Source of the DNA: a phage
NCBI GenBank assembly: GCA_024682255.1
Contig: GCA_024682255.1_4716.1
Strand: one strand, 5' to 3'
DNA: 64,000 nt
Part shown: in pieces, positions 1 through 64,000 of the stretch
How positions within the stretch are numbered: the first letter of the stretch is position 1
Layout: each line of letters starts with the position of its first letter
Translations under genes and position numbers: made by a program
The notes under the pieces: model-generated
Database searches by the model: none
Told to the model about the DNA's origin: nothing
Seen by the model: only the letters and a program-made list of their open reading frames with translations

Positions 1-340
1 CACCGGATTCCCGTTAATTGCTGGAACCCCCTAAAGCCTTTCGACCACAGCGGATTCTGAAAAGAAAAACGCGATGGTTAGAAAACAGAAAGGATGTTCG
101 TAAGGAAGCGATAAATGGGCAATCAGCAGCGAAGCTTCTAAGGGCGTGCGTTAGCAATAAGACCTAAGAAGAACGTTCAACGACTATCCGGTCGCGCGGA
201 GTAAGGGACAAGCGTCCCCAAACACGGGAGGGGTGCGAAAGCATTCCATGATATAGTCTGCTCCTAAGTGAAAGCTTAGGCGGGTGGCACACACCGGCAT
301 AAGAGTTGCGTCTTATGTGGACAATGGCTTGACATCTCCT
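1..340 (+). ncRNA. Group I self-splicing intron, catalytic core (5' end and upstream exon outside window; 3' boundary approximate)
   Basis: Conserved group I elements in canonical order: P AATTGCTGG 16-24, Q AATCAGCAGC 121-130, R GTTCAACGACTAT 174-186, S GATATAGTC 250-258; hairpins 205-218 and 263-280; no long ORF. Confidence 0.6.
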
Positions 341-366
341 CGTCCTACCCGAATGGGCAGATCCTG

Positions 367-582
367 TTGAATCTATCCAGAGCATGTGTTTTTCGTGAGC
401 TCTCACGCATTGAGGGCGTCTCTGACTATCAATTCAGGAAGTTAGGTATCAACTTTATTACCGGAGGTAAAACGAACGCTGTAGACTTCTGTAGAATCGT
501 TTATAAAGCACCGTCGATGTTTGAACTTTTAGAACATTTCGATGCGACGCGTCCAAAAGAGGAAGCACGGACCATCGAATGA
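367..582 (+). CDS. Possible 3' exon or C-terminal coding segment downstream of the intron (frame open from 280; splice junction unknown)
   Basis: Only + strand ORF here, followed by hairpin 631-662; TTG start in ORF track, so more likely continuation of an interrupted gene. Confidence 0.3.
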   Translation: MNLSRACVFRELSRIEGVSDYQFRKLGINFITGGKTNAVDFCRIVYKAPSMFELLEHFDATRPKEEARTIE

Positions 583-630
583 ATCAAGTATGTTGATCCT
601 CGTTTAACAAAAAAGAAAACGCATGCGAAG

Positions 631-662
631 CCCCTCCCCCTGGCGGAAGCCGGAGGGAGGGG
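631..662. terminator. GC-rich hairpin with GNRA tetraloop between convergent genes (bidirectional terminator candidate)
   Basis: CCCCTCCCCCTGGC-GGAA-GCCGGAGGGAGGGG perfect extended stem. Confidence 0.5.
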
Positions 663-668
663 TGGGGT

Positions 669-1154
669 TTATGTGTGTTCGTTGCCAACTTTCACTTTGT
701 AATCAGCATCGGTTAAGAAAATAGACAGGAATCCATGTTCTTTGCAAATCTGACTAAGGATGTCAGCAATGATTTCGTTGATCATCGGTTTGTTTGCAAG
801 GGCATAGATGTACCCGGGTGTAAAAGAAAGTGCATGATTGATCATAGGCTCATGAGAAGCCAAGATAAGGATCACGTGATGCTTCCCATCGTCGGTAACG
901 ACCGCTTGCGTAGACACGAAGAAATCAGTGAAGCAGCAGCGATCACAGGCTTTAGGTATATACAAATCACCCAGAGCTTCGTCACGTGCTTTTACGTGTG
1001 TTTCAGGGGTAATGCTGCTAAGTTGATCTTCAGCGAGATCCAAGACATCCTCAATCGTTTTAAGAATAGCGTTGCGGAAATCCTCGCGGTAGAATGGGAT
1101 GATATCACGATCGTTCATGTAATCGCCGGATTCGATAGTAAAGTTGATGTTCAT
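669..1154 (-). CDS. Hypothetical protein (161 aa), small-gene island member
   Basis: ORF with AGGAG RBS upstream of ATG; hairpin downstream. Confidence 0.6.
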   Translation of the reverse strand: MNINFTIESGDYMNDRDIIPFYREDFRNAILKTIEDVLDLAEDQLSSITPETHVKARDEALGDLYIPKACDRCCFTDFFVSTQAVVTDDGKHHVILILASHEPMINHALSFTPGYIYALANKPMINEIIADILSQICKEHGFLSIFLTDADYKVKVGNEHT

Positions 1155-1224
1155 TGAATGCTCCTAGTGGTTATGTCGATTGATTGATGTATTGATTTAT
1201 GTTTGAAGGTGTTGTTCACCTTCG

Positions 1225-1665
1225 TTAGATATCATCATCCGTGGTGCCGTAGGACATATGCTGAATTAATTTTCTCGGCTCGATGAAAATACGACATGTG
1301 ATAAACACATCGGGATCGTATTGCTCCACGCAACGTCCGAAGGCTTGTTTTGCGGCTTGACGCACCGATGTTATTTCCTGATCGTTCATCGCATTATCGA
1401 ATTCGATGTTGATCGTGATTTTATCGGGAAATAAATAGATAAAGTAATCGCCACTGATACCACCATCATCAAAGTGACGTTCATTGTAACACTGGACGAG
1501 CTTACCTTCACGTTCTTTCTGATACCATCCAAGGATACTATTAAGACCTCTGTCCACGCATTCGAATGCTTGAGTAATAACATCCTCAACGACGGAGGCT
1601 GCCGTGGGACCATTGAATAGACGATCTAAGCGCTTTTTCATCGATTTGTCGGTTTTCATGTTCAT
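1225..1665 (-). CDS. Hypothetical protein (about 146 aa), small-gene island member
   Basis: ORF 1225-1692; likely start at internal ATG 1665 preceded by AGGAAAAG RBS; shares an I.I.F.N.MND.(D/E)I motif with the 669-1154 product. Confidence 0.6.
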   Translation of the reverse strand: MNMKTDKSMKKRLDRLFNGPTAASVVEDVITQAFECVDRGLNSILGWYQKEREGKLVQCYNERHFDDGGISGDYFIYLFPDKITINIEFDNAMNDQEITSVRQAAKQAFGRCVEQYDPDVFITCRIFIEPRKLIQHMSYGTTDDDI

Positions 1666-1742
1666 TGTTTCTTTTCCTGTTATAGTCAACATATAGCCCT
1701 TCCCCGGCCTTGACGGCTAGGGAAGGGTATGTTTACGTATAT

Positions 1743-2138
1743 TTACTCTTTGACGTCAGTTGTCGTTTCGACATGCTTCTCACTACTGACGTACCAGAGC
1801 AGGTACGCTGGGAAAAGATTGACCTCTAAGCTAAATGGGATATTGTATTTCTCTTCCATTTTACAGAGATGTTCTTTAAGTAAATTTCTCGCGTCTCTGT
1901 CACCACGAACAGAGTGCCAGTCTAGTTCTTTGTTCTCCTTTACCAGGACCTCTACGATGATACGTTGCTCGTGAACCTCGGTTTTCACAGTGAAAAGTAA
2001 ATCGCTGCTATCAAAACGGGTAAAACGAATGTATGAACCTGGTGTTTTTTCTTGTTTAATAATATCGATCATGGTAGAAATGCGCGGATGATCGATGTTG
2101 TCGTTAACAGCTTTAACGATGGATTCTACAATGCTCAT
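1743..2138 (-). CDS. Hypothetical protein (131 aa)
   Basis: ORF with AAGGA RBS before ATG; hairpin 1696-1728 downstream. Confidence 0.6.
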   Translation of the reverse strand: MSIVESIVKAVNDNIDHPRISTMIDIIKQEKTPGSYIRFTRFDSSDLLFTVKTEVHEQRIIVEVLVKENKELDWHSVRGDRDARNLLKEHLCKMEEKYNIPFSLEVNLFPAYLLWYVSSEKHVETTTDVKE

Positions 2139-2295
2139 TTTTTATCCTTAATGTTATCGATTTAGAAATATTACTTAATTACTGTTTTATTTATCGATGG
2201 TTGTTACCCATGATGGGAAAGCCGGATGGAAACAGAGCGTGAACGTAACCTTCGTATCGTATTTAATCGCTGAACTTTATCTTTGATAGACATGA

Positions 2296-2754
2296 TTACC
2301 CCTTAGCTCCTTCTTCGTCTGGAGAGTATTCCATCGTGTAGAATTCATAACCATCGGAAAACTTGAGTGTTAATGTAATAGGGAAATCGCACGGCATAGC
2401 TGATTTCGTAAATGCGTTATTAGCAACATCAGCCAACCGACGTATAGCATCGGTCCCGCTGACGCTGAACGGTAGTTGTATGTTGATAAGGATACGACGC
2501 TTGTAAACATAGAAAACAACGGTACTGTCGAGATAAACGCTATGGAACGGTATTGTTGGGATGCGTTCCACAATGGTAAAATACGTCCCGTCATTATCGC
2601 TATGCCCCATCGACCAAATATCGGATTTGCGTAGATTTTGTTTGAGGGATTCGATACTTCGAGTGACGGTCTCAGCAACAGGCGTGACGTAAGTGTCTCT
2701 ATGCGAGTCGAAAAGTTCGTTGACGTTAGATTCGAATGAATACATTGTTGCCAT
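2296..2754 (-). CDS. Hypothetical protein (152 aa), acidic C-terminus
   Basis: ORF in minus-strand array; hairpin 2783-2807 upstream. Confidence 0.55.
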   Translation of the reverse strand: MATMYSFESNVNELFDSHRDTYVTPVAETVTRSIESLKQNLRKSDIWSMGHSDNDGTYFTIVERIPTIPFHSVYLDSTVVFYVYKRRILINIQLPFSVSGTDAIRRLADVANNAFTKSAMPCDFPITLTLKFSDGYEFYTMEYSPDEEGAKG

Positions 2755-2820
2755 TTTCTACCTCAATAGTTTAACCGGCACGTGTCCCCACCTAACAAGG
2801 GACACGATATCATCGATTAA

Positions 2821-3321
2821 TTACTCTTCTGTGTTTTCATTGTCAGGATCGTAGTGGAATTCGAACAGCCCTGAACCGTCGTGCCCGTTGATTGTTAGTA
2901 TAACGGGCATATCGAATCCTCGGACGCGCGAATGAAAACACTGTGCTAATTTGAGTTTGGCGTATGCCACTATTTCATTGACGGCAATGCACGACTCACC
3001 TGTTATACTCAGTATAACGTCGATACTAACAATGTTGTCGTGCAACGCAAAACGCCAGCGATCGATACGATTATTATCTTTAGCAGGTGTCTCGTTTACG
3101 AGATAGACTTTATCGTCAACCGACAAAGCGGGACTCCAGCAACGTTCGTTTATTAAATTCGCCTGGAGTTTTAGTATCGTCTGATCAATAATATCCCAAC
3201 ACGCAACCAGCGTGGCGTCAGACACTGAATTGAGAAGGGTGAGTACTTTATCCTTTATTTTAAGTGCTTCCGCAGGACGCCCGCAAATACCATGCATTTC
3301 AACTTTCTTATTCATATTCAC
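2821..3321 (-). CDS. Hypothetical protein (166 aa), acidic C-terminus
   Basis: ORF in minus-strand array. Confidence 0.55.
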   Translation of the reverse strand: MNMNKKVEMHGICGRPAEALKIKDKVLTLLNSVSDATLVACWDIIDQTILKLQANLINERCWSPALSVDDKVYLVNETPAKDNNRIDRWRFALHDNIVSIDVILSITGESCIAVNEIVAYAKLKLAQCFHSRVRGFDMPVILTINGHDGSGLFEFHYDPDNENTEE

Positions 3322-3360
3322 TTCTTTCTTAATCTAAATGTTAGTTGGGGGATGGGATGC

Positions 3361-3993
3361 TTACATGCTTTCTAGCATATTGACGATCATGGAACCCATA
3401 CCGAAACTCGGTCTCTCACCGATATACTCAGCAAGTTGACGGTGTACGTCTTTTGGATTTCCTTCTTCACCGTCAGCATCGATGTAGACCGAAAAAGAAA
3501 CCGAATCGGAATCCACGCTGATAACCAGACGACGTTCATTGCGTTCCTTGAGCGTGTCGACGATAGATGCTTTCAGTACCGGGATCGCATTCATCGCGTG
3601 CAAGATATCTCCATCAGGTCTCGCCAGATCGATCTTTTCTTTCAGGTCGATATTGATGTTGGTTACAATTGGGTTGAGGTCGACCTTGACATAATCGTTG
3701 GGATACATGCGAATAATCGCACGATCGATATCTGAACCGTAAAAGTCAACACGTGGCTTTAACACCTCTTTGTTTGGATCCATGTTTTCATCCATACCCG
3801 CCTGCAAGAAACGTTCTACGTTATCCAGTTCACGATAAACTGACGCTTCGATTTCTTTCAGATAGTTGGCTGCGGTTTCATGTTCTTTACGTAGCTCGTC
3901 TTTAAGGAGCTGTACGGTGGTTTCACTGGAACGAATGCTGTTCGCGAATTGGGTAATTGACATATCGAATTCCTTAAATTCTCTTGAGTTCAA
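3361..3993 (-). CDS. Hypothetical protein (210 aa)
   Basis: ORF in minus-strand array; strong terminator 4028-4045 upstream. Confidence 0.6.
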   Translation of the reverse strand: MNSREFKEFDMSITQFANSIRSSETTVQLLKDELRKEHETAANYLKEIEASVYRELDNVERFLQAGMDENMDPNKEVLKPRVDFYGSDIDRAIIRMYPNDYVKVDLNPIVTNINIDLKEKIDLARPDGDILHAMNAIPVLKASIVDTLKERNERRLVISVDSDSVSFSVYIDADGEEGNPKDVHRQLAEYIGERPSFGMGSMIVNMLESM

Positions 3994-4027
3994 TTGATGA
4001 TGAAAAGCTGTAAAAAAGGTGGGGCGA

Positions 4028-4045
4028 ACCCCACCAAAACGTCAG
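4028..4045 (-). terminator. Rho-independent terminator (minus strand) after gene 4061-4486
   Basis: GGTGGGG-CGAA-CCCCACC stem-loop followed on minus strand by T6. Confidence 0.7.
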
Positions 4046-4060
4046 ACACACGCAGGAAAA

Positions 4061-4486
4061 TTAATTCAGTGACGCATATAAGGCATAACGACTGTAGATT
4101 TCAACCGCCGGTCCGTTATGCGTTAACAGACCATCCCGGTTGTAATACTGGAAAAATGAATAACGTTTGTCGAAGTGATAAACAAAAGCAATGTCTTTGC
4201 CGTCAAAACCTGTGATGCGTGGTCTGTTTTTATCTAGCAATGCTTTAACTTTTAACAGTGTTGCCGCACGTGCTTTAACGTTAGGGATCAAGCCATCACA
4301 ATCGATATAAACAGTGTAACCTGTTTCAGATGTTGCGACGGTCGTATTGCGATTGACGCGGAAGATTTTTGTTTCGTATGTACTATCTTCAAGAATTGGG
4401 TTTTGTTTTTCGTATTTTCGTTTACGCAGAAATTCTACAACGGTGATATAGTTAGCGGTAATATGCCCGGTTATAGCTTGTAACAT
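4061..4486 (-). CDS. Hypothetical protein (141 aa)
   Basis: ORF with conserved leader ATCCAATATAAAAGGATGTCGAG before ATG. Confidence 0.6.
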   Translation of the reverse strand: MLQAITGHITANYITVVEFLRKRKYEKQNPILEDSTYETKIFRVNRNTTVATSETGYTVYIDCDGLIPNVKARAATLLKVKALLDKNRPRITGFDGKDIAFVYHFDKRYSFFQYYNRDGLLTHNGPAVEIYSRYALYASLN

Positions 4487-4658
4487 CTCGACATCCTTTT
4501 ATATTGGATTGATTGCAATTGTCTTAAATAGATGATAAGATATTTTGCTCTTATCACTAAGGTAACGCTTACGCGTCGCGTTCATGATGCATGGCATCAT
4601 GAAGGTAATGTAGTCGTGAAATAAACTGCGTTAACACGAAATAAAAAACAGCATAGAA

Positions 4659-4690
4659 CCCTCTCCCAACCCGTAAGGGAAGGGAGAGGG
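4659..4690 (-). terminator. Conserved 32-nt hairpin element, copy 1
   Basis: CCCTCTCCC-AACCCGTAAGGGAA-GGGAGAGGG; identical copy at 11827-11858, variant at 51905-51936. Confidence 0.6.
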
Positions 4691-4703
4691 AATATTAAAA
4701 TTG

Positions 4704-5159
4704 TCACTTTATATTGAACGCTTTTCGCAACGCATTAAGAACTAAATTAATTTCTTGCGCTTGTAACTTTAATCCCTGTGCTGAGCCATCAAACCCAAGC
4801 CAACGCCATACAAGGCATTTTACAGGTTTGTTGCTATCGTCGATACTATATGTGATCTCCAGTGTACTTTGATACGCGTAGTCACCATGTGTTTTCAGTG
4901 ACTGATTGAAATAAATATCAAATGCTTCTTCTATAGCCTGTTTACCGCGATCGTTACAAACAAACGCGATGTATCCGTCGGAATATCCAACTTCCTCTGG
5001 ATGTCCTTGGCAGGAGAAAATACTGATGGCGTCTTGCTGAGCAAGATTGAACACCGTGAAGAAATCACCAAATAAAGGATCGAGATTTAATGCGTTGTTA
5101 TCGATAAGGTTCCTTACCGCTTTACGGTATTCTCCCAGACTATTGTTCGCTGTAAACAT
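4704..5159 (-). CDS. Hypothetical protein (151 aa)
   Basis: ORF in minus-strand array followed by conserved hairpin. Confidence 0.6.
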   Translation of the reverse strand: MFTANNSLGEYRKAVRNLIDNNALNLDPLFGDFFTVFNLAQQDAISIFSCQGHPEEVGYSDGYIAFVCNDRGKQAIEEAFDIYFNQSLKTHGDYAYQSTLEITYSIDDSNKPVKCLVWRWLGFDGSAQGLKLQAQEINLVLNALRKAFNIK

Positions 5160-5169
5160 TCTTTTACCT

Positions 5170-5571
5170 TTAAATATCGTGGATAGCGGTGCCGTTTAGC
5201 CAACAATACAACTTAATGCGACACGGATAGCGATTCGTAGCCAAGAGCAGTTCATCGCGTAAACGCTGGTAGATTTCATCCTGGTGTTCGCGATCAATGG
5301 GGTAATCGGCCCAACATTCGATCATGACGTCACCATTCGTCAGAATCGTCGTACGCATCCTGTCCTGGATACGGCGGTCTTTCCCGGCATTAGGGAAATA
5401 CATTCCTTCGGTACGAATAAGGTCGCCGCAGGGCATGACTAACCATTCGTTCGTTTTGCCGGTATTCTTATAATCCATTACAGCTTGCATTGCGGTGTCA
5501 ACGCTAAAAGAAACATAATTCCAAACGGATGTCCAACGATAGATTGCGGGTTGTTCGAGTGTTTCGTTCAT
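5170..5571 (-). CDS. Hypothetical protein (133 aa)
   Basis: ORF in minus-strand array. Confidence 0.55.
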   Translation of the reverse strand: MNETLEQPAIYRWTSVWNYVSFSVDTAMQAVMDYKNTGKTNEWLVMPCGDLIRTEGMYFPNAGKDRRIQDRMRTTILTNGDVMIECWADYPIDREHQDEIYQRLRDELLLATNRYPCRIKLYCWLNGTAIHDI

Positions 5572-5785
5572 GGAGTGCTTGTCCTATTTTTATTTTCTGC
5601 ACAGGATAAATTCAACGGCATAAAGCCCTTCCCTGCCCTTATATGGGGCGGGAAGAGTTTATGACCGCAATGAGAATCTCTCACGACAAGCTCACGACGA
5701 TTATCGCATCACCCCGCGAGTGAGGGAGATCAGGATCACCTCCTACGTCGTAACGACAGTAATCCCGTTAACGCCACCTTAGGCA

Positions 5786-6412
5786 TTATGCAAAGCGACG
5801 CATGTAACCTGCCAGATAGTTACGCGTATCGAAGTAAGCAATTTCAGGAATTGCGATGTTAAGGTCGATAGCGCGGATTTCAACTTGGCGACGGCTTTCA
5901 TCATAGATCGCATCCATCAGACGCAGTACTGTCAGGAAAGCCATGCGGGTATGGTAGTCCAGCGGCATGTTGTCGATACCGCGATACAGATAACGGTTTG
6001 CGTTAAATGCCCCTTCGCTGTTATCTTTCCAGATCTTCAGAATATCAGCAAAGGCGGTGCGGAAAACCTCAGGATTATCCACATCCAGTAACGCACGGAA
6101 GGCAGACATTAAAGACCGCTGATGGCGGATCAACGACTGCGGCGTTTGCGGCATGGTTGGACCCATTTCTTCCGCATATTTCTGGAACGGGGCAACCAGG
6201 GTTGCGGCACGAGAAGCCACGATAGAAACAGCAGGCGATTCTTTCACCGCTGGTTTCGCAGGCTTTTCTTCAACAACGGTTTCCTTCTTCTCAACAGCGA
6301 CCGTTTCCGGCTGTGCTACAACATCACTAACCGGAGCATCTGCAACGGTGGTTTCTACCGCAGTAATCTCCTCGTCCATTTTTGCAGAACGTTGGTCTTT
6401 ATTCTTGCTCAT
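5786..6412 (-). CDS. Hypothetical protein (208 aa) with low-complexity acidic/Pro/Val-rich N-terminal half
   Basis: ORF; hairpin 5625-5656 about 130 nt downstream. Confidence 0.6.
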   Translation of the reverse strand: MSKNKDQRSAKMDEEITAVETTVADAPVSDVVAQPETVAVEKKETVVEEKPAKPAVKESPAVSIVASRAATLVAPFQKYAEEMGPTMPQTPQSLIRHQRSLMSAFRALLDVDNPEVFRTAFADILKIWKDNSEGAFNANRYLYRGIDNMPLDYHTRMAFLTVLRLMDAIYDESRRQVEIRAIDLNIAIPEIAYFDTRNYLAGYMRRFA

Positions 6413-6437
6413 GTTTATTTCCTTTTGTTTAACAAGG

Positions 6438-7739
6438 TTAACTAATATAAAGTTCAGGATCGTAAGGCGCTAACGATACACTGGCGTTATGCATTGCTTT
6501 CATCATAGTGTTCATGAAAACGTTGTTTACACCGGTGATCTCTGCCCCGATCGCATCTGGGGTTGGAGCCATCGCGTTACCGCAACAGGTAGCACAGTAT
6601 TCCAATGGGCCTGCTTTACAACGTTGAGGATCACGTAACTTGATGGTCTGTCCTTCCAAGGAAGCGAGTAATTCAGCATCAATAAGTTTAAGCGCCGCGC
6701 CGTCGATCATGTAACGGCCGACAAGCAGCTTATCTTTGATGTGGTCGCGGTTTACCGTGAACAGAATATGTTCGTGGGTACCACAGTCGTCCATCGTGAT
6801 TTTAAGGTTCTGTGTCGCACGTTGCGATTCTTTCGCCGTCTGTCCAGCTAAAGCGGTCAACGCACCACGTGAGAACGAACCAGCACGTGCGCTGTTGTTG
6901 TACTCCGCCCAATGGTCGACACGCATCCCTTCAGCCAGGCTGTGTGTGATAACGTTACGTTTACCGGGGTCAACGAAGTCGGCTTCAACCCCCATCATGA
7001 TGTGCGTTTTCTTTCGAGTATTACCGAAACTCTTGCCTGGGTTAATATAGAACCCTTCCGATTCATCGCCCTTAAAGGATTCCTTATCCATTTTGGTTAG
7101 CGTGGCTTCGAGTTTGATCAGTTCTTCAGGCGTGAACTTACCTTCCTCTTGTAAGCGTGCTAACTCTTTATCGCGATAGGCAATAATATCATCATCGACC
7201 GTTAACGCTTTATCGCTCATCGATGGGACAATTAAACGGTTGATAGCGGTTAACGCACTGATATTGTTGGTGAATTTCTTCACTTCGCTTGCGTACAGCG
7301 GGCCAATAGGACGTTCGTTAGGATCGGGTATTCCCTCTTCGGGATCGTCAGCTACGCGTGGCGCAATCAGTGACTCCAGTGTGCCGCTGGTCAACCGTCC
7401 TGCCTGGTATTCAATCTGAATACCGAAAGCATCATAAAGGACGTACATATTGAACAGAGCTTCGCCGAAGGTTGTGGTGGTTGTGTTCTTAACCGACGGT
7501 AGATCGCCAGGTGCGAGCTCCAATGGCTCCCAGAAACTCAACAAGGGTTTTGTTGGCTCGGTTTCCCATTGGTGTTCTTCACCGTCGATGGTAACCGTAA
7601 CGACGTTACCTTGACGACGTAATTTAGGCTGATACTTCTCAGCGCCGCCTTCCGTAAAAGCAAATGCGTCGTTAATCCATTCAAGATAACGGTAGTGCCC
7701 TTCACGCATCGCGTAAAGGAAATATTCACGAGGTGTCAT
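6438..7739 (-). CDS. Hypothetical protein (433 aa)
   Basis: Long ORF; Cys cluster CATCCGNAM near C-terminus; no recognised catalytic motif. Confidence 0.7.
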   Translation of the reverse strand: MTPREYFLYAMREGHYRYLEWINDAFAFTEGGAEKYQPKLRRQGNVVTVTIDGEEHQWETEPTKPLLSFWEPLELAPGDLPSVKNTTTTTFGEALFNMYVLYDAFGIQIEYQAGRLTSGTLESLIAPRVADDPEEGIPDPNERPIGPLYASEVKKFTNNISALTAINRLIVPSMSDKALTVDDDIIAYRDKELARLQEEGKFTPEELIKLEATLTKMDKESFKGDESEGFYINPGKSFGNTRKKTHIMMGVEADFVDPGKRNVITHSLAEGMRVDHWAEYNNSARAGSFSRGALTALAGQTAKESQRATQNLKITMDDCGTHEHILFTVNRDHIKDKLLVGRYMIDGAALKLIDAELLASLEGQTIKLRDPQRCKAGPLEYCATCCGNAMAPTPDAIGAEITGVNNVFMNTMMKAMHNASVSLAPYDPELYIS

Positions 7740-7752
7740 GTAACAACTCCTT

Positions 7753-8631
7753 TTAAACCCGGGTCAGGTCACCGTGACGTGAAACGAACTCTGATAACGC
7801 TCGGGTTGCTTCTTTGGATTCTTCAGCCATCGGGAAGTTTGCGGTAATAAGTTCTCGTAAGACAGGGACGAGTTCGTTATCTTCGAGATCAGAAGCTAAA
7901 GCGAATGCAATCAGTTCTTGGGTGTATGCATACGGTTGCTGACGTAATGCAGTAAGCTGATCCCGACACTGCGACATTAGCAGGTCCAGTGGAACCGCTA
8001 TCGTACCCCCTTCATCAATATACTGGCTGAACACCGGTGGGAACGCATCGCTGATGACACGAATACGTCGACGAATATGATCCGGAATCTGGACGTTTTC
8101 TTCGTCGACGACGTTTTCGCTATCTTTCTCCAGCTTCTTGGTCAGTACCTGTTGAATGCGTGGGAGTAAGCTTGAATGTACGAAACCGATTAATGGGGTT
8201 ACATTCGCAGCATCGACGCCGTAAATGTGACGCGTACATTCTGCTAACGCTTCAGCTGCGGTGTAGTCTTCATCTTCAACGATAGCAAGTAGAAAAGCGG
8301 TATCGTCGTGTGTTTCCAGGTCTAATAACGTAGACGCTAGCGCATGAAGATATTTCAGGCTATCCAGCGATAGCTGTCCTTCGTTAATTCGGATCCCGAA
8401 GGCAAGCAATTGTTGTTTATAAAGTTCGATACATCCGTTTGTTAAAATGATGTCTAATTCGTTTAAATCGTATTGTTCCCCAGCACCTGACAACATCGTA
8501 CTGCAGAACGTTTCCAGTTGTTCACATTTAAAATCTTGGTATAAACGATGCGTGCAGTGCTGTAACAGCGTACGCCTTGTTTCAGGGATCTTACCTTCTA
8601 ACAAAGCCAAGACGGAATCAATCATATCCAC
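7753..8631 (-). CDS. Hypothetical acidic protein (292 aa)
   Basis: Long ORF with GGAGTGG RBS; first gene of minus operon diverging from + cluster. Confidence 0.7.
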   Translation of the reverse strand: MDMIDSVLALLEGKIPETRRTLLQHCTHRLYQDFKCEQLETFCSTMLSGAGEQYDLNELDIILTNGCIELYKQQLLAFGIRINEGQLSLDSLKYLHALASTLLDLETHDDTAFLLAIVEDEDYTAAEALAECTRHIYGVDAANVTPLIGFVHSSLLPRIQQVLTKKLEKDSENVVDEENVQIPDHIRRRIRVISDAFPPVFSQYIDEGGTIAVPLDLLMSQCRDQLTALRQQPYAYTQELIAFALASDLEDNELVPVLRELITANFPMAEESKEATRALSEFVSRHGDLTRV

Positions 8632-8721
8632 TCCGATGCGGTAAATGTCTACTAGCTCTCATAATCTATTGAAGAAACTACCAGCTTACGCCAACTTAGA
8701 TTAATCAGGAGTAACCATCCC

Positions 8722-9195
8722 ATGCCAGTTTCATCCAAACCAAGAAAAAAATCCGTAGGAAACCCTAAAGCTCAGGAAACAACAGCAATTCGTTGGGACG
8801 AGTTACGTGAACCTATCGAAAACTGCGAATTGTTATTAGGTACCCTGGGTGCGGCTATTTACCAAGCGACGCAGCCCTGTCGTTTACGATTAACCCAAAA
8901 CAAACGTGATGAGTTCGTTGCGTTATCAACAAGCACGAATAAAGATCTGACCGAACTTCAAACCGAATTGACGACGATCAAGAACTCCATTACGCCGATG
9001 TACGGTAAAGAAGTTGATGAACAAAGTATTCTGTTACAGTACAACTACGGGATGTCGTTAATGAACATCCTGGAACGCGCATCCGATATTCTGCGTCCTG
9101 ACGTTGCACGCCTGAGCCAACTGCGTGTTGAAGGGATGGAGAACCAGATCCGATTCGCTAACAGCGTTAAATCTCAAGGAGCCACCGAAGCATGA
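8722..9195 (+). CDS. Hypothetical protein (157 aa)
   Basis: ORF with AGGAG RBS; stop overlaps next start (ATGA). Confidence 0.65.
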   Translation: MPVSSKPRKKSVGNPKAQETTAIRWDELREPIENCELLLGTLGAAIYQATQPCRLRLTQNKRDEFVALSTSTNKDLTELQTELTTIKNSITPMYGKEVDEQSILLQYNYGMSLMNILERASDILRPDVARLSQLRVEGMENQIRFANSVKSQGATEA

Positions 9196-10877
9196 GCGAA
9201 CAAGAAAAAGAAGTCGTGACGAATCAGGAAGCCGTTGAGCGTTCAGAGTCGTCTGTTGAAACAACGATTCCGGCAAGTTCCGAGCCTGTTGGTTCCGTAC
9301 AGCAGGAAAGTAAAGACGAAGTCAACACTACTAAAGAAGATGTAGTGGCTCCAGAAGCAACCCGTGAAGAAGAACCGTCACATCCACCGCTAATCGATTT
9401 CTCGAAGGCGACGATACGTTTCCAATGCGAAGACATTCGTCCTAAGAGTCCGAAGAAAACAAAACGTCAGCCGTTGGTGTTACCGTTATATTCTCCGCGT
9501 GTGCAGACAACGTATTACCGGGAATACATCAACGAAGCAATGGATACCGTGCAAGCCATTGTCGCTCAACGCGGTAAACCGACAGACGAACAGTTTGATA
9601 AATTCAGTAAAGCGGTGGTGCAATCGGTTGCTGATGGACAATATCATCCGCGTGGTCCAGCTCACGATCGCGCGTTGGAACGTAAAGGCAGTCAGTGGAC
9701 TAACGTACCCGTAGACTCATCGGGTGTTGGTCGCGTTATTCCTGGCATTCCGCAACCGAACCATATTCCTGATGATGTCGAAGCGCCGCTGACAGGAACC
9801 GATGCGATCTATTTTGCTATCCGTAATACGAAATCAGGCGCACCTGCGGTAATGCCGTTATGGCATAGCGGTATTAAGCTGCAGTTCAATCCGCCGTCAA
9901 ATGAACGTGTTGCAATTATGCACGAACGTATTGCACGCGATAAAATCCTGGGTGGTCGTGATAGCACCGGTTTCCTGTTTTCGGCAACCTCGATTATCAC
10001 CATGAAGCACGCAATCGAATTAGCGTTAGAATGCTGTTACATGGCCAACGTACCGAACCTGGATATCCAGCGTTTGAAAGACATTATTCCGGTTACCGAT
10101 GTTCCGGCGTTGTTGTTGAACGTGCTGGTAACCATGTATCCGTACGGGTATCCTTACGTACAGACCTGCTATCAGAATCCAGAAACCTGCGACTATCGTG
10201 TCGAAGATACCGTAAGCTTTGCGAAGCTCTATCAAGTTGACAACAGCGCAATTACCAAACGTATGCGACAGATCATGACCGAAGGTCCGGTCATGACAGA
10301 TGAACTTTTGCGTGAGTATGCGAACGAGCTGGGTGAAACGAACTCCCGTACGCTGGATCTGTCCGACAACGGTTCTGTTATCATTGAACTCGAAGTACCG
10401 AAGATCTCACGACAAATCGCCATGGGTGAACGTTGGTTAAGCGATACGCTGGAAGATCTGCGTGATATTCTATCGCGTCCGTCGATGACCGAAGAAGAGC
10501 GTGATCGTGTTATTCGTGAACGTCAGTTCTATAGCTGGATGCGTCAGTATGATGCGTGGATCAAATCGATGCATGTGTCGGTAAACGGTACCATGCGTCG
10601 TGTAAGCGATGCAGATACGGCAACGGTATTAGCACAGCTGTCTCGTGACAGCGACCTTCGTGAACGCTATATCGATGGGCTGATGCAATTCATCGGTGAT
10701 TCGACGATTGCGCTCGCAGCGATGCCTGCCTGGAAATGTCCGAAATGTAATGCCGATATTGCTGACAATCTGCGTGACCAGAAATACTACGATCTGATTG
10801 CTTTGGATGTACCCCAGCTTTTTTTTACCCTAAACTCCGTCCAATCTCTTCAGGAGGGGATGGACGCGGTATTCTAA
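9192..10877 (+). CDS. Hypothetical protein (561 aa); zero-frame product of a candidate frameshift gene
   Basis: Long ORF translationally coupled to upstream gene; U7 slippery run 10820-10826 near 3' end. Confidence 0.75.
   Translation: MSEQEKEVVTNQEAVERSESSVETTIPASSEPVGSVQQESKDEVNTTKEDVVAPEATREEEPSHPPLIDFSKATIRFQCEDIRPKSPKKTKRQPLVLPLYSPRVQTTYYREYINEAMDTVQAIVAQRGKPTDEQFDKFSKAVVQSVADGQYHPRGPAHDRALERKGSQWTNVPVDSSGVGRVIPGIPQPNHIPDDVEAPLTGTDAIYFAIRNTKSGAPAVMPLWHSGIKLQFNPPSNERVAIMHERIARDKILGGRDSTGFLFSATSIITMKHAIELALECCYMANVPNLDIQRLKDIIPVTDVPALLLNVLVTMYPYGYPYVQTCYQNPETCDYRVEDTVSFAKLYQVDNSAITKRMRQIMTEGPVMTDELLREYANELGETNSRTLDLSDNGSVIIELEVPKISRQIAMGERWLSDTLEDLRDILSRPSMTEEERDRVIRERQFYSWMRQYDAWIKSMHVSVNGTMRRVSDADTATVLAQLSRDSDLRERYIDGLMQFIGDSTIALAAMPAWKCPKCNADIADNLRDQKYYDLIALDVPQLFFTLNSVQSLQEGMDAVF
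10820..10826 (+). other. Candidate -1 programmed ribosomal frameshift site (T TTT TTT)
   Basis: Heptamer in X_XXY_YYZ register of the 561-aa frame; -1 frame open 10778-11299. Confidence 0.35.
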
Positions 10878-10939
10878 TCGATCCGCGATACGGGTTACAT
10901 GACGGACAACTTGTTCGTAATGATGAAAAAATCTGGGAA

Positions 10940-11299
10940 TTGCTGTTAGCGCGTAAAGGCGATGGTGGCATGAAACTGAACATCGAAATGGGTATAGCGT
11001 ACGATACCATGTTTGGTTTGTACGACCGCGTTAACGAATGGACACCGTTGAAATGGGTGGCTCAGCATCCCGCTGAAGATCCCTGGGACAGATTAGGGAT
11101 TAAACCCTTAATCGAGGATTATGTTCGATTCGGTATTAAAGAGTTCATGACGCTGGATGCGTTTTTAAAAGCACCGTATCCTTACGCGCAAACGGTACTC
11201 AAAATCGCACAAGACGAACTGCGGAAACGTAGTGCGGTACTGGACGACGATGAGGACAAGTTACGACGAGAAGAAGAACGTTTACGAAACGGAAAATAA
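10940..11299 (+). CDS. Hypothetical protein (119 aa) or -1 frame extension of the 561-aa protein
   Basis: ORF track uses TTG start; frame is open upstream back to 10778 overlapping the 561-aa ORF end; internal ATG at 10968. Confidence 0.5.
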   Translation: MLLARKGDGGMKLNIEMGIAYDTMFGLYDRVNEWTPLKWVAQHPAEDPWDRLGIKPLIEDYVRFGIKEFMTLDAFLKAPYPYAQTVLKIAQDELRKRSAVLDDDEDKLRREEERLRNGK

Positions 11300-11300
11300 A

Positions 11301-11810
11301 ATGGCGAGATTTACCAGTTTGATTGGGTTGGATATTTGGGAAACACCGGCTGACGTTCGGGTTATTCCTGTTAACACCGTCGGTGTGATGGGACGTGGTC
11401 TTGCTAAGCAGGCAGCCGATCGTGTGCCCGGTCTTCTTGAAGCGTACCGTAAGCAATGTCAAGATGGGTTTAAGGTGGGAGAAGTCGTGTCATATCAACA
11501 CGGTGATAACGATCAACTCACTTACGTGCTGTTTCCATCAAAATCGGATTGGCGTGAAAGAACACGACGCGAGTATATCGTTAACGGTTTACTGGCGTTA
11601 AAAGCGTGGTTATTGGAGCTTCAGTTCGAAAGAGACGGCTTCTCATATCGGCGTCCGGCTGAACCGCTGATCGTTGCAATTCCTCCGGTTGGTTCTGGCT
11701 GCGGTAATATCGGCTACGGACAATCCGAAACAATCCAGCCTCAATGGGTACGCGCACAAATCAAACAGTATCTTGCCACCGTGCCAAACGTTCATTTCTA
11801 CTTGTTCTAA
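11301..11810 (+). CDS. Macro domain protein, TARG1/OARD1-like (putative ADP-ribose processing enzyme)
   Basis: Motifs VNTVGVMGRGLA and IPPVGSGCGNIGYG match macrodomain ADP-ribose binding loops; ATG at 11301 one nt after upstream stop. Confidence 0.55.
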   Translation: MARFTSLIGLDIWETPADVRVIPVNTVGVMGRGLAKQAADRVPGLLEAYRKQCQDGFKVGEVVSYQHGDNDQLTYVLFPSKSDWRERTRREYIVNGLLALKAWLLELQFERDGFSYRRPAEPLIVAIPPVGSGCGNIGYGQSETIQPQWVRAQIKQYLATVPNVHFYLF

Positions 11811-11826
11811 TGTAAAGGTAACATAA

Positions 11827-11858
11827 CCCTCTCCCAACCCGTAAGGGAAGGGAGAGGG
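11827..11858. terminator. Conserved 32-nt hairpin element, copy 2, between convergent genes
   Basis: Identical to 4659-4690; flanked by CATAA and CTTATGCTGTTATGCTGTT. Confidence 0.65.
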
Positions 11859-11875
11859 CTTATGCTGTTATGCTG

Positions 11876-12250
11876 TTAATCTTCGTTCCAGATGGCATCT
11901 TCCGGTGGAACAATAGGATCTTTCTTCGGCATTGATGGCACTTCATGACGATGCTTACGGAACTGCCTATCAATAACCTCACGAAGCCGGTACGCATCAA
12001 CCCATGTTGATTTATTGAACAGCTCCAACGTCACAGTTAGCCGTGTTCTCGACATTGAATAGCTTTTCTTTGCAATCAAATTGGGATAATTCAGTTGAGC
12101 GAACCACGCACGTATTTGTGCTTCGGTAAAAGCGATGCTGTAATAACTAAGTTTACCGTCATTAAAATCGTGCGCGTGGGTGTAGCGTCCAGCGTAACGC
12201 CAGACAAGATGCACATTCAGATCGATCCATGGTGGGGTGGTATCAGCCAT
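11876..12250 (-). CDS. Hypothetical protein (124 aa)
   Basis: ORF at end of minus operon, followed by bidirectional hairpin. Confidence 0.55.
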   Translation of the reverse strand: MADTTPPWIDLNVHLVWRYAGRYTHAHDFNDGKLSYYSIAFTEAQIRAWFAQLNYPNLIAKKSYSMSRTRLTVTLELFNKSTWVDAYRLREVIDRQFRKHRHEVPSMPKKDPIVPPEDAIWNED

Positions 12251-12259
12251 GTGTTACCC

Positions 12260-12829
12260 TCAACGATTCTTCATCACTTTACCTAGGCTTTCGATATTAT
12301 CCCAAAAGCGATTTTTACTTGGCGCATCACCGACGATAACCGACATCAAATCACGACGTTCACGACTGATGATGCCTTGTGATTTCCAGATCACCATCGT
12401 CCAGCAAGCTGCCAGAACGAACAGATGGTTAATGCTTGGTTTGGTTTGCGCAATGAACGCAAGCCATGCCCAGATACCGGTGTATACTATCGTCACTAAA
12501 AAGAGCGAGATTGTTGCAACGACAACAACGAAGTTTTGGACAGCGGGTTGATTCGCGTTATCATGAATAGCGGTAAGATCAGGAAGGTTACCTTCAACTG
12601 AACTCGTTTCATCGATTTCCAATTCTTCGATTTCTTTTCGTGTGTCAGGAGCTAATCCAGCATCATCGAGATGCTTTTTTAACCGCTGTATGCTTAATCG
12701 TTGACCGACAGGAATGTTGATGTTGTCGTAACTATTAAGCGCATCGACCAGGGAGCGTCCGTCAACGAGAACCAAGCTCGCGGTACCCATCGTTTGCGGT
12801 TTTATTTTGTAAAGGTCTTTTACTTTCAT
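12260..12829 (-). CDS. Membrane protein (189 aa), two predicted transmembrane helices
   Basis: Hydrophobic segments FVVVVATISLFLVTIVYTGIWAWLAFI and LFVLAACWTMVIW. Confidence 0.6.
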   Translation of the reverse strand: MKVKDLYKIKPQTMGTASLVLVDGRSLVDALNSYDNINIPVGQRLSIQRLKKHLDDAGLAPDTRKEIEELEIDETSSVEGNLPDLTAIHDNANQPAVQNFVVVVATISLFLVTIVYTGIWAWLAFIAQTKPSINHLFVLAACWTMVIWKSQGIISRERRDLMSVIVGDAPSKNRFWDNIESLGKVMKNR

Positions 12830-12850
12830 GTAGACACCACCTCCAACGTG

Positions 12851-15463
12851 TTAAGCGTCCGGCGTAAAATCAAAAGGAATGTCCGTACGAATGATATCAT
12901 AACGTTTTCCGAGGAAATAGAACTCTTCGGGAACCTGGCCTGGAATGATGCTATCACCGATGAACTGCGGATACGCCCAGATGTACTGGGTGAGTCCTTC
13001 GAACATATCCAGGTTATTTGCGTGGTTGCCCATGATACGTTTCCAGAGTTCGCGTTTATACGGCGTTTTAACATCGAACCCATAAAGCGGTGCGAGGTCT
13101 TCACCAGGAACAAATCCCAGGTAATAGTGGATCTGACTAACTGGGAAACCAAGGGTATCTCGCGGAATGGTGATCGCTTGCTCAGCCTTGGTGACATGCG
13201 TCTCAATAATCCAGTCATAGCACTCTGAATAGAACCGATCGAATTTCTCTGGATTATACCACGCTTTGGGAAGATTGAGTTTCTCCGTGAACGCGTTCGA
13301 CATGATCGTCGGCAAGAACGGAAGAACGCCGGTTTTGATCTGCGTGTATTTCGATTTTACCCGGTTAACGAGATTCCAGCAACTGTATCCTAACTGTTCG
13401 TTACAAAACTCAACATAGAGATCGTAGTCACCACCGGATAACGGGTTGTTAATATCACCGATGTCTGCGGCGTATTTGTTGGGATATCGGTTATTGAAAG
13501 CCAGTTTGGTTTGGTAGTCGTAGATACACGGTTTGTTGTTCGCTGTATTGATCCACCACCAGGGTTCACCTACTTGTACACAAATGTCCTGGACATGAGG
13601 GTAAATGATATCAGCAAACGCGGTTAACACATCCCCTAACCACGTCATCGCCTGTTGGTTACATGGAGACAACAACCAAGACGGTGGCGTATATCCGGTT
13701 GCTGCGATGTTTCCTTCCCAATCCTGCTGCGCCCACTCGAACGGGCATGCGGTACTCATCAATTCGTAACTTAAACTGATGGTGACGGAGAAATGGTGTT
13801 TTGCAGCATATGCGGCGAAAGCTTCATGCCACGCGATACAGGCCGGATTTAATACATCCGTGGTGTTCACCAGTAACTTACCCGCACTTGGCGTCCAGAC
13901 AGTATCGTAGAAATGCGACATCCCAACATAATGCACTAATTCATCTTGATACCCCGCATAAACCAGGTTCTCAAATACGCGCTCCGGCGTGATGTTGTAA
14001 TGGTCATCATAAGCGGTTATCGCACGAAGTTCGTGTGGCGTACAGTGGTGGCGACTAACCGTCATTTCCTGATACACCCCATCGATAGGAAGAATCTCGA
14101 TGGTTAAACCGAGGTCGATTGGCGTTTCCAGATAGGTCGTTTCAGTCGCATCTTCCTTATAATGTCGAGAACTCATGCTGAACATCAACGACGTTACCGA
14201 TTCGAGTTCGATGGGTTCGTCAGCATAGAACCCCGCCATTGCGTCATTGAAATCGATCGTCACGATTGCGCTTCTACCGTCTTCAGAGACATCGGTCGCA
14301 TATCGGGTTAATGAGATATACTGACGGCTATCGTCTTTGTGTACGACGGTTAAAACCGGCGGGTGTTCGGTATCTGCAAAGTTACGCTGATCGCCAGTAA
14401 ACGTGACCTTCGCTTTAAAGATCAAACCGAGTAACGATGTCATGGGATCATACGCAATACATCCGTGATCCAGCGTATCCGTTGTCCGCCATTCTATCCC
14501 GACCAACCCGTTAGCGGTATGACATCGCATATACGCATTAAGTGTCATGTCCTCACTGACAACCGCGAAGTTCTCTGTTGACTGACCGTTGATAATCCAA
14601 TACATCGGTTGCCAGAGGTTACGCGTACCTTTTGCGTAGCGGTAGGTTGGTGCGCCTTTGGGGTTGCCATTATTAAGATGGAATACGGCAGTACCTTGAT
14701 AATGGTCGTTCGTATTAATCGGAACACTGTAAGCATCGCCGAGGTCCGTACGTTCCACCTTCGTGACTGTCGCGTTTTCAAATAACCCACGTAGCGCGGG
14801 TAAACCGATATCTTCCGGCGCGTTTTCTCGACGAATCGCATCCGCGATGCGGTGGGCTAAGGCGGGGTAAATGACCTCACCCTGTTGTAGGTTTGCAAGA
14901 CCTACAAAGCGATCGGGAGCGATACCAGCAATCAATAACTCGACATCACCCTTCGTTCTATCGTCGTTAAGATATTTCAGTCCGGTAAGGTCAAGATGCT
15001 GAATAAGCGACAACAGGTTGTATTTACGGTTTTCAACAGTTAGTACAAGATCGCCCGCCCAAACCAAACTTCCCTCATCCGCTGTTACTTTAACGGATTG
15101 TCGGCCCGTGGTAGACGTTGTTGTCGTTTTATTTAATTGTCCTTGTAGGAAGTCGGTTGCGAGGTCAAAGGCGATACCGTAACGGTCAGCGACCGCTTGC
15201 ATGATTTCACGTAACTGGGTATCTTCTTCAATGATAATCTTGACAGGTATTCCCAAGAACGCTTTAGCGAGGTCTCGTTTAACCAACGAGACGAATACGG
15301 ATTTGTAGTATCGGCTTCCATCTTTCCCTTTAAAAAGAATGGAGGTTGTTTCGGGTGCCGATAGAACACGTGCAAATACAACATCGTCGGAAGTAAGAGA
15401 AAGTCCGTTTTTCTCGTTGACCAATCTTAGTATTTCATTTTGCGCGGTTTCATGTAACTTCAT
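12851..15463 (-). CDS. Large receptor-binding or tailspike-like structural protein (870 aa) with shared N-terminal anchor module
   Basis: N-terminus shares RD(I/L)AKAFLGIPVKI and DRYG(I/F)(A/V)FD motifs with 21250-21777 and 62527-end products; position in tail fibre cluster. Confidence 0.6.
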   Translation of the reverse strand: MKLHETAQNEILRLVNEKNGLSLTSDDVVFARVLSAPETTSILFKGKDGSRYYKSVFVSLVKRDLAKAFLGIPVKIIIEEDTQLREIMQAVADRYGIAFDLATDFLQGQLNKTTTTSTTGRQSVKVTADEGSLVWAGDLVLTVENRKYNLLSLIQHLDLTGLKYLNDDRTKGDVELLIAGIAPDRFVGLANLQQGEVIYPALAHRIADAIRRENAPEDIGLPALRGLFENATVTKVERTDLGDAYSVPINTNDHYQGTAVFHLNNGNPKGAPTYRYAKGTRNLWQPMYWIINGQSTENFAVVSEDMTLNAYMRCHTANGLVGIEWRTTDTLDHGCIAYDPMTSLLGLIFKAKVTFTGDQRNFADTEHPPVLTVVHKDDSRQYISLTRYATDVSEDGRSAIVTIDFNDAMAGFYADEPIELESVTSLMFSMSSRHYKEDATETTYLETPIDLGLTIEILPIDGVYQEMTVSRHHCTPHELRAITAYDDHYNITPERVFENLVYAGYQDELVHYVGMSHFYDTVWTPSAGKLLVNTTDVLNPACIAWHEAFAAYAAKHHFSVTISLSYELMSTACPFEWAQQDWEGNIAATGYTPPSWLLSPCNQQAMTWLGDVLTAFADIIYPHVQDICVQVGEPWWWINTANNKPCIYDYQTKLAFNNRYPNKYAADIGDINNPLSGGDYDLYVEFCNEQLGYSCWNLVNRVKSKYTQIKTGVLPFLPTIMSNAFTEKLNLPKAWYNPEKFDRFYSECYDWIIETHVTKAEQAITIPRDTLGFPVSQIHYYLGFVPGEDLAPLYGFDVKTPYKRELWKRIMGNHANNLDMFEGLTQYIWAYPQFIGDSIIPGQVPEEFYFLGKRYDIIRTDIPFDFTPDA

Positions 15464-15485
15464 TAAAAACCTCAGCCCTTTAGAA

Positions 15486-16127
15486 TTAGATGTACTGCTT
15501 ACCGCCCACGAAGGAAGTTAACCAGTTCCCGCTGACGAGTTGTGATACCCAGCCTGGAACGGCTCTACCATTCTGGCTCATGATGTTACCACACCAACCA
15601 GGGAATCCGGGACGGATGTAATAGAAAGTTAAATTGTAGAGATGACAGTTCCATACCGCAACGTTATGTTTACCAGAAACCGCTTTAAAGACAAACGCGA
15701 CAGGTAACGGAGACGATAACAATTCGGTCACAGGGACAGCTGACCAGTTCGCATTCGCGTTCCATGGTTGCCAGGTATGACTACGCGAGTCGCAATATAC
15801 GTTACCGTTGCTACCGCGTCCGCCCGCGTTCCACCATAGCGACGGACTCATGTTTTTAAGTGAGGTAAATTGCTGTGGTGGTATATTCGGAATGATAACA
15901 GGGTTGGTACCTTGTCCGTGTTTCTTTTCTTTTGTGTTCACATAGCCGTTTATCGATTCGAGGTATTTCGTACCAGGATAATTGTTCTGGACTTGTGTCG
16001 CAATATCACGAACGTCGAACGTCCAGCAGATCATGGTGTTATAGTAAGCGTCGGTGTTATCGTGCCATGAGTTACCATCTTGTAAACGTGCGCCGCTATT
16101 CGGTGTTTTATCTGTACTTATAGCCAT
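15486..16127 (-). CDS. Hypothetical Trp-rich protein (213 aa) in tail fibre cluster
   Basis: ORF immediately upstream of 870-aa gene. Confidence 0.55.
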   Translation of the reverse strand: MAISTDKTPNSGARLQDGNSWHDNTDAYYNTMICWTFDVRDIATQVQNNYPGTKYLESINGYVNTKEKKHGQGTNPVIIPNIPPQQFTSLKNMSPSLWWNAGGRGSNGNVYCDSRSHTWQPWNANANWSAVPVTELLSSPLPVAFVFKAVSGKHNVAVWNCHLYNLTFYYIRPGFPGWCGNIMSQNGRAVPGWVSQLVSGNWLTSFVGGKQYI

Positions 16128-16304
16128 GGTCTTGTCCTATACGTTGGTGGTTGAAGTGGCGGATATCGGATGCATGCTGGACGTGAACCCTATAGTTCGC
16201 GCTATCGCCATTTTCTACCTCGTTTCTATTCTCAAAAAGGAAATTTCATACGATGACGCCATAGCAGCTCCTCCTTCCCTGACGGGTTGGAGGAGCATAC
16301 TTAA

Positions 16305-16811
16305 TTACTTACTGATAACCTCAACGGAGTTGGGATCAGCGATCAATGCACGGTCGGTAGAACAATTGAAGAAGACCATCCCAACACCATCGCCGTTCGA
16401 GTTCAGGGTCGAACTTGCGTAAGACAATGTTGGTTTGTTCATGCGGTAGAAGCGTTCGCTGGTTGCGGTATTGAACCCCAGGTCAACGTAGTCTTTCACC
16501 GTGGTATACAACTGGGTGGACTCGAAAACGGTTACCGGAGAGTCAACGGTAAACTGACTGCCTTCATCCACAACCAGAACTTTATCGTTCCAGATTTCAG
16601 TGGTTGAGAACTTCGGTTTCCAATGTTCGAATTCCTGGGTTGCACCCCAGCAAGAATACACAGCGAGATTGCTGTTCTTCTCAACAGGTTTTAACCCCAC
16701 CAGTTGCGTCAGGTCTTTATCCAGGTTCGGTAAACCTTCCAGCGTAGCACACCCACCCAGAGAAAGCACCATCAACATACCAAGAACGATCGCGCAAAGT
16801 TTCTTTGTCAT
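16305..16811 (-). CDS. Lipoprotein (168 aa); candidate superinfection-exclusion or receptor-masking factor
   Basis: Signal peptide plus lipobox MLMVLSLGGC; located between Tfa and receptor-binding protein genes. Confidence 0.6.
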   Translation of the reverse strand: MTKKLCAIVLGMLMVLSLGGCATLEGLPNLDKDLTQLVGLKPVEKNSNLAVYSCWGATQEFEHWKPKFSTTEIWNDKVLVVDEGSQFTVDSPVTVFESTQLYTTVKDYVDLGFNTATSERFYRMNKPTLSYASSTLNSNGDGVGMVFFNCSTDRALIADPNSVEVISK

Positions 16812-16852
16812 CGGATTTCCTCATGTGTTAACGGGAGTGATTTCCATAGTAA

Positions 16853-17269
16853 TTACACAGTTGTAGGAAATTCCGGCCAATCGATATTTGGTGCAGCATC
16901 GGTATCGACAGCAGTCACCGCATCAGTGTAATCCAAAACAGCATTAAGTCGGGTCGTTTCTTCCGGAGTCAGTTTTCGCCCAGCCCGTAATTTTAACTGA
17001 ATAAGATCGATGGAAGCCAGCGCAGAATCAATCAAAGATTGTTTTATCTGTTCTGCTTCGGCGACGAGATCTTCGTGTTGCCGCTCGGGTTCCGGAGGTG
17101 CGGTAAACTCACCATTTGAGTATGACCAACCTATTCCAGGTGACACAGCCTCCTTATCGTCGATATGAACCAACTGCTGATTGTCGAATATATCGAGCTC
17201 TGCTTCACCATCGTAAACAATCGTGTTTACTACCACTCCATTTTCAATAACAGCGTATAATGTACTCAT
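16853..17269 (-). CDS. tfa: Tail fibre assembly chaperone (Tfa; lambda Tfa / P2 gpG family)
   Basis: C-terminal motif TPEETTRLNAVLDYTDAVTAVDTDAAPNIDWPEFP typical of Tfa; ATG overlaps fibre stop (TAATG). Confidence 0.8.
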   Translation of the reverse strand: MSTLYAVIENGVVVNTIVYDGEAELDIFDNQQLVHIDDKEAVSPGIGWSYSNGEFTAPPEPERQHEDLVAEAEQIKQSLIDSALASIDLIQLKLRAGRKLTPEETTRLNAVLDYTDAVTAVDTDAAPNIDWPEFPTTV

Positions 17270-20200
17270 TACATAAACTCCTCGATGATGCAAATCCCAT
17301 TAGCACCGCGCCCACCAGGCTTAGCGGTTCCTGAGTAAGAGTTATCGTAAGCAGCACCACCACCCGAACCAGGCGCGAGGCCGTTATGGGCGGTGCCGAC
17401 ACCAGCACGGCCGCCACCGCCCCAATATGACGCACCCCCACATCCACCGGCGGCAAGAGTACCGGCTTGTCCATCGCTACCGTCTCCGCCCGGAATGCGT
17501 ATATCCCCGGTAGTAGGTACGCCCCCATAGCCACCGCCAGTGTTTGTGACAGTTGTTTTTCCTGCGCCTTGCCCGCCGGGAGCAGTTAGCAGGGATGCAA
17601 ATTTACTATCTCCACCCCCGTTCCCATTCGTCGCCCCAGAGCCACCGGAACCACCAGAACCAATTATAACAGAATAACTAGCAGCTGCTACCGTTATAAC
17701 CGAAATTACTGTTCCGCCAGCTCCTCCTCCAGCGCCAAAAAACGTTTCGCTGTTGGAATAAGCCTGACAACCGCCACCGCCACCGCCACCACCGGTTATC
17801 GTTACTCTAATCCGTTTTGTTCCTTGTGTTGGGGTGTACGTCCCTGACGATGTGAAAACACGCATATTCAGTAAACGCCCGACATATCCACTAGAATCGG
17901 CTAAACCAAGATCTTTAGCTGCTAACGTGATATTAGCCGTACCGTCGAAAGGTTTACCGTTAATCGTGCGCGCAGTTTGCAGCTTCGTCGCCGTTGCTGC
18001 GTTCCCTGATGTATTCTGGTTCCCCGCGGCGTTAACACCTGGTAGATTGATGTTCGCACTACCGTCGAACGCGACACCACCGATCGTCCTTGCTGTTTGC
18101 AGTTTTGTCGCCGTGGCGGCATTACCGGTCGTGTCTTGGTTACCGGTGGTGTTTACCCCAGGCAGGTTGATATTTGCCGTTCCGTTAAATGAGACACCAC
18201 CAATCGTCCTTGCCGTTTGCAACCTCGTTGCGGATGCCGCATTCCCCGTGGTGTTTTGGTTACCTGTTGCATTCACACCTGGGATACTATCCTTAGATGT
18301 GTAGATCTGTGCCCATTCCGACCAGTTCGCATCGGTTGAATCACGACGTGAACGTAAATAAGCTGGAGCGTGTGCACCTGAGGTACCTGACCACCCAATG
18401 AGGATTTCGCCTTCGCCGACCGATGAAGCACCTTTAAGATGAACAATGTTGCCGTAGGCTGTAGGGTATCCGTTATTGTACGCTTCATACATCTGGATAC
18501 CCGTGTTGCTGCCCTGGGTCGCATTAGCTAAAGCGGTGACCCGTCCTTTGGAAGCGAGCACGTTAATGCTAAAGCTAATATCGGTTGTACCGTCAAAGGC
18601 GACCCCGTTAATCTTCCGTGCTGTTTGGAGTTTCGTGGCAGTAGCCGCATTACCAGAGGTACTCTGATTACCTGCTTTGTTCACACCCGGTAAATCAATG
18701 TTGGCTGTTCCATCAAAGGACACGCCCCCTATGGTTCTCGCTGTCTGGAGTTTTGTTGCTGAACCAGCGTTTCCGGAAGTGCTTTGATTACCTGCCGCGT
18801 TGACACCTGGTAGGTTAATGCTAGCAGAGCCATCAAAAGAAACTCCGCCGATCGTGATCGGTGTTTTCAATTTCGTGGCTGTCGCGGCGTTACCCGTCGT
18901 ATTCTGATTGCCAGCCGCATTAACGCCTGGTAATGCGATATCGGTCGTACCATCGAACGCAACACCACCGATTTTACGGGCGGTCTGTAGCTTGGTCGCT
19001 GTAGCCGCGTTGCCGCTGGTATTTTGCGTGCCCGCTTCATTTACGCCTGGTAAATCAATGTTCGCAGTACCATCAAAAGAAACACCCCCGATGGTTCTCG
19101 CGGTCTGCAACTTCGTTGCACTTCCTGCGTTTCCGCTGGTGCTTTGATTTCCCGCTGCATTAACACCTGGTAGACTGATGCTGGCTGAACCATCGAAACT
19201 CACACCACCGATCGTAACAGCGGTTTTCAATTTCGTGGCGGTTGCTGCGTTACCGGTTGTATTTTGGTTGCCTGTCGCATTCACGCCAGGTAATGCAATA
19301 TCCGCTGTTCCGTCAAAGGCAACGCCACCGATTTTACGTGCAGTTTGTAGCTTGGTTGCACTAGCAGCGTTACCGCTGGTATTCTGGGTGCCTGCTTTGT
19401 TAACACCGGGGAGATCGATGTTAGCAGAACCATCGAAGCTGACGCCACCTATCGTTCTTGCGGTAGCGAGTTTAGCTGCTGTGGCTGCATTATTACCCAC
19501 TTTCAGCCAATCATCCCATGGACCATCCTGGCCGTTCCATGATGCCGTTAAACTACGTACGTAAATATTGCCGGTACGTACAGTGTAACGTTGCGTTCCA
19601 CCGAATTGCCCGGTTGGGAGCACTTCAATGTAACCTGCGGCGTTTGCTTCAGGGAAATTGTGGGCGATGTCCGCGTTCGTTGTTACTGGTTTAGACCAAA
19701 TACCAACAGACGCTTCGACTGGGCCGAAGGTATTCAGATTTGCGTCTATCGCCATAGCGCCATTAAATTTCAGGTATGTCTCTGGCGATAATCCGATCGT
19801 TTTAGCAAACGCAGCTTTATCTACGATATCACTACCGTTATTCCCTGCTTGCAACGCCGTCTTAGCTGCCTTTATGGTTTCGGTCAATCCAAGATATTGT
19901 AAGATCGCATCAACGCTTCCTTTGTTTAGCAGATTCAGACCTGTTGACGTTACGTTAGTTAGTCCGATTTGGTTCCGTCCAGTAAAATAAGGGAGTTTAT
20001 TCGCTTCTGTTGTTAGGTTAGACCACGCAGTCAACAACGCGTTCAAAGGCTGTTTACCCGCCAACGCATTGGTTACTGTCGTTGCGAAATTAGGATCGTT
20101 CCCTAAAGCTTGAGCCAGCTCATTAAGCGTATTTAGCGCTTCTGGAGACGAGTCGATCAGCGATGCGATAGCGCGCATCACAAATTCCGTGTTGGCAATC

Positions 20201-21243
20201 TGTCGACTGCTATCGTTCTCTGCAGCCGTAGGCGCTGCCGGGATACCGGTGAACACGGGGCTATTAAGATCTGCCTTGAGCGCGATGAGACGTTTAAGTG
20301 CGTCGACATCGACTTTCAGGTTTTCCCACCCGATGAGAGAACCACCACTGCTGGCATGATAACGGTTATACCAGAAGTCACCGTTAATGCCTAAAAAGAA
20401 TATTCCCTTCTCTTCGTTTTGTGGGCCAGAACTGTTCCGTGACGAGCTGATGTAATTGATTTCAATAAGACCGGTAAACGTCACTCCTGGAATTATTTTA
20501 TTGTCTCCAGCTGACTGTGATACCTGGTAAATCCCCGGGGTTGCGGCTTTAACCCATGTTAAGAATTCTGTTACTCCAGCGGTGCCGCTAAAATTCTTAA
20601 CGTCGGTAAGTATTGCCCCATAACCGAACATACCGGGTAGAGCCACTCGTCCGCTGGTACGGTCACGAATATCTGTTACAACAACGGGCAATTGTTTACG
20701 AACGGCATTAACCGCTTTAGGCGTGGCCGATTTTGTCTCGTCGTCGCTATCGGTTGCATTACTTAGAATAGTTAAACCGCGTGTAGCAGTAGTTGCATCA
20801 GGAAGAAATGCGTTATCCAACACCTTAAGCTGTACTGCACTCGTATTACTAACAACGACATGCACTTGACAGTTAAGAACGCTGGTTGCGCCTTCGGCAG
20901 GCGTAGGCTTATATCTTTCTGGTGCACTGCAGACGGCAATCAGAACACCTTGATCATCATACAGACCGATCTCACGTACCCAGAACCCACCTTGACCAGC
21001 AGGAATAATACCCTCAACGATAATCCTGGTTGTGCTATCACCATCCGCATGGATATTAGAAACTTCCCCACGATAAACTTCGTGGACAAGCGCTGTTTGG
21101 CTGGCGGACGGGGTTGGGATCGAGCCGTTACCATCACCAACGGCAAAGTGTGTGATTTTTAGTTTCTCACCGTCGGGAAGTAACGCAGCGGTGATACGTT
21201 CTGCTCCTTTATCGGTAACTACCGTTATATATGCTGTACTCAT
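17269..21243 (-). CDS. Long tail fibre protein (1324 aa), P2 gpH / lambda Stf-like N-terminal domain, 40-aa tandem repeats, Gly-rich C-terminal domain
   Basis: N-terminal motifs AVGDGNG, GGFWVREIGLYDD, ETKSATPKAV, ALNTLNELAQALGNDPNFATT as in P2 gpH; about 11 repeats of ATKLQTARTIGGVSFDG..LPGVN.GNQNTSGNA; poly-Gly run at residues 1151-1158. Confidence 0.85.
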   Translation of the reverse strand: MSTAYITVVTDKGAERITAALLPDGEKLKITHFAVGDGNGSIPTPSASQTALVHEVYRGEVSNIHADGDSTTRIIVEGIIPAGQGGFWVREIGLYDDQGVLIAVCSAPERYKPTPAEGATSVLNCQVHVVVSNTSAVQLKVLDNAFLPDATTATRGLTILSNATDSDDETKSATPKAVNAVRKQLPVVVTDIRDRTSGRVALPGMFGYGAILTDVKNFSGTAGVTEFLTWVKAATPGIYQVSQSAGDNKIIPGVTFTGLIEINYISSSRNSSGPQNEEKGIFFLGINGDFWYNRYHASSGGSLIGWENLKVDVDALKRLIALKADLNSPVFTGIPAAPTAAENDSSRQIANTEFVMRAIASLIDSSPEALNTLNELAQALGNDPNFATTVTNALAGKQPLNALLTAWSNLTTEANKLPYFTGRNQIGLTNVTSTGLNLLNKGSVDAILQYLGLTETIKAAKTALQAGNNGSDIVDKAAFAKTIGLSPETYLKFNGAMAIDANLNTFGPVEASVGIWSKPVTTNADIAHNFPEANAAGYIEVLPTGQFGGTQRYTVRTGNIYVRSLTASWNGQDGPWDDWLKVGNNAATAAKLATARTIGGVSFDGSANIDLPGVNKAGTQNTSGNAASATKLQTARKIGGVAFDGTADIALPGVNATGNQNTTGNAATATKLKTAVTIGGVSFDGSASISLPGVNAAGNQSTSGNAGSATKLQTARTIGGVSFDGTANIDLPGVNEAGTQNTSGNAATATKLQTARKIGGVAFDGTTDIALPGVNAAGNQNTTGNAATATKLKTPITIGGVSFDGSASINLPGVNAAGNQSTSGNAGSATKLQTARTIGGVSFDGTANIDLPGVNKAGNQSTSGNAATATKLQTARKINGVAFDGTTDISFSINVLASKGRVTALANATQGSNTGIQMYEAYNNGYPTAYGNIVHLKGASSVGEGEILIGWSGTSGAHAPAYLRSRRDSTDANWSEWAQIYTSKDSIPGVNATGNQNTTGNAASATRLQTARTIGGVSFNGTANINLPGVNTTGNQDTTGNAATATKLQTARTIGGVAFDGSANINLPGVNAAGNQNTSGNAATATKLQTARTINGKPFDGTANITLAAKDLGLADSSGYVGRLLNMRVFTSSGTYTPTQGTKRIRVTITGGGGGGGGCQAYSNSETFFGAGGGAGGTVISVITVAAASYSVIIGSGGSGGSGATNGNGGGDSKFASLLTAPGGQGAGKTTVTNTGGGYGGVPTTGDIRIPGGDGSDGQAGTLAAGGCGGASYWGGGGRAGVGTAHNGLAPGSGGGAAYDNSYSGTAKPGGRGANGICIIEEFM
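17929..18291 (-). repeat. Coding tandem repeat block 2 (three 120-bp units) within tail fibre gene
   Basis: Three 40-aa repeat units at protein residues about 985-1105. Confidence 0.75.
18574..19491 (-). repeat. Coding tandem repeat block 1 (about 7.5 units of 120 bp, in 360-bp higher-order units) within tail fibre gene
   Basis: Residues about 585-890; units recur with period 40 aa and superperiod 120 aa. Confidence 0.8.
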
Positions 21244-21249
21244 GGTGTT

Positions 21250-21777
21250 TTATCCTGGATAAATAGTGATGATATCACCAATGACGGTTGTGGCACCGGC
21301 GTAAAGATGAGCCGGAGATACATCGTGTTGGTTTGTCACAGTAAGATCCAATCGACCACGCCAAACCATGGAGGTATTCGCGATGGGGATAGAAATCTTT
21401 TTGGATATATCGTCACGAAAATCAATAACAGTGGCAAGGGTAACCGCATCAAAATCAACGTCGGGGTCAAAGACGAACCCGTATCGATCTGAAATAGCTC
21501 GAATAATCGCATGTATAGTTGTTGTCTCAACAGACTCTAAAACGATTTTTACCGGTATGCCTAAAAATGCCTTCGCGATATCGCGTCGGGCGTAAACGAT
21601 AAAGCATTCACCGCACCACTTTGTTCCTTCATTTGCTGTGACGATCACTTTTGCCCTGTTAGCACCAGAACTCCCATCCAAGGTTAATGTAAGATCGGAG
21701 CTGCTGAACACGCTACCGTTACGTTGGTTTATCAACGTAATCAGTTCGTCTTTCCATGGCGGGTAAAGTGAACGCAT
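21250..21777 (-). CDS. Small protein (about 176 aa) consisting of the shared N-terminal anchor module only
   Basis: Start at ATG 21777 with GGAGGAGG RBS; motifs WKDELITLINQRNG, RRDIAKAFLGIPVKI, SDRYGFVFD shared with 870-aa and 62527-end proteins. Confidence 0.65.
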   Translation of the reverse strand: MRSLYPPWKDELITLINQRNGSVFSSSDLTLTLDGSSGANRAKVIVTANEGTKWCGECFIVYARRDIAKAFLGIPVKIVLESVETTTIHAIIRAISDRYGFVFDPDVDFDAVTLATVIDFRDDISKKISIPIANTSMVWRGRLDLTVTNQHDVSPAHLYAGATTVIGDIITIYPG

Positions 21778-21890
21778 AAGCGCACCCTCCTCCAACAATC
21801 AAATTAAAATATATAACTCCTCGAAACCAGAGTGCGATTCGAGGTAAGCGTAAACAGTCCAGACGACCGCATAAAATTCCGCGCATATTG

Positions 21891-21922
21891 CCCCTCTATC
21901 TCGACAAAGCGAGATAGAGGGG
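21891..21922 (-). terminator. Long hairpin (13-bp stem) downstream of the 1198-aa gene
   Basis: CCCCTCTATCTCG-ACAAAG-CGAGATAGAGGGG; two further hairpins at 21816-21842 and 21960-21977. Confidence 0.5.
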
Positions 21923-21982
21923 AGGATAATACGATTATGCTGCCGCACTCCAAAGTTCATGGGGCGGTAACCGCCCCATCGG

Positions 21983-24900
21983 TTAAATGGTTGGTTTTAC
22001 ATCACGTAATAAGGCAATATAATAGCCTAATCCTCGGAGGATCTCCCCACTCCAGAAACCAAAATACATTCCGTCTCTGCCGAGATTAGCGCTATCTGGT
22101 GCAGGACTCCACCCACCATTCATTACGTCGTCAACAGTGTAATGGTTGATGTAGTTCTCAACGATTTCGTTATAAGCATTAACCGCAACAGAATAGCCTT
22201 TATCGTTGGGATGTCCGTACAACATTGCTAACGACGCACCCGCCAACCATAATCCCGCCATGTGACCAGTAAAGTCATTAGGGATAAAAGCAGGGGGTTT
22301 ATCCATCGGAAAATCCGTAGGGGATTGATAAGCGTTTTCCTGTTGATACGTAAACAAGAAATCGATCCAATGACTGATGTAAGTGGTTAATTTCTCAGGG
22401 ACAGCCAAACCATGATCAAGCAGCCCAGCATAAAGCCTCACCGCTGAGAAGAAAGCCCTCGGCTGATAACCGGACCATGCCGTCTGATCGCCGAAGTGGT
22501 ACATCGTAAAATCGTTAACTTTTGATCCGCTTGGCGCATCCCAACGATCCCACACGTACGCACTTGCCCCTGGCCCTAAAACCCCGAATTTCTGATAATA
22601 CCACTGTTGTGAGTCATACCAGAAATTCACAACGTTCTGAATCATGAGGTCACGTCGTTCAGTCGGTACTTCCATATCCAGGAAGACCCATGGATGTTGG
22701 TAGCCGGGATAAGGCTGACCACGCCAACTGTCGAACGTCGGTGCGTTAGGGATATAGTTGTTCGAGAACGGAATAATACCCGGAGTATAAGGCAACGGAT
22801 CGAGACGTTGGTTAACGATCGTGCAATCACCAACACGTAATGTTCCCTCTGCCTCAAAGGTTGCTTTTAACGTAAACAACATGGTATATCCGTCATCCGT
22901 GGTGTATGTTGACGGTGGATTGTTGATGGCGTAAAGCTTAAATACCCCTTCAGCGATATCGCTGTCGTCAGGCAAGAACAGAATTTCAGTTGAGCCATCG
23001 CCCCACACAGGTGCAGAAGGTCTAGGGTCAGTATCAGTGTGGTTCGGTTGATACCCTGAGAGCGTCCATCCGTTCGTCGAAAGCGTCAGCGTATTTCTTG
23101 CTGTGGTAGCCGGTAGCATCTGCCACCATCGCCAACCATTTGCATCTTCTACACGAACGTTGTAGTCAATCGACGCGAAATAACTGACCTGCCTTACGAT
23201 CTGTTTTGCGGTTGGATTGAATTCAAATTGCCCGCCTGCTGCAGTAAGCTGTGCTTTTAGGAACAACCCATCCCAGGAATCTTCCACTGCTTCGCTGAAT
23301 TCTGTTGTGATGGCGACATCATCTTTCCAGCCGACTTTATCAGCCGATACCAACACAGAACCTGTAACAGCATCACCGGTTGGTGTTGATGCTTCATCAA
23401 CCGCATCAGCAGGAATCAACGAGCCTATTTTGAAATCCCATCCTTTCGGTTCAGCGCTGGAAGGTAATACCAGTTTGTACGTTTTGGCGTTCGCTTCGGT
23501 TTTGTCCAAAGAAAGCGATAATGAGATCTCAACCGGAATTGCGACACCGGCTGTATCTTTACCTCCGCAGGTTACACGAAGAATTGAATCCCGATTTACG
23601 CGGAACGGAATGGCCTGCTGCTCAAGGTAAATTTGTGCTGAAGATGCTTGAATCACGATCCAGCCATCGGTATCACGCGTGATTGTAAATGGTGCTTTCG
23701 ATGGGTATGTATACGTGTAAGCGATACCGTCGGTGTCGTAACGATCGGTTCCTTTTACCTGACGGAAGAACTTATCGTTGGCGTCGATACGGGTATATTC
23801 TTCAATCGTAAACAACGATGCCTTGTACGCTTTCTGATAGCGCTCCTGCTGCGTTAAACGATATAAGGTGTAGGCTGCTTCACAAAACCACTGTTCGGCG
23901 TCTGATGCGTTTCCCATGTAGTCTCTGGTGACCGGCACCTGGATCGGTCGGTTATGCTGACATTCGTTTGTTTTGATGAGGTATCCACCATATTCAACAG
24001 GAACGCGGGGTGCCCATGCAACCAAGTAAGAACCGCTGACGGATTTATCTTTGAGTACGATGGTACCTACTTCATCGTCGGTACACGCTTCAAGATCGTC
24101 TCCGTCAGCACTTACGTAACGTTTTGTGCGTAACGCAACTTTCTCGATAGGGAACACCGTACCCTTTGTATCCCAGTCAATTGTCCCATCATCATTGGTT
24201 TTGAACACATCCGCGTTCAAATTCTGCCAGCCGAGTTTACCCTCATAGACCTGAACAACAAGATCCATGTATTCCCCGAACGTGGGCGCGCCATGTGTTA
24301 TTTTTCCGATACCGTTGGTGAATGTAACCGCTGTGTCATGGAAACCGCCATGTGTTGGGTAATCGTCTTTTGCAAGAGGATAATGGGCCAACACAGGTTG
24401 TTTACCATTAACAATCCAGTTAGCGATCCAGCGTGCTGGTGTATCCGGTGGTTCAAGGCCTGCATAGAACGCATTTATATACGCATCGAACGATGCCTCC
24501 GCTAATGTGAGATAATGCGCTTTAAGCTTGGTATCATCCGTTGTATGACTGAATATACCCGCACCCAGAATTAACAACGACTGTCCTTCTGTTGTTGCGT
24601 CACCGTCCGGTTGTGCTTCTTGTCGTGTTGCTGCAATGAAATGACGGTTGTTTACCATGACTCCGCTTTCATTTAACACGTAATGATCGGTTTCTGGATC
24701 GGTAAACGTTCCTGTGTTTCGGGTTAAGAATCTTGCATGACCATAACCAACGAAATTAACCGGCGACGCCGTAAGCACCCATTTACCGATAAGTTGAGCG
24801 ACGTCATTATAACGCTCCGATGCGGTGATTTGTTTCACGTACCAATCTTTACGGTTAAATGTCCAGAGCAAGAAGTAATAGGTCGTATTGATTTCCATTA

Positions 24901-25579
24901 CCGGAAACGTTGGTGTTAACGGCTCCAGCGTTAAGTAGTTGCTCCAATCAATCTGTCCACCAACAACCGATGAGGTAATCTCTAATAACTGACACCATTC
25001 ATAACGGTTCGGTACACTACTGGACGTTGTTGGTAAAGGTAACTTGTATACGCCAGTACGATTCAGATCGAACGCTTTTCTAGCCGATCCTAAATCAACA
25101 TAAATACTCGATGATGCGCTTGCATCAGATGCCTCCAAAGCACCTAGCGTTGACCGATACATTGAGATGAACAACGTATCTTTCCAGTAAGGGTTATCCT
25201 CGGTTGGTTCTAAAGCGATTTGTGCGGAGATGCTGTTCCATGTCCCTAACTGGTATGCTGCATTTAAAGATTCTTCCGTGAAATAACTTTCCGCAATCGC
25301 CAGATGGAACTGTTCATTCAATAACGCGAGTGCACTGCGACCGGTAACATCCTCATTACCGGTTTCTTTTTTCATGATCGCGCCGAACGGAAACAGTGTC
25401 GCGAATGACCGTTTTGGTTTATTAACCGTAATCGTCCCCGTGTAGTTTCCAACACCGTCAAGTTTTTGACTATCGCCAACAGCAGTGACTGCGATACCAT
25501 CAGCCGGGATATCTGTTTTATTTAGTACATTGAGTTGGTCAACCAGATCCTGCTTATCGTCGGGTAAGAATGTCGCCAT
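21983..25579 (-). CDS. Large structural protein (1198 aa), putative tailspike or fibre with Trp-rich C-terminal domain
   Basis: Longest ORF in tail fibre cluster; C-terminal 330 aa rich in W/Y/G; enzymatic assignment unverified. Confidence 0.65.
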   Translation of the reverse strand: MATFLPDDKQDLVDQLNVLNKTDIPADGIAVTAVGDSQKLDGVGNYTGTITVNKPKRSFATLFPFGAIMKKETGNEDVTGRSALALLNEQFHLAIAESYFTEESLNAAYQLGTWNSISAQIALEPTEDNPYWKDTLFISMYRSTLGALEASDASASSSIYVDLGSARKAFDLNRTGVYKLPLPTTSSSVPNRYEWCQLLEITSSVVGGQIDWSNYLTLEPLTPTFPVMEINTTYYFLLWTFNRKDWYVKQITASERYNDVAQLIGKWVLTASPVNFVGYGHARFLTRNTGTFTDPETDHYVLNESGVMVNNRHFIAATRQEAQPDGDATTEGQSLLILGAGIFSHTTDDTKLKAHYLTLAEASFDAYINAFYAGLEPPDTPARWIANWIVNGKQPVLAHYPLAKDDYPTHGGFHDTAVTFTNGIGKITHGAPTFGEYMDLVVQVYEGKLGWQNLNADVFKTNDDGTIDWDTKGTVFPIEKVALRTKRYVSADGDDLEACTDDEVGTIVLKDKSVSGSYLVAWAPRVPVEYGGYLIKTNECQHNRPIQVPVTRDYMGNASDAEQWFCEAAYTLYRLTQQERYQKAYKASLFTIEEYTRIDANDKFFRQVKGTDRYDTDGIAYTYTYPSKAPFTITRDTDGWIVIQASSAQIYLEQQAIPFRVNRDSILRVTCGGKDTAGVAIPVEISLSLSLDKTEANAKTYKLVLPSSAEPKGWDFKIGSLIPADAVDEASTPTGDAVTGSVLVSADKVGWKDDVAITTEFSEAVEDSWDGLFLKAQLTAAGGQFEFNPTAKQIVRQVSYFASIDYNVRVEDANGWRWWQMLPATTARNTLTLSTNGWTLSGYQPNHTDTDPRPSAPVWGDGSTEILFLPDDSDIAEGVFKLYAINNPPSTYTTDDGYTMLFTLKATFEAEGTLRVGDCTIVNQRLDPLPYTPGIIPFSNNYIPNAPTFDSWRGQPYPGYQHPWVFLDMEVPTERRDLMIQNVVNFWYDSQQWYYQKFGVLGPGASAYVWDRWDAPSGSKVNDFTMYHFGDQTAWSGYQPRAFFSAVRLYAGLLDHGLAVPEKLTTYISHWIDFLFTYQQENAYQSPTDFPMDKPPAFIPNDFTGHMAGLWLAGASLAMLYGHPNDKGYSVAVNAYNEIVENYINHYTVDDVMNGGWSPAPDSANLGRDGMYFGFWSGEILRGLGYYIALLRDVKPTI

Positions 25580-25592
25580 TATTTACTCCACC

Positions 25593-26423
25593 TTAATCGT
25601 AACTAAAATAAAGTTTGCTGCTGACGCCGCTATCGGAATGAGGTTTTAATACCAGAACAGAACTTCCGAACGACGGAAGTATTGGAACATTTAAATCGTT
25701 TGCGTCGGCAACTTTTCCATTATAAACGACACTGGCTGTTGTGATGAGTTCCCAAGCCGAGGCATAACTCATTGAAATCAGCGATGAGGCTAAACGGAAT
25801 GCGTTGTATCCTTCTGGAGTATCTCCAACTGACATCGAACGTATCGCATCTTGCGGCGGTAAATTTAGCTTGATGCCGTAGGTACTGAATGTGTGGAAAT
25901 CCCCTTGTTTACTATCTTCTGGATAGTACGAGGTTAGTGGTTCTCGCACCGTAAACAGTTCGCTAATATCGGTACTTACCGCTTTTCGTGCGAGGAATTG
26001 AAACGTACCGTACCACGATGCTGATGCATCAGAACGAACGGGAACAGATATGGTTTTCTCGCCGCTTTCAAATTTAACCTGTGATGCTAACGCTGAAGAA
26101 TCAAAGATCGTTAAATCGATCTTCAGCCCATACTTCTTAAACAGCTGCGTTAAGCAATCTGCTATCGTCGTCTTATCAGCAACGACAATAAAAGGTTGGT
26201 GTTTGATAAAGAGCTTATTAATGTCACGACGTTGAAGATAAACCTGTACGGGGTCTTCGATATAGTAAGTCGATTGTGGTGTGGGGACTATAGAAAGGCG
26301 TAACCGACCTGATGCACCATACCAGGCTGGCGTTAACGTAATGTCTGACAGGGATAACGGATGCTGGAGATAGGTGTTTATTTTAGATAACACTTCCTCC
26401 TGCCATGATGCTTCAGGATACAT
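25593..26423 (-). CDS. Hypothetical structural protein (276 aa), weakly related to the shared N-terminal module
   Basis: Contains RRDINKLF and FKKYGLKID resembling RRDIAK / DRYGxxFD motifs. Confidence 0.55.
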   Translation of the reverse strand: MYPEASWQEEVLSKINTYLQHPLSLSDITLTPAWYGASGRLRLSIVPTPQSTYYIEDPVQVYLQRRDINKLFIKHQPFIVVADKTTIADCLTQLFKKYGLKIDLTIFDSSALASQVKFESGEKTISVPVRSDASASWYGTFQFLARKAVSTDISELFTVREPLTSYYPEDSKQGDFHTFSTYGIKLNLPPQDAIRSMSVGDTPEGYNAFRLASSLISMSYASAWELITTASVVYNGKVADANDLNVPILPSFGSSVLVLKPHSDSGVSSKLYFSYD

Positions 26424-26507
26424 GCTGACCTCATAGATGATCGTTGATAGGAAAGAGACCTAATTCATACCATGGGAACCTTAAAAAAAAAAAGAAAAAT
26501 AGGAAAA

Positions 26508-26537
26508 CGGTGTTCATCCCTAAAAGGATGAACACCG
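26508..26537 (-). terminator. Strong rho-independent terminator (minus strand)
   Basis: 12-bp stem CGGTGTTCATCC/GGATGAACACCG followed on minus strand by long T-tract (A-rich 26483-26507 on + strand). Confidence 0.8.
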
Positions 26538-26557
26538 CGTACCGTTATATCGAACGA

Positions 26558-27133
26558 TTAGTAAGGAATCAGATCGTTAAGCTTTTCTTCTTCAATGACA
26601 AAGAAGTTGTTCTGGTCGTCTAAATCTGTTAACAGGACTTGCCCAACAGTAAAGCAAGTGCCGCCTTTCTTAGGCACCCATACAGGCTCGTTCGTTACCT
26701 TATCGGGATACCATTTGAAACGATTGGTATCTAAGAAGAACGCTGCTTTGTTCGCTTTATCAGTTGAACGATAGCTAACTAGCGCAGGCCACTCAATCCA
26801 GGTGTTTGTGCACGGCACATGTAAAGGATACCATGCGCGCCAGCGTTTGCCTGGCCTGTTAGGATCAACCCAATACTCGGCAGTCAATACAGCATCTTTA
26901 TAATGTTTCTGCATTAACATTTCGAGCACAAGCTCATTGCCTTTTGATGCGTCTAACGTCACTTCCGTCATATAAAGCGATTTAGGTAATTCAGACTGTT
27001 TTGCGGGTGTTACAACACCGGTAACCAACGGTCTGCTCGGTTTACGTTTCTGTTCTTTCCGACGTGTGTAAAAGAATAGTCCGACAGATACGGCAACAAG
27101 TATAATAAACAACACTACCTTAATCCAATTCAT
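26558..27133 (-). CDS. Membrane-anchored protein (191 aa), N-terminal TM then Trp-rich domain
   Basis: N-terminus MNWIKVVLFIILVAVSVGLFFY followed by basic stretch. Confidence 0.6.
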   Translation of the reverse strand: MNWIKVVLFIILVAVSVGLFFYTRRKEQKRKPSRPLVTGVVTPAKQSELPKSLYMTEVTLDASKGNELVLEMLMQKHYKDAVLTAEYWVDPNRPGKRWRAWYPLHVPCTNTWIEWPALVSYRSTDKANKAAFFLDTNRFKWYPDKVTNEPVWVPKKGGTCFTVGQVLLTDLDDQNNFFVIEEEKLNDLIPY

Positions 27134-27918
27134 TCGTCAATATCTCCTTCTACAAACAGAGTCAATTTGATTTCAGGGTCATAGAACATAGTAATCACAT
27201 CATCCTGCTCTACTGAACGCTGTGCTGTCCATATTAACTGTTCATCCCGAATATCAAATTTATGTCGTTCGTCACTCACCACAGCTTCCGCATCAACGTA
27301 ATGGTAAACCTCACCGAGAGGATTCTCAATCCAACCGCGTACCATCAAACGTTCTTTTTGTTTACGTGTAAAGAAGCGATAAGGATCTTCGCACGTGCGC
27401 CACACGTCCCCGTTCTCGTTAACCAGCTCATCATAAACTTTAGAGAGTTCGTCAGGTACCGGAATCAAAATGTTATCTTGATAGTTAGACCAGAAACGAC
27501 GTACGTCTTGGATCAACTCATCGTCTGGGAGTTTAGTCGCTATGTTACTATAATCGATTTCAACAGTATCGATATCAGGACGGGTAAACGGAAGAGCGTC
27601 TAGATTTCCCACCATGACCTCGATACTATCATGATGAACACGAATCCATCCATCGAACCATCTATACCCATCAGCTTGATATAACGTTGTATGATAAGTG
27701 ACGACGTTAATGTCTTCGAACGATTCTAATAAGGCTTTAGCGGCTAAAAGCGGCGAAAAGTTCTTTGATTGTCCTGGTTTACGTATTTCTTCTTTGATGA
27801 ACAATTTACCAAGCGCCGGGTGTTCGATAACAAAACCACAGGAGAGCATGATGCTTCCTTGATAACGTGCTTCTTGCATTTTCCATTCCTTAAACAAAGT
27901 GTGTCTTTTACGCGACAT
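27130..27918 (-). CDS. Hypothetical protein (262 aa)
   Basis: ORF with 4-nt overlap to downstream gene. Confidence 0.6.
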   Translation of the reverse strand: MSRKRHTLFKEWKMQEARYQGSIMLSCGFVIEHPALGKLFIKEEIRKPGQSKNFSPLLAAKALLESFEDINVVTYHTTLYQADGYRWFDGWIRVHHDSIEVMVGNLDALPFTRPDIDTVEIDYSNIATKLPDDELIQDVRRFWSNYQDNILIPVPDELSKVYDELVNENGDVWRTCEDPYRFFTRKQKERLMVRGWIENPLGEVYHYVDAEAVVSDERHKFDIRDEQLIWTAQRSVEQDDVITMFYDPEIKLTLFVEGDIDE

Positions 27919-27955
27919 GATTACAAGTACACAGGTTACTGAATTTCTGTAAAAG

Positions 27956-28486
27956 TTAATGTTTGTTCTTTACGAACTCTATCGCCTCCAGAATACCAGC
28001 GTTTAATCGTTGACCGCGTTCCTCCATTGTCCCACCATCGCGATGTTTGAAATTAACCGAGTGGATATCCCAAGCCCAGTAATGTGTCTCCGGCGTGTCG
28101 TCTTCTTTGGTGGGATCGCTCAATCTGTTAACCCCAATTCGCCAAATATAATCAGCGGGTTGTCGTCGTAAGCATTCACCTATAGCGTCTATATAAGACA
28201 ACCCTTCGGTCGTCACAGCGACGACAACGTGTGGGTGTTTTTTGACTTCTTTGGTTGTTTGTTTGCCGTCCAATGTCACGCTGATCTTTTGAATTTCGTG
28301 TCCTTCGCACGACCATATCGGTGCAATACCTGGCGCATCTAACAACGCCTGGCATGCGGGTAATATACCAGGTTCAATGACTCCTTCCTTGATAGCCATC
28401 CATGCACGTTCTTTGAATTTCGCTAATTGTTCTTCGGTGACAACAAAAGAAAACATGATTACTCCTTTCTGGTTCTTCCCCTCCAC
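27956..28486 (-). CDS. Hypothetical protein (176 aa)
   Basis: ORF in minus operon. Confidence 0.55.
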   Translation of the reverse strand: MEGKNQKGVIMFSFVVTEEQLAKFKERAWMAIKEGVIEPGILPACQALLDAPGIAPIWSCEGHEIQKISVTLDGKQTTKEVKKHPHVVVAVTTEGLSYIDAIGECLRRQPADYIWRIGVNRLSDPTKEDDTPETHYWAWDIHSVNFKHRDGGTMEERGQRLNAGILEAIEFVKNKH

Positions 28487-28528
28487 AGCCTCAGGAAGAG
28501 AAGAACCGTTTGCTAAGTTGCTAAGTAA

Positions 28529-28786
28529 TTAAAATGCGTTGATTGGGTTGTTCAGCGCTTTATCGCGGATTTGAATCGCCGCCAGCATTGCTTTCTGGTA
28601 CGAATCGTAAGCATCAACAGAAACCGTCATATCAACCAATTTCTCTAATACGGATTCAGCCGCTTTTACGCGGATGCGGAACTTGGTGATGGCGTTATCT
28701 TTGTTACGATAAACCGTGATGTGGTGCAACGGTTGAACGTTAGTTTTATTCGTTTTAACGGATTTAGTTGCTTTGATCGTTTTCAT
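28529..28786 (-). CDS. Small basic protein (85 aa), possible DNA-binding
   Basis: ORF; Lys/Arg-rich N-terminus. Confidence 0.45.
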   Translation of the reverse strand: MKTIKATKSVKTNKTNVQPLHHITVYRNKDNAITKFRIRVKAAESVLEKLVDMTVSVDAYDSYQKAMLAAIQIRDKALNNPINAF

Positions 28787-28840
28787 GGTGATTTCCTTCT
28801 TTATTAGGATGATTACATTTAGTCAGTTTAACAGCATAAA

Positions 28841-28865
28841 CCCTTCCTGCCTTACGCAGGAAGGG
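28841..28865 (-). terminator. Terminator hairpin downstream of endolysin gene
   Basis: CCCTTCCTGC-CTTAC-GCAGGAAGGG preceded by CATAAA. Confidence 0.6.
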
Positions 28866-28879
28866 CATACGGATTTGTT

Positions 28880-29377
28880 TTACGTGTGTCGTCGTTTACC
28901 AAAGAAAATGTGACTGTCTACCACGGTGATATTGGTAGCATGTTTTCTGAAATGTTTAGGGCGAAGATGTTTCGCGTTAAAGAATACGGCTCCTCGTGTT
29001 GGGTCGGCTTTATGGTAAGCCGCAATGTCAATATAACGTAATGTTGCGACCTCTCGCGCTATTGCTCTTGCTCGCTCAAAAGCAGCATGATCGCGTATGA
29101 CAATACGCCTTTGTTTTGTCCAGGGGAATTGACCTCTTTGCAGTACGACGTCTTTGACGTTCGTAGGGAATCGGTAGTCCATAGATCGATTATGTATTAA
29201 AAACGCCACGGAGTATTGCCCTTTTACAGATTCGCCTCTGGCTTCCATATACACAGCACATGCGACGATCTCTTTCCGGCAATCGATTCTAGGTCCTGCG
29301 TTCACTGATGCTTGACTGAACGGTGTGATAAGCAACATAACAAGCCCTAAAATCAACGTGTGTAAAATACCTTGCAT
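28880..29377 (-). CDS. Secreted endolysin, SleB/CwlJ-like cell wall hydrolase (Hydrolase_2 family) with N-terminal signal peptide
   Basis: Signal peptide ending SQA-SV; motifs YMEARGES, VAFLIHNR, FPTNVKDVVLQRGQF, GAVFFNAKH matching SleB-type hydrolases; GAGGT RBS. Confidence 0.75.
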   Translation of the reverse strand: MQGILHTLILGLVMLLITPFSQASVNAGPRIDCRKEIVACAVYMEARGESVKGQYSVAFLIHNRSMDYRFPTNVKDVVLQRGQFPWTKQRRIVIRDHAAFERARAIAREVATLRYIDIAAYHKADPTRGAVFFNAKHLRPKHFRKHATNITVVDSHIFFGKRRHT

Positions 29378-29629
29378 CTTAATAACCTCACGATAAGGTG
29401 CTGTCCACTGGCGTCTTGATAACGCATCCCATCATCGGGTTGTTCTATTCAGCGGGCAGCAGGTTAGCGTCAGATGTTTGCCCGACATCCACGACAGAAA
29501 TAAGCGGTACTGAAATTACGGTCTCCTCTGGTTTGGCAATAAACATAACGTTGGATAACAGAACCCATTTCCCGCATCCAACGCGGTAAAGGTGTACATC
29601 GTTTGAATTCATATAGTTTCTCAAAGATG

Positions 29630-29950
29630 TTAACCTCTACCGTCAAGCCATAGGTTGTATTTATCCCGAACATACGGATCGCGATAAATACGTCGATAGA
29701 CTTGATGTGGTATAAACTTGCAATGTACGAGTTCATCGCTTAATTTATGCCGTCGTTCCACACCGTTGTGAATACGACGTATCTCCCGGATATTAAAGGT
29801 TGTTTTATTCAAGAGAATAGACATAATGGCGGATCGATGATCCAGATTAAAGATCGCCATCACGCTTCGTATCTCACGTAAAACAACTTCTCTATCGACA
29901 AGGATGCGATTAGTTAACTTAAGATTCTCCGTGATACCCATAACCTTCAT
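29630..29950 (-). CDS. Hypothetical protein (start uncertain) in lysis region
   Basis: ORF 29630-29998 overlaps upstream membrane-protein gene; internal start assumed. Confidence 0.3.
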   Translation of the reverse strand: MKVMGITENLKLTNRILVDREVVLREIRSVMAIFNLDHRSAIMSILLNKTTFNIREIRRIHNGVERRHKLSDELVHCKFIPHQVYRRIYRDPYVRDKYNLWLDGRG

Positions 29951-30290
29951 CCTCGACACGTCGACACATCGGTAAAAATAAACACCAGCTTGTTGCACTG
30001 AGGATCGCCGTTGCGATGATATTTGCGATATCGCTCAGTCGGGCATCGACCTGCCACATAACAAGCATAAAAAGAACGTATGCGAACCCATACACGACAA
30101 ACCGTCTGATGTTACGCGTCGACCACGTACAAATATACAAAAGGGGAAGCTGCCCTATAACACAAACGATGGTTCGGATAACGTAATAAACGCGTTCCGT
30201 CGTTGTTTCAAAATCGATATTCGTTGCAGAAATCCCGATCATTATAAAAGTGAAAATGAAATAGATTTTTGCGTATGTCTTTAAACTCAT
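29919..30290 (-). CDS. Multi-pass membrane protein (123 aa), holin or antiholin candidate
   Basis: Three to four hydrophobic helices; adjacent to holin-like gene and upstream of endolysin. Confidence 0.5.
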   Translation of the reverse strand: MSLKTYAKIYFIFTFIMIGISATNIDFETTTERVYYVIRTIVCVIGQLPLLYICTWSTRNIRRFVVYGFAYVLFMLVMWQVDARLSDIANIIATAILSATSWCLFLPMCRRVEDEGYGYHGES

Positions 30291-30306
30291 GGCTTTTCCC
30301 GATCGT

Positions 30307-30540
30307 TTATTTGTGTTTTCCTACATTCCTCAACAAGGTAACGATAACGAATACCGCTATCATCAAGAAGACGAACCATAACCCTACGTTAATTCGGGCG
30401 GCTGGTACATCCACCATGAAGAACATCGTCCCACAAAACCCAATGACTATCCATGCTAGAACCATCCCTGTTAATCCCCGCAGCAACTTAAGCCAGATCA
30501 TAAACTTCTCCTTACTTTTTCTGATAAAGCGATGATTCAA
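30307..30540 (-). CDS. Small membrane protein with two TM helices (holin-like)
   Basis: Hydrophobic segments LTGMVLAWIVIGFCGTMFFMV and VGLWFVFLMIAVFVIVTLL, basic C-terminus. Confidence 0.5.
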   Translation of the reverse strand: MNHRFIRKSKEKFMIWLKLLRGLTGMVLAWIVIGFCGTMFFMVDVPAARINVGLWFVFLMIAVFVIVTLLRNVGKHK

Positions 30541-30674
30541 ATTTTAGAAACATCCCTAATGCGAATGCGAGTAATAACGCACGTATCCACATACCTCCTT
30601 GACAACTGTTGTACAACATAAAGACCAGAGCGATGCCGCCCATATGCAGGCGGCACTTATCGAACAGTGTTGGT

Positions 30675-30902
30675 TTATACATAAGAGATCAATCGTTGAA
30701 TGATTTTTACTTTGCCTTTACCTGGGCCTTTCTTGCGGCGATTCAACAGACGGATACTGTTTCCAGTTACGGTGTCGCCATCATAATCAGCCCGGAACTG
30801 TGATAAAAAAGCAGGTTGTATCTGATCGACACCAGGATTGCTGTAGAAAGGATTGAGACTTAAAAGAGGGTTAGCTGGAATCATCGTATCGTCCTTACTC
30901 AA
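30675..30902 (-). CDS. Hypothetical small protein (75 aa)
   Basis: ORF immediately downstream of 30903-31253. Confidence 0.35.
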   Translation of the reverse strand: MSKDDTMIPANPLLSLNPFYSNPGVDQIQPAFLSQFRADYDGDTVTGNSIRLLNRRKKGPGKGKVKIIQRLISYV

Positions 30903-31253
30903 TTATTTACCCAGATAGAGGTATTCACCACCCTGAACAACACCGGTTGCTGGATCAACAAGTATACGAACCCGCGCGTAGGTCTTGAAAGAGGGGTTGA
31001 AGACTTCGAAGTCTGCCACTTTCAATTTCACGCTGGGGTTGGTAGGGTTCTTAACTCCGGGAAGTTCTTTCGGGGTACCGAAATCAACACCACATTCTTC
31101 AAGGTCTGCTGGCGTCATGCTCTCCATGGCCATGTAGATTGCTTTTGCTTTATCGTAAACTTCCGGGCTATCCAGCAACCCAGCCTGTGCTGAACCGACA
31201 ACACTACCGAACAGAATAGCAACAGCAACAAACAATTTAGTTAACGTTTTCAT
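30903..31253 (-). CDS. Secreted periplasmic protein (116 aa)
   Basis: Signal peptide MKTLTKLFVAVAILFGSVVGSAQA. Confidence 0.6.
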   Translation of the reverse strand: MKTLTKLFVAVAILFGSVVGSAQAGLLDSPEVYDKAKAIYMAMESMTPADLEECGVDFGTPKELPGVKNPTNPSVKLKVADFEVFNPSFKTYARVRILVDPATGVVQGGEYLYLGK

Positions 31254-31289
31254 GATATTTTCCTCGAAAGTAAAATGTTACAATACCTA

Positions 31290-31712
31290 TTAACGTACGG
31301 CCGCTACGCTGTTAGCGCATGCCTGAATATCATCGGTATTTACGATGATGGTTTCGTTAAACGCACGAATACGCGCACGACGTGCTTCTTTAAGGCTGGC
31401 GATTGCGCTAGCAGCTTGATCTGTATTCGCAAGGCTAATAACCGGGATCAAACGCATATCGGGACTGCAGATATTCAATGCTTGGTATACACGTCCATTG
31501 ATTCCTACGGTATCAGACATCGGATAGTGCGCACGGCATTGAAATTGACCCATGACAACAAGCGAACGATCGGAGATACCAATCTGATAACGACCGTCTT
31601 CGCTGTAGGCGTAACAGTTATTCCCACGAGCCATCCAGTTAGCCTGTGCTTGCGTGCTAACAAAAGCCAGAGTGGTGACGATAGCGAATGCGATATTTTT
31701 GAACAGTTTCAT
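31290..31712 (-). CDS. Secreted periplasmic protein (140 aa)
   Basis: Signal peptide MKLFKNIAFAIVTTLAFVSTQAQA. Confidence 0.6.
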   Translation of the reverse strand: MKLFKNIAFAIVTTLAFVSTQAQANWMARGNNCYAYSEDGRYQIGISDRSLVVMGQFQCRAHYPMSDTVGINGRVYQALNICSPDMRLIPVISLANTDQAASAIASLKEARRARIRAFNETIIVNTDDIQACANSVAAVR

Positions 31713-31772
31713 GATAAAGATCCTCGTTGAAATAAAATCGGTATAAAGGCCCCCCCATTTAGGGGGACCTGA

Positions 31773-32090
31773 TTAGTTTGCACGTAAGAAATGACCCAGA
31801 ACCGTTACGATTGGAAACAGCCCTGTAACAGTATCATCGCCCGAAAACATCATCATTGTTCCGTTAACGGTGATGAAACGGATGTCGGTTGCGGACCCAT
31901 CGATAGCGACAAAACGCATCGAGTTCGGTGGAAGGTCCTCAACAACTTCCACGAGATACTCGCGATTATCAAAGGCTTCTTTAACACGACGCATGAAACG
32001 AATCAATGTTCCTTCCGCGTCGGCTTCCAAATGACCTAAGATATCGCGATTATTACGAATAGCGAATACAGCCATTTTAAACATACTCAT
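31773..32090 (-). CDS. Hypothetical protein (105 aa)
   Basis: ORF with conserved leader ATCCAATATAAAAGGATGTCAAG before ATG; terminator 31748-31769 downstream. Confidence 0.55.
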   Translation of the reverse strand: MSMFKMAVFAIRNNRDILGHLEADAEGTLIRFMRRVKEAFDNREYLVEVVEDLPPNSMRFVAIDGSATDIRFITVNGTMMMFSGDDTVTGLFPIVTVLGHFLRAN

Positions 32091-32156
32091 CTTGACATCC
32101 TTTTATATTGGATTGGTTGCTAATAATTCAAGGTGAAGCTGATTACTGCATTGCTT

Positions 32157-32180
32157 CACCTAAGTAATATAGCCGTGAAA
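32157..32180. promoter_or_regulatory. Conserved 24-nt intergenic motif CACCTAAGTAATATAGCCGTGAAA (copy 1)
   Basis: Near-identical copy at 60177-60200; both upstream of minus-strand gene starts. Confidence 0.4.
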
Positions 32181-32198
32181 ATTAATGTATTAACCTAT

Positions 32199-33155
32199 TC
32201 ACGCTTTTGCTAAGTAGGGTTGGATCTCATTAATCCGTTTAACCACAACCTCAGGGAAAAGTTTGAGTATTTTATCAGGTGGTATTGAACCTTCCGTCCA
32301 ACGATAGCGTTCAACCATCTCAATGCGTGGACTCCCTCCGACGTCAGCGATACGAAAGATACAGGCGATGCCTAAATCGAAGCATACGCTGTAAATATCT
32401 TCCGTACCTCCTTTATCAGCAAGTATTTTCGCAAAATGCTCGTTATCGGGAAGAATGGCTAAATTACGGATACACCAAACATTATTCCCCATTTCTTCAA
32501 GTTTTGGGTAGGTTAAAGTGTGCCCGTATTGCGTTAACCATCGATGATTTTCGAGGTAGAAGTCCTTATCCCCTGGCCGATAACCCAGTATCACTCCCGT
32601 GTAGAAGAGATTGGGCATATCAAGCAGTTCTTGCACTGTCGGGCCGGTATGCTCCCAAAGACAGATTTGTTTACGGTCTATATCGTAATCTGTGACGTTA
32701 CTCACCTCCCAACTTATCGTAAGTTCATCGGCAACGTGCCAACCTAAAGCGTGTTCGCCGCCAAGCAGATTAACAATGGTTGACACTTCATACTTGTCAA
32801 ATACGCCTAAATTACGCGGTGGTTGCATCGTACGTAATGGCTCCCACAGCACACTGTAATCATAGAGCAAATGGCGACATAAACTTTTTGTTAGGGGCGT
32901 CTGTTCAGTGAACAGGGGAAGAATCACCGTATCCAATAACGGGCGTAACGGATGACCATCCGCTGGTAACGGGGCAGCCAGCCGACCTCCTTCTTTGGGG
33001 TAATCGAGACCAAACCCGTAACGCTCCGAAATGAGCGCAATCAACACTTTTGCTACGCGGTTACGTAGCATGCGATGGATATCATCACTGTAACTGAATT
33101 TCGGTTTATTACCGCAAACGAAGGTGAAGTATCTGGGCGTTAGCACAGCCATCAT
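32199..33155 (-). CDS. Hypothetical protein (318 aa)
   Basis: Long ORF. Confidence 0.65.
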   Translation of the reverse strand: MMAVLTPRYFTFVCGNKPKFSYSDDIHRMLRNRVAKVLIALISERYGFGLDYPKEGGRLAAPLPADGHPLRPLLDTVILPLFTEQTPLTKSLCRHLLYDYSVLWEPLRTMQPPRNLGVFDKYEVSTIVNLLGGEHALGWHVADELTISWEVSNVTDYDIDRKQICLWEHTGPTVQELLDMPNLFYTGVILGYRPGDKDFYLENHRWLTQYGHTLTYPKLEEMGNNVWCIRNLAILPDNEHFAKILADKGGTEDIYSVCFDLGIACIFRIADVGGSPRIEMVERYRWTEGSIPPDKILKLFPEVVVKRINEIQPYLAKA

Positions 33156-33162
33156 CTTTCCC

Positions 33163-33609
33163 TCAATCTAAATAGTACGTGATGGATAGGTCTTTTCCAT
33201 CGAATACAATATCCGTGCAGTCGTGAATGGTCGGTAATACCATTTTTGCTGCTATTGGGACGTATGCCTGCAGTTCCATGTAGTTATTCATACGGAACGC
33301 ACGACGCACCATCAACGGCGTTAATGTAAACGTTACGCTGACGTTACCGCTTGGGAGTAGGTGCATTATCGCATGCCCGTGATCACACCAGCAATGGTTT
33401 TCGATCCATCCGGTGTAAATCAGAATGTCTTTATTCTCGTCGTAATAAGCAATGCCTGACTGCTTTAAGTGGCTGGTAAACCGAGAGGCTTGCTCGTAGC
33501 CTGCGCGCAACATTCGAGCAACCAGTCGAGTATTGTTAGCGATTCGATTCTGTTCGTTGGTTTTTGTGGTTTTGAAAATTTCGATACGTTCTGCTTTTGT
33601 AATTTGCAT
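33163..33609 (-). CDS. Hypothetical protein (148 aa)
   Basis: ORF in minus operon. Confidence 0.6.
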   Translation of the reverse strand: MQITKAERIEIFKTTKTNEQNRIANNTRLVARMLRAGYEQASRFTSHLKQSGIAYYDENKDILIYTGWIENHCWCDHGHAIMHLLPSGNVSVTFTLTPLMVRRAFRMNNYMELQAYVPIAAKMVLPTIHDCTDIVFDGKDLSITYYLD

Positions 33610-33686
33610 GGTTACTGTCCTATTGCATTGTGTTTAGATAAGGAGGATTTACCCGGTATTAAAAAGTTATTTGGTGTGTAATGTTT

Positions 33687-34286
33687 TTACTTAGGTTCCA
33701 GTATTGGTCCGAACAACCAGAATGTCAGGCGCTGGTAAACCTGTTCGATGACTGCGGCTTCTGTTTGTTCTTCTAGTGCTTTCCCTTTCTTATGTTGTAT
33801 TTCTGGCGGGATGTCGCCGTTGTAAACATACCCTGTTGAGAAGTCCCACGCCAACCGTTTACCGAAAGTGGGTAAGAACACCTCTTCGAATCGGAACGCT
33901 TTCGAATTCCAATGAAGCAGCTGATCGGATTCAACATGTAAAGCTTTATTACGTTTGCTTGGCATGTTTCCGAAGTACTGAACGATAGCTGATTTCATAA
34001 CCTGATCTGCGAAGTCTTTAGCTTCGGCCTCATCGAGGGGAGGCAGACGATGTGATAGATTCAGCTTGCGTTGTTCAACATCAATCTTACGCATCGCTTT
34101 AATCAAATCACCAGGAACGATTTTACCCTTATGGCCTTCCTGTCGGTGTACGAAACACCCCTGGAATAACACGCAAAGTTCTTGAGGCGCGCTGCTTTCC
34201 ATTCGTCCGTAAGCAACGATCACCGATCGACGACGATCGATAACTTCGCGGATAAACCGCGGCTCAGTAATACTCACCACTGTCAT
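33687..34286 (-). CDS. Hypothetical protein (199 aa)
   Basis: ORF in minus operon. Confidence 0.6.
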   Translation of the reverse strand: MTVVSITEPRFIREVIDRRRSVIVAYGRMESSAPQELCVLFQGCFVHRQEGHKGKIVPGDLIKAMRKIDVEQRKLNLSHRLPPLDEAEAKDFADQVMKSAIVQYFGNMPSKRNKALHVESDQLLHWNSKAFRFEEVFLPTFGKRLAWDFSTGYVYNGDIPPEIQHKKGKALEEQTEAAVIEQVYQRLTFWLFGPILEPK

Positions 34287-34330
34287 TTAAAGCCCTCTTT
34301 ATCTTTTTCCATTTCTCTTTACATAACCAC

Positions 34331-35017
34331 TTAAGACGTTGCCATCTTATCTTCCAGAGACTTCTTCGGTAAACCATGGATAACTCCTTCCGGGGTTAAG
34401 AACACACAGTCTGGATTCTGCGTTCGTGAACGGTCGTCTGGACTGTTCAACGAAAACAGCAATGCAGAAATACCTTTTGTCCGATTTAACGTTGCGACGA
34501 TCACGTCAAGCTGCCGTAGCGCATCCGATACGGTTCGATGAGGAACGATTCGTGACTGTTTGAAGCTGGCTAACCGCCAAGTCTCGAACAAACAACGCAG
34601 TTTAAACACGTCGGACGGAATAGCTGTAGATCCCTGTTCAATAACCTCAACCCGATCCGCTTCAGGATAACCTACAGCAACCGCACTAAAGTGTCTTACC
34701 CCATTATGAAAATCATCGATAGACGCTTCAGCGTATTTACATACCGTGCCAGAAACGACCATCACTTTTGCTAAACCGCGATAATTGATCGTTAACGGAA
34801 TACGAAATACGCGTAAAGCATGTTCCGGATTTAATGAGACGTCATTCACTTTCGCAGATACCAACGCACCTCGTTCATATCGAGCTTTGAACGGCAGCCC
34901 ATTATAAACAGGATTGATCACAACGCCCCCTGGGGAGGCGTTAGCGTTAAGATGAATGTTAAGCCAATCGGATACTTCCTGTCTGCTGGTTACGATTAAC
35001 ATAAAACGGTCCTCCAT
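34331..35017 (-). CDS. Hypothetical protein (about 228 aa)
   Basis: ORF 34331-35056; start placed at ATG 35017 with GAAGGAAAAG RBS to avoid overlap. Confidence 0.55.
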   Translation of the reverse strand: MEDRFMLIVTSRQEVSDWLNIHLNANASPGGVVINPVYNGLPFKARYERGALVSAKVNDVSLNPEHALRVFRIPLTINYRGLAKVMVVSGTVCKYAEASIDDFHNGVRHFSAVAVGYPEADRVEVIEQGSTAIPSDVFKLRCLFETWRLASFKQSRIVPHRTVSDALRQLDVIVATLNRTKGISALLFSLNSPDDRSRTQNPDCVFLTPEGVIHGLPKKSLEDKMATS

Positions 35018-35027
35018 TTCTTTTCCT

Positions 35028-35678
35028 TCATTCATGGCGCATATCTTCCAAATCATCCTTTTGTTTTGTAAATTCTGATTGCTTGCGATAAACCTCCCAT
35101 GAGTCGTATATACCGTAAAAGTTCAAATGGCGTGCATTTAAGTTCACAGTAAATTCTTCCACAGAGGCAAAATCCGAACGAAGCATCGAATGGAAGGTGT
35201 CATCTCCAGTGCAGCCTCCGTATCCTTCACCCTGATAGACCAAAAGCTGGTGAGGTTGGATACGTGCGGCAACCAATGCGGCTTGTGGTTCGTCGTAAGG
35301 TGGCCATGACAGTAGAATAACGTCGTACTGTGAAAGATCGATGTTTGTGTAGTCGGCTTGCTGAATGTCCTCGATAAACGGGTGGGGATGTAATTCCGTA
35401 TCGTAAGCGGCAATGTCCTCAACACCAAGTTTACGCAACACATAGGTCAGGTAACCTGTCCCACAACCCAGGTCAGCAACACGTCGCCCGTAACAGATGT
35501 TCGCTAACTGGAGCGCGGTATCCATGGTTAACAACGACCATCCGACGTGTTGGGTATATTCTTCACGCACAATCCATTGTTGATGGTGCGTCATCGGTTC
35601 TAAGATAGCAGCAAGCTGCTGGTACGCCAACGGCATTTTGGTTTCGCCTTGCGTGAGTAATGCAATAACATCGTTCAT
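35028..35678 (-). CDS. Class I SAM-dependent methyltransferase (about 216 aa)
   Basis: Motif I VADLGCGTGYLT; downstream LLSWPPYDEP resembling an xPPY catalytic motif; start at ATG 35678 after hairpin. Confidence 0.6.
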   Translation of the reverse strand: MNDVIALLTQGETKMPLAYQQLAAILEPMTHHQQWIVREEYTQHVGWSLLTMDTALQLANICYGRRVADLGCGTGYLTYVLRKLGVEDIAAYDTELHPHPFIEDIQQADYTNIDLSQYDVILLSWPPYDEPQAALVAARIQPHQLLVYQGEGYGGCTGDDTFHSMLRSDFASVEEFTVNLNARHLNFYGIYDSWEVYRKQSEFTKQKDDLEDMRHE

Positions 35679-35701
35679 TTTGTTTCCTTTTATCGGCATA
35701 A

Positions 35702-35722
35702 GCCCTCCCATGCCGGGAGGGT
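35702..35722 (-). terminator. Terminator-like hairpin
   Basis: GCCCTCCC-ATGCC-GGGAGGGT preceded by CATAA. Confidence 0.55.
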
Positions 35723-35726
35723 ACAA

Positions 35727-36155
35727 TTATTCATTTTCAATAACTTTAAGATTCGGTGTACCGAGCGTTTTCTTCACCAACGCCTCGGCAACACGTTTCT
35801 CGATGAAATCGGTCGCATTGCTTCCGTCTATCGTGCGCATGTCACCACGGAAGTTATTGAAGACCATAAACAAGTCACAACCGTCGATAGGTATCGCAAG
35901 ATCATAACTGACTTGTGATGCTGTGAAATGGACACCCACGACAACGGCGGGAACGAATTTAACCGCTGTGTTATCTCCTTCTTCTCCGGTTCCGAACGGA
36001 AGCTCAACACGATCACCGATAGAGAACTGTGAGACATCATTAATCGCGTGAGTTAGTGCGATTCGTTGCATGTCGGCGATCTTTTCCTTATTCGCGTCGC
36101 AAGGTAGGTTCAAGACTTCTTCCAACGTGAAGAATTTACGATCGAACCAGCTCAT
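35727..36155 (-). CDS. Hypothetical protein (142 aa)
   Basis: ORF immediately downstream of GNAT gene. Confidence 0.6.
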   Translation of the reverse strand: MSWFDRKFFTLEEVLNLPCDANKEKIADMQRIALTHAINDVSQFSIGDRVELPFGTGEEGDNTAVKFVPAVVVGVHFTASQVSYDLAIPIDGCDLFMVFNNFRGDMRTIDGSNATDFIEKRVAEALVKKTLGTPNLKVIENE

Positions 36156-36156
36156 G

Positions 36157-36690
36157 TTAAGCTCCTTTCTGTTTTACGGACGATGTTAACCAGGACGATC
36201 TTACCGTGAAACCCTCAGACTCATAGAACGCCTGGGCTTCAGCGTTATCGGCACGAACATCCAGGCCAATAGAATGCCCACCGCACTGGTAAGCGATGTT
36301 ACGTGCTTCGTTCATCAAGGCGTGGCCGATACCACGTCCGCGATATTCGGGTTTTACAACAATCGATGTAACGTCATGAATGCCCATATGGCTCTCTATA
36401 TTCACTTCCAAGAGGCCTACCGGCATCGAAGCGATGGCGTCGATCATAACGACCAACTTTGCAGTGTCCGGTAAACGCTTTTCTAATTCTAAGGCATCGT
36501 ACTCGCGTTTTAAATCGGGGATATTCTCAAACATAAACGTGGTAGCCCAAGCCTCTGATTCTACGTCGTCGAGAATACGGTACAGCTCACGAATCTGTCG
36601 TTTATGTGGGTAAAGGTGTGGATCGGCGGCCGTTGAGGCGATAACGCAATAGAACGGCCGTTCATTAATAACTACTGTTTTGATGCTCAT
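36157..36690 (-). CDS. GNAT family N-acetyltransferase
   Basis: Acetyl-CoA binding motif VKPEYRGRGIGHALMNEA and C-terminal AFYESEGF; 4-nt overlap with upstream gene. Confidence 0.8.
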   Translation of the reverse strand: MSIKTVVINERPFYCVIASTAADPHLYPHKRQIRELYRILDDVESEAWATTFMFENIPDLKREYDALELEKRLPDTAKLVVMIDAIASMPVGLLEVNIESHMGIHDVTSIVVKPEYRGRGIGHALMNEARNIAYQCGGHSIGLDVRADNAEAQAFYESEGFTVRSSWLTSSVKQKGA

Positions 36691-37193
36691 GCTAAAATTC
36701 CCTCATTACCTAACAGTCGATTACGATGACGTCGGTACATTTGACAAAGTGTTGTGATTTGATAATGTTTGTTGTAACGCACCTCGATACGTTTTTGCAC
36801 CTCTTTCCATGGAAGTTTATCGTATTGCCGATAACGATGGATTTCATTTAACATACGAAGACGAGTAGGATCGGTGTTCTTTATCGTCGTGAGCTTCACG
36901 CGTTGGTATCCGCGCTGTAGTCCCGATTCGGAATACGTGACATCAAACTCATCCTGAATGATGGTAATGATCTCCCGCCACCGACGGTTCTCGCCATCAC
37001 GTAAATGGACAACCCGCGATAAGATATCGTTCCGATTACGATGACTCAGTTTGATGTTAAGCATTGAAGCAATCGCGCTAATGGCTCTCTGACTCCGTCC
37101 TAACGCTTCACCTATTTCTTTCGATGTCATGACGCCCGCGTTTCGGCGTATGAATGCGATTTCGGTTGTTGTGTATTCTTTACCTGCTGCCAT
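36687..37193 (-). CDS. Myb/SANT-like HTH protein, paralog 6 of tandem array
   Basis: HTH repeat TSKEIGEALGRSQRAISAI plus two W..I...I..EF repeats. Confidence 0.65.
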   Translation of the reverse strand: MAAGKEYTTTEIAFIRRNAGVMTSKEIGEALGRSQRAISAIASMLNIKLSHRNRNDILSRVVHLRDGENRRWREIITIIQDEFDVTYSESGLQRGYQRVKLTTIKNTDPTRLRMLNEIHRYRQYDKLPWKEVQKRIEVRYNKHYQITTLCQMYRRHRNRLLGNEGILA

Positions 37194-37657
37194 TTCTTAC
37201 CACGTGTGTTATAATAGTAACGCTGACAAAGATGTGTGTGACGATACTCCCGTTTGAACTCGACGCTAATGATGCGAGCAACTTCTCTCCAGTTAACCCC
37301 TTCACGTCGAAGTGCTGTAATACGGTCTGAAATTTTGCACCATTCATCTGGGTCGTATCGACGTAGCTTAAGTCGTCGTATTACGGAGGCGACGCTCGCT
37401 CTCGATCGGCCAAGATGATTTGACAGCTGTTTAACCGAGTATCTGTGGATATTGTCACGAATATAGGAAATCTCGTTGTTCGTATATGCCTCATTGGTTC
37501 TCGACGAAGGGAACAGCATATACAACTTATTCTTAATCGCGCTTTCTGTGCGTTGAAATACAGCAGCCAGCTCACTAACCGGTGGTCTGGGTATCTGGTC
37601 CGCGTAATTCTCGAGGCGTGAGAGTTCCTCATCTGTCCAGCGACGGTATTTGCGCAT
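37127..37657 (-). CDS. Myb/SANT-like HTH protein, paralog 5
   Basis: Start at ATG 37657 with GGAG RBS; repeats RWTDEELSRL...VSELAAVFQRTESAIKNKL and YSVKQLSNHLGRSRASV. Confidence 0.65.
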   Translation of the reverse strand: MRKYRRWTDEELSRLENYADQIPRPPVSELAAVFQRTESAIKNKLYMLFPSSRTNEAYTNNEISYIRDNIHRYSVKQLSNHLGRSRASVASVIRRLKLRRYDPDEWCKISDRITALRREGVNWREVARIISVEFKREYRHTHLCQRYYYNTRGKKWQQVKNTQQPKSHSYAETRAS

Positions 37658-38132
37658 AGGCAGCTCCTTTGTTTTTCGTGTAGTAACACCAACGTTGATA
37701 CAACGCATGTTTATTCGTTGTAATCCCAAATTTAACAACAACGTCGTAGGTAATAACATCCCAATTTTGGGTGACGTTAAGTCGTTCCGCGATAAACGCG
37801 ATAATCGCTTCCCGTTCTTGCTTGGTGAGCGCACGACGAATTCCGTTAAGCCGTATAAACTGACGAACCGAGTCATACGAACGGTTTAAATCGTACGCAA
37901 TCTCCCGCAGCGATTTTTGTCTGATTACCGACTTGATGTATGCGCGTTCTTCTTCCGTGTACGGCCGATGCTTTTGACGTTGACGTATTCCCAAACGCCC
38001 CAGACGCGCGTCGACGCTGGCGCGTGTTCGTCCTGTCCGTTGCGCAATTTCATCAATCGTCATCGACGTGTTCAAATACAGATGCGTAACATCTTTCAGC
38101 TCGTCGTCACGCCACGGTTGAGATCGTCCCAT
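37629..38132 (-). CDS. Myb/SANT-like HTH protein, paralog 4
   Basis: Repeats WRDDELKDV...IDEIAQRTGRTRASVDARL and YTEEERAYI...LREIAYDLNRSYDSV. Confidence 0.7.
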   Translation of the reverse strand: MGRSQPWRDDELKDVTHLYLNTSMTIDEIAQRTGRTRASVDARLGRLGIRQRQKHRPYTEEERAYIKSVIRQKSLREIAYDLNRSYDSVRQFIRLNGIRRALTKQEREAIIAFIAERLNVTQNWDVITYDVVVKFGITTNKHALYQRWCYYTKNKGAAYAQIPSLDR

Positions 38133-38610
38133 CTTGTATCCCTCTTTTCTTTCTATGATGCCACCAACGCTGATAGACAGCTTGCTTCGTACGTGTTATA
38201 CCGAAATGCTCATTAACCCGTTCAGCAATGTAGTACCAATCCTGTGTTTCTTCCAACAATCTATCAACGAAGGCTATGAAGATCTTAGTATCAGCCTCGC
38301 TTAACCGCTTAAAACCATGACGGTGTGCAATCGTTCTAATACTGTTTGGATCCCTGTTTAAATCGCGTGCGAGTTGTTTGTAACTTTTGTGTTTGCAGTG
38401 CACTCTGATATATTCCAGCTCACCGACGCTGAAACGTTTATGGGGTTTACGACGTTCAACATTTAAGTATACCAACCTCGATTTAATTGCACCGTACGTT
38501 GTTTCCATGATTTCTGCGATTTCACGGATTTTTAATTTCGGGTGACGATAGTACAATTCCAGCAACTGTTCATCATCCTTACGATTCCATCGTCGTACTG
38601 GAGGTTTCAC
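38107..38610 (-). CDS. Myb/SANT-like HTH protein, paralog 3
   Basis: Repeats RWNRKDDEQLLELY...IREIAEIMETTYGAIKSRL and SYKQLARDLNRDPNSI. Confidence 0.7.
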   Translation of the reverse strand: MKPPVRRWNRKDDEQLLELYYRHPKLKIREIAEIMETTYGAIKSRLVYLNVERRKPHKRFSVGELEYIRVHCKHKSYKQLARDLNRDPNSIRTIAHRHGFKRLSEADTKIFIAFVDRLLEETQDWYYIAERVNEHFGITRTKQAVYQRWWHHRKKRGIQDGTISTVA

Positions 38611-38623
38611 AACGAGATTTCTC

Positions 38624-39091
38624 CTATTCTACGCGTTTTAATGCTTGAGTGTAGTAGAGGCTATGAACACCGCTTAACGTGTAATGGGTGTTAAATTCAT
38701 TATTGATGATGTTCCGTATTCTCTCCCAGGTGTTATTCTCTTTTCTAAGGGCGTGTATTCGATAATAAATCATCTCTCGACGTTGCGCTTTGCATGCAAC
38801 AATACCGTAACGGTAGCAGAGTTTAGCGATTGCGTCCACGCTACGATTGAACATCGCTGCAGCTTCTTTTACGCTATGCGTCTTAAGATAATCAGCTAAC
38901 ATCACACGTTCTTCGAAACAACAATAGCGGTGACGCGACATGAGTTTCCAGCGCTTGCGATTGCGGTTAATTCGACCTTGAACAGAGCCTTCTGTTCGGT
39001 CAAGCCGTGCCGCAATCTCTTGCATCGGGATACCGTTTCGGTACAGGGTAATCAATATCGCGTCTTCTTCGGGTGTCCAGTCCTTGACCAT
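38624..39091 (-). CDS. Myb/SANT-like HTH protein, paralog 2
   Basis: Repeats WTPEEDAILITLY...MQEIAARLDRTEGSVQGRI and SVKEAAAMFNRSVDAI. Confidence 0.7.
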   Translation of the reverse strand: MVKDWTPEEDAILITLYRNGIPMQEIAARLDRTEGSVQGRINRNRKRWKLMSRHRYCCFEERVMLADYLKTHSVKEAAAMFNRSVDAIAKLCYRYGIVACKAQRREMIYYRIHALRKENNTWERIRNIINNEFNTHYTLSGVHSLYYTQALKRVE

Positions 39092-39103
39092 AGCGCCACC
39101 CCA

Positions 39104-41839
<2,736 letters not shown>

Positions 41840-41874
41840 GATGGGAGGGACACAGGCAATACGCTTTTATTTCG

Positions 41875-42507
41875 TCAAGACTTCACGACGCATTCGACTT
41901 CGTCGTTCATATAAGCTTCGTATAACGACAGCACTTCCTTCATTTTAATTTCAGGTAACGCGACGGAACGAATCGCTTTCAGGATATTCCGTGTTTGATG
42001 GTGTTTAACCTTCGCTTCACGTAGTTTACAGAATTGACGGATACAGGTATTAACCTTACCCCCTTCAGCACGTTCGAGGGCGACATGCAGTTTCAGGTCA
42101 AGTAATACTTCCGTGAGTTCCTGGGTGGCAGGATCGTTACGAATAAGTCGCACTGTACGCTCATCTGGATTCAGCATCTCGAGATACTGAAGCTTGATAT
42201 GTTCAGGTACGGGTTTCGTGTTCATCATGATGGCATCAAGCTGTTCCTTAACACCCGGCTCATTAAACACGTAACGTTCGATGCTTACGACGTGTGCTTT
42301 TCCTGACTCACCATAAACCGCCATCGCGCGATAGTCATCAAACAACACAGCATACAACAAATCCTGTTCTGGTCCGATGGTACCGTCGATGAGATTCGGC
42401 GCATGCTTCTTCAGGAAGCCGTAGCGAACAGCTTCATCAGGCATGAGTGCCCACGCATTAACGGGTTGCTTTACGAGTTCCATGTAACACCTCATCAAGA
42501 TTATCAC
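41875..42507 (-). CDS. Hypothetical protein (up to 210 aa; likely start ATG 42483)
   Basis: ORF; GAGGTG RBS before ATG 42483. Confidence 0.6.
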   Translation of the reverse strand: MIILMRCYMELVKQPVNAWALMPDEAVRYGFLKKHAPNLIDGTIGPEQDLLYAVLFDDYRAMAVYGESGKAHVVSIERYVFNEPGVKEQLDAIMMNTKPVPEHIKLQYLEMLNPDERTVRLIRNDPATQELTEVLLDLKLHVALERAEGGKVNTCIRQFCKLREAKVKHHQTRNILKAIRSVALPEIKMKEVLSLYEAYMNDEVECVVKS

Positions 42508-42751
42508 TTACACCTGGCGGTACCACGATACCGGTACGAATCACGGCAGCAACTTCCTGCATGCCTTTACCCTTCAACGCATAGGTTTCATGTACCGTAT
42601 TACGTCGCGTCGTTAACCCAACAAATTTACATACAACCATGTTGTTTTCTGAAAGGTAAGCGGTGTCGAGTTCACCGTGCAACAATTCTTTCTCTTTGGT
42701 ATCAATACCCAATAACGCAATTTGATAAGCTGAAAGTTTCCAATAGCGCAT
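42458..42751 (-). CDS. Hypothetical protein (about 97 aa)
   Basis: ORF 42458-42778; internal ATG 42751 with RBS. Confidence 0.5.
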   Translation of the reverse strand: MRYWKLSAYQIALLGIDTKEKELLHGELDTAYLSENNMVVCKFVGLTTRRNTVHETYALKGKGMQEVAAVIRTGIVVPPGVSDNLDEVLHGTRKATR

Positions 42752-42767
42752 GTTATCACCCAAACTG

Positions 42768-43184
42768 TTAAGAAGCATCCTGTTTAATGTCGATGAGTAT
42801 TTCCGTTCGAACCGGATTAGTCAGCACAGCACGCATGCGTTCAAGCATCATCGGGTTATCCGTAACCACCACATCGGCGTAACACAACGGATGGCTTTCG
42901 AATACTTCGGTGTCACTTACTAACAGAACGCCCATCACATTTACGTATTGCGGTATGCGTCCACGGATGCGTTGCCACATGTCTTGAGTAATGTCTTCGT
43001 TTTCTAATGCAACCACGACAACAGGACTGATATTTACCGGGAAACGTGGATGCACCGTGCGGCGAAAGGTTACCCAGCTTTCGACGTGGGTTAATGCAAG
43101 TTCGAGAGAACAGCACTTTGGAGAGATCTGTATGTTTATTTGCTGAATCAATGAAAGGGGGTTTTGTACAGTCGCTTCAGCCAT
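42768..43184 (-). CDS. Hypothetical protein (138 aa)
   Basis: ORF abutting upstream gene. Confidence 0.6.
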   Translation of the reverse strand: MAEATVQNPLSLIQQINIQISPKCCSLELALTHVESWVTFRRTVHPRFPVNISPVVVVALENEDITQDMWQRIRGRIPQYVNVMGVLLVSDTEVFESHPLCYADVVVTDNPMMLERMRAVLTNPVRTEILIDIKQDAS

Positions 43185-44162
43185 TTACTTTTTCCTGAAA
43201 ATTAATGTCGGTAAGCCGTTTCTTACAGCATAATACAACACTAAGAGGTTAATCTTGCCAGCGGATACAGTAAGCATTTTACGACGACGTGGTAAACCAA
43301 CCGGTACGGTAGATGCCATCGTTGCGCTGTTCTTGAACGTTTGGGAATAACGTCGCAGCGACGCTTCACCTAACAATGGAAGGAACAGATCCTCGGTAAG
43401 AATATCATCGCAGATATACGTAATCGCAAGTAACGGCGGATTCCACTCGTTCAGGAACTCGAAAATCTCGTTTGCGATACCCAGCGCGTTATTGGGAAGC
43501 GGAACCTCACGAACGTATTTCTGATTGCCTTTATCCAGCAGGATTCTTGACATACAGTAATCGTGGATTATACCCGAAATATCATCCGCTGTTTCTGCGC
43601 TCTGCATCAACGCCTGTGCTTCTTCCCAGGTCAGTTGACGTTTTGTTTCGTAGTAGGTTGGTTTCAAAACCGCGTAGAAATCATGGATTAAACGACCAAC
43701 GTCGCCACGGGTTTTCTCTGCCAACGCGATCGCGTACGCTTTCTTCTCCGCATCCGTTAAGATCTGATTACGCCACAGTTCGTATTCGTCTAACAGCTCG
43801 GTGTATTTGGCTGTCCATTCAGAGGAAAGATAATAACCAATACTATCAATCAGAGCATGTGTTAAAACACCCAGACGCTCGCGTCTTGGATCGACCGACG
43901 GCTCATAGACAAAAGGTAGCTTCGGTTTTTCAAAGCCGCTGGCTACGACGGTATCTGAAAAAGCGTTAGCGAAAACACCCATCGGTTTCCACGACGTAAG
44001 GAGATCCTGATACAGCATTGGATGAACGTTATTAATCGCTGTGAGTTTATCATCGAAAAGACTCACGCTTGGATGTTCGGCATTCGCAAGCTCAAAATAA
44101 ATTCTTTCGAGCAACGCCTTTACCGCATCGCGTGTCTTATCGATTGGGCCAACAGAAGCCAT
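43185..44162 (-). CDS. Hypothetical protein (325 aa)
   Basis: Long ORF. Confidence 0.65.
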   Translation of the reverse strand: MASVGPIDKTRDAVKALLERIYFELANAEHPSVSLFDDKLTAINNVHPMLYQDLLTSWKPMGVFANAFSDTVVASGFEKPKLPFVYEPSVDPRRERLGVLTHALIDSIGYYLSSEWTAKYTELLDEYELWRNQILTDAEKKAYAIALAEKTRGDVGRLIHDFYAVLKPTYYETKRQLTWEEAQALMQSAETADDISGIIHDYCMSRILLDKGNQKYVREVPLPNNALGIANEIFEFLNEWNPPLLAITYICDDILTEDLFLPLLGEASLRRYSQTFKNSATMASTVPVGLPRRRKMLTVSAGKINLLVLYYAVRNGLPTLIFRKK

Positions 44163-44176
44163 GTAAATTATCCTCG

Positions 44177-44443
44177 TTAAAAAGTACCCATGATCGATAG
44201 GGCAATATGGTCTTTGTTCGCACGCGCTTGTAACGACATATCAAGACCGCTTTTCTTAATATGCCAACGTGCCACCAGTTCCGGTTGGTCAACGGAATAC
44301 AACCCTTCTCGATGTTGATTCAACCATTTAGCAATTGGATGCAATTTATCAGGATCGACCACACCCAATTCCAACCCACCGGGTGTTAATGGTTTAGAAT
44401 AAAAGTCAAGTGCGTTCCGTAAAAAGTCATCCTCGATGCTCAT
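44177..44443 (-). CDS. Hypothetical protein (88 aa)
   Basis: ORF; ATG overlaps stop of upstream small peptide (ATGA). Confidence 0.5.
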   Translation of the reverse strand: MSIEDDFLRNALDFYSKPLTPGGLELGVVDPDKLHPIAKWLNQHREGLYSVDQPELVARWHIKKSGLDMSLQARANKDHIALSIMGTF

Positions 44444-44556
44444 CGTAGCATACCTACCATGCCAATTACGGCAAACAGTACGCCGACGGCGCTATACGCA
44501 AGCAGCGCTTTAGCAACCCAAGATTTTATTTCCGTAAGCTCGTCATTATTCACCAT
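44443..44556 (-). CDS. Small hydrophobic peptide (about 38 aa), not in ORF track
   Basis: ATG 44556 preceded by GAGGTG RBS; sequence MVNNDELTEIKSWVAKALLAYSAVGVLFAVIGMVGMLR. Confidence 0.3.
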
Positions 44557-44633
44557 GTTTCACCTCGTTCGGTTGTTGTCTGATCTCATACCTTTACTTA
44601 AGCGTATCCCCCGTCATTAAGACGGGGTGCTTA

Positions 44634-45008
44634 TCACCAGAGACGATTACCTTCCTCGTCCCACCAAGCAATCGCTCGTGTCGACTCGAATGCGTTAGGG
44701 CGTAATGTCATACCCTTGCGGTCAACGATTAACCGCAACTCAGTACCGAACCATTCAATCGAGATAAACAAACCCTTCCGAATGACTGCTTGATAACCTG
44801 ATAGCCGCTCAAAGAGTCGTTGAAAGATCTCATCGTGCCCACACGACACTAATGCTTCTGAATAGCGTCGCATCGATATTGCATCGCTAGGTAAGCGTGT
44901 TTTACAGTCCCACCATAACACAGCGTACATCAATGCGGCATTACGCAATCGTAAAGATTGAACTGGCGTTAGTTGTCGTCCTTCAACATCATCGATAATA
45001 ACGTACAT
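44634..45008 (-). CDS. Hypothetical protein (124 aa)
   Basis: ORF with hairpin 44604-44628 after stop. Confidence 0.55.
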   Translation of the reverse strand: MYVIIDDVEGRQLTPVQSLRLRNAALMYAVLWWDCKTRLPSDAISMRRYSEALVSCGHDEIFQRLFERLSGYQAVIRKGLFISIEWFGTELRLIVDRKGMTLRPNAFESTRAIAWWDEEGNRLW

Positions 45009-45014
45009 TGCGTC

Positions 45015-45221
45015 TTATTCCGCGCTTGTTTCCTTAACATGGACACATTCCGCATCGATAATCACACCGGTAGAACGACTGGTCTCGTGGGTAGAATCAA
45101 ATCCGCTGTTGAACAACATGGCGAACGTGTTATTATCCATACGAGCAAAGGTCTCCGCAATACGATCGGGATGAAAATCGGTGCGGTTGATGGTCGATTT
45201 CACAAAAACTCCTATAAACAA
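45015..45221 (-). CDS. Hypothetical small protein (68 aa)
   Basis: ORF filling gap between flanking genes. Confidence 0.4.
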   Translation of the reverse strand: MFIGVFVKSTINRTDFHPDRIAETFARMDNNTFAMLFNSGFDSTHETSRSTGVIIDAECVHVKETSAE

Positions 45222-45242
45222 TTTAATTATTGGTATTAAAGA

Positions 45243-45728
45243 TTAAAGCAGGATCTGCGGACAGCAGCATGATTCGTAACCACCTTCATGTGGTAACGTA
45301 TTGCTGGTGTCAGGCCAAACGAGCTGAATACCTGCAACTTTTTTACCATATCGAGCGAAAGCCGCTATCGCATACACTTCGTTGAAGGATTCAATATCCT
45401 CGATTTCGCGTACGTCAAGACGCAAGGTTTCACCCGTACCTTTCAAAGTCAGATTACCATCGAACGCGCCTAACGGGATGGTCTTTGCCTTCACCATGAA
45501 GTTACCCAGTTTGTTGATTGCTGAACCGAGCGCCGGACAGTAACCGGATACGAAGATTTCCGGCATTCCGTGTTCGGTTAGACCAACAGTATACATAAAG
45601 CCAGGCTCGTCGCTTCCCTCATCAGGAGCGACACTGATAATAGCCCATTGCTTTTTCTCGATATATTCTTCGATAAAATCGTCCATTTTTGAAAAATTGT
45701 TTTCATTAAGTTTAACTGTGTTACTCAT
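45243..45728 (-). CDS. DUF4262-like protein (161 aa)
   Basis: Motifs FMYTVGLTEHGMPEIFVSG and QLVWPD recalled as characteristic of DUF4262; unverified. Confidence 0.5.
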   Translation of the reverse strand: MSNTVKLNENNFSKMDDFIEEYIEKKQWAIISVAPDEGSDEPGFMYTVGLTEHGMPEIFVSGYCPALGSAINKLGNFMVKAKTIPLGAFDGNLTLKGTGETLRLDVREIEDIESFNEVYAIAAFARYGKKVAGIQLVWPDTSNTLPHEGGYESCCCPQILL

Positions 45729-46014
45729 GTTCTTTATCCTTTAAAGCGTTTTCTAACCAGCGGACATAACTTTCACGATAAAGGTGAATATGTCTTTTAC
45801 CGTCGCGAAAGTTAGGGTCAATAAGATGAATCGCAGCATGGGTTGAAGTCATCGCATGCTGTAAATGTTTTCGTGTTAATCGCCCAAGTTTTACCCAGCG
45901 TTGAATATACCGCGCGTCTGCCGCTAAACAGGTACGTTCGTCGATGAAAGGTACCAATACCTGAACGATACTACCGTAATACACCATCGAACTGTTGAAC
46001 ATCTGCGTCTCCAT
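45721..46014 (-). CDS. Hypothetical protein (97 aa)
   Basis: ORF with 8-nt overlap to downstream gene. Confidence 0.5.
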   Translation of the reverse strand: METQMFNSSMVYYGSIVQVLVPFIDERTCLAADARYIQRWVKLGRLTRKHLQHAMTSTHAAIHLIDPNFRDGKRHIHLYRESYVRWLENALKDKEHE

Positions 46015-46032
46015 GCAAATGAATGGGGTGGA

Positions 46033-46341
46033 TTAGTGAAGAATTACTGTTTGCGACCCTTTCTCGTATTCGGTAAGTAACTCGTCGTACCGACGATCGA
46101 CCGCCTTGATCGCATTATCGATCTCTGTCGTGTCTGATACAACAGATCGTTTCGCTTCCAGTCGATATACTAACGCATCACGCATACCCTCGGCTGCAGC
46201 GAGTTCGCAAGTTGCTTGATGTTTATTATCCGAAAAGACGAAGAATGGTTTGTTCTCTTCATCAGCCAGGAAGTAGTCACGAATCGCAACCAACCTTTCT
46301 TCTGGAACCAGTTCACAATTGTTTTCGTTCATTTTCATCAT
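46033..46341 (-). CDS. Hypothetical protein (102 aa)
   Basis: ORF in minus operon. Confidence 0.5.
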   Translation of the reverse strand: MMKMNENNCELVPEERLVAIRDYFLADEENKPFFVFSDNKHQATCELAAAEGMRDALVYRLEAKRSVVSDTTEIDNAIKAVDRRYDELLTEYEKGSQTVILH

Positions 46342-46346
46342 CTCTC

Positions 46347-46673
46347 TTAAAGTTTTAACGTATTGACGCCGCTTATAAAGGCGTTGATTTCATTGTCGAT
46401 GTCGCCAGTTTGCTCGATAATCTTCTCCACCATCAATCTTGGTTTGTTATAAGCAATGCTTACAGCATCGGGACCATTTCCATACATGCTCGCGACGTAA
46501 ATTCGAAGTTCTTTTAAACGATCGAGCAACAACTGCGCGATTTCCAGAACTTCTTCTGTGGCGGTCTGTGTGTTGCATTCGCGTAACTTGTGCTCTAACA
46601 GCGAAGTCGCAGCATCGAGCATGGATGTGTATTTACGATAGTTATAAATATCAATTATAGCTGTCTGATTCAT
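46347..46673 (-). CDS. Hypothetical protein (108 aa)
   Basis: ORF in minus operon. Confidence 0.5.
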   Translation of the reverse strand: MNQTAIIDIYNYRKYTSMLDAATSLLEHKLRECNTQTATEEVLEIAQLLLDRLKELRIYVASMYGNGPDAVSIAYNKPRLMVEKIIEQTGDIDNEINAFISGVNTLKL

Positions 46674-46684
46674 ACATACGCTAC

Positions 46685-47053
46685 TTATTTGTTAGGGTCT
46701 ATTAGCGTCAGATACAACGTATACAGATCGGTAATCCCTTTTCTAATATACCGTGCTTGAAGACGTCTCATATCCCGGGTTTTATAAGGGAAATCAGGAT
46801 CCATATACAAACGATAATTCGCTTTCATTAAAACCAACACATCCTCTATAAACCGAAGATATTGCTTGATAGCTGGATCTGTATCATACGCGTAATGGCG
46901 CGCCCCACCGAATCCCAATTCCCTGTTCAGCTCTCTTAGTCGTATCGATACTAATCCGAAATCAACAAGCTCGACGAGCTGACGTAAATTACGATTAAAC
47001 CAATATCGATACCAAAATGACTGTATACCCCAACCAGTTCTATTTAACTTCAT
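46685..47053 (-). CDS. Hypothetical protein (122 aa)
   Basis: ORF in minus operon. Confidence 0.5.
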   Translation of the reverse strand: MKLNRTGWGIQSFWYRYWFNRNLRQLVELVDFGLVSIRLRELNRELGFGGARHYAYDTDPAIKQYLRFIEDVLVLMKANYRLYMDPDFPYKTRDMRRLQARYIRKGITDLYTLYLTLIDPNK

Positions 47054-47684
47054 TGATACCTTCTATTAGTTGTACAGCAACTTCTTTTTCGGTGCTATAA
47101 AAGAACTTGCGGTGGAACTGAACAAGAAGCTTTTCGAATTTACATTGAACGATCTTTTTGCGTTCGATGTGACCCAGGGAGAGCAAAGCACCCATGCAAC
47201 GTACTGCTTGTTCGAGAACCTGTTTCGCGGTATCGTGATCGTCCGGTAACGGTAAATCTTCCTCGTCATCTTTAGCGATAAGACGTCTAATGATGTTATC
47301 GATACGTATCTCATCACCGTTAATAAAAGCCCCCTTCTCCCACTCATCAAATCGTTGATGGATTCGACGTTGTAAGTTGGCCCTGTCTTCCATTAACTCT
47401 TTCAACTGTTTTTCTAGGTGGGATACGGTACGGCGGTCGGTATCAGTGAAGTTTTCCGATTCTTTGTACCACCAATCATTACGCGCTTGTAAGTCATTGA
47501 TGCGAGATATTATCCGACGACACTCGTTAACAAACGCATCACCGTTCGATAGCTCCGTACCGAAATAGCATTTGTATTTATAACGCATAACACGGATTAA
47601 ACGTTTCGCTAGAAAACCTTGTTTCTCCAGTTTCTTTTTCAGTTGGGTGTATTTCTCTTCTTTTGTTTCCGCGATATCTTTCAT
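47040..47684 (-). CDS. Hypothetical protein (214 aa), charged helical
   Basis: ORF; 4-nt overlap with upstream gene. Confidence 0.6.
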   Translation of the reverse strand: MKDIAETKEEKYTQLKKKLEKQGFLAKRLIRVMRYKYKCYFGTELSNGDAFVNECRRIISRINDLQARNDWWYKESENFTDTDRRTVSHLEKQLKELMEDRANLQRRIHQRFDEWEKGAFINGDEIRIDNIIRRLIAKDDEEDLPLPDDHDTAKQVLEQAVRCMGALLSLGHIERKKIVQCKFEKLLVQFHRKFFYSTEKEVAVQLIEGINEVK

Positions 47685-48031
47685 GCCATATTCTCCGTTA
47701 TATGCTTTAAACTGTTACGTATACTTTTCAATCGGTGGTTAAATCCGGAACGATAACATTTCCGTACAACCCTTGGCGCTCGCGCTTTATTCGCCTGATG
47801 AAGCTGTTCATTCACCTGCGACGCTATACGTAAACGCTCTAATAAAGACCTCAACCGAACGACAACCAACGGCTGTTCTTTCACCTTCTCTAGTTTGAGT
47901 AAAGAGTCAATATGAAACTTTATATCGATAATCTGATTCCTGTTTTTGCGGTACTGATGAATATACCAACATCGACGAAAATAGGCGATGTTAAGCATAG
48001 GGTAGATCCTCTTCAACGCTATCTCCAACAA
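47681..48031 (-). CDS. Hypothetical basic protein (116 aa)
   Basis: ORF in minus operon. Confidence 0.5.
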   Translation of the reverse strand: MLEIALKRIYPMLNIAYFRRCWYIHQYRKNRNQIIDIKFHIDSLLKLEKVKEQPLVVVRLRSLLERLRIASQVNEQLHQANKARAPRVVRKCYRSGFNHRLKSIRNSLKHITENMA

Positions 48032-48216
48032 TACATCGGATTAGGTGCTTTATGGCATTTATAAATACTTACTTTCTTCTGTCTGCCTTTACCCGGGCCT
48101 CGTTTAATACGTTTGTTATAAACACGATCCAAATATCGATCAACGATAAATCTAGATAAATACACCGGATCGATATATTCTAGTGTACCTGCTTCTGTCA
48201 CTTCGAGGCATTGCAT
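48019..48216 (-). CDS. Hypothetical small basic protein (65 aa)
   Basis: ORF in minus operon. Confidence 0.4.
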   Translation of the reverse strand: MQCLEVTEAGTLEYIDPVYLSRFIVDRYLDRVYNKRIKRGPGKGRQKKVSIYKCHKAPNPMYCWR

Positions 48217-48241
48217 GCGTAACCTCTCTTTCCTCTAAAAG

Positions 48242-48445
48242 TCAGTCCAACATAAGCCACGGCATCGCTTTCGCGATAGAATCCACCGCAGCATTTGCGA
48301 TCCTCCGTTCAGTCGTTGGTACCACATGCGCAACGAACCGTTTCCCTTTATTGCAACCTTTCTTGTGTTTCCCTTTGACTAAACGAACACCAATCATGTC
48401 ATTGATAACATGATTTAGTATGTGGCGCTGTAGAGAATTAATCAT
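48242..48445 (-). CDS. Hypothetical small basic protein (about 67 aa)
   Basis: ORF; ATG 48445. Confidence 0.4.
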   Translation of the reverse strand: MINSLQRHILNHVINDMIGVRLVKGKHKKGCNKGKRFVAHVVPTTERRIANAAVDSIAKAMPWLMLD

Positions 48446-48614
48446 CACTTTTACTCCAGGTAGAGAAGATCCTCGGTTTTAGTTCTATCTGTCCGCATAT
48501 CCAGGTGTATCTCCATTTACCTTTACGAGGACCTTTCTTATTTTTAACACCTATCAGAATACGATAGGGATATGACCAAGCCATTCTAACCTCCTAAAAT
48601 AAATCTCGATATTC

Positions 48615-48941
48615 TTAATGCAGTTGCTTCTTAAAACCTAATTTAAGAAGCGTCATTCTCTTGTCGATGGTATCTAATGCTTCCAGCAAGGATTCACGCT
48701 GTTCTTTCGTAAGCATATCGACGCGGAGACGTTCGTTAATTTCCGCTTTAAGCTGTATAGGAAGAGTTTGTGTAAGTATGCTATCAGCCTCCATCTCGTA
48801 ACTATTTTTCGGTATGGGTAATGCTTCAGTAACACCAGTGAGATAAAAACCGATAGTGGTTACTCGTTCATCCATTGCTTCTAGCAGTTCAGAACTTACT
48901 TCATCCACGATAGTCCTCCGTATTAGGGTGGGCGTACCCAC
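48615..48941 (-). CDS. Hypothetical protein (108 aa)
   Basis: ORF downstream of thymidylate synthase gene; hairpin 48925-48945. Confidence 0.5.
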   Translation of the reverse strand: MGTPTLIRRTIVDEVSSELLEAMDERVTTIGFYLTGVTEALPIPKNSYEMEADSILTQTLPIQLKAEINERLRVDMLTKEQRESLLEALDTIDKRMTLLKLGFKKQLH

Positions 48942-48955
48942 CCCCAGTTGTTAAT

Positions 48956-49975
48956 TTACACCGCCACCTTAGCCTTGATAGCCGGATGTGATTGATATCC
49001 GACGAACACGAAGTCTTCGTAACGGTAATCCGTAATACTTTCCGGTTTACGTACGATCGTTAGCTTCGGTAACGGATACGGTTCACGGCTGAGCTGCTCT
49101 TTAACCTGTTCGAAGTGGTTGTGATAGATGTGGCAGTCTCCACCCGTCCACACGAACTCGCCAACATCCATATTCAGCTGTTGGGCAAGCATGTGCGTTA
49201 GCAACGAATATGATGCGATGTTGAACGGTGTTCCGAGTAGCACGTCCTGTGATCTCGCGGTCAACATACACGACAAGGCACGCGTCGGTACGTTATGTGC
49301 ATTCAACCAAAGTTCCGTTTCACTATGTCGTACATCATCCGTAACCCACTGAGTTCTTAGTACGTCGTTACGTTGGACATAATCAACGCGTTCATCGATC
49401 GTGAGTTTGTGGGTATAGAACTGATAGAAACTGTGGCATGCGGGAAGCGCCATATCGTCTAAATCACCTACGTTCCACGCGCTAACGATGATCCGTCGAG
49501 AATCAGGATCTTCTTTAAGCTGGCGCATCACGTTTGCAATCTGATCGTGAGGTTTAACATACAAGAGATGTTTGACCATACCGGCGTCAACAACACCGCA
49601 ATACTCATAGCCGCGTTGCATCAACTCACGAGTACGTTCTGTATCGTGCGGAACAACCACTTTGTAGTCGATCCATTCCCGCCATTGTTTGCCGTAAATT
49701 GGTCCTAGATTCCCTTCTTCGTCAGCCCATTCATTCCAAATACGAACACCGTTATCTTGAAGATAAGCAACGTTTGTGTCACCGTTAAGAAACCAGAGCA
49801 GTTCGTGGATAACGCTCTTAAGGTGAATCTTCTTGGTGGTTACCAGCGGGAATCCTTTCTTCAAGTCAAAACGCATCTGACGTCCGAATACGGAACGGGT
49901 CCCGGTGCCTGTACGATCAGCTTTATCGCGACCGTTATCCATGATGTCTTGCAAAAGGTCCAAATACTGTTTCAT
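48956..49975 (-). CDS. thyA: Thymidylate synthase (ThyA family) with two insertions
   Basis: Motifs [41 protein letters not shown], catalytic Cys in [23 protein letters not shown]; 339 aa versus 264 in E. coli. Confidence 0.9.
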
Positions 49976-50175
49976 TTTAATCCTCTAAGTGTTTCAAGTA
50001 GTTCCTGAAATTTATAACGATATTTAGAATCACGTAACGTGTAACAGCAACCAAGTAACACGTTATACGCGTAATCAACTTGTAAACCACGAACCTTCGG
50101 ATCTGACGAAAGATTCAATTGTACATCATCAAAAATCCACGCTTCAACGTTCCTCTTGTGTTCCTTCGTTAACAT
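49972..50175 (-). CDS. Hypothetical small protein (about 67 aa)
   Basis: ORF 49972-50184; ATG 50175 with GAGGTG RBS; overlaps thyA start by 4 nt. Confidence 0.5.
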
Positions 50176-50306
50176 CGTTTTCACCTCGTCGTAAAAGTAA
50201 ATAGAGTTTTGTCGAGACGCCCTAATTACTTACAACGTCGGTTCCCCCGGCTTCAGAGAATTCTCAAAATCCGTTAGTTTTGATAGACAGGGTAAGACGG
50301 CATAAA

Positions 50307-50327
50307 AGCCTCCCGTAACGGGAGGCT
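50307..50327 (-). terminator. Terminator-like hairpin
   Basis: AGCCTCCCG-TAA-CGGGAGGCT preceded by CATAAA. Confidence 0.55.
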
Positions 50328-50339
50328 CCATTAATCAGT

Positions 50340-50888
50340 TTATTTCACAAGAACAGCGAATTCGAGAACGTAAATATTCTCGTCATCCATCGGATTTGTC
50401 GTGGTATAACCAACGAAACAATAACCCATATCCACGATAAATTCATTAAGTTTATCGATGGCCGATGCCTGGATGCGATCGTCAACAGACAAACAGCATT
50501 TACGGGTTATGTTCCGCCCACGAGGAACGCCAGCTAACACGCACAGGAAATGCACAATCCGGTTATTGGTTGCGAACTGCGCGTAATCATTGTAGCGTTT
50601 AAGGTCTTTCATCGTAGACTCTACCGTCATACGGCGACCGGGCGACACGTACTCAGAATAAGAATAAGCTGTGATTGTACGACGGTCTTCAGTTAAGTAA
50701 GTGTTCCCTTCGGGGTAGTAGTCTACGCCATCGCCATCAGCATCCACCACGGTTACAACAGGTGCACCGTACTCGTTACGATCAAAGTAAACTTTGCTCT
50801 TTTCCGAAATAGGAACGATAGTGCAAGGTTTTGCGTTGTTCTCATCTGGAAGATCGTAACCGCTCATCATTTTCAAAAACATAGACAT
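50340..50888 (-). CDS. Paralog family protein A (182 aa)
   Basis: Homologous along its length to 50975-51508 (shared NNAKP, TITAYSYS, conserved C-terminal half). Confidence 0.65.
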   Translation of the reverse strand: MSMFLKMMSGYDLPDENNAKPCTIVPISEKSKVYFDRNEYGAPVVTVVDADGDGVDYYPEGNTYLTEDRRTITAYSYSEYVSPGRRMTVESTMKDLKRYNDYAQFATNNRIVHFLCVLAGVPRGRNITRKCCLSVDDRIQASAIDKLNEFIVDMGYCFVGYTTTNPMDDENIYVLEFAVLVK

Positions 50889-50974
50889 AATAGAACCTCA
50901 TGATAATAGATAATAGAAATGATAGATAGTACAACAAATTGAGGGGGTATTATCCCACCCCCTCGTAGGGATTA

Positions 50975-51508
50975 CTACTTAACGATCGCGATGATTTTAC
51001 CGGCCGCACCGGCGTAATATGCCGTTAATTCACCAGTAAACAACTCTTGTAAAAGACGATTTACGTGACTAACAAAGTTAGGATTGTCTGATTTTACAAA
51101 CTCGATATTGCGCGTTTGTTTTATATCACGATCGATTAAACGGATTTCTAACAACGCACAAATAAGGCGATCGTCGAGTTTACCACTCGTATCCAACACT
51201 TCCCCATACGTCGTAGCACGGACGTCCGCATACATACGGTCAACATCATCCTTCCCAAAACCACAGGAATAGGCGTACGTTGCGATGGTATTACCGTTGT
51301 CCATCACGTAAACGTTACCGCCCGGGTAATCGATAAATCGTTGATCCTTATCGCCATGAGCGACGAACTCCAGTGTCGGTCTACCCATCGAATCACGGTT
51401 GAATTCAATTGTGGTCAAGCGATCTGGTACCACATGCAACGTAAACGGTTTTGCATTGTTACGATCGCTAGTATCACAGTTAGCCATTACTTTTACAATA
51501 ACACTCAT
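50975..51508 (-). CDS. Paralog family protein B (177 aa)
   Basis: Homologous to 50340-50888. Confidence 0.65.
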   Translation of the reverse strand: MSVIVKVMANCDTSDRNNAKPFTLHVVPDRLTTIEFNRDSMGRPTLEFVAHGDKDQRFIDYPGGNVYVMDNGNTIATYAYSCGFGKDDVDRMYADVRATTYGEVLDTSGKLDDRLICALLEIRLIDRDIKQTRNIEFVKSDNPNFVSHVNRLLQELFTGELTAYYAGAAGKIIAIVK

Positions 51509-51582
51509 GTTTTATTCCTTAGTAGTCCTAGTAGTAGTATTGAGGAATTTCACCTCATTAGATAGTCTAATTTAGTAATGTT

Positions 51583-51915
51583 TTACTGAAACAAGACATT
51601 AAATTCGACGAGATACCCATCGGATCTATCGCCGCGATATCTGTTGCAGAAAACACCGAATTTCATCAAGAACTCGCATAACTCTTCGGCTTTGTATAAC
51701 GGAATACGATTTTCGTCGAGCAGAGGACACTTATGGCTAACCCGCTCCGACGAATCAACGCAACACAAATAAAGAAGGAATCGAACAATAGCTCGGTTCT
51801 TAGTGAAGCTCTCGAATTCACCCGCGGTTCTGAACTCATCGAGGAGCTTTGTCGTTTTCTTCAATCGTTCACGATCAAGCATGTTAACCTCAATACGAAC
51901 ATAACCCTCCTCCAA
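51583..51915 (-). CDS. Paralog family protein C (110 aa; C-terminal domain only)
   Basis: Aligns with C-terminal halves of paralogs A and B (NR.IV.FL..L, C.L.D..RI, Y..EF.VL). Confidence 0.6.
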   Translation of the reverse strand: MEEGYVRIEVNMLDRERLKKTTKLLDEFRTAGEFESFTKNRAIVRFLLYLCCVDSSERVSHKCPLLDENRIPLYKAEELCEFLMKFGVFCNRYRGDRSDGYLVEFNVLFQ

Positions 51916-51936
51916 CCCATCAGGGAAGGAGGAGGG
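51905..51936 (-). terminator. Conserved 32-nt hairpin element, copy 3 (variant)
   Basis: CCCTCCTCC-AACCCATCAGGGAA-GGAGGAGGG with the same CATAA and ATATGCTGTTATTCTGTT flanks as copies 1-2. Confidence 0.6.
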
Positions 51937-51945
51937 AATATGCTG

Positions 51946-52260
51946 TTATTCTGTTTTCGGTGTCGAACCGTTCTTCTTGAAGTCGGATTCGTATTTCACG
52001 TTAGAATCGAGAACCTCACGAACGGTTTTATCTGTACAACCACGGGCGATGTATGCATTAAGATCGTCGCGTAATTTACGCATCGTTGTTTTATCCGCAT
52101 CAGAAATATCTGACTTGGTAAGACGGAATGCAATTGCATCACGAACTTTATTCAGCGTTGCTGGATTATTACGCTGTTCTGCAAATACCGCTTTGATGAA
52201 TGTACCGCTATCTTTCGAAGCGATGGCGGCATCAAGAATTTCAATATGCTTTTCAGACAT
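51946..52260 (-). CDS. Hypothetical protein (104 aa)
   Basis: ORF in minus operon. Confidence 0.55.
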   Translation of the reverse strand: MSEKHIEILDAAIASKDSGTFIKAVFAEQRNNPATLNKVRDAIAFRLTKSDISDADKTTMRKLRDDLNAYIARGCTDKTVREVLDSNVKYESDFKKNGSTPKTE

Positions 52261-52311
52261 CTTCTTTCCTTTAATAAACGATCATCGTCATATTCATTGC
52301 GCAGGGTGCTA

Positions 52312-53637
52312 TCACTTCAGTAGCTTAGACGTCGCCATGCTTCGCGCTAACGCAACGTCATACGCATCCATGATCGCGTCACCGATAGCGGTATGACGGA
52401 TCAACGGAATACCCATGTCTGGATACTCTTTGGTGCCTAAGATGGATACCGGTTTGTCTTGATACGCAGCAATCATCGAACGGATATCCTGAACCTGGTT
52501 ATAACGACAAACTGGCTTAAAGCCCGCTTTACGGAACCAATGCTCTAATTGAGGCCAATCTGTTTCACCGCGAGCAAGATAATAGAAGGTATCTTTACCG
52601 TAGTATTCAGTCATTTTGTCACGAATACTGTTGACGAACGCATTTACTTCGGCGATGGCTTCTTTATAACCCATTGCCTTACAATGTTGAAAACAATAGT
52701 CGCGCGCTTCCTTTGGTGCTTTGGTTTGCCACCATTCTACTGTTGATTCACTGATACGACCGCCGTCAGCGATTTGACCATGAACGTCAGGGAAGATATC
52801 TATACGCGGACCGTTAACAATGGATTCTGGATTAGCCAGATCGAAGAACACGATACCGATTTCCAGCAATACTCCATTCTTTTCCAGACTAAGGTTTTCA
52901 ACATCTAAACAAAATGCAGGCTTCTCTACCGCTAACGGCTCGAACGAATGGTTGCTGGTATCCGATTCGGTTTTAAGTTCGACGACAACCGGATCGGTAT
53001 CCGTAGGTTTCAGTTCTACTACAGCATCATCGAGTCCCGATAACGAAAAATAGTCTTCGAAGAAATCGGGTATCGTCATACCATGCAAATTGATATCGCA
53101 ATCTTCCAACCATTGCTTCAACTGGTGCTCACCGGCATGAATCGCTAAACGACATGGTCCGGAACGATCATCTAGCGCTGCATCGATCCAGAAGAAAGCA
53201 CGTATAAGTAAGTAAGGATTATACTCCGCGATGATTTCTTGGCTAGCCGAGAAATCGTACACCATTAGTTGTATTATTCCCTTACGTGTGTTATACGGAT
53301 CAACTTTCAATCGACGCACTATTTCTTCTACGAATTCCAGCGCACGCGTGTACGATGTGGACCCACCTTGTTCATACGAACATATACCCGTCAAAAGTTC
53401 CTTATAGGACGCATATGGAACCATAGGCGATAATTTGTACGACAGTTCAGTATTGTAATTATCGCATAATTTCTTCGGGGCGATAGCATCCTGTATCGCT
53501 GTAATAAACGCCGGTCCATCAATATCAAACAACCATCCTTGACGCCGGTATGCAGTGTATCGTAATAACGCACCGATAACTGCCTGGGGCGGTGTATATT
53601 CTTTCCCGTTAATTTCAAACAGTAGTTTGCTCATCAT
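52312..53637 (-). CDS. Two-domain protein (441 aa): unknown N-terminal domain fused to DEDDh-type 3'-5' exonuclease domain
   Basis: C-terminal half carries Exo I-like LDVENLSLE and Exo III-like HTAIGDAIMDAYDVA (H.A..DA) motifs. Confidence 0.6.
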   Translation of the reverse strand: MMSKLLFEINGKEYTPPQAVIGALLRYTAYRRQGWLFDIDGPAFITAIQDAIAPKKLCDNYNTELSYKLSPMVPYASYKELLTGICSYEQGGSTSYTRALEFVEEIVRRLKVDPYNTRKGIIQLMVYDFSASQEIIAEYNPYLLIRAFFWIDAALDDRSGPCRLAIHAGEHQLKQWLEDCDINLHGMTIPDFFEDYFSLSGLDDAVVELKPTDTDPVVVELKTESDTSNHSFEPLAVEKPAFCLDVENLSLEKNGVLLEIGIVFFDLANPESIVNGPRIDIFPDVHGQIADGGRISESTVEWWQTKAPKEARDYCFQHCKAMGYKEAIAEVNAFVNSIRDKMTEYYGKDTFYYLARGETDWPQLEHWFRKAGFKPVCRYNQVQDIRSMIAAYQDKPVSILGTKEYPDMGIPLIRHTAIGDAIMDAYDVALARSMATSKLLK

Positions 53638-53649
53638 AACACCTTTTCA

Positions 53650-53985
53650 TTATTCTGGTTTATCTGTTGTCAGGCCGAGTCCAGTCAATATCGCGTAGTC
53701 GTACCAAGCTTTTACTTTTGCTTTCGCTTCATCTAAACTATCGGCGTTGATGTGTGGAAACTCATCGTTGACTGGGAAAGGTAAATCGCAGTCGTAGCTG
53801 GTATAATCCTTCCAACCTTTCCACTCGATAGTTAAAGAACCAAAAACGGTCTCAGCGACAACATGGTTATAGCGGCATTCTTCACATGGCGTACGCTCTT
53901 CCGACCAAACAAGCTCGTGTTGCGCTAAAAGTTGTTGTACGACCGATAATGGCTGCTCTTCATTAAGTTCGATGCTGTCTATCAT
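53650..53985 (-). CDS. Hypothetical protein (111 aa)
   Basis: ORF; 4-nt overlap with upstream gene. Confidence 0.5.
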   Translation of the reverse strand: MIDSIELNEEQPLSVVQQLLAQHELVWSEERTPCEECRYNHVVAETVFGSLTIEWKGWKDYTSYDCDLPFPVNDEFPHINADSLDEAKAKVKAWYDYAILTGLGLTTDKPE

Positions 53986-54578
53986 CGCATACCCTCCTTT
54001 TCCTTATCGTAATCGCTGCAAATATTGACAAACGCCGTATTATCAGACAGCGTGCTGACCATCTGACGGATTGCGTCCAACGGTTCAAGTTTAGGATTGA
54101 TTGATTCACCGGTCAACGCGCTTATTGCTCGTGTGATCTCAACCAAATCAACGTTCGGGTCTTTGTCATCAATAATGAGCAGATTCTTCGCCGGTTTCTG
54201 ACGACGTTTGATGATCAACAAATACGTGATGAGGTTCTCACGCCAAGCGTCAGAATCCAGATTGCGTATCAGGGTTAACGCACGACGTTCTTCCGCCCAT
54301 GATGGTTTCTCGCGGATAACAGGCATGTAAGATAATTGCTCAGCAAGCCCTTTCAAACTGACGCGGTTTGTACCACCGGGGTGCTCACTAATCCGCAACA
54401 TCTCGGCTAACAGACGGACATAGGCGGTTGTTGTCGAAACACCCCGCAACGGCAGGAACACATTATGTCCTGGAACCCCATCATGACTCAGCGGTGCGAT
54501 ATATGCCATGAATCGCCGAATGTCATCGTCGGTCTGTTCTCCAGCAACGAACTTAAACGCTTCACGTAAAACGCTCAC
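53982..54578 (-). CDS. Hypothetical protein (198 aa)
   Basis: ORF in coupled operon. Confidence 0.6.
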   Translation of the reverse strand: MSVLREAFKFVAGEQTDDDIRRFMAYIAPLSHDGVPGHNVFLPLRGVSTTTAYVRLLAEMLRISEHPGGTNRVSLKGLAEQLSYMPVIREKPSWAEERRALTLIRNLDSDAWRENLITYLLIIKRRQKPAKNLLIIDDKDPNVDLVEITRAISALTGESINPKLEPLDAIRQMVSTLSDNTAFVNICSDYDKEKEGMR

Positions 54579-54864
54579 TATGAAGTCTCCTTAATGTTTC
54601 TTGTATACGCAGTCTCTCCGGCAGGTACAGACGTTTGTATAGATCAACTAACAGATAACGCATAACGGAAGCAACCACCAGGTATTCACCTTCAGCTTCC
54701 GAATAACGTATCATGTTAATTGGGTAATTCAAATAAGAATAAGAAAAGAGATCATCGTTGGTGAGGCGATGATCTTCAAGATACTGACGAAACAATTTTG
54801 CTAAGGCATCGTACTCCATTCCGTAGTAACACAACGACACCTGTCTTGCAGATAGTCGTTTCAT
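54562..54864 (-). CDS. Hypothetical protein (100 aa)
   Basis: ORF in coupled operon. Confidence 0.5.
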   Translation of the reverse strand: MKRLSARQVSLCYYGMEYDALAKLFRQYLEDHRLTNDDLFSYSYLNYPINMIRYSEAEGEYLVVASVMRYLLVDLYKRLYLPERLRIQETLRRLHSERFT

Positions 54865-55703
54865 GCTGGGTTACCTTTTAGTTTTCCACGTACCATGTCG
54901 ACAACGCGTGAGGGATCAGAAATAACAGTGGCGATAAGATGATCGATAGGTAAGTCGAGAATGATATTCTTCAGCTGGAAAGCCGTATCTTTACGACGCA
55001 CGCCGTAGAACACACCATCTTTAAACACAACCTCGTACGAAATGGGGAGCTGGCTAATAACCGTGTTAGCGTAATCACCCAACCACATCGACCCCGCCAT
55101 CAGATGCGCACAAACCGCATGACTAATACGCACATCTTTGTTCTTCCGGCTAACGTCTTTGGTTTTCGACATGGTAACCAGAAGCTCACCGATCTTACTC
55201 AGCATATCGTCGTATACCCCAAAGAACTTAATCAGTTGTCGGGCACCTAACGATATATATGTTTCTCGCGGTAAGACACAACACACCTGCGGTAACGTTC
55301 CAACCCCATAGACACAACTGTGTGGTGATAATGGGAGCAAATCAGCAACCGCGTTCTTGATGTTGTTATACTCAACGATATCGTTGAACGGTGAAAGACC
55401 TTTCGTAATCGGTTTATCGATCGCCACATCGAACTCCGCGAACGTCCATGCTGCTTTACGGGGTTCCCCTGTCAGGTACGGTGGAGCCAGTACCGCAACA
55501 ACACGAAGTCGATGTTCATGGGTATCACGTAGCTTAAGTTGGATACTCCCATCGTCACCCTCACGCACAAGTGAGTAGCGGCTTGCGCAGTCATCACATA
55601 CCACCGTTGGTTCGTGTTGACCGTATGCTGCAAGCATCGGTTTACTAAGATCTTTATCACAGTGTTTACAGCGATGATCCTGTTCCTGATAACTGATTTT
55701 CAC
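54861..55703 (-). CDS. Zinc-ribbon protein (280 aa)
   Basis: N-terminal CKHC...CDDC four-Cys motif. Confidence 0.6.
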   Translation of the reverse strand: MKISYQEQDHRCKHCDKDLSKPMLAAYGQHEPTVVCDDCASRYSLVREGDDGSIQLKLRDTHEHRLRVVAVLAPPYLTGEPRKAAWTFAEFDVAIDKPITKGLSPFNDIVEYNNIKNAVADLLPLSPHSCVYGVGTLPQVCCVLPRETYISLGARQLIKFFGVYDDMLSKIGELLVTMSKTKDVSRKNKDVRISHAVCAHLMAGSMWLGDYANTVISQLPISYEVVFKDGVFYGVRRKDTAFQLKNIILDLPIDHLIATVISDPSRVVDMVRGKLKGNPA

Positions 55704-55718
55704 ACCGAGACTCCTTTG

Positions 55719-56675
55719 TTAATGCAAGACACGATCTGCCGGAATTATCGAGGCATTGCTGTCGGACAGATTCGTCGCTTTACGATCAGGACTGAATCGA
55801 CGAGCGTTCTCTTCATGGTGGTTGACAGGATTATCCTGTTTTAACAGTTCCATTGCCTCATCAAACGTTAGTTCCCGAAATCCTCGTGGATAGAGGAACA
55901 GGGGTTCATCAACATCCAGCCCTTTAACAAACCCGTGCGACAACCAGACGCTACCATCAGCACTGTAAAGAACCGGCTCAACGTCATAATCCAAGACGTA
56001 TTGATACCAATAATTAAACAGTTGAGCAATCCACCGATTACGTAATAAGTAATCGATCACAACCGCACTACGCACGCTGTGGCACCAGCCGATCTTACCA
56101 TCAACTTTCTGCAACAACGTACCCTCATTTGCTTGATGAATAACCGCATTAAATAACCACGCAAGATCGGTTGCGAAAAGTGCGGCTTCTTGAATATCGC
56201 TGATGTAACGCATGGGTATCGTCAGATGTGTGCGGTAATGCGACATCGCCTCTTCGTAGTTGTCTCCTTCGATACAGAGAGTCCCGTTTGGTGACAGATG
56301 CCCTTGATTCAACGACTGACCAATATAAAGATCAGCGATCGCGTTAATATGTTCTACGGTGCCCAAGGTTAACTCAGACATAAAACAATCGACATCAACA
56401 GCCATCGATGTACTGGAAACAAACGGATTGGTTGGGCGAGTTGTATTAGAGAAAATAATCGACCAAATCGCTTCGTGTTTTTCATCCGATGGTAAAAACG
56501 AAATATGGCGTTCTGCGCTATTATCGACAACAAATACCTTTACGGTTTTCAAACAGCTAGTACAAACGTAACATGTGTTCGGCAACGGCATATCCGAAAA
56601 CATATCGTAACGAATCGATGCCAACGAAATATCATATCCGCAATGAGGGCATGTCGTATCAATAAGCGTTTTCAT
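55719..56675 (-). CDS. Zinc-ribbon protein (318 aa)
   Basis: N-terminal CPHC...CYVCTSC Cys cluster. Confidence 0.6.
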   Translation of the reverse strand: MKTLIDTTCPHCGYDISLASIRYDMFSDMPLPNTCYVCTSCLKTVKVFVVDNSAERHISFLPSDEKHEAIWSIIFSNTTRPTNPFVSSTSMAVDVDCFMSELTLGTVEHINAIADLYIGQSLNQGHLSPNGTLCIEGDNYEEAMSHYRTHLTIPMRYISDIQEAALFATDLAWLFNAVIHQANEGTLLQKVDGKIGWCHSVRSAVVIDYLLRNRWIAQLFNYWYQYVLDYDVEPVLYSADGSVWLSHGFVKGLDVDEPLFLYPRGFRELTFDEAMELLKQDNPVNHHEENARRFSPDRKATNLSDSNASIIPADRVLH

Positions 56676-56938
56676 TATTGAATTCCTTTTGATAAGAATA
56701 ACTGAATATCGGTAAACTGTTCTTCAGGAACATCGTCAGCGGCCGTTAGAACCTTAGGGCCGTGTTCATTGAGGTAAGCTTCCCGTTGACAACGATGACG
56801 TCGATTGGCTTCCTGGAACTCAGTGTCCGTCATGTAAACCAGCGTAAACTTCGAACGTTTATTCGGATTGTATCTCTTATTACGTTTCTTTGGTTTCTTC
56901 GCCATAATAGCCTCGTGAAGGTGGATGGATACACCCAT
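56675..56938 (-). CDS. Small basic protein (87 aa)
   Basis: ORF; Lys/Arg-rich N-terminus KKPKKRNKRYNPNKRSK; 1-nt overlap with downstream gene. Confidence 0.5.
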   Translation of the reverse strand: MGVSIHLHEAIMAKKPKKRNKRYNPNKRSKFTLVYMTDTEFQEANRRHRCQREAYLNEHGPKVLTAADDVPEEQFTDIQLFLSKGIQ

Positions 56939-56953
56939 CCACCTCCCTCCATG

Positions 56954-57475
56954 TTAAAGTGCGTTCAATTCTTCAGGTGTACGTACAGTACGCGTGTTGG
57001 GGTCAACCATTGCTGGCACGCCCGCTGGACATTTACGGACATCGATTCGCATCTCCGGCTCGATCGGACGAACGCGATACGTTTTGCCATCATCGGTTAA
57101 CACCGAAATGGTCAACGCCTGATTCAATTCACTAACGAAGTTCACCAAACGTTGTTGTCCGCCCTTCGACCAGAAGTTAAGATCGGTTTCTCCATTGAAA
57201 TAACTGATTCCATCAGCGGTTCCAATCGTGATTTTAACGATACCTGGATAGTCACGAAGAAGAGGTGCCTGATAACCTTCATCTTCCGTATCCAGTTTTA
57301 CCCACGCGCCTCCCGTAGACAAGCAGTTAACTTCCAAGGCGGTTGGTGCGCTGACTTCCGCCGATGACCAGGTATACATCGTGCCTAGTTTAGCGTGTCC
57401 GGTTTCCAGTTCGCTATAATCCCAAGCATGTGCTGAAGCCGTAATAAATAAAGCCGCAAGAAACAACTTTTTCAT
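56954..57475 (-). CDS. Secreted periplasmic protein (173 aa)
   Basis: Signal peptide MKKLFLAALFITASAHA. Confidence 0.6.
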   Translation of the reverse strand: MKKLFLAALFITASAHAWDYSELETGHAKLGTMYTWSSAEVSAPTALEVNCLSTGGAWVKLDTEDEGYQAPLLRDYPGIVKITIGTADGISYFNGETDLNFWSKGGQQRLVNFVSELNQALTISVLTDDGKTYRVRPIEPEMRIDVRKCPAGVPAMVDPNTRTVRTPEELNAL

Positions 57476-57529
57476 TCTTTCGATTCCTATTAAAAGTGAC
57501 CGATTTCTGTGGTCGAGATTGCTAATAAA

Positions 57530-57991
57530 TTAATTCCGGTTTTGTTTCCGTATTGCACGGTTACGTTTACGTTCTTGGTCTTTGACCGCACCAAGAAACT
57601 TCTTTAATTCTGACGGTTCGAGTGTACCCTCCCGTACCGCACCGTTTTGTTCGATATGGTACGACCAGTAACCAACTTCAGCCGTTAAGGATAACGTTGT
57701 CGGTTGCTCATCGGGTAACGATCGGGGTGAAAAAATAAAGAGTAATTCAAAAGGCGTTTCTCGGCTGATGGTAGGACGGATACTCACGTCAAGCCCCTCC
57801 CATCGCTGAGGTTTAAATATTCCTCCGGCGGCGATGATTGTCTCCGAGCGCTGGTCTACAAGCTCAGCTAATTCACGATCATCATTGAAATAAATATCGT
57901 GAAGGATATCCGTATCGATAAAAAACCCGCGATCCGAATCGTGACGAACAATGGAATTCTTCATTCTAACGCCTTTATTGTTTGTTTTCAT
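57530..57991 (-). CDS. Hypothetical protein (153 aa)
   Basis: ORF in minus operon. Confidence 0.55.
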   Translation of the reverse strand: MKTNNKGVRMKNSIVRHDSDRGFFIDTDILHDIYFNDDRELAELVDQRSETIIAAGGIFKPQRWEGLDVSIRPTISRETPFELLFIFSPRSLPDEQPTTLSLTAEVGYWSYHIEQNGAVREGTLEPSELKKFLGAVKDQERKRNRAIRKQNRN

Positions 57992-58038
57992 GTCCTATAC
58001 GAACATGAAAAACCGTTAATTTTTACCGTAGTCGTGTG

Positions 58039-58314
58039 TTAAAAATCCACACCGCGACCCATCATCGACGAAGGAACCGCGCGATAATAGAAGTAGATGT
58101 AATGGTCACGATGGCTAAAATAGTTTTTGCAAGCATAGAACTCTCCAGATCCAATGAATGATTTAATACGTGTAACTTGAGGGTGTCGTGTGAGTAACGC
58201 CTGTAGAACGATTTCCATTTGGTGTGCGCTCAAACCCGGTCGAGCTGCAACATGATAATGAAGCTCCTTAAGAAATCGCTTCCAGGGATCGGGTTGTGTC
58301 AATGATCGAGGCAT
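58039..58314 (-). CDS. Hypothetical protein (91 aa)
   Basis: ORF; terminator hairpin 58352-58371 upstream. Confidence 0.5.
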   Translation of the reverse strand: MPRSLTQPDPWKRFLKELHYHVAARPGLSAHQMEIVLQALLTRHPQVTRIKSFIGSGEFYACKNYFSHRDHYIYFYYRAVPSSMMGRGVDF

Positions 58315-58351
58315 CTTTATCTCCTTAACAGGTGCTGGTAACGCAGCATAA

Positions 58352-58371
58352 GCCCTCCCCGAAGGGAGGGC
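58352..58371 (-). terminator. Terminator-like hairpin with GNRA loop
   Basis: GCCCTCCC-CGAA-GGGAGGGC preceded by CATAA. Confidence 0.6.
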
Positions 58372-58380
58372 GGTTAACGA

Positions 58381-58938
58381 TCACTCCATCCATACTTCTT
58401 CGTCGTAATGATTCTCTATCGCATTACGCCAAAAACGCACGGTGTCCAAACTAATCGGTGCGTAAAAGTGTTGGTCAACGCCTACGTTAAGTCCGTTGGC
58501 CTTCGCTAACATACAGCGATGAATATGCCCGAATAGATTAAAGTAGCCTGGATTTCTTTCGCTGGGCTTATGACAGAGCCAGTAGGATTCGTCATTGCTA
58601 ATCGGCAATACCAACGGATGTTCATAAACCGCAGCAAACCCCATACCGAGCAATTTATCACGCCACGCTTCAAAGCTTAATCCTGTCGCTTTGTATGCGT
58701 CTTCGTCCCAATTCCCCAATACCAATTGAACCTGGATATCAGAACGAATGGCTTCCACGAACTCGAACTTACCCCAATCACCTAAATGCCACAACACGCT
58801 GTTCTTTGGAAGGGTGTTGATGGCTTTCAGCATATGCTGATTCATATCGGCGACGCTTGCGAACGGACGGCGTGAATACGTCCATGTACGCTCGCTATCA
58901 AAATGGGTATCCGATATAAAGAAGATGGGTGGGGTCAT
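58381..58938 (-). CDS. Calcineurin-like metallophosphoesterase (Ser/Thr phosphatase-like)
   Basis: Motifs ISDTHFD, HLGDWG, GNWDED, GHIH consistent with PPP-family metal-binding signature. Confidence 0.7.
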   Translation of the reverse strand: MTPPIFFISDTHFDSERTWTYSRRPFASVADMNQHMLKAINTLPKNSVLWHLGDWGKFEFVEAIRSDIQVQLVLGNWDEDAYKATGLSFEAWRDKLLGMGFAAVYEHPLVLPISNDESYWLCHKPSERNPGYFNLFGHIHRCMLAKANGLNVGVDQHFYAPISLDTVRFWRNAIENHYDEEVWME

Positions 58939-59417
58939 TGATTTAATTGCTCCAGAAATGCACGACCCGATTTACTTGCTTTTAAATGCTGTTCTGCGGA
59001 AGTAAGCAGAAGATCGGTTGGCGTGTATGCAGCGCTACCTTTCCACGCTGTTTTCAGTTTACCCTTTTCGATACTGAACTGAATCAGTTGTTGGGTACCG
59101 AAGTTAAGCGTGTTCGTCGCAGCGCTAAATACACCACCCATCATGCTGTAACCAAAGACTTTCACATTTTCCGTGTAGAAGTCGTTATCGATCAATTTGT
59201 TCTGGAGCTCTAGTTGGTCGGACGGCAGCAATCCCCCATCAAAGATGCTTAAAATACCAGCCAGGCGATACATACTTACCTTTCCTGAAACACCCACCAC
59301 GTAATTGCCGTACAGGGTTTCTTCCAGTTTAGCAACAACGGTGCGATCGTCGGAGGTTTTCATCGAAACCTCAATACCATCACCAACTTCTGTTAACGTT
59401 AAATCAACGATACTCAT
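58935..59417 (-). CDS. Hypothetical protein (160 aa)
   Basis: ORF; 4-nt overlap with phosphatase gene. Confidence 0.6.
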   Translation of the reverse strand: MSIVDLTLTEVGDGIEVSMKTSDDRTVVAKLEETLYGNYVVGVSGKVSMYRLAGILSIFDGGLLPSDQLELQNKLIDNDFYTENVKVFGYSMMGGVFSAATNTLNFGTQQLIQFSIEKGKLKTAWKGSAAYTPTDLLLTSAEQHLKASKSGRAFLEQLNQ

Positions 59418-59440
59418 TTATTATTCTCCTCATTCATGTT

Positions 59441-60127
59441 TCAACACATGATTTCACCATGTTTCTTTTCAACATACGTATAAACATCATCCAAATAAGC
59501 AATGAGTTTATCACGATCCACACAGAGCGATTTAATCACCGCAATCTCTTTCATATAAAGCTGCTGACCTAACGCCGGATAGGTAATCCAAGCGTAGCCG
59601 TCAGGCGCAAATTTAGAGATAAGATAATCGGCGGTTTCCTGTAATGCGAACTCTTTGCTCATCTGGCCGTAACGGTGTTCGATTGCACGGATACCAAAAC
59701 GTTCGCTATCGAGACGACCCATATCCGCCAGACGAAGCACCTGAGAAGCAACAGAACTACGTGGACCAGAGTACGAGGCACGATGTTCAGCAATAAGTAC
59801 GTGTATCTCCTCGATGTCTTCCGGTGTGAAAATATGCTGCTCGTTACGAAGCAGAATAACCGATGCACGAATACCCCCGATAAGGTGGTGGTATGTTCTG
59901 TTTTCGTGGCAAGCGATATCATGCATAAAAGCAGCGGTTAATAAACGACGACGTTCCGTGGGTCTGATGATGCCAACCACATCGGCCAGTTCATTTGCCA
60001 GTTCAACAACGGCAAGCACATGTTCTTCTTGATGTGCAAGATCGTTCTTCCGAATATTTTCAATTACTTCAGCGCGAGTTTCCTGAGATAAGAAATTTAA
60101 ACAATCCAACGAATATAAAGATTTCAT
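59441..60127 (-). CDS. HD-domain phosphohydrolase (possible 5'-deoxynucleotidase)
   Basis: His...HD...D signature: EEHVLAV and AAFMHDIAC. Confidence 0.7.
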   Translation of the reverse strand: MKSLYSLDCLNFLSQETRAEVIENIRKNDLAHQEEHVLAVVELANELADVVGIIRPTERRRLLTAAFMHDIACHENRTYHHLIGGIRASVILLRNEQHIFTPEDIEEIHVLIAEHRASYSGPRSSVASQVLRLADMGRLDSERFGIRAIEHRYGQMSKEFALQETADYLISKFAPDGYAWITYPALGQQLYMKEIAVIKSLCVDRDKLIAYLDDVYTYVEKKHGEIMC

Positions 60128-60176
60128 CGCACGTACCTCTTTGAATCGGTAGATAGATTAATAGATATTGATTACT

Positions 60177-60200
60177 CACGTAAGTAATATAGCCGTGAAA
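60177..60200. promoter_or_regulatory. Conserved 24-nt intergenic motif CACGTAAGTAATATAGCCGTGAAA (copy 2)
   Basis: 23/24 identity with 32157-32180; in divergent intergenic region. Confidence 0.4.
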
Positions 60201-60279
60201 GGATTTGTGTTGGTCCGCCTCGATGCCCATCGTATTTTATGGATTGTCGAATGACGTCATTTTAAGGGACATCCCCGGC

Positions 60280-60315
60280 CTCCTCCCCAGGAAAGGTGTG
60301 GGGAGGAGTTTTTAT
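60280..60315 (+). terminator. Strong plus-strand rho-independent terminator-like hairpin immediately upstream of helicase start
   Basis: CTCCTCCCCA-GGAAAGGTG-TGGGGAGGAG followed by TTTTTAT. Confidence 0.6.
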
Positions 60316-60343
60316 CATACATTCTATTAAATCGAGCGCGATT

Positions 60344-62425
60344 ATGTTGGATAGAATCAATCGTTTAATGAACCGAATAACGGTTAAAAATCAGAGTAAC
60401 AATACCGTGCATATCGGGGGTATCGATGCCTGGCGTCTTTCAGATGACATTCAGCGAATATGGGGTACCTCCCGATTTATGAAACATATGTTTCGTAATT
60501 TCTCTTCTAGTGGACTCAGTCTCCACAACTTTTACCTTCCCGATTTCGTTTATATTCTCGAAACGATCATCGAGGCAAAGAATACTCGCAGTAATAAACG
60601 CATGCTGAAACACCTTATTGAGGTACTGCTGCAGGAAACCTGGTTGCAAAATACCACAATCGAGCAACCTGCAATCCTCGATAAAGCACGCATGAACAAA
60701 ATGCTAACGCTCTCCCTGTTCGATTATCAAGATGAGTTTATCGACATCTATAACCGTAACGTACCTAAATATCGACTGAAAGGATACGTGTGCGCGATGG
60801 GTGCGGGTGCGGGTAAAACAATCACCGCATTGGCTTTAAGCGCCGCAATGAACGTCGACGTATTTGTGGTCTGCTGTCCTAAGAACACCATGCGTTCAGC
60901 ATGGCAATCCGATGTAAACAAAGCCATCGTTGACCCCGCAACAGAAACCGCGTTCTGGTCAGATACAATGCCCCCATCACAGCTGCAGAAAAGCGATAAG
61001 TATTATTTTCTGCATTACGAGTCGATGGGTTTATTAAACGAAGTAATGATCAAGCATAAACGCACAGCGAAGCGCGTGTTGATCGTGGTTGATGAAAGCC
61101 ATAACTTCAACGACAAGAACAGCCAACGTTCCCAACGGCTGGTCGATCTCGTACAGACGATGCGTCAGACCATGAATGCGGATGTGCATGTCTTGTTTAT
61201 GTCGGGTACACCTGTTAAACAAATGGGTTCTGAGATGATCCCCTGTTTAGGTTGTATCGACCCGATGTTCCAAGGACAAGTGGTCGATAGCTTCAAAGCA
61301 ATTTACGGTTTAACCAGCAGTCGTGCTAACGATATCCTCAGACATCGTCTTGGGTTCATGATGCATGTCGTACCTAAAGAGGCTTACCGTAAAACCCGGC
61401 CGGAAGTTCAGGATGTTTACGTGAAGCTCCCTAACGGTAGCGATTATACCATCTCAAGTATCCGCGACGACATGGCGATATTTGTACGCGATCGGGCGAA
61501 GTATTACAAGGATAACTGGGGGCATTACCGAAAGATTTTTGATGATGCCTTGGACTACTATCGTAAGACTATTCGTACCGATGGTGAACGTAAAGAGCTA
61601 TCTCGATACGAATCGATTGTTGCTCGTTTCCAGAAAGGTTACGATCCCGTCAGAGACAAAGAAGATGCGATGTTCTGCAACACGTTTGAAAAACGAGCGA
61701 TCATGCCGGTTCTTCCTTCTGATTTAAGGATTGCTTTCAAAGACGCCAAGAGCGTCATCAAGTACGTTGGGTTGAAAATTCAGGGTGAAGCGTTGGCACG
61801 TGTTCTAGGTGCAGCCCGCATTCGGTGTCATGTCGACATGGTGGAGTACATCGACTTCGAAGGGTACATCAACAACGCTGAAGCCAAGGTGTTGATCTTC
61901 ACGTCGTATGTTCAGGTGGTTGAGCGCGTCGACAACCTGCTTCGTGATGCGGGTTTCTTACCGGAACCCATTTACGGGAAGACCAACAAGAACATCAACC
62001 AGATACTCGCTCGTCTACGGGACGATCCTGACAGCGGTCCCGCTATTGCAACATTTGATAGCTTAGCTGAAGGGGTTCCGATGCTGATGTGTAATGTGGG
62101 TCTTTTCCTGAACAATCCATGGCGTTCATCCGATGAAATCCAAGCCATCAGCCGTCTCGATCGTGTAGGACAAACGCAGCCTGTTCGGATTTATCGTTTC
62201 ATGTTAGATACGGGAAGCGAGGGTAACGTTTCTACACGTAGCCACGAAATCATGGAGTTAAGTCGACAGCTTGTTGAAGAGATCACGGGTGTCAAATATG
62301 TAGTGAACAAGCAAGACGATGTTAACTTGCAAGAAACGTTGGCGATGGAAGGATACGATCAATACGTTACCGTAAACACCACGGAATACGATATTAAACC
62401 GCGACCTGCGTTCTTGGAATGGTGA
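60344..62425 (+). CDS. SNF2-like superfamily 2 helicase/ATPase
   Basis: Walker A GAGAGKT, DExH box VVDESHN, motif III SGTP, motif VI QAISRLDRVGQ; start taken at ATG 60344 (ORF track start lies inside the hairpin). Confidence 0.8.
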   Translation: MLDRINRLMNRITVKNQSNNTVHIGGIDAWRLSDDIQRIWGTSRFMKHMFRNFSSSGLSLHNFYLPDFVYILETIIEAKNTRSNKRMLKHLIEVLLQETWLQNTTIEQPAILDKARMNKMLTLSLFDYQDEFIDIYNRNVPKYRLKGYVCAMGAGAGKTITALALSAAMNVDVFVVCCPKNTMRSAWQSDVNKAIVDPATETAFWSDTMPPSQLQKSDKYYFLHYESMGLLNEVMIKHKRTAKRVLIVVDESHNFNDKNSQRSQRLVDLVQTMRQTMNADVHVLFMSGTPVKQMGSEMIPCLGCIDPMFQGQVVDSFKAIYGLTSSRANDILRHRLGFMMHVVPKEAYRKTRPEVQDVYVKLPNGSDYTISSIRDDMAIFVRDRAKYYKDNWGHYRKIFDDALDYYRKTIRTDGERKELSRYESIVARFQKGYDPVRDKEDAMFCNTFEKRAIMPVLPSDLRIAFKDAKSVIKYVGLKIQGEALARVLGAARIRCHVDMVEYIDFEGYINNAEAKVLIFTSYVQVVERVDNLLRDAGFLPEPIYGKTNKNINQILARLRDDPDSGPAIATFDSLAEGVPMLMCNVGLFLNNPWRSSDEIQAISRLDRVGQTQPVRIYRFMLDTGSEGNVSTRSHEIMELSRQLVEEITGVKYVVNKQDDVNLQETLAMEGYDQYVTVNTTEYDIKPRPAFLEW

Positions 62426-62430
62426 TTAAG

Positions 62431-62458
62431 AAGCTCTGCCTGACATCATGCAGAGCTT
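62431..62458 (+). terminator. Terminator-like hairpin after helicase gene
   Basis: AAGCTCTGC-CTGACATCAT-GCAGAGCTT followed by TAT. Confidence 0.5.
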
Positions 62459-62526
62459 TATACTTGCATTTGTTACAACAATCGTATGACGTATATGCGT
62501 TGTACTTATTTAATAGGACAGAATAA

Positions 62527-64000
62527 ATGAAACTCAAACAAAGCTGGAAAGACGAACTTCTCGCGTTAGTAAATAGAAAAAACGGTTTACAGCTGACACT
62601 AGACGACGTAAAATTTGAGTTAACTGAACCGGTAAGCGAAGTGCCCGGAACGGTTGTTGTTACGATCAAACCGAACGATAATAGCCGTTACTTTCATGAG
62701 CAGTCTCTGACCTACATCCGTCGAGACATCGCTAAAAACTTCACCGGGATCCCGTTACGGGTTATCGTTAAAAATGATACCGCCGTAAGGGATATCATCA
62801 ACACGATCGCTGAACGTTACGGATTGGTATTTGACACAACCGTCGACTTCCTCGAATCCGAACTGAATAAACAAATTACGTTCGAAGACACCGGTATTAA
62901 AGACATTACGGTTCCGGTTGCAAACACGTCCTATGTTTGGGCTGGTAATCTTCAGTTCAATATCGCTAACGATACGTTGAGCTTGATTACAATCATCAAG
63001 CAAACCAATCTTACGAATCTGGTTTATCTGGATGGTGTTGAAGCTGACACATCGGGTTCGTTACTATTAGCGACGACCTCGATTATTGACGAAAACGGAC
63101 ATACCGTAGCGCCTGAAGGTGTTATACCCGTCGAGTACTTCCTGAATATCCTGAACGTCATGGTTCGTTATGGTGATATTACCAGCGAACAAATGCGACA
63201 AGCATTACAGACAATTGAGCAAAGCGAAGTTGTTGATGGCTCATACGACGCATGTAGAGTAGTGACGAGGTCATACGGTGACGTCGAATTACTGGTAACC
63301 GCCAAGGAAGATTGGGTTATCGGTAACCTTAAGGGTGTTATGGCTGTTGCTCGCGTTCCACCTAAACCAATCCAATACATTTTTAAAACAAAAGGCGGCA
63401 GCGTTACAATGATGTTAGCAGCTTGGAGAAATGTTTCCATCGATTGGGGTGATGGGACTAAGACGACGGAGGACGCCAGCGATTATCAATATAAGCACGA
63501 TTATGCGGACGGTGACACTACAGAACGTACGATCGTCGCTACGGGTACTCCCTTCTATGACGACCCTGCATACGCACTATCAGCCATCATGGGTAGGAAC
63601 ATCACTGAAATCGTTGACTGGAACAACGGAACACCTATGGCCCCATCATTCTATGGGGCGAACAGTTTAATTAAGGTTCCCGATTATATCCCGTCATATT
63701 GGACATCGTTAAATGCTTTGTTTGCGCAATGCGACCATATTAACGACGTGAACATCACCAAATGGAACACCAGCAACATTACTGAAATGTATAACCTCTT
63801 CTTAGATTGCGCTGCGTTCAATCAGCCGATCGGTTCGTGGGATGTTTCGTCCGTTAAGGATGTAGGCAACATGTTTTCTGGGTGCGTGTCGTTCAATCAG
63901 GATCTGAGTGGTTGGACATTCCCGTCAGGCATTCCACACACCGACTACGACGCCAACACCCCCGCATGGCAGTCTGATTACAAACCACACTTCACCGAGT
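62527..64000 (+). CDS. Receptor-binding-like protein (partial, 3' end beyond window) with shared N-terminal anchor module and DUF285/BspA-type repeats
   Basis: ATG 62527, open to window end (not in ORF track); N-terminus WKDELLALVNRKNG, RRDIAKNFTGIPLRVI, AERYGLVFD; C-terminal repeats NITKWNTSNITEMYNLF..CAAFNQPIGSWDVSSVKDVGNMFSGCVSFNQDLSGW. Confidence 0.7.
   Translation, partial: MKLKQSWKDELLALVNRKNGLQLTLDDVKFELTEPVSEVPGTVVVTIKPNDNSRYFHEQSLTYIRRDIAKNFTGIPLRVIVKNDTAVRDIINTIAERYGLVFDTTVDFLESELNKQITFEDTGIKDITVPVANTSYVWAGNLQFNIANDTLSLITIIKQTNLTNLVYLDGVEADTSGSLLLATTSIIDENGHTVAPEGVIPVEYFLNILNVMVRYGDITSEQMRQALQTIEQSEVVDGSYDACRVVTRSYGDVELLVTAKEDWVIGNLKGVMAVARVPPKPIQYIFKTKGGSVTMMLAAWRNVSIDWGDGTKTTEDASDYQYKHDYADGDTTERTIVATGTPFYDDPAYALSAIMGRNITEIVDWNNGTPMAPSFYGANSLIKVPDYIPSYWTSLNALFAQCDHINDVNITKWNTSNITEMYNLFLDCAAFNQPIGSWDVSSVKDVGNMFSGCVSFNQDLSGWTFPSGIPHTDYDANTPAWQSDYKPHFTE

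What the first reader, a model, noticed from the sequence alone, without database searches (positions are those of the whole stretch)
48956..49975. Thymidylate synthase with two large insertions
The core is near-collinear with E. coli ThyA including the catalytic Cys, but has about 33-aa and about 40-aa insertions (after KQWREW and after FYQFYT), giving 339 aa. Insertions near the dimer interface or active site could alter substrate use (hydroxymethylase-like activity on dUMP or dCMP for base modification) or regulation. The SAM-methyltransferase and GNAT genes elsewhere in the window hint at nucleotide or DNA modification.
Basis: partly seen in the sequence, partly recalled or inferred. Interest (0 to 1): 0.4.

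Follow-up and report, generated by a model that had tools for sequence, protein, structure and literature searches.

The report
Phage thymidylate synthase with conserved add-ons
This is an ordinary-looking thymidylate synthase (the enzyme that makes the DNA building block dTMP) from a Goslar-like giant phage, carrying two extra surface modules that many phage versions share, one of them also found in a solved bacterial structure, so it is real but not a sign of exotic DNA chemistry.

Summary
Window 48956-49975 (minus strand) encodes a 339-aa ThyA that is collinear with E. coli ThyA (67% core identity). It has two insertions: residues 102-143 (net +34 aa) and 189-232 (net +41 aa).

The modification hypothesis is not supported.
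- Every catalytic and specificity residue is canonical: Cys180, Asn252, the four phosphate arginines, Glu58, Tyr94, Trp80/83, Asp244 and the C-terminal tail.
- The protein passes NCBIfam thymidylate-synthase equivalog cut-offs.
- It is structurally far closer to thymidylate synthases than to hydroxymethylases.

The window is 94% identical at DNA level to phage Goslar, whose gp141 (98% identical protein) is already annotated as thymidylate synthase.

Neither insertion is unique.
- Insertion 1 aligns without gaps to the solved Burkholderia thailandensis ThyA (PDB 3V8H).
- Insertion 2 is a confidently predicted three-helix module with near-invariant Arg196 and Pro230. It occurs in about 100 of the 150 best 50%-identity clusters, mostly phage, and has no solved counterpart.
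- Insertion 2 is under strong purifying selection (dN/dS about 0.04).

The two sites are insertion hot-spots and vary independently. My best reading is a canonical enzyme with peripheral structural or docking modules. Interest is low to moderate.

The parts
48956..49975 (-). thyA ORF, 339 aa plus stop codon (48956-48958)
   Evidence: ORF list. PF00303 full length, E = 8.8e-114. NCBIfam NF002497 415.9 bits against a cut-off of 327. 98.2% aa identity to Goslar gp141 'thymidylate synthase'.
49673..49975 (-). Core block 1, residues 1-101 (= E. coli ThyA 1-101). Contains Arg21, Lys48, Glu58, Trp80, Trp83 and Tyr94.
49547..49672 (-). Insertion 1, residues 102-143 ([42 protein letters not shown]). 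It replaces the short Ec 102-109 hairpin. Predicted fold: strand, helix, beta-hairpin.
49412..49546 (-). Core block 2, residues 144-188 (= Ec 110-154). Contains Arg160/Arg161 (Ec R126/R127), the catalytic Cys180 (codon 49436-49438) and His181.
49280..49411 (-). Insertion 2, residues 189-232 ([44 protein letters not shown]). It replaces the Ec 155-157 hairpin turn between the two interface strands. Predicted fold: three helices. Anchor residues are Glu195, Arg196 (codon 49388-49390) and Pro230 (codon 49286-49288).
   Evidence: Boundaries; translation. AF2 gives three helices with pLDDT 87-97. Family motif T-x-E-L-T/S-x-x-E-R ... L-D-x-x-x-V/I-P-x-R. Arg196 is 94%, Pro230 93% and Glu195 80% conserved in 90 sequences. 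dN/dS is 0.042 against Goslar. No homologue among PDB sequences.
48959..49279 (-). Core block 3, residues 233-339 (= Ec 158-264). Contains the interface strand LSCMLTAR, Arg241, Ser242, Asp244, Asn252 (codon 49220-49222), His282, Tyr284 and the C-terminal ...KVAV. Non-canonical residues are Thr239 and Ala240 (Ec Y164, Q165).
49972..50184 (-). Upstream 70-aa ORF whose stop overlaps the thyA start (ATGA). It is probably co-transcribed and translationally coupled; function unknown. Given as context only.
   Evidence: Equivalent to Goslar gp142. No Pfam or PHROG hit. Not conserved next to thyA in other phage groups.

Best explanation
The gene encodes a canonical folate-dependent thymidylate synthase (ThyA, dUMP + 5,10-methylene-THF -> dTMP + DHF) of a Goslar-like nucleus-forming jumbo phage. 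It supplies dTMP for phage DNA synthesis.

The two insertions are inherited, selectively maintained surface modules placed in two loops that are insertion hot-spots across the ThyA family.
- Insertion 1 turns the short Ec 102-109 hairpin into a small strand-helix-hairpin subdomain. The same subdomain is seen in the solved Burkholderia thailandensis ThyA.
- Insertion 2 replaces the turn of the dimer-interface beta-hairpin with a three-helix cap. The cap is anchored by near-invariant Glu195-Arg196 and Pro230 and has a hypervariable middle helix.

Shown: identity as ThyA, the intact catalytic machinery, the position, fold confidence, conservation, selection and distribution of the insertions.

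Inferred:
- Insertion 2 lies at the far end of the two interface strands, about 30 A from Cys180, on the pole of the dimer opposite the active sites.
- The modules therefore do not change the chemistry.
- They most likely act as a stabilising extension of the dimer and/or an exposed docking surface.
For: Identity:
- PF00303 matches full length.
- Two NCBIfam thymidylate-synthase equivalogs plus TIGR03284 exceed their cut-offs.
- Core identity to E. coli ThyA is 67%.
- AF2 model: pLDDT 95.3, pTM 0.92.

Chemistry:
- R21, K48, E58, I79, W80, W83, Y94, R126, R127, L143, C146, H147, R166, S167, D169, L172, G173, F176, N177, H207, Y209 and the C-terminal V-A-V are all conserved in the query.
- These positions are conserved in 131-150 of the 150 representatives, depending on the position.

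Insertions are inherited and functional:
- The same architecture occurs in Goslar, SPN3US, CR5 and many Erwinia jumbo phages.
- Insertion 2 is also in Delftia RG-2014, Aeromonas HJ05, Rhizobium N46, Xanthomonas LucasX and Salmonella SA002.
- About 100 of the 150 best 50%-identity clusters have a site-C insert of at least 28 aa with the same end motifs.
- The 201phi2-1 TS model superposes at TM 0.92, against about 0.73 for TS without the insertions.
- Insertion 2 has dN/dS 0.042, with 10 synonymous and 2 non-synonymous changes against Goslar.
- Insertion 1 aligns gap-free to 3V8H, a gene the authors list as putatively essential in Burkholderia (PMC3561365).

Geometry: continuous strands, model residues 180-189 and 231-243, flank insertion 2.

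Context: DNA-modification systems are reported to be less common in Chimalliviridae (PMC13282480).
Against: - No enzymatic, structural or DNA-composition data exist for this protein or any insertion-2-bearing homologue that I could find.
The placement of insertion 2 relative to the two-fold axis and to the partner subunit is therefore inference.
- Two positions on the strand after insertion 2 are non-canonical (Ec Y164 -> T239, Ec Q165 -> A240). From memory, Gln165 helps orient Asn177, so a subtle change in pyrimidine discrimination cannot be excluded. Against this, 39 of the 150 representatives also lack Gln there while keeping Asn177.
- Sequence criteria that separate dUMP hydroxymethylases from thymidylate synthases are poorly defined.
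Confidence: 0.82

Rival explanations
1. Same canonical enzyme, but the insertions, especially the variable exposed helix of insertion 2, are docking surfaces. They would recruit TS into a phage nucleotide-synthesis assembly comparable to the T4 dNTP-synthetase complex, or bind another phage or host partner. This is a rival only for the role of the insertions, not for the enzyme's identity.
For: - Insertion 2 has conserved anchors and a hypervariable, mildly acidic exposed middle (median net charge -2), the pattern expected of a lineage-specific interaction surface.
- The insertion-2 exit motif occurs in 28 viral contigs against 2 loci in 596 Gb of species-representative genomes.
- Amino-acid differences between the window and Goslar cluster at insertion 2 and the strand after it.
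- From memory, T4 TS takes part in a multi-enzyme dNTP complex.
Against: - No conserved neighbouring gene is shared by unrelated insertion-2-bearing phages.
- The two insertions occur independently of each other (Fisher p = 0.46).
- Insertion 1 is present in a housekeeping bacterial ThyA.
- No interaction data exist.
Confidence: 0.25
2. The enzyme is a pyrimidine hydroxymethylase or has altered specificity (dUMP -> 5-hm-dUMP, or action on dCMP), feeding a DNA base modification.
For: - TS-fold enzymes do perform these reactions in some phages (PMC7824862).
- Ec Q165 is Ala and Ec Y164 is Thr here.
- A methyltransferase-like ORF and a GNAT exist in the window.
Against: - Asn, not Asp, occupies the Ec177 position, and the complete TS C-terminal tail and folate-contact residues are retained.
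- TS equivalog cut-offs are passed.
- No hypermodification genes are annotated in the Goslar region corresponding to the window.
- The methyltransferase-like ORF has only sub-threshold generic hits and lies 13 kb away.
- Modification systems are reported as less common in Chimalliviridae.
- The insertions are far from the active site along the strands and occur in many ordinary-looking ThyAs.
Confidence: 0.04
3. The insertions are decayed remnants of mobile elements (mini-intein, homing-endonuclease or intron-derived sequence) tolerated as neutral filler.
For: - thyA is a classic target of mobile elements. The RisingSun thyA is split by a GIY-YIG endonuclease gene.
- 34 of the 150 representatives carry domains of roughly 110-285 aa at or next to site B, some with weak I-HmuI NUMOD-like hits.
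Against: - At 42 and 44 aa both are too small for inteins, and they lack intein junction residues.
- Insertion 2 is under strong purifying selection (dN/dS 0.042).
- Anchor residues are near-invariant across 90 diverse sequences.
- Both fold with pLDDT of about 87-97.
- Insertion 1 has the same length and fold in a solved bacterial enzyme.
Confidence: 0.05

Closest known systems
E. coli ThyA (264 aa; e.g. PDB 2TSC, 1TYS)
   Same: 67% identity over 262 aligned core positions. Three collinear blocks, all catalytic and ligand-binding residues and the C-terminal tail are shared. Foldseek TM = 0.94 normalised to the E. coli chain.
   Different: It lacks both insertions, having an 8-residue hairpin at 102-109 and a 3-residue turn at 155-157. 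It has Y164 and Q165 where the phage enzyme has T239 and A240, and A144-P145 where the phage has P178-A179.
Burkholderia thailandensis ThyA, PDB 3V8H (323-aa type, NCBIfam NF010393/PRK13821)
   Different: It has no insertion 2 (about 50 query residues are unaligned). Identity is only 38%. The query scores 225 bits against the family cut-off of 576. Burkholderia replaces Trp83 (PMC3561365), whereas the phage enzyme keeps it.
Thymidylate synthases of other nucleus-forming jumbo phages: Goslar gp141, SPN3US, CR5, Erwinia phages and 201phi2-1 (B3FJL1)
   Same: Same two-insertion architecture. Identity is 98% to Goslar and 52-62% to the SPN3US/Erwinia group. The 201phi2-1 model superposes at TM 0.92. 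All are annotated simply as thymidylate synthase.
   Different: The middle of insertion 2 differs in sequence and length. 201phi2-1 carries about 120 further residues. RisingSun thyA is interrupted by a homing-endonuclease gene. None has been characterised biochemically as far as I could find.
Lactobacillus casei TS (316 aa) and eukaryotic TS inserts
   Same: These are precedents for large surface insertions that leave TS chemistry unchanged. From memory (Carreras & Santi 1995; Schiffer 1995), the human 8-residue insert at 146-153 lies at the insertion 1 site. The L. casei 50-residue insert and the human 12-residue insert lie at 'site A' (around Ec 85-91), which is also expanded in 45 of 148 representatives here.
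   Different: These inserts are at other positions or much shorter. None lies in the interface hairpin turn where insertion 2 sits.
T4 dCMP hydroxymethylase (gp42) and CMP hydroxymethylase MilA
   Different: Identity is 20-23% against 38-60% to TS. Asp replaces the specificity Asn and the C-terminus differs. The phage enzyme has the TS-type residues throughout.

Membership tests
Thymidylate synthase ThyA (EC 2.1.1.45; Pfam PF00303; NCBIfam TIGR03284 / NF002497) | Full-length profile match above curated cut-offs | tested here: met
   PF00303: 379.6 bits (cut-off 24.3), profile positions 1-266 of 266. NF002497: 415.9 against 327. NF002499: 415.3 against 405. TIGR03284: 356.6 against 108.
Thymidylate synthase ThyA (EC 2.1.1.45; Pfam PF00303; NCBIfam TIGR03284 / NF002497) | Catalytic nucleophile Cys followed by His (Ec C146-H147) | tested here: met
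   C180-H181. The preceding Pro is shifted by one position (L-P-A-C-H here, A-P-C-H in E. coli).
Thymidylate synthase ThyA (EC 2.1.1.45; Pfam PF00303; NCBIfam TIGR03284 / NF002497) | dUMP phosphate cage: R21, R126', R127', R166, S167 | tested here: met
   R21, R160, R161, R241 and S242.
Thymidylate synthase ThyA (EC 2.1.1.45; Pfam PF00303; NCBIfam TIGR03284 / NF002497) | Asn at Ec177, which selects dUMP over dCMP | tested here: met
   N252. 147 of the 150 representatives also have Asn.
Thymidylate synthase ThyA (EC 2.1.1.45; Pfam PF00303; NCBIfam TIGR03284 / NF002497) | Folate-binding and proton-relay residues (K48, E58, I79, W80, W83, Y94, D169, L172, F176, H207, Y209) and the C-terminal tail that closes the site | tested here: met
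   All identical in the query. The tail is ...A-K-V-A-V against ...A-P-V-A-I in E. coli.
Thymidylate synthase ThyA (EC 2.1.1.45; Pfam PF00303; NCBIfam TIGR03284 / NF002497) | TS fold | tested here: met
Thymidylate synthase ThyA (EC 2.1.1.45; Pfam PF00303; NCBIfam TIGR03284 / NF002497) | Obligate homodimer with shared active sites; dUMP -> dTMP activity | not testable with these tools
   No multimer modelling or coordinates were available, and no assay could be run.
Burkholderia-type long ThyA (NCBIfam NF010393 / PRK13821; PDB 3V8H) | Score at or above the curated equivalog cut-off (576 bits) | tested here: not met
   225.1 bits. Ten other insertion-bearing proteins scored 131-194 bits.
Burkholderia-type long ThyA (NCBIfam NF010393 / PRK13821; PDB 3V8H) | Strand-helix-hairpin subdomain in place of the Ec 102-109 hairpin | tested here: met
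Pyrimidine (d)NMP hydroxymethylases of the TS fold (T4 gp42 dCMP hydroxymethylase, MilA, phage dUMP hydroxymethylases) | Asp at the Ec177 position (cytosine-specific enzymes) | tested here: not met
   Asn252.
Pyrimidine (d)NMP hydroxymethylases of the TS fold (T4 gp42 dCMP hydroxymethylase, MilA, phage dUMP hydroxymethylases) | Closer in sequence or structure to hydroxymethylases than to TS; divergent or absent TS C-terminal tail | tested here: not met
Pyrimidine (d)NMP hydroxymethylases of the TS fold (T4 gp42 dCMP hydroxymethylase, MilA, phage dUMP hydroxymethylases) | Linked genes for base hypermodification (hm-dNMP kinase, glycosyl- or other transferases acting on DNA, dCTPase or dTTP-excluding enzymes) | tested here: inconclusive
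   None is annotated in the Goslar region matching the window. The two suspect ORFs are a sub-threshold generic methyltransferase-like protein and a generic GNAT. Most ORFs are 'hypothetical' and the rest of the roughly 237-kb genome was not examined.
Intein or in-frame homing-endonuclease insertion | At least about 130 aa, Cys/Ser/Thr at the first residue and after the insert, C-terminal His-Asn, endonuclease or Hint domain | tested here: not met
   The insertions are 42 and 44 aa. They begin with Ile and His and end with Pro-His and Thr-Arg. The only Pfam domain in the protein is PF00303.

The most novel reading that the evidence does not exclude
Insertion 2, a phage-enriched three-helix cap on the dimer-interface hairpin with invariant anchors and a hypervariable exposed helix, is a dedicated docking module. 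It would tether thymidylate synthase to other phage nucleotide-metabolism enzymes, or to the cytoplasmic face of the phage nucleus, so that dTMP synthesis is physically coupled to the replication compartment. A less likely variant: together with the Q165A/Y164T changes on the adjoining strand, it relaxes pyrimidine specificity in the Goslar clade.
Probability: 0.1. Interest if true: 0.55.

Novelty: new variant of a known kind. Interest (0 to 1): 0.22.

Why it matters
As a catalyst this enzyme adds little. It is a standard dTMP-producing enzyme already annotated in the near-identical phage Goslar, and it gives no evidence for modified bases.

What is mildly useful is the family-level picture.
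- ThyA has at least three insertion hot-spots.
- One module (insertion 2) is widespread in ThyAs of large proteobacterial phages and rare in cellular genomes.
- That module is strongly conserved at its anchors, has no solved structure and no described function.
- Profile-based annotation (Pfam, PHROGs) hides it.

If insertion 2 proved to be an assembly or docking element, it would give a handle on how large phages organise nucleotide supply. It would also show a TS dimer-interface embellishment absent from host and human enzymes.

Tried and rejected
1. Hydroxymethylase or altered specificity: rejected on residues, equivalog scores and structural ranking.
2. Intein or intron remnant: rejected on size, junction residues, selection and fold confidence.
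3. Link to the SAM-methyltransferase and GNAT genes: rejected. Both are generic or sub-threshold and lie 13 kb away.
4. PDB homologue of insertion 2: none found. The only hit is a spurious E = 0.95 match to a splicing factor.
5. NF010393/PRK13821 as 'the' model for the insertion-bearing form: the query and ten others all score far below its cut-off. It represents the Burkholderia type only.
6. Core-only NJ tree to test a single origin of each insertion: poorly resolved.
   - Site C shows only a modest signal: 29 parsimony steps against at least 33 in 300 shuffles.
   - Site B is not separable from random.
   - Single against multiple origins is therefore unresolved.
7. Conserved-neighbour search for a partner of insertion 2 across 44 loci: only synteny by descent within the SPN3US/Erwinia group, and nothing shared with the Goslar-like window or unrelated phages.
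8. Are the insertions part of the PHROG or Pfam consensus? No. The profiles skip them.
9. AlphaFold-database fold search: the library was unavailable.
10. Literature searches for any description of these insertions, Goslar or SPN3US TS biochemistry, or the role of Gln165 found nothing specific.
11. Spatial analysis of the model (distances, contacts, dimer) was not possible because coordinates are not exposed and multimers cannot be submitted.
12. My reference window:48956-49972:- dropped the start Met rather than the stop codon. Alignments A1 and A2 and the model are therefore numbered protein minus 1. This affects no conclusion.

Full report
**Observation**

The window carries a 339-aa ORF on the minus strand at 48956-49975. 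A GAGG ribosome-binding site lies 8 nt upstream, and the start overlaps the stop of a 70-aa upstream ORF (ATGA).

Pfam PF00303 (thymidylate synthase) matches end to end at E = 8.8e-114. Against E. coli ThyA structures the protein aligns in three collinear blocks: 1-101 = Ec 1-101, 144-188 = Ec 110-154, and 233-339 = Ec 158-264.
- Insertion 1 is residues 102-143 (window 49547-49672). It replaces 8 residues, a net gain of 34.
- Insertion 2 is residues 189-232 (window 49280-49411). It replaces 3 residues, a net gain of 41.

**Source**

The gene is 94% identical at DNA level and 98.2% at protein level to gp141 of Escherichia phage vB_EcoM_Goslar. That phage is a PhiKZ-related jumbo phage, and gp141 is already annotated 'thymidylate synthase' (PMC6563267).

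**Is it a thymidylate synthase, or something that changes the base?**

The core is 67% identical to E. coli ThyA. Every position I know to be involved in catalysis or ligand binding is identical:
- Arg21, Lys48, Glu58, Ile79, Trp80, Trp83, Tyr94;
- Arg126', Arg127', Leu143, Cys146, His147;
- Arg166, Ser167, Asp169, Leu172, Gly173, Phe176, Asn177;
- His207, Tyr209, and the C-terminal hydrophobic tail.

Asn at the Ec177 position (Asn252 here) is the determinant of dUMP over dCMP. The cytosine hydroxymethylases carry Asp there.

The only departures near the active site are Thr239 and Ala240 at Ec Tyr164 and Gln165. Gln165 is replaced in 39 of the 150 family representatives, all of which keep Asn177.

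The 'SAM-methyltransferase' and 'GNAT' genes do not support a modification pathway. The first is an ORF with only sub-threshold generic class-I hits, and the second is a generic acetyltransferase. Both lie about 13 kb away. Nothing annotated in the Goslar region that corresponds to the window suggests base hypermodification. [quoted passage not shown]

**The insertions are not peculiar to this phage**

tblastn shows the same 337-355-aa architecture, at 52-62% identity, in SPN3US, CR5 and dozens of Erwinia, Salmonella, Proteus and Escherichia jumbo phages.

Used alone as queries:
- Insertion 1 also finds Salmonella phage Arash.
- Insertion 2 finds phages of quite different kinds: Delftia RG-2014 (a Schitoviridae member), Aeromonas HJ05, Rhizobium N46, Xanthomonas LucasX and Salmonella SA002.

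An alignment shows conserved ends for each insertion:
- Insertion 2: FQFYT-R-E-L-S/T-x-x-E-R ... L-D-x-x-x-V/I-P-x-R-x-L-S-C.
- Insertion 1: W-x-D-T-R/K-I/V-V ... G-Y/F ... K/R-x-I/H-D-Q.

I ran an exhaustive HMMER search of 1.84 billion cluster representatives and mapped the best 150 onto E. coli numbering. That gave:
- about 100 clusters with at least 28 aa at the insertion 2 site;
- 95 clusters with at least 20 aa at the insertion 1 site;
- 45 clusters with at least 15 aa at a third site (around Ec 85-91, which from memory is where the L. casei 50-residue insert lies).

The catalytic residues are retained almost throughout. This list is biased towards insertion-bearing sequences, because the insertions add to the score.

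The two insertions occur independently of each other (Fisher p = 0.46). Their presence is only weakly coherent on a core-only tree that is itself poorly resolved. I therefore cannot say whether each arose once.

**Insertion 1 has a solved counterpart**

In the model, insertion 1 is a strand, a helix and a beta-hairpin with pLDDT 93-97. 3V8H comes from a survey of putatively essential Burkholderia genes. [quoted passage not shown]

The query is not a member of the Burkholderia equivalog family: it scores 225 bits against a cut-off of 576. From memory, the same loop holds the 8-residue eukaryotic insert of human TS.

**Insertion 2 has no solved counterpart**

It is predicted as three helices (model residues 192-201, 203-211 and 216-225) between two long continuous strands (180-189 and 231-243).

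Those strands carry the catalytic Cys and His at one end and Arg, Ser and Asp at the other. The insertion therefore sits at the far end of a hairpin of about 10 residues, roughly 30 A from Cys180. This follows directly from the strand lengths.

The strand after the insertion corresponds to LSCQLYQR, the sequence of the peptide used to target the human TS monomer-monomer interface (PMC8041318). The partner subunit's Arg126'/127' reach into each active site. From that I infer, but could not test, that both hairpin turns lie on the pole of the dimer opposite the active sites.

Across 90 diverse sequences, Arg196 (94%), Pro230 (93%) and Glu195 (80%) are nearly invariant. The middle helix and loop vary freely in sequence and length and are mildly acidic.

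Between the window and Goslar, insertion 2 shows 10 synonymous and 2 non-synonymous changes. Its dN/dS is 0.042, the same as the core at 0.033.

A degenerate DNA pattern for the exit motif ([V/I]-P-x-R-x-L-S-C-Q-L-Y-Q-R-S) gave these counts:
- It matches 28 IMG/VR viral contigs of 5.5-248 kb (all but one at least 27 kb).
- It matches only 2 loci in 596 Gb of species-representative bacterial and archaeal genomes.
- One of those 2 is next to a ParA-like gene. The other is a Saccharibacteria MAG contig.

A 316-aa copy on a Methylobacterium 'plasmid' sits among ribonucleotide reductase, MazG, DHFR, a lytic transglycosylase and a dCTP deaminase, which is phage-like DNA. Among predicted viral structures, the thymidylate synthase of Pseudomonas phage 201phi2-1 superposes on the model at TM 0.92, against about 0.73 for TS without the insertions. 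The architecture therefore extends to the Pseudomonas nucleus-forming phages.

**What the insertions do**

Nothing places them in the active site, and nothing links them to another gene. A search for shared neighbours across 44 loci found only synteny by descent within the SPN3US/Erwinia group, and none shared with the Goslar-like window.

I commit to this reading: a canonical thymidylate synthase whose two peripheral modules are structural.
- Insertion 1 enlarges the variable 'small-domain' side of the enzyme, as in Burkholderia.
- Insertion 2 caps the distal end of the interface hairpin. There it most plausibly stabilises the dimer or offers a lineage-specific docking surface.

The docking alternative rests on analogy with the T4 dNTP-synthesising complex (from memory). 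It is attractive because insertion 2 is phage-enriched and has a hypervariable exposed face. It has no direct support.

For context:
- GFP-tagged thymidylate synthase is excluded from the phage nucleus in PhiPA3 infections (PMC9067925).
- Antisense knock-down of PhiKZ thymidylate synthase gp235 has only weak effects (PMC12571901).

**Comparison with what is known, and novelty**

The protein is a member of ThyA by every sequence and fold criterion I could test. Dimerisation and activity were not testable.

It shares one module with the Burkholderia-type ThyA without belonging to that equivalog. It fails the tests for hydroxymethylases, inteins and bifunctional DHFR-TS.

The gene itself is already annotated in Goslar. 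What appears undescribed is the insertion-2-bearing architecture, which profile annotation hides because Pfam and PHROG consensus columns skip both insertions. I rate it a new variant of a known kind, of low to moderate interest.

**Limits**

- The AlphaFold-database fold library was unavailable.
- The counts from the 150 representatives are biased towards insertion-bearing sequences.
- The DNA-pattern scan samples only one version of the exit motif.
- The roles I assign to Gln165, the positions of the human and L. casei inserts, and the T4 complex rest on my own knowledge, not on tests made here.

Noticed in passing
Outside the window: proteins P0164, P0131, P0142, P0192, P0138, P0159, P0267 and others (34 of the 150 representatives): Some ThyA representatives from public genomes and metagenomes carry whole extra domains of roughly 110-285 aa at or next to the insertion 1 hairpin. 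In most they lie between the same two beta arms that flank insertion 1. In a few (e.g. P0138, P0159, P0267) the domain lies before the Y-G-x-Q-W-R motif. They are not intein-like at the junctions. Several share a W-x-x-M-x-x-R-C-Y motif and give weak, sub-threshold I-HmuI NUMOD-like hits. They may be an in-frame DNA-binding or homing-endonuclease-like domain inside an intact enzyme.
   Followed up: partly
Outside the window: loci L002-L004; proteins P0004-P0120; 'plasmid' NZ_CP134650.1: Phage-like contigs of about 222-227 kb (with a 2388-aa SLT virion protein near thyA) carry a 64-65% identical two-insertion ThyA. They recur in many E. coli, Shigella and Salmonella isolate assemblies; P0032 alone is on 38 contigs. 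One is filed as an Enterobacter ludwigii plasmid. No phage in the INPHARED collection other than Goslar exceeds 62% ThyA identity to the window protein; the contigs' own ThyA was not searched there. This may be a jumbo phage persisting in cultures as a carrier state.
   Followed up: partly
L008 (Erwinia phage RisingSun) 844-3069: The thyA gene is split into 286-aa and 99-aa parts by a GIY-YIG homing-endonuclease gene, an arrangement like a group-I intron. The split lies downstream of insertion 2, not at either insertion site.
   Followed up: no
window 49547-49672 (insertion 1), compared with Goslar: Insertion 1 has only 2 nucleotide differences in 126 nt against Goslar (dS 0.04), whereas dS is 0.32 in the core and 0.47 in insertion 2. 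At the gene-wide divergence about 7-8 differences are expected, so P is about 0.02. This could be chance, a recent recombination patch or an overlapping nucleic-acid constraint.
   Followed up: no
window 49256-49261 and 49238-49243 (Thr239-Ala240; Val245-Leu246), with 49406-49408 and 49298-49300: Five of the six amino-acid differences from Goslar (K190E, A226T, T239L, V245T, L246V) cluster in insertion 2 and the interface strand after it; the sixth is P142H in insertion 1. This clade also replaces the usually conserved Tyr164-Gln165 pair with Thr-Ala.
   Followed up: partly
L015 (Methylobacterium indicum plasmid pVL1_2) 1-12948: This 128-kb 'plasmid' region reads like phage DNA: B12-dependent ribonucleotide reductase, MazG, DHFR, an insertion-2-bearing thyA, a lytic transglycosylase and a dCTP deaminase. 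It is probably a phage-plasmid or an unrecognised phage.
   Followed up: no
L005, L023, L030, L037 and related loci (SPN3US/Erwinia group), directly upstream and about 2 kb downstream of thyA: A multi-copy family of 187-342-aa proteins flanks thyA on both sides in SPN3US-like phages. It is absent from the Goslar-like window. Its function is unknown.
   Followed up: no

Follow-up and report, generated by a model that had tools for sequence, protein, structure and literature searches.

Three adjacent genes on the minus strand of a phage genome raise two questions: whether they form one family assembled from common parts, and what such an array may do for the phage that carries it. The stretch of DNA analysed here, referred to as the window, is 64,000 nucleotides long and Goslar-like; its positions 50200-52000 are 91.3% identical at the nucleotide level to positions 132878-134681 of Escherichia phage Goslar, a nucleus-forming jumbo phage (Chimalliviridae). 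An earlier note had described the genes as a tandem paralog family with one member reduced to a C-terminal domain. We find that a tandem paralog family built from two modules is real, and that several particulars of the description need to be changed.

Three minus-strand genes and the extent of gene C

The three open reading frames are present as the earlier note placed them (50340-50888, 50975-51508 and 51583-51915), all on the minus strand. They are named A, B and C in the following, and the features of the locus are:

50340-50888, minus strand: gene A, 182 aa, ortholog of Goslar gp143
50643-50888, minus strand: N domain of A, about residues 1-82
50343-50642, minus strand: C domain of A, about residues 83-182
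50975-51508, minus strand: gene B, 177 aa, ortholog of Goslar gp144
51254-51508, minus strand: N domain of B, about residues 1-85
50978-51253, minus strand: fast-evolving C domain of B, about residues 86-177
51509-51582, minus strand: C-B intergenic region, a chimera read as the deletion scar of a further member, D
51583-51882, minus strand: gene C, 99 aa, ATG at 51882 after GAGG, assigned as a C-domain-only paralog
51946-52260, minus strand: flanking gene upstream of C, ortholog of Goslar gp146

Goslar gp146 was identified by cryo-EM as a capsid 'latch' protein stabilising the penton (bioRxiv 10.64898/2026.04.21.720040). An E. coli assembly encodes, on a contig of 240,846 bp, a protein with 100% identity to B. 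When all six-frame open reading frames of the window were searched with phmmer and an N-domain HMM, no family member other than A, B and C appeared. The pI values of the three products (4.9, 5.4 and 7.6) are unremarkable, and the idea of charge-based DNA mimicry was dropped on these values. The motif ACTATCTA upstream of A and B was rejected as a shared promoter motif, as its only two occurrences in the window match the chance expectation.

Gene C had been read as a 110-aa product starting from the TTG at 51915. The open reading frame holds up but this start does not: the TTG sits inside a hairpin arm, and most relatives carry AAG at that site. The ATG at 51882 and its GAGG Shine-Dalgarno sequence are kept across the 10 lineages checked, the orthologs all have a length of 99 aa, and gene callers in public data likewise give the 99-aa form. 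Since this ATG and its Shine-Dalgarno sequence are conserved and the TTG is not, the product of gene C is 99 aa.

In the Goslar annotation, gene C is absent and an opposite-strand 228-nt ORF, Goslar_00145 (gp145), stands in its place. Compared with the translated Goslar sequence, C is 99% identical in protein and 96% identical in DNA, and four distinct alleles differ among themselves by 15, 11 and 62 substitutions at the first, second and third codon positions, respectively, in the minus-strand frame. These patterns, together with the homology to A, indicate that C is a real gene despite its missing annotation, and gp145 is probably spurious. It could be argued that gene C is a decaying 5'-truncated pseudogene rather than a functional C-domain-only protein, considering that Goslar's annotators did not call it and that some metagenomic relatives carry it frameshifted (P0201), or fused or deleted (P0202, P0138). 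We consider this very improbable: 10 lineages, with identities down to 55%, all keep the exact length of 99 aa together with the ATG and Shine-Dalgarno sequence; substitutions lie mostly at third codon positions; dN/dS is 0.15; and the protein covers the whole C domain (hhalign columns 3-99).

Two modules shared unequally among the three genes

The modules are N, an all-beta domain of about 80 aa, and C, an alpha3-beta-alpha-beta2 domain of about 95 aa. BLASTP aligns A and B at 37% identity over residues 1-82 only (E 2e-13), and their N-terminal ~80 residues reach a Smith-Waterman score of 131, where shuffled sequences average 25.7 +/- 4.9 (z 21.5, 0/2000). Their C-terminal halves give no local alignment (z -0.6 against shuffles). 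Residues 93-182 of A match the product of gene C at 26% identity (E 3e-8), with z 12.8 and 0/2000 in the shuffle test, and hhalign aligns the C domain of A to residues 3-99 of C over 97 columns (probability 97%, E 5e-11). Between B and C no sequence signal was found (E 20, z 1.0). The relations at the level of sequence are an N domain common to A and B and a C domain common to A and C; by these alignments gene C encodes a paralog that consists of the C domain alone and is closest to that of A.

The earlier note had A and B homologous over their length and C aligned to the C-terminal halves of both. By sequence, the former stands for the N-terminal ~80 residues and fails for the C-terminal halves, where only predicted folds extend the likeness to full length (TM 0.65); the latter stands for A and fails for B. 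Shuffling, which the note had named as the control able to overturn the family, leaves both the N-domain pair A-B and the pair A-C significant. As no shuffle reaches either score and the profile E-values are 1e-10 to 5e-11, chance has practically no part in these similarities.

The C-terminal half of B requires a separate argument. AlphaFold models were used for A and B, the latter built with a deeper alignment:

A model: mean pLDDT 73, C domain about 90; beta-rich N domain with strands within residues 21-75; C part H83-94, H99-106, H109-119, E127-132, H141-153, E157-163, E173-181
B model: mean pLDDT 86; seven strands in residues 3-78; C part H86-97, H100-107, H113-123, E131-136, H143-156, E161-166, E171-176

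The two models have the same order and spacing of elements, a beta-rich N domain followed by H-H-H-E-H-E-E. Among viral models, the best Foldseek match of the B model is Goslar gp143, with TM 0.65/0.64 over 188 columns (E 1e-12), whereas matches that share only the N domain with B reach a TM of about 0.4. Because the element order is the same and the match runs over the full length, A and B are likely to be divergent two-domain paralogs whose C domains are predicted to be remote homologs, and we infer a common ancestry of B's C module with the other C modules. The other possibility is that A and B share the N module only and that B gained an unrelated C-terminal domain by recombination (domain swapping). 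In line with it, the Smith-Waterman comparison is at shuffle level; hhalign gives E 0.04-0.6, which is not significant; a profile of the C-half of B scores 15.8 against the combined A/C/D C-domain profile, where column-shuffled profiles score 11.0 +/- 2.4 and 7 of 200 do as well; and elsewhere the N module is a promiscuous fusion partner of numerous unrelated C-termini. However, besides the agreement of the folds, the hhalign alignment is colinear and in register, with TRKC.L paired to TRNIEF, and the C domain of B is only 39% identical even among its own most divergent orthologs, so that loss of the signal is expected. We therefore regard domain swapping as unlikely, and prefer the reading of A and B as two-domain paralogs.

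The two modules differ in distribution. In a search of 1.84 billion representative proteins, a profile built from A orthologs retrieved 75 proteins (clusters) at E<=1e-3, almost all matching profile positions 1-80 only, and the match starts at residues 1-6 of nearly all targets. The targets are either stand-alone proteins of 75-100 aa or proteins of 160-480 aa with added C-terminal parts; among the sequences retrieved, these parts have no Pfam match and no obvious resemblance to each other. The N module has the consensus M..lKMMSGEDl.D...SK ... GN.YvM...GKTIa, with K6, M8, D15, K20 and G64 invariant and N65, Y67, G72 and T74 near-invariant (B numbering). It occurs in Erwinia RAY-like chimalliviruses, where RAY gp198 (379 aa) carries it at the N-terminus, in Erwinia phage AH06 and Proteus phage 10, in 45-kb Acinetobacter Obolenskviruses, where it is a stand-alone gene after the terminase, portal and head-morphogenesis genes (WCHABP1), and, by fold, in Pseudomonas phages 201phi2-1 and Phabio. 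Since it is spread over these phage groups, the N module is not confined to phages that form a nucleus. Matches to the C module came from the Goslar clade only, where two-domain proteins (A, D, P0126, P0131) and the orthologs of gene C carry it.

Of the resources searched with A, B and C (Pfam, PHROGs, NCBIfam, PADLOC), only PHROGs of unknown function were matched. The first ~80 positions of PHROG 10807, 10337 and 3909, all phage proteins of unknown function, correspond to the N module (E 2e-7 to 2e-4); A (2.2e-4) and B (3.2e-6) match phrog_10807 at positions 1-84 of 379, and B matches phrog_10337 at 2.1e-7. The C-terminal parts of these PHROGs are unrelated to module C, and outside the Goslar clade they are single-copy rather than a tandem array. 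Indeed, no tandem array of N domains was seen in RAY, WCHABP1 or four metagenomic contigs. Searches of Pfam, PADLOC, NCBIfam and the PDB gave no known family or fold for either domain, nor a sequence or fold match of A, B or C to a described anti-defence or defence-associated protein.

Copy number, hairpins and selection in the array

We compared 18 Goslar-like loci, anchored on conserved flanking genes and typed by tblastn. The order of the members is constant and their number varies from none to four:

C-D-B-A-DUF7448, between the latch gene and g70/ThyA: L010/L011, L021, L022
C-D-B present, locus sequence ends early: L023, L026
C-B-A-DUF7448: L005, L018, L025, L009
C-B-A: window, Goslar, L019, L008
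One A-like gene and DUF7448: L007
Only a 3' fragment of A, with the latch gene and g70/ThyA flanks kept: L002, L003/L004, L020

The fourth member, D, is 200 aa long and has both modules (A against D, E 8e-15 over residues 1-166). The 74-nt C-B spacer of the window resembles the C-D spacer of L010 in its 5' part and the D-B spacer in its 3' part, with the crossover in a shared TACTAC; as a chimera of these two spacers, it is the deletion scar of D. Because D occurs in lineages whose C is only 59% identical to that of the window, D is probably ancestral and was deleted in the window lineage, rather than gained elsewhere. This loss would have come about by recombination between similar intergenic cassettes at the TACTAC microhomology. 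Other deletions go further: L002 is without the window segment 51779-50457, so that the start of C is fused to the end of A in an 81-aa ORF, and L003/L004 have the same right-hand junction with a larger deletion.

As relatives keep the flanks without the genes, at defined junctions, the array is dispensable and turns over by deletion. The expectation that presence or absence across related phages would mark an accessory locus is borne out by this range from four members to mere remnants; what the locus contains is a tandem array, and its two-module family is confined to Goslar-like chimalliviruses. The proposed modular duplication with domain loss is supported as to the two modules, and the three-gene state is probably itself derived from a four-gene array. 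For gene C, loss of the N module appears to be the parsimonious direction, since a stand-alone C domain occurs only here, beside two-domain paralogs.

The genes had also been described as each bracketed by terminator hairpins including a copy of a conserved 32-nt element. The hairpins are:

50301-50328, minus strand: intrinsic terminator after A, 10-bp GC stem followed by UUUUAU, GGAGCCUCCCGUUACGGGAGGCUUUUAU
50941-50964, minus strand: GC-rich hairpin after B, 9-bp stem with weak U tail; Goslar annotates a terminator
51542-51556, minus strand: weak AU-rich hairpin between C and B, -11.8 kcal/mol, unlikely to be a real terminator
51905-51936, minus strand: 32-nt hairpin element between the gp146 ortholog and C, -32.3 kcal/mol, z -5.3

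The terminator after A (-18 kcal/mol, z -2.9) is annotated at the same place in Goslar and agrees with the description. After B the hairpin is present and its U tract is poor; between C and B there is no strong hairpin, and the locus contains a single copy of the 32-nt element, so that the description holds in part only. This element forms a strong hairpin with no U tract and has three copies in the window (near 4664-4695, 11827-11858 and 51905-51936), each just 3' of a minus-strand gene. Goslar has a terminator annotated at the place of the 11827-11858 copy, and in the copy at 51905-51936 two base pairs have changed in a compensatory manner relative to the other copies. Reading the other three hairpins of the locus as copies of one element was rejected: each is unique at up to 3 mismatches, and only 51905-51936 belongs to a repeated family.

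Rates of evolution were estimated by the Nei-Gojobori method over nine lineages:

A, N domain: dN/dS 0.07, mean dS 0.92
B, N domain: dN/dS 0.05, mean dS 0.78
A, C domain: dN/dS 0.25, mean dS 0.34, saturated pairs excluded
B, C domain: dN/dS 0.24, mean dS 0.78
C: dN/dS 0.15, mean dS 0.72
Latch gene (flank): dN/dS 0.09, mean dS 0.25
Thymidylate synthase (flank): dN/dS 0.07, mean dS 0.42

Every surviving member is a functional gene under purifying selection, and evolution is about four times faster in the C modules than in the N modules. The mean pairwise identity of B orthologs is 93% in the N domain and 68% in the C domain (minimum 39%); for A orthologs the values are 88% and 81%. Family members diverge faster than the flanking genes, as had been supposed of fast-evolving genes, and the dS of most members is 2-3 times that of the flanks, which suggests an exchange of old alleles. 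Nowhere in A, B or C does dN/dS exceed 1, and these rates give no direct indication of an arms race.

Expression and possible roles

Data on the Goslar orthologs are found in supplementary tables only; the main-text mentions of gp143 and gp144 that we checked concern PhiKZ proteins. When chimallin (ChmA) is knocked down, only the early programme of Goslar is expressed (bioRxiv 10.1101/2023.09.20.558163). In RNA-seq from that study, which covers a single time point (30 min) with and without ChmA and whose reads are perhaps not strand-specific, the log2 fold changes are +0.11/+0.22/-0.10 for gp143 and +0.14/+0.15/-0.05 for gp144, whereas, among the table rows examined, the major capsid, tail and baseplate genes fall by 3 to 7 log2 units and late genes show values of -4 to -7 (bioRxiv 10.1101/2023.09.20.558163). 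As the two transcripts are unchanged, unlike those of late genes, the transcription of gp143 and gp144 is early and independent of the nucleus.

Label-free mass spectrometry of purified virions detected gp143 with 3 peptides (~7 copies per virion) and gp144 with 2 peptides (~2 copies), in a preparation that also contained thymidylate synthase (~20 copies), the neighbouring exonuclease (~59), PhuZ (~170) and chimallin (~126) (bioRxiv 10.64898/2026.04.21.720040). Since non-structural enzymes are more abundant in the same preparation, this low-level detection is not specific to virions; the peptides prove that gp143 and gp144 are translated, not that they are packaged.

Genes that are early, dispensable and variable are typical of counter-defence, and equally of many other accessory functions. 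The explanation we favour, with moderate confidence, is a two-module early accessory array that is prone to deletion and has a host-directed function. According to this explanation, A, B and C would probably be early cytoplasmic proteins directed at the host, serving to counter its defences or to take it over. The constant part would be the conserved N module, with an activity or partner common to the proteins that carry it; specificity would come from the fast-evolving C module, and gene C would act as a free C module.

Alternatively, the proteins may be packaged in the virion at low copy and injected, with the N module as a capsid-incorporation signal that loads variable C-terminal cargo, similar to T4 internal proteins or MuF-fused cargo. 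The detection of gp143 and gp144 in purified virions agrees with this, as does the position of the stand-alone N-domain gene of WCHABP1 after the terminase, portal and head-morphogenesis genes; the array adjoins the capsid latch gene, and a conserved N-terminus with polymorphic C-termini fits the cargo model. Yet thymidylate synthase, the exonuclease, PhuZ and chimallin reach higher copies in the same preparation, the transcripts of gp143 and gp144 do not fall in the ChmA knock-down as those of the listed virion-protein genes do, and gene C has no N module at all. The published Goslar data show neither specific enrichment of gp143 and gp144 in virions nor their late expression, and packaging is in our judgement rather improbable. 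A further reading, which we consider unlikely, is that the N module is an undescribed, widespread phage domain with the role of a common adaptor; it might bind, for example, a small ligand or one partner conserved in the host or the phage, and interchangeable C-terminal effectors would be deployed through it early in infection. If this were true, C-D-B-A would be a diversifying arsenal of effectors directed at the immunity of the host, in which C would be an effector or a regulatory module acting freely.

Three known systems help to place the favoured explanation, that of a host-directed early accessory array. One is that of the T4-type hyperplastic regions and of the internal proteins that share an N-terminal capsid-targeting sequence. 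There, likewise, small, variable, dispensable genes with a conserved N-terminus and a divergent remainder form a cluster that turns over by recombination between similar intergenic cassettes; however, the T4 internal proteins share a short cleaved peptide, whereas A and B share a folded 80-aa domain, and no protease site was identified. Early accessory and counter-defence clusters of phages are expressed early, dispensable, polymorphic for presence and absence, and organised as self-contained cassettes with their own terminators. The A/B/C array resembles them in being early, dispensable and polymorphic, without a match to a described anti-defence protein. Goslar itself also has a family of the same modular logic, DUF7941 (gp22/gp23 and eight others), whose paralogs share an N-terminal module, some without a C-terminal domain and others with varied ones (bioRxiv 10.64898/2026.04.21.720040). 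A, B and C have no Pfam match to DUF7941 (E<=1, beyond noise). The DUF7941 proteins gp22 and gp23 are present at ~580 and ~2140 copies per virion, with transcripts at log2 -3.5 to -5.4 in the ChmA knock-down, whereas gp143 and gp144 are expressed early and lie close to the limit of detection in virions.

As an accessory multigene family the array is well defined but ordinary; large phages commonly have families of this kind, and what has been shown of its biology to date is usual for accessory regions of phages. Our analysis corrects the annotation of Goslar, a model nucleus-forming phage, in which the 99-aa gene C is missing and gp145 stands in its place. It also defines two uncharacterised domains, one of which, N, is spread across unrelated phage groups and absent from Pfam. 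Genetic tools such as CRISPRi-ART exist for Goslar, and this small, dispensable, early array of variable copy number is a sensible candidate set for host-range and counter-defence screens in this phage.

Gene C and its upstream neighbours

The 99-aa gene C, the C-domain-only member of the tandem paralogs A, B and C, is missing from the Goslar annotation, where an overlapping opposite-strand ORF, gp145, was annotated instead.

51583-51882 (-), gene C; Goslar MK327938 counterpart, 134266-134562 (-)
Goslar MK327938 134413-134640 (+), Goslar_00145 (gp145), overlapping gene C on the opposite strand
51946-52260 (-), capsid "latch" gene, ortholog of Goslar gp146
52312-53637 (-), exonuclease gene with an Rv2179c-like 3'-5' exoribonuclease domain

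Goslar gp145 is probably a spurious ORF; it is absent from the Goslar virion mass-spectrometry table (bioRxiv 10.64898/2026.04.21.720040). In the ChmA (chimallin) knock-down, the gp146 transcript is not lowered (log2FC between +0.1 and +0.4); in the table rows covered, by contrast, those of the major capsid, tail and baseplate genes do fall (bioRxiv 10.1101/2023.09.20.558163). Such an unreduced latch transcript is odd for a capsid protein, unless read-through or unstranded reads account for it, as they may. The exonuclease ORF has 441 aa in the window, versus 409 aa annotated or called in Goslar and relatives; translation probably begins at an ATG inside the longer ORF.

Repeated elements

51905-51936, 11827-11858 and ~4664-4695, copies of the 32-nt hairpin element; that at 51905-51936 occupies the same site in the relative loci L005, L010, L021 and L025
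17930-19477, direct-repeat family, seven copies

Two compensatory pair changes between copies preserve the stem of the 32-nt element. Among closely related phages, its central 14 nt are inverted (TTCCC-loop-GGGTT versus AACCC-loop-GGGAA), while the orientation of the outer arms and flanks is unchanged; this looks like a flip of the hairpin tip. In the direct-repeat family, six copies lie at 120-nt spacing and one 648 nt upstream (61-74% identity), and they probably encode a repeated 40-aa unit within a large gene.

Gene content downstream of gene A

48956-50184 (-), thymidylate synthase (ThyA) gene and upstream 70-aa gene (g70)
DUF7448 gene, located between A and g70/ThyA; present in L005, L007, L009, L010, L018, L021, L022 and L025

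The thymidylate synthase and 70-aa genes overlap by 4 nt (49972-49975); the latter is replaced or diverged (55-65% identity) in L010 and L025, and L010/L011 have an additional gene, of 109 aa, inserted ahead of ThyA. Many relatives carry, downstream of A, an extra gene of 287-294 aa with the Pfam domain DUF7448, which is absent from the window (50185-50339) and from Goslar, thus making it another presence/absence cassette at the A/B/C locus.

What the first reader, a model, noticed from the sequence alone, without database searches (positions are those of the whole stretch)
52312..53637. DEDDh 3'-5' exonuclease domain fused to an unknown 230-aa N-terminal domain
The C-terminal half carries Exo I (DVE) and Exo III (HTAIGDAIMD) motifs of DnaQ/RNase T-like exonucleases; the N-terminal half has no recognisable motif. 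Such fusions in phages could act in host nucleic-acid degradation, or as anti-defence nucleases degrading signalling nucleotides or defence RNAs.
Basis: partly seen in the sequence, partly recalled or inferred. Interest (0 to 1): 0.5.

Follow-up and report, generated by a model that had tools for sequence, protein, structure and literature searches.

The report
DexA-like exonuclease with swappable N-domain
This gene of a Goslar-like nucleus-forming jumbo phage encodes an ordinary T4 DexA-type 3'-5' exonuclease fused to a helical domain found only in this phage group, and that domain exists in two almost unrelated, freely recombining versions, which hints that it is a contact surface in some host-phage or phage-phage conflict.

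Summary
ORF 52312-53637 (-) encodes 441 aa. Residues 237-441 are a DEDDh exonuclease of the Rv2179c/DexA family: Pfam PF16473 E=3.5e-16, a profile match to T4 DexA (8KEL) at E=2.4e-31, and a Foldseek TM-score of 0.70-0.74. In 78 family members the only invariant columns are D245, E247, D360, H415, D420 and W303.

Residues 1-236 are a confidently modelled helical domain plus an acidic disordered linker. They have no relative in Pfam, PHROGs, PADLOC, NCBIfam, PDB or BFVD, or among 1.84 billion representative proteins.

The window is 93-96% identical to phage Goslar, but DNA homology breaks at the upstream gene's stop codon and resumes at codon 236. Goslar carries a different N-domain (about 20% identity; hhalign E=1.4e-4). 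Both types are common in Goslar-like phages from E. coli, Salmonella and Shigella assemblies. N-domain type is unlinked from the flanks, with linkage lost within 200-600 nt. The N-half evolves at ω≈0.34, against 0.06 for the catalytic half.

Most likely this is a DexA-like DNA-end or oligonucleotide exonuclease tethered to a Goslarvirus-specific partner-binding module. What the N-domain does is inferred, not shown. It is a new variant of a known kind, of moderate interest.

The parts
52312..53637 (-). Whole gene: 441-aa two-domain protein, ortholog of Goslar gp147 (annotated '3'-5' exoribonuclease')
53038..53637 (-). N-terminal folded domain (aa 1-~200): beta-hairpin 7-14, about nine helices, short strands at 163-166 and 206-209. 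pLDDT is mostly 82-96, with dips to about 61-68 at residues 31-40 and 151-170. It is acidic (pI 5.0). No relative was found outside Goslar-like phages.
52930..53037 (-). Acidic, disordered interdomain linker (aa ~201-236, pI 4.05; pLDDT <50 at 214-232). It includes a 22-aa insert that is absent from the Goslar-type protein.
52315..52929 (-). DEDDh 3'-5' exonuclease domain (aa 237-441), Rv2179c/DexA family. It is 91-96% identical across all Goslar-like phages.
52897..52905 (-). Exo I motif D245-V246-E247
52558..52560 (-). Exo II aspartate D360 (GETDWP; aligns with FDFP of T4 DexA)
52378..52395 (-). Exo III motif H415-x4-D420 (HTAIGD)
52932..53645 (.). 714-bp block with no DNA homology to Goslar inside a 64-kb window that is otherwise 93-96% identical. 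It runs from just after the stop codon of the upstream gene to codon 236: the swapped N-domain cassette with its own RBS.
53640..53645 (-). SD-like AAGGTG upstream of the tandem ATG ATG start; it is part of the cassette

Best explanation
The protein has two modules. (1) Residues 237-441 form a catalytically intact, Mg2+-dependent DEDDh 3'->5' exonuclease of the Rv2179c/DexA family. It most likely trims free 3' ends of DNA, and possibly RNA or oligonucleotides, down to mononucleotides, as T4 DexA does in host-DNA scavenging and in end resection during recombination and homing. (2) Residues 1-~200 form a Goslarvirus-specific helical domain, tethered by a flexible acidic linker. I infer that it does not catalyse anything. 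Instead it sets where, or with what partner, the nuclease acts, through protein-protein recognition, localisation or assembly state. This module exists in two deeply diverged but probably homologous versions, plus sub-variants. These are exchanged as a cassette among otherwise near-identical genomes, and the module evolves 3-6 times faster than the nuclease. I read this as a surface exposed to an antagonist or to a polymorphic partner. Shown here: the architecture, the intact active-site residues, the family assignment, the lineage restriction, the dimorphism, the recombination and the rate contrast. Inferred: the substrate, the non-catalytic targeting role of the N-domain, and selection as the cause of the dimorphism.
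For: Exonuclease:
- Pfam PF16473, E=3.5e-16.
- Profile match to T4 DexA 8KEL, E=2.4e-31, with all motifs in register.
- In 78 sequences the only invariant columns are the DEDDh pentad and W303.
- The AF2 model has pLDDT mostly above 85 in this domain. Foldseek top hits are DexA (TM 0.70-0.74), then RNase T, CRN-4, Cap18, TREX1 and Rv2179c.
- Strong purifying selection, ω 0.00-0.09.

Nucleotide-metabolism context:
- ThyA lies about 2.3 kb downstream in the window.
- The same linkage is seen in Salmonella phage SA002 and in the outgroup contig L018.
- A metallophosphoesterase and an HD-domain protein lie upstream in Goslar.

The N-domain is a real, folded, separate module:
- pLDDT is 82-96 over most of it, with dips to about 61-68 at residues 31-40 and 151-170, and the linker is disordered. 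pTM is 0.55.
- ω averages 0.34 and never exceeds 1, so the domain is under constraint.

Lineage restriction:
- Of 785 family members with E<=1e-5, 120 were listed. Nearly all of these are single-domain proteins of 170-210 aa.
- The nearest outgroup, P0040, is 244 aa.
- phmmer against 1.84e9 representative proteins finds only window-type proteins.

Dimorphism and recombination:
- BLASTP against Goslar gp147.
- Per-domain identities to the window protein are 88->59->20% for the N-half and 91-96% for the C-half.
- hhalign between the two types gives E=1.4e-4, collinear over 179 columns.
- The junctions are exact.
- Identity of the flanks within a type equals identity between types (88.8 vs 88.8; 93.3 vs 93.2). 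L012 (Goslar-type) and L023 (window-type) are 97% identical on both sides.
- Linkage (r2) falls to background within 200-600 nt.
- Both types are found in phages from E. coli, Salmonella and Shigella assemblies, in clusters of tens to hundreds of members.
Against: - No experiment exists, and no paper mentions Goslar gp147.
- The substrate (DNA or RNA) cannot be told from sequence: DexA is a DNase, Rv2179c is annotated as an RNase, and RNase T cuts both.
- ω in the N-half is below 1 in every 30-codon window (maximum 0.80). Positive selection is therefore not demonstrated, and relaxed constraint plus ordinary phage mosaicism could give much of the pattern.
- No partner was identified. No co-varying locus lies within +-2-3 kb.
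- The neighbouring genes are all ORFans.
- Homology between the two N-domain types rests on a modest hhalign score (52% probability).
Confidence: 0.5

Rival explanations
1. Neutral mosaicism. The N-domain is a weakly constrained accessory module, for example an oligomerisation or solubility domain of a DexA-like scavenging nuclease. The two versions are simply old alleles brought in by recombination with diverged relatives, with no conflict involved.
For: ω stays below 1 everywhere in the N-half. The window also carries whole-ORF replacements relative to Goslar at 1746-2309 and 4668-5169, so cassette exchange is common in this genome. T4 DexA works as a dimer or tetramer, and its assembly state changes its substrate choice (PMC12153337), so an added assembly domain is plausible. 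No partner or co-varying locus was found.
Against: This is the only intragenic swap in 64 kb, and it falls exactly on the domain boundary. Both types persist in many genome backgrounds and in three host genera. At ~20% identity the two types are far more diverged than the genome background (dS 0.3-0.6). The N-half is the fastest-evolving segment among 13 neighbouring gene segments. The domain is well folded and still under constraint.
Confidence: 0.25
2. Anti-defence nuclease. The exonuclease destroys a nucleic-acid component or a linear nucleotide signal of a host defence system. The N-domain recognises that system, and host polymorphism drives the variation in the N-domain.
For: The fast, dimorphic, recombining N-domain fits an arms-race interface. 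Nucleus-forming phages keep their DNA in the phage nucleus, so proteins left in the cytoplasm are the ones that can meet host defences (PMC12908238). Where gp147 itself localises is unknown. DexA-family nucleases are used on both sides of phage-host conflict (HREX, PMC12153337). In the outgroup contig an AcrVA2-like gene lies two genes downstream of the exonuclease.
Against: There is no similarity to any known anti-defence enzyme and no PADLOC hit. A DEDDh exonuclease needs a free 3' end, so cyclic oligonucleotide signals are poor substrates. The catalytic domain is nearly invariant, and single-domain relatives are widespread housekeeping-type phage genes. N-domain type does not track host genus.
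Confidence: 0.15
3. Localisation determinant. The N-domain decides whether the nuclease is imported into, or kept out of, the phage nucleus through the PicA/Imp selective import system. The two versions reflect divergence of import specificity between competing co-infecting relatives.
For: Chimalliviruses import proteins selectively by surface recognition. Differences in the import of nucleases act as barriers between related phages (PMC12908238). A nuclease is the kind of cargo whose location matters.
Against: The two types recombine freely within one population and share near-identical backgrounds. That fits poorly with a speciation barrier that must match an importer encoded elsewhere in the genome. 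No importer allele was examined. No localisation data exist for gp147. RAY's cytoplasmic 'exonuclease' gp064 could not be shown to be a homolog.
Confidence: 0.1

Closest known systems
Bacteriophage T4 DexA (exonuclease A; PDB 8KEL/8KEN; Kang et al., NAR 2025, PMC12153337)
   Same: It has the same Pfam family (PF16473), the same DEDDh motifs in register (profile E=2.4e-31) and the best structural match (TM 0.70-0.74). It is a phage-encoded enzyme linked to nucleotide supply. DexA feeds dNMPs from host DNA and resects ends in intron homing.
   Different: DexA is a 227-aa single-domain protein, only about 20% identical to this C-domain. It has no N-terminal module. T4 DNA carries 5hmC, and DexA's dimer-tetramer switch discriminates modified from unmodified DNA; nothing is known about this for Goslar-like phages. 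The protein here carries a 236-aa lineage-specific, dimorphic extension.
Escherichia phage Goslar gp147 (YP_009820832.1, annotated '3'-5' exoribonuclease')
   Same: It is the positional ortholog in a 93-96% identical, collinear genome. The C-domain is about 93-95% identical and the two-domain architecture is the same.
   Different: Its N-domain (204 aa) is only about 20% identical and is undetectable by BLAST; only hhalign finds it, at E=1.4e-4. It lacks the 22-aa acidic linker insert. It represents the other allele class.
Mycobacterium tuberculosis Rv2179c (PDB 4HVJ) and RNase T / oligoribonuclease-type DEDDh enzymes
   Same: They share the fold and the catalytic pentad. Rv2179c is the Pfam family's namesake (TM 0.67). 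RNase T scores TM about 0.60.
   Different: They are cellular, single-domain RNA- or oligonucleotide-processing enzymes. Sequence identity is 12-15%. None has a comparable N-terminal module.
Domain-level cassette exchange in phage proteins, as in tail-fibre receptor-binding tips (from general knowledge, not tested here)
   Same: A conserved half is joined to a hypervariable half that is exchanged by recombination at the domain boundary. Several deeply diverged alleles coexist in one phage population.
   Different: The variable half here sits on an intracellular nuclease, not on a virion adsorption protein, and its ligand is unknown.

Membership tests
DEDDh (DnaQ-like) 3'-5' exonuclease superfamily | Exo I motif D-x-E | tested here: met
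   D245-V246-E247 is invariant in 78 family members and aligns with D-F-E of T4 DexA.
DEDDh (DnaQ-like) 3'-5' exonuclease superfamily | Exo II aspartate | tested here: met
   D360 is invariant and aligns with FDFP of DexA.
DEDDh (DnaQ-like) 3'-5' exonuclease superfamily | Exo III H-x4-D (the 'h' subtype) | tested here: met
   H415 and D420 are invariant and align with H-D-S-I-H-D of DexA.
DEDDh (DnaQ-like) 3'-5' exonuclease superfamily | RNase H-like alpha/beta fold | tested here: met
   The AF2 model has high pLDDT in this domain. Foldseek hits to DexA, RNase T, TREX1, ExoI and ERI1 all have probability 1.00.
DEDDh (DnaQ-like) 3'-5' exonuclease superfamily | Metal-dependent 3'-5' exonuclease activity | not testable with these tools
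   Needs an enzyme assay.
Pfam PF16473 Rv2179c-like / T4 DexA family | Score above the Pfam gathering threshold | tested here: met
   59.9 bits against a cut-off of 27, covering profile positions 4-170 of 177.
Pfam PF16473 Rv2179c-like / T4 DexA family | Typical single-domain architecture of about 170-230 aa | tested here: not met
   The protein is 441 aa with a 236-aa N-terminal extension. Of 785 relatives, the 120 listed are nearly all 170-210 aa. This is a family member by its catalytic domain but an architectural variant.
Pfam PF16473 Rv2179c-like / T4 DexA family | Homo-oligomer (DexA dimer/tetramer) forming the functional unit | not testable with these tools
   Only monomer prediction was available.
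Known phage anti-defence nucleases or phosphodiesterases (Acb1, Apyc1, ring nucleases) and defence-system proteins | Sequence or profile similarity to a described family | tested here: not met
   There is no PADLOC hit for the full protein or for either N-domain type. Pfam, PHROGs and NCBIfam give only the exonuclease family or nothing. The structural similarity to Cap18 (7T2S) is the generic DEDDh fold.
N-terminal domain: any described protein family or fold | A significant sequence or structure match | tested here: not met

The most novel reading that the evidence does not exclude
The N-domain is a specificity module kept polymorphic by balancing or negative frequency-dependent selection. 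Each allele class would recognise, or evade, a different variant of a polymorphic antagonist: a host immune or nuclease component, or a competing phage's factor. It would thereby direct or license the tethered DexA-like exonuclease. If so, it is a new kind of modular 'targeted nuclease' weapon in nucleus-forming phages, and a natural handle for finding what cytoplasmic conflicts these phages still face.
Probability: 0.25. Interest if true: 0.75.

Novelty: new variant of a known kind. Interest (0 to 1): 0.45.

Why it matters
The catalytic half is ordinary and is already annotated in Goslar. The new part is the architecture and its population genetics. A DexA-type nuclease has gained a lineage-specific domain that is the fastest-evolving segment of its neighbourhood. 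That domain exists as two near-unrelated alleles which recombine as an exact cassette among near-identical genomes. In nucleus-forming phages the genome is shielded from DNA-targeting defences. The remaining points of contact with the host, and with competing phages, are poorly known. A dimorphic surface on a nuclease is a concrete, testable candidate for such a contact. Goslar is a tractable E. coli model with CRISPRi-ART knock-down, and about 237 related genomes now exist in public assemblies, so allele swaps and association tests are feasible at once.

Tried and rejected
- N-domain alone in sequence searches. The word-indexed search found 3 hits, all of the window type. The exhaustive phmmer run against 1.84e9 representatives found 2 hits. 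No remote homologs.
- PDB sequence and profile searches for the N-half gave only chance-level Mediator Med22 matches, E about 0.2. Rejected.
- BFVD Foldseek matched only Goslar gp147.
- The first AF2 run with a shallow alignment modelled the exonuclease poorly (pLDDT <50). This was an effect of alignment depth and was fixed with A5.
- Separate genes fused by an ORF-calling artefact: rejected. One continuous ORF is present in more than 20 distinct sequences of both types. A few split or truncated copies exist (L004, P0024, and the 332/344-aa NCBI calls). These may be assembly or annotation errors, or pseudogenes.
- Host-genus adaptation as the cause of the dimorphism: rejected, because both types occur in E. 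coli, Salmonella and Shigella assemblies.
- A co-varying partner gene in the flanks: none within +-2-3 kb.
- A paralog of the N-domain elsewhere in the window or in the syntenic 70 kb of Goslar: none.
- RAY gp064, the 'cytoplasmic exonuclease', as a guide to localisation: homology could not be shown, since no Erwinia RAY hit appeared. Not used.
- Phage Sharanji is an unrelated jumbo phage (121Q-like) and is irrelevant.
- Complete E. coli RefSeq genomes and the GTDB representative genomes hold no copy.
- Sigma-70 promoter and terminator scans found no more sites than shuffled sequence. They are also not suited to this phage's own RNA polymerases.

Full report
**1. Observation**

The window carries a 441-aa ATG ORF at 52312..53637 on the minus strand, exactly as reported. 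An SD-like AAGGTG lies just upstream of a tandem ATG-ATG start. The C-terminal half matches Pfam PF16473 (Rv2179c-like 3'-5' exoribonuclease domain) at E=3.5e-16, 59.9 bits against a cut-off of 27, over aa 243-425. It also matches phrog_255 'exonuclease' at E=1e-27.

I aligned the domain with single-domain homologs from Salmonella phage SA002, Xanthomonas phage X1, Stenotrophomonas phage Moby and Hafnia phage Enc34. Used as a profile, this alignment hits the solved 227-aa T4 DexA (8KEL/8KEN) at E=2.4e-31 over the whole domain. D-x-E, FDFP and H-x4-D are in register. The Foldseek listing titles 8KEL 'Structure of DexA', and the DexA paper PMC12153337 cites that entry code.

In a 78-sequence alignment of the wider family, the only invariant columns are D245, E247, W303, D360, H415 and D420. 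This is the DEDDh pentad plus one tryptophan.

With the deeper alignment AlphaFold2 models both halves well: mean pLDDT 83.7, with a disordered linker at 214-232. Foldseek against the PDB ranks T4 DexA first (TM 0.70-0.74, E=2e-8). RNase T, CRN-4, Cap18, TREX1, ExoI, ERI1 and Rv2179c (4HVJ) follow.

**2. The N-terminal half**

Residues 1-236 match nothing in any library searched:
- Pfam, PHROGs, PADLOC and NCBIfam;
- PDB sequences, where only chance-level Med22 matches appear;
- an exhaustive phmmer scan of 1.84 billion representative proteins, where the only two hits are close window-type relatives.

The domain is nevertheless a real folded unit. Both AF2 runs give pLDDT 82-96 over most of residues 1-200, with dips to about 61-68 at residues 31-40 and 151-170. 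The model has a beta-hairpin at 7-14, about nine helices and two short strands.

- The viral structure library returns only Goslar gp147 itself.

The domain is mildly acidic (pI 5.0). The linker at 201-236 is strongly acidic (pI 4.05).

**3. Genomic setting**

[quoted passage not shown] Apart from the window edge, only three blocks lack homology. Two of them (1746-2309 and 4668-5169) are whole small ORFs. The third, 52932-53645, lies inside this gene.

Homology stops at the stop codon of the upstream gene (the gp148 homolog) and resumes at codons A236-V237-E238. Against Goslar gp147, the protein is about 95% identical from residue 237 onward and essentially unrelated before it.

The two N-domains are invisible to each other by tblastn. 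A profile-profile comparison, however, aligns them collinearly over 179 columns at E=1.4e-4, 52% probability and 23% identity. They also share a few anchor residues (M2, L5, I9, K12, E13, Y78, R109, T117, K119, Q123, P141, F148). They are probably very distant homologs occupying the same slot.

**4. Distribution and evolution**

Database searches recovered about 20 distinct full-length relatives and seven further metagenomic loci. All come from Goslar-like genomes. They fall into a window type (433-441 aa, with sub-variants down to 59% N-domain identity) and a Goslar type (409-414 aa).

Identity to the window protein falls 88->59->20% in the N-half. It stays at 91-96% in the C-half.

I computed Nei-Gojobori estimates over ten loci:

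| Segment | dN | dS | ω |
|---|---|---|---|
| N-half, window type | 0.208 | 0.614 | 0.34 |
| N-half, Goslar type | 0.092 | 0.342 | 0.27 |
| C-half | 0.028-0.048 | 0.448-0.483 | 0.06-0.11 |
| Eleven neighbouring genes | 0.007-0.152 | 0.152-1.334 | 0.03-0.20 |

A sliding window shows ω of 0.14-0.80 across the N-half, with peaks at codons 46-105 and 181-225. It drops abruptly to 0.00-0.09 from about codon 226. No window exceeds 1, so positive selection is not demonstrated by this crude test.

N-domain type is unlinked from its flanks:

| Region | Mean identity within type | Mean identity between types |
|---|---|---|
| Upstream 1.2 kb | 88.8% | 88.8% |
| C-domain | 90.6% | 87.8% |
| Downstream | 93.3% | 93.2% |

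L012 (Goslar type) and L023 (window type) are 97% identical on both sides. Site-wise association with N-domain type decays to background within about 200 nt upstream and 400-600 nt downstream. No secondary peak appears within +-2-3 kb.

Both types occur in phages carried in E. coli, Salmonella and Shigella assemblies, in clusters of tens to hundreds of member sequences. This fits the recent expansion of Goslarvirus to about 237 genomes (bioRxiv 10.1101/2025.05.06.652010). The dimorphism is therefore not a host-genus adaptation.

Outside the Goslar clade the family is almost entirely single-domain. Of 785 relatives, the 120 listed are nearly all 170-210 aa. The nearest outgroup (P0040, 48% identical) is 244 aa and lacks the domain.

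**5. How it most likely works**

Shown: a catalytically intact DexA-family DEDDh exonuclease under strong purifying selection. It is tethered by a flexible acidic linker to a lineage-specific, folded helical domain. That domain is fast-evolving and dimorphic and is exchanged as an exact cassette.

Inferred: the nuclease acts on free 3' ends of DNA or oligonucleotides, as T4 DexA does in host-DNA scavenging and in end resection for intron homing (PMC12153337). Repeated linkage with thymidylate synthase supports this: in the window, in SA002 and in L018, where ThyA is interrupted by a GIY-YIG homing endonuclease.

Also inferred: the N-domain is non-catalytic. I read it as a partner-recognition, localisation or assembly module. 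Its persistence as two deeply diverged alleles in a freely recombining population suggests selection from a polymorphic antagonist or partner.

Confidence is high (about 0.9) that the C-half is an active 3'-5' exonuclease. It is about 0.45-0.5 for the targeting or conflict-interface role of the N-half.

Three rivals remain:
- neutral mosaicism of a weakly constrained accessory or oligomerisation domain (0.25);
- a determinant of import into, or exclusion from, the phage nucleus (0.10; background in PMC12908238).

**6. Comparison with what is known**

By its catalytic domain the protein belongs to PF16473 and the DEDDh superfamily; all sequence and fold criteria are met. Its architecture departs from the family norm of a single domain.

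The Goslar ortholog is already annotated as a 3'-5' exoribonuclease. No paper in the searched library mentions gp147, and I found no description of the N-domain or its dimorphism. There is no similarity to known anti-defence nucleases or to defence proteins.

I rate it a new variant of a known kind, with interest 0.45. The enzyme is ordinary. The dimorphic cassette on an intracellular nuclease of a nucleus-forming phage is a clean and testable lead, but its function is unproven.

Noticed in passing
window 51583-51915 (-); also 50340-50888 (-) and 50975-51508 (-): A small modular paralog family lies just downstream of the exonuclease. The gp143 and gp144 homologs share their first ~80 aa (37% identity). 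The 110-aa ORF at 51583-51915 shares a C-terminal module with the gp143 homolog (E=3e-8). That ORF is conserved at 72% aa identity in L007, and its real start is probably M12. Goslar RefSeq instead annotates gp145 on the opposite strand at this position, which is probably a wrong-strand call.
   Followed up: partly
window 1746-2309 (ORF 1743-2138, -) and 4668-5169 (ORF 4704-5159, -): Two further blocks have no DNA homology to Goslar. Each replaces a whole small ORF (131 aa and 151 aa) inside an array of small hypothetical genes corresponding to Goslar gp070-gp076.
   Followed up: no
window ~33642-33686 and ~39427: Goslar gp108 (record 115268-115653) and gp120 (record 121395-122105) have no counterpart in the window; these are clean deletions or insertions.
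   Followed up: no
window ~17900-19500: The P1 gpS-like tail-fibre gene contains internal repeats, seen as many off-diagonal 65-76% matches. It is only about 82% identical to Goslar, the lowest among the homologous segments.
   Followed up: no
window 48956-49975 (ThyA) relative to 52312-53637; L014 (SA002); L018: A DexA-like exonuclease and thymidylate synthase lie within a few genes of each other in three different phages. In L018 ThyA is split by a GIY-YIG/NUMOD3 homing-endonuclease gene, and an AcrVA2-like (PF26125) gene lies two genes downstream of the exonuclease.
   Followed up: partly
L004 9541-10858; P0024; NCBI members P0156-P0158: Some copies of the gene are split or truncated: 156 aa + 285 aa in Logan contig SRR11059114, a C-terminal frameshift in P0024, and 332/344-aa calls in E. 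coli O157 and Shigella assemblies. I could not tell whether these are assembly or annotation errors or real pseudogenes.
   Followed up: no
L018 341-421 (P0040 N-terminus) vs window protein aa 187-197: By eye, the short N-terminal extension of the single-domain outgroup ('PKFTLRDIIEG') resembles the last helix before the linker in both N-domain types ('MTIPDFFEDYF' and 'ITFSQFIRETF'). That helix may belong to the ancestral exonuclease rather than to the added domain.
   Followed up: no
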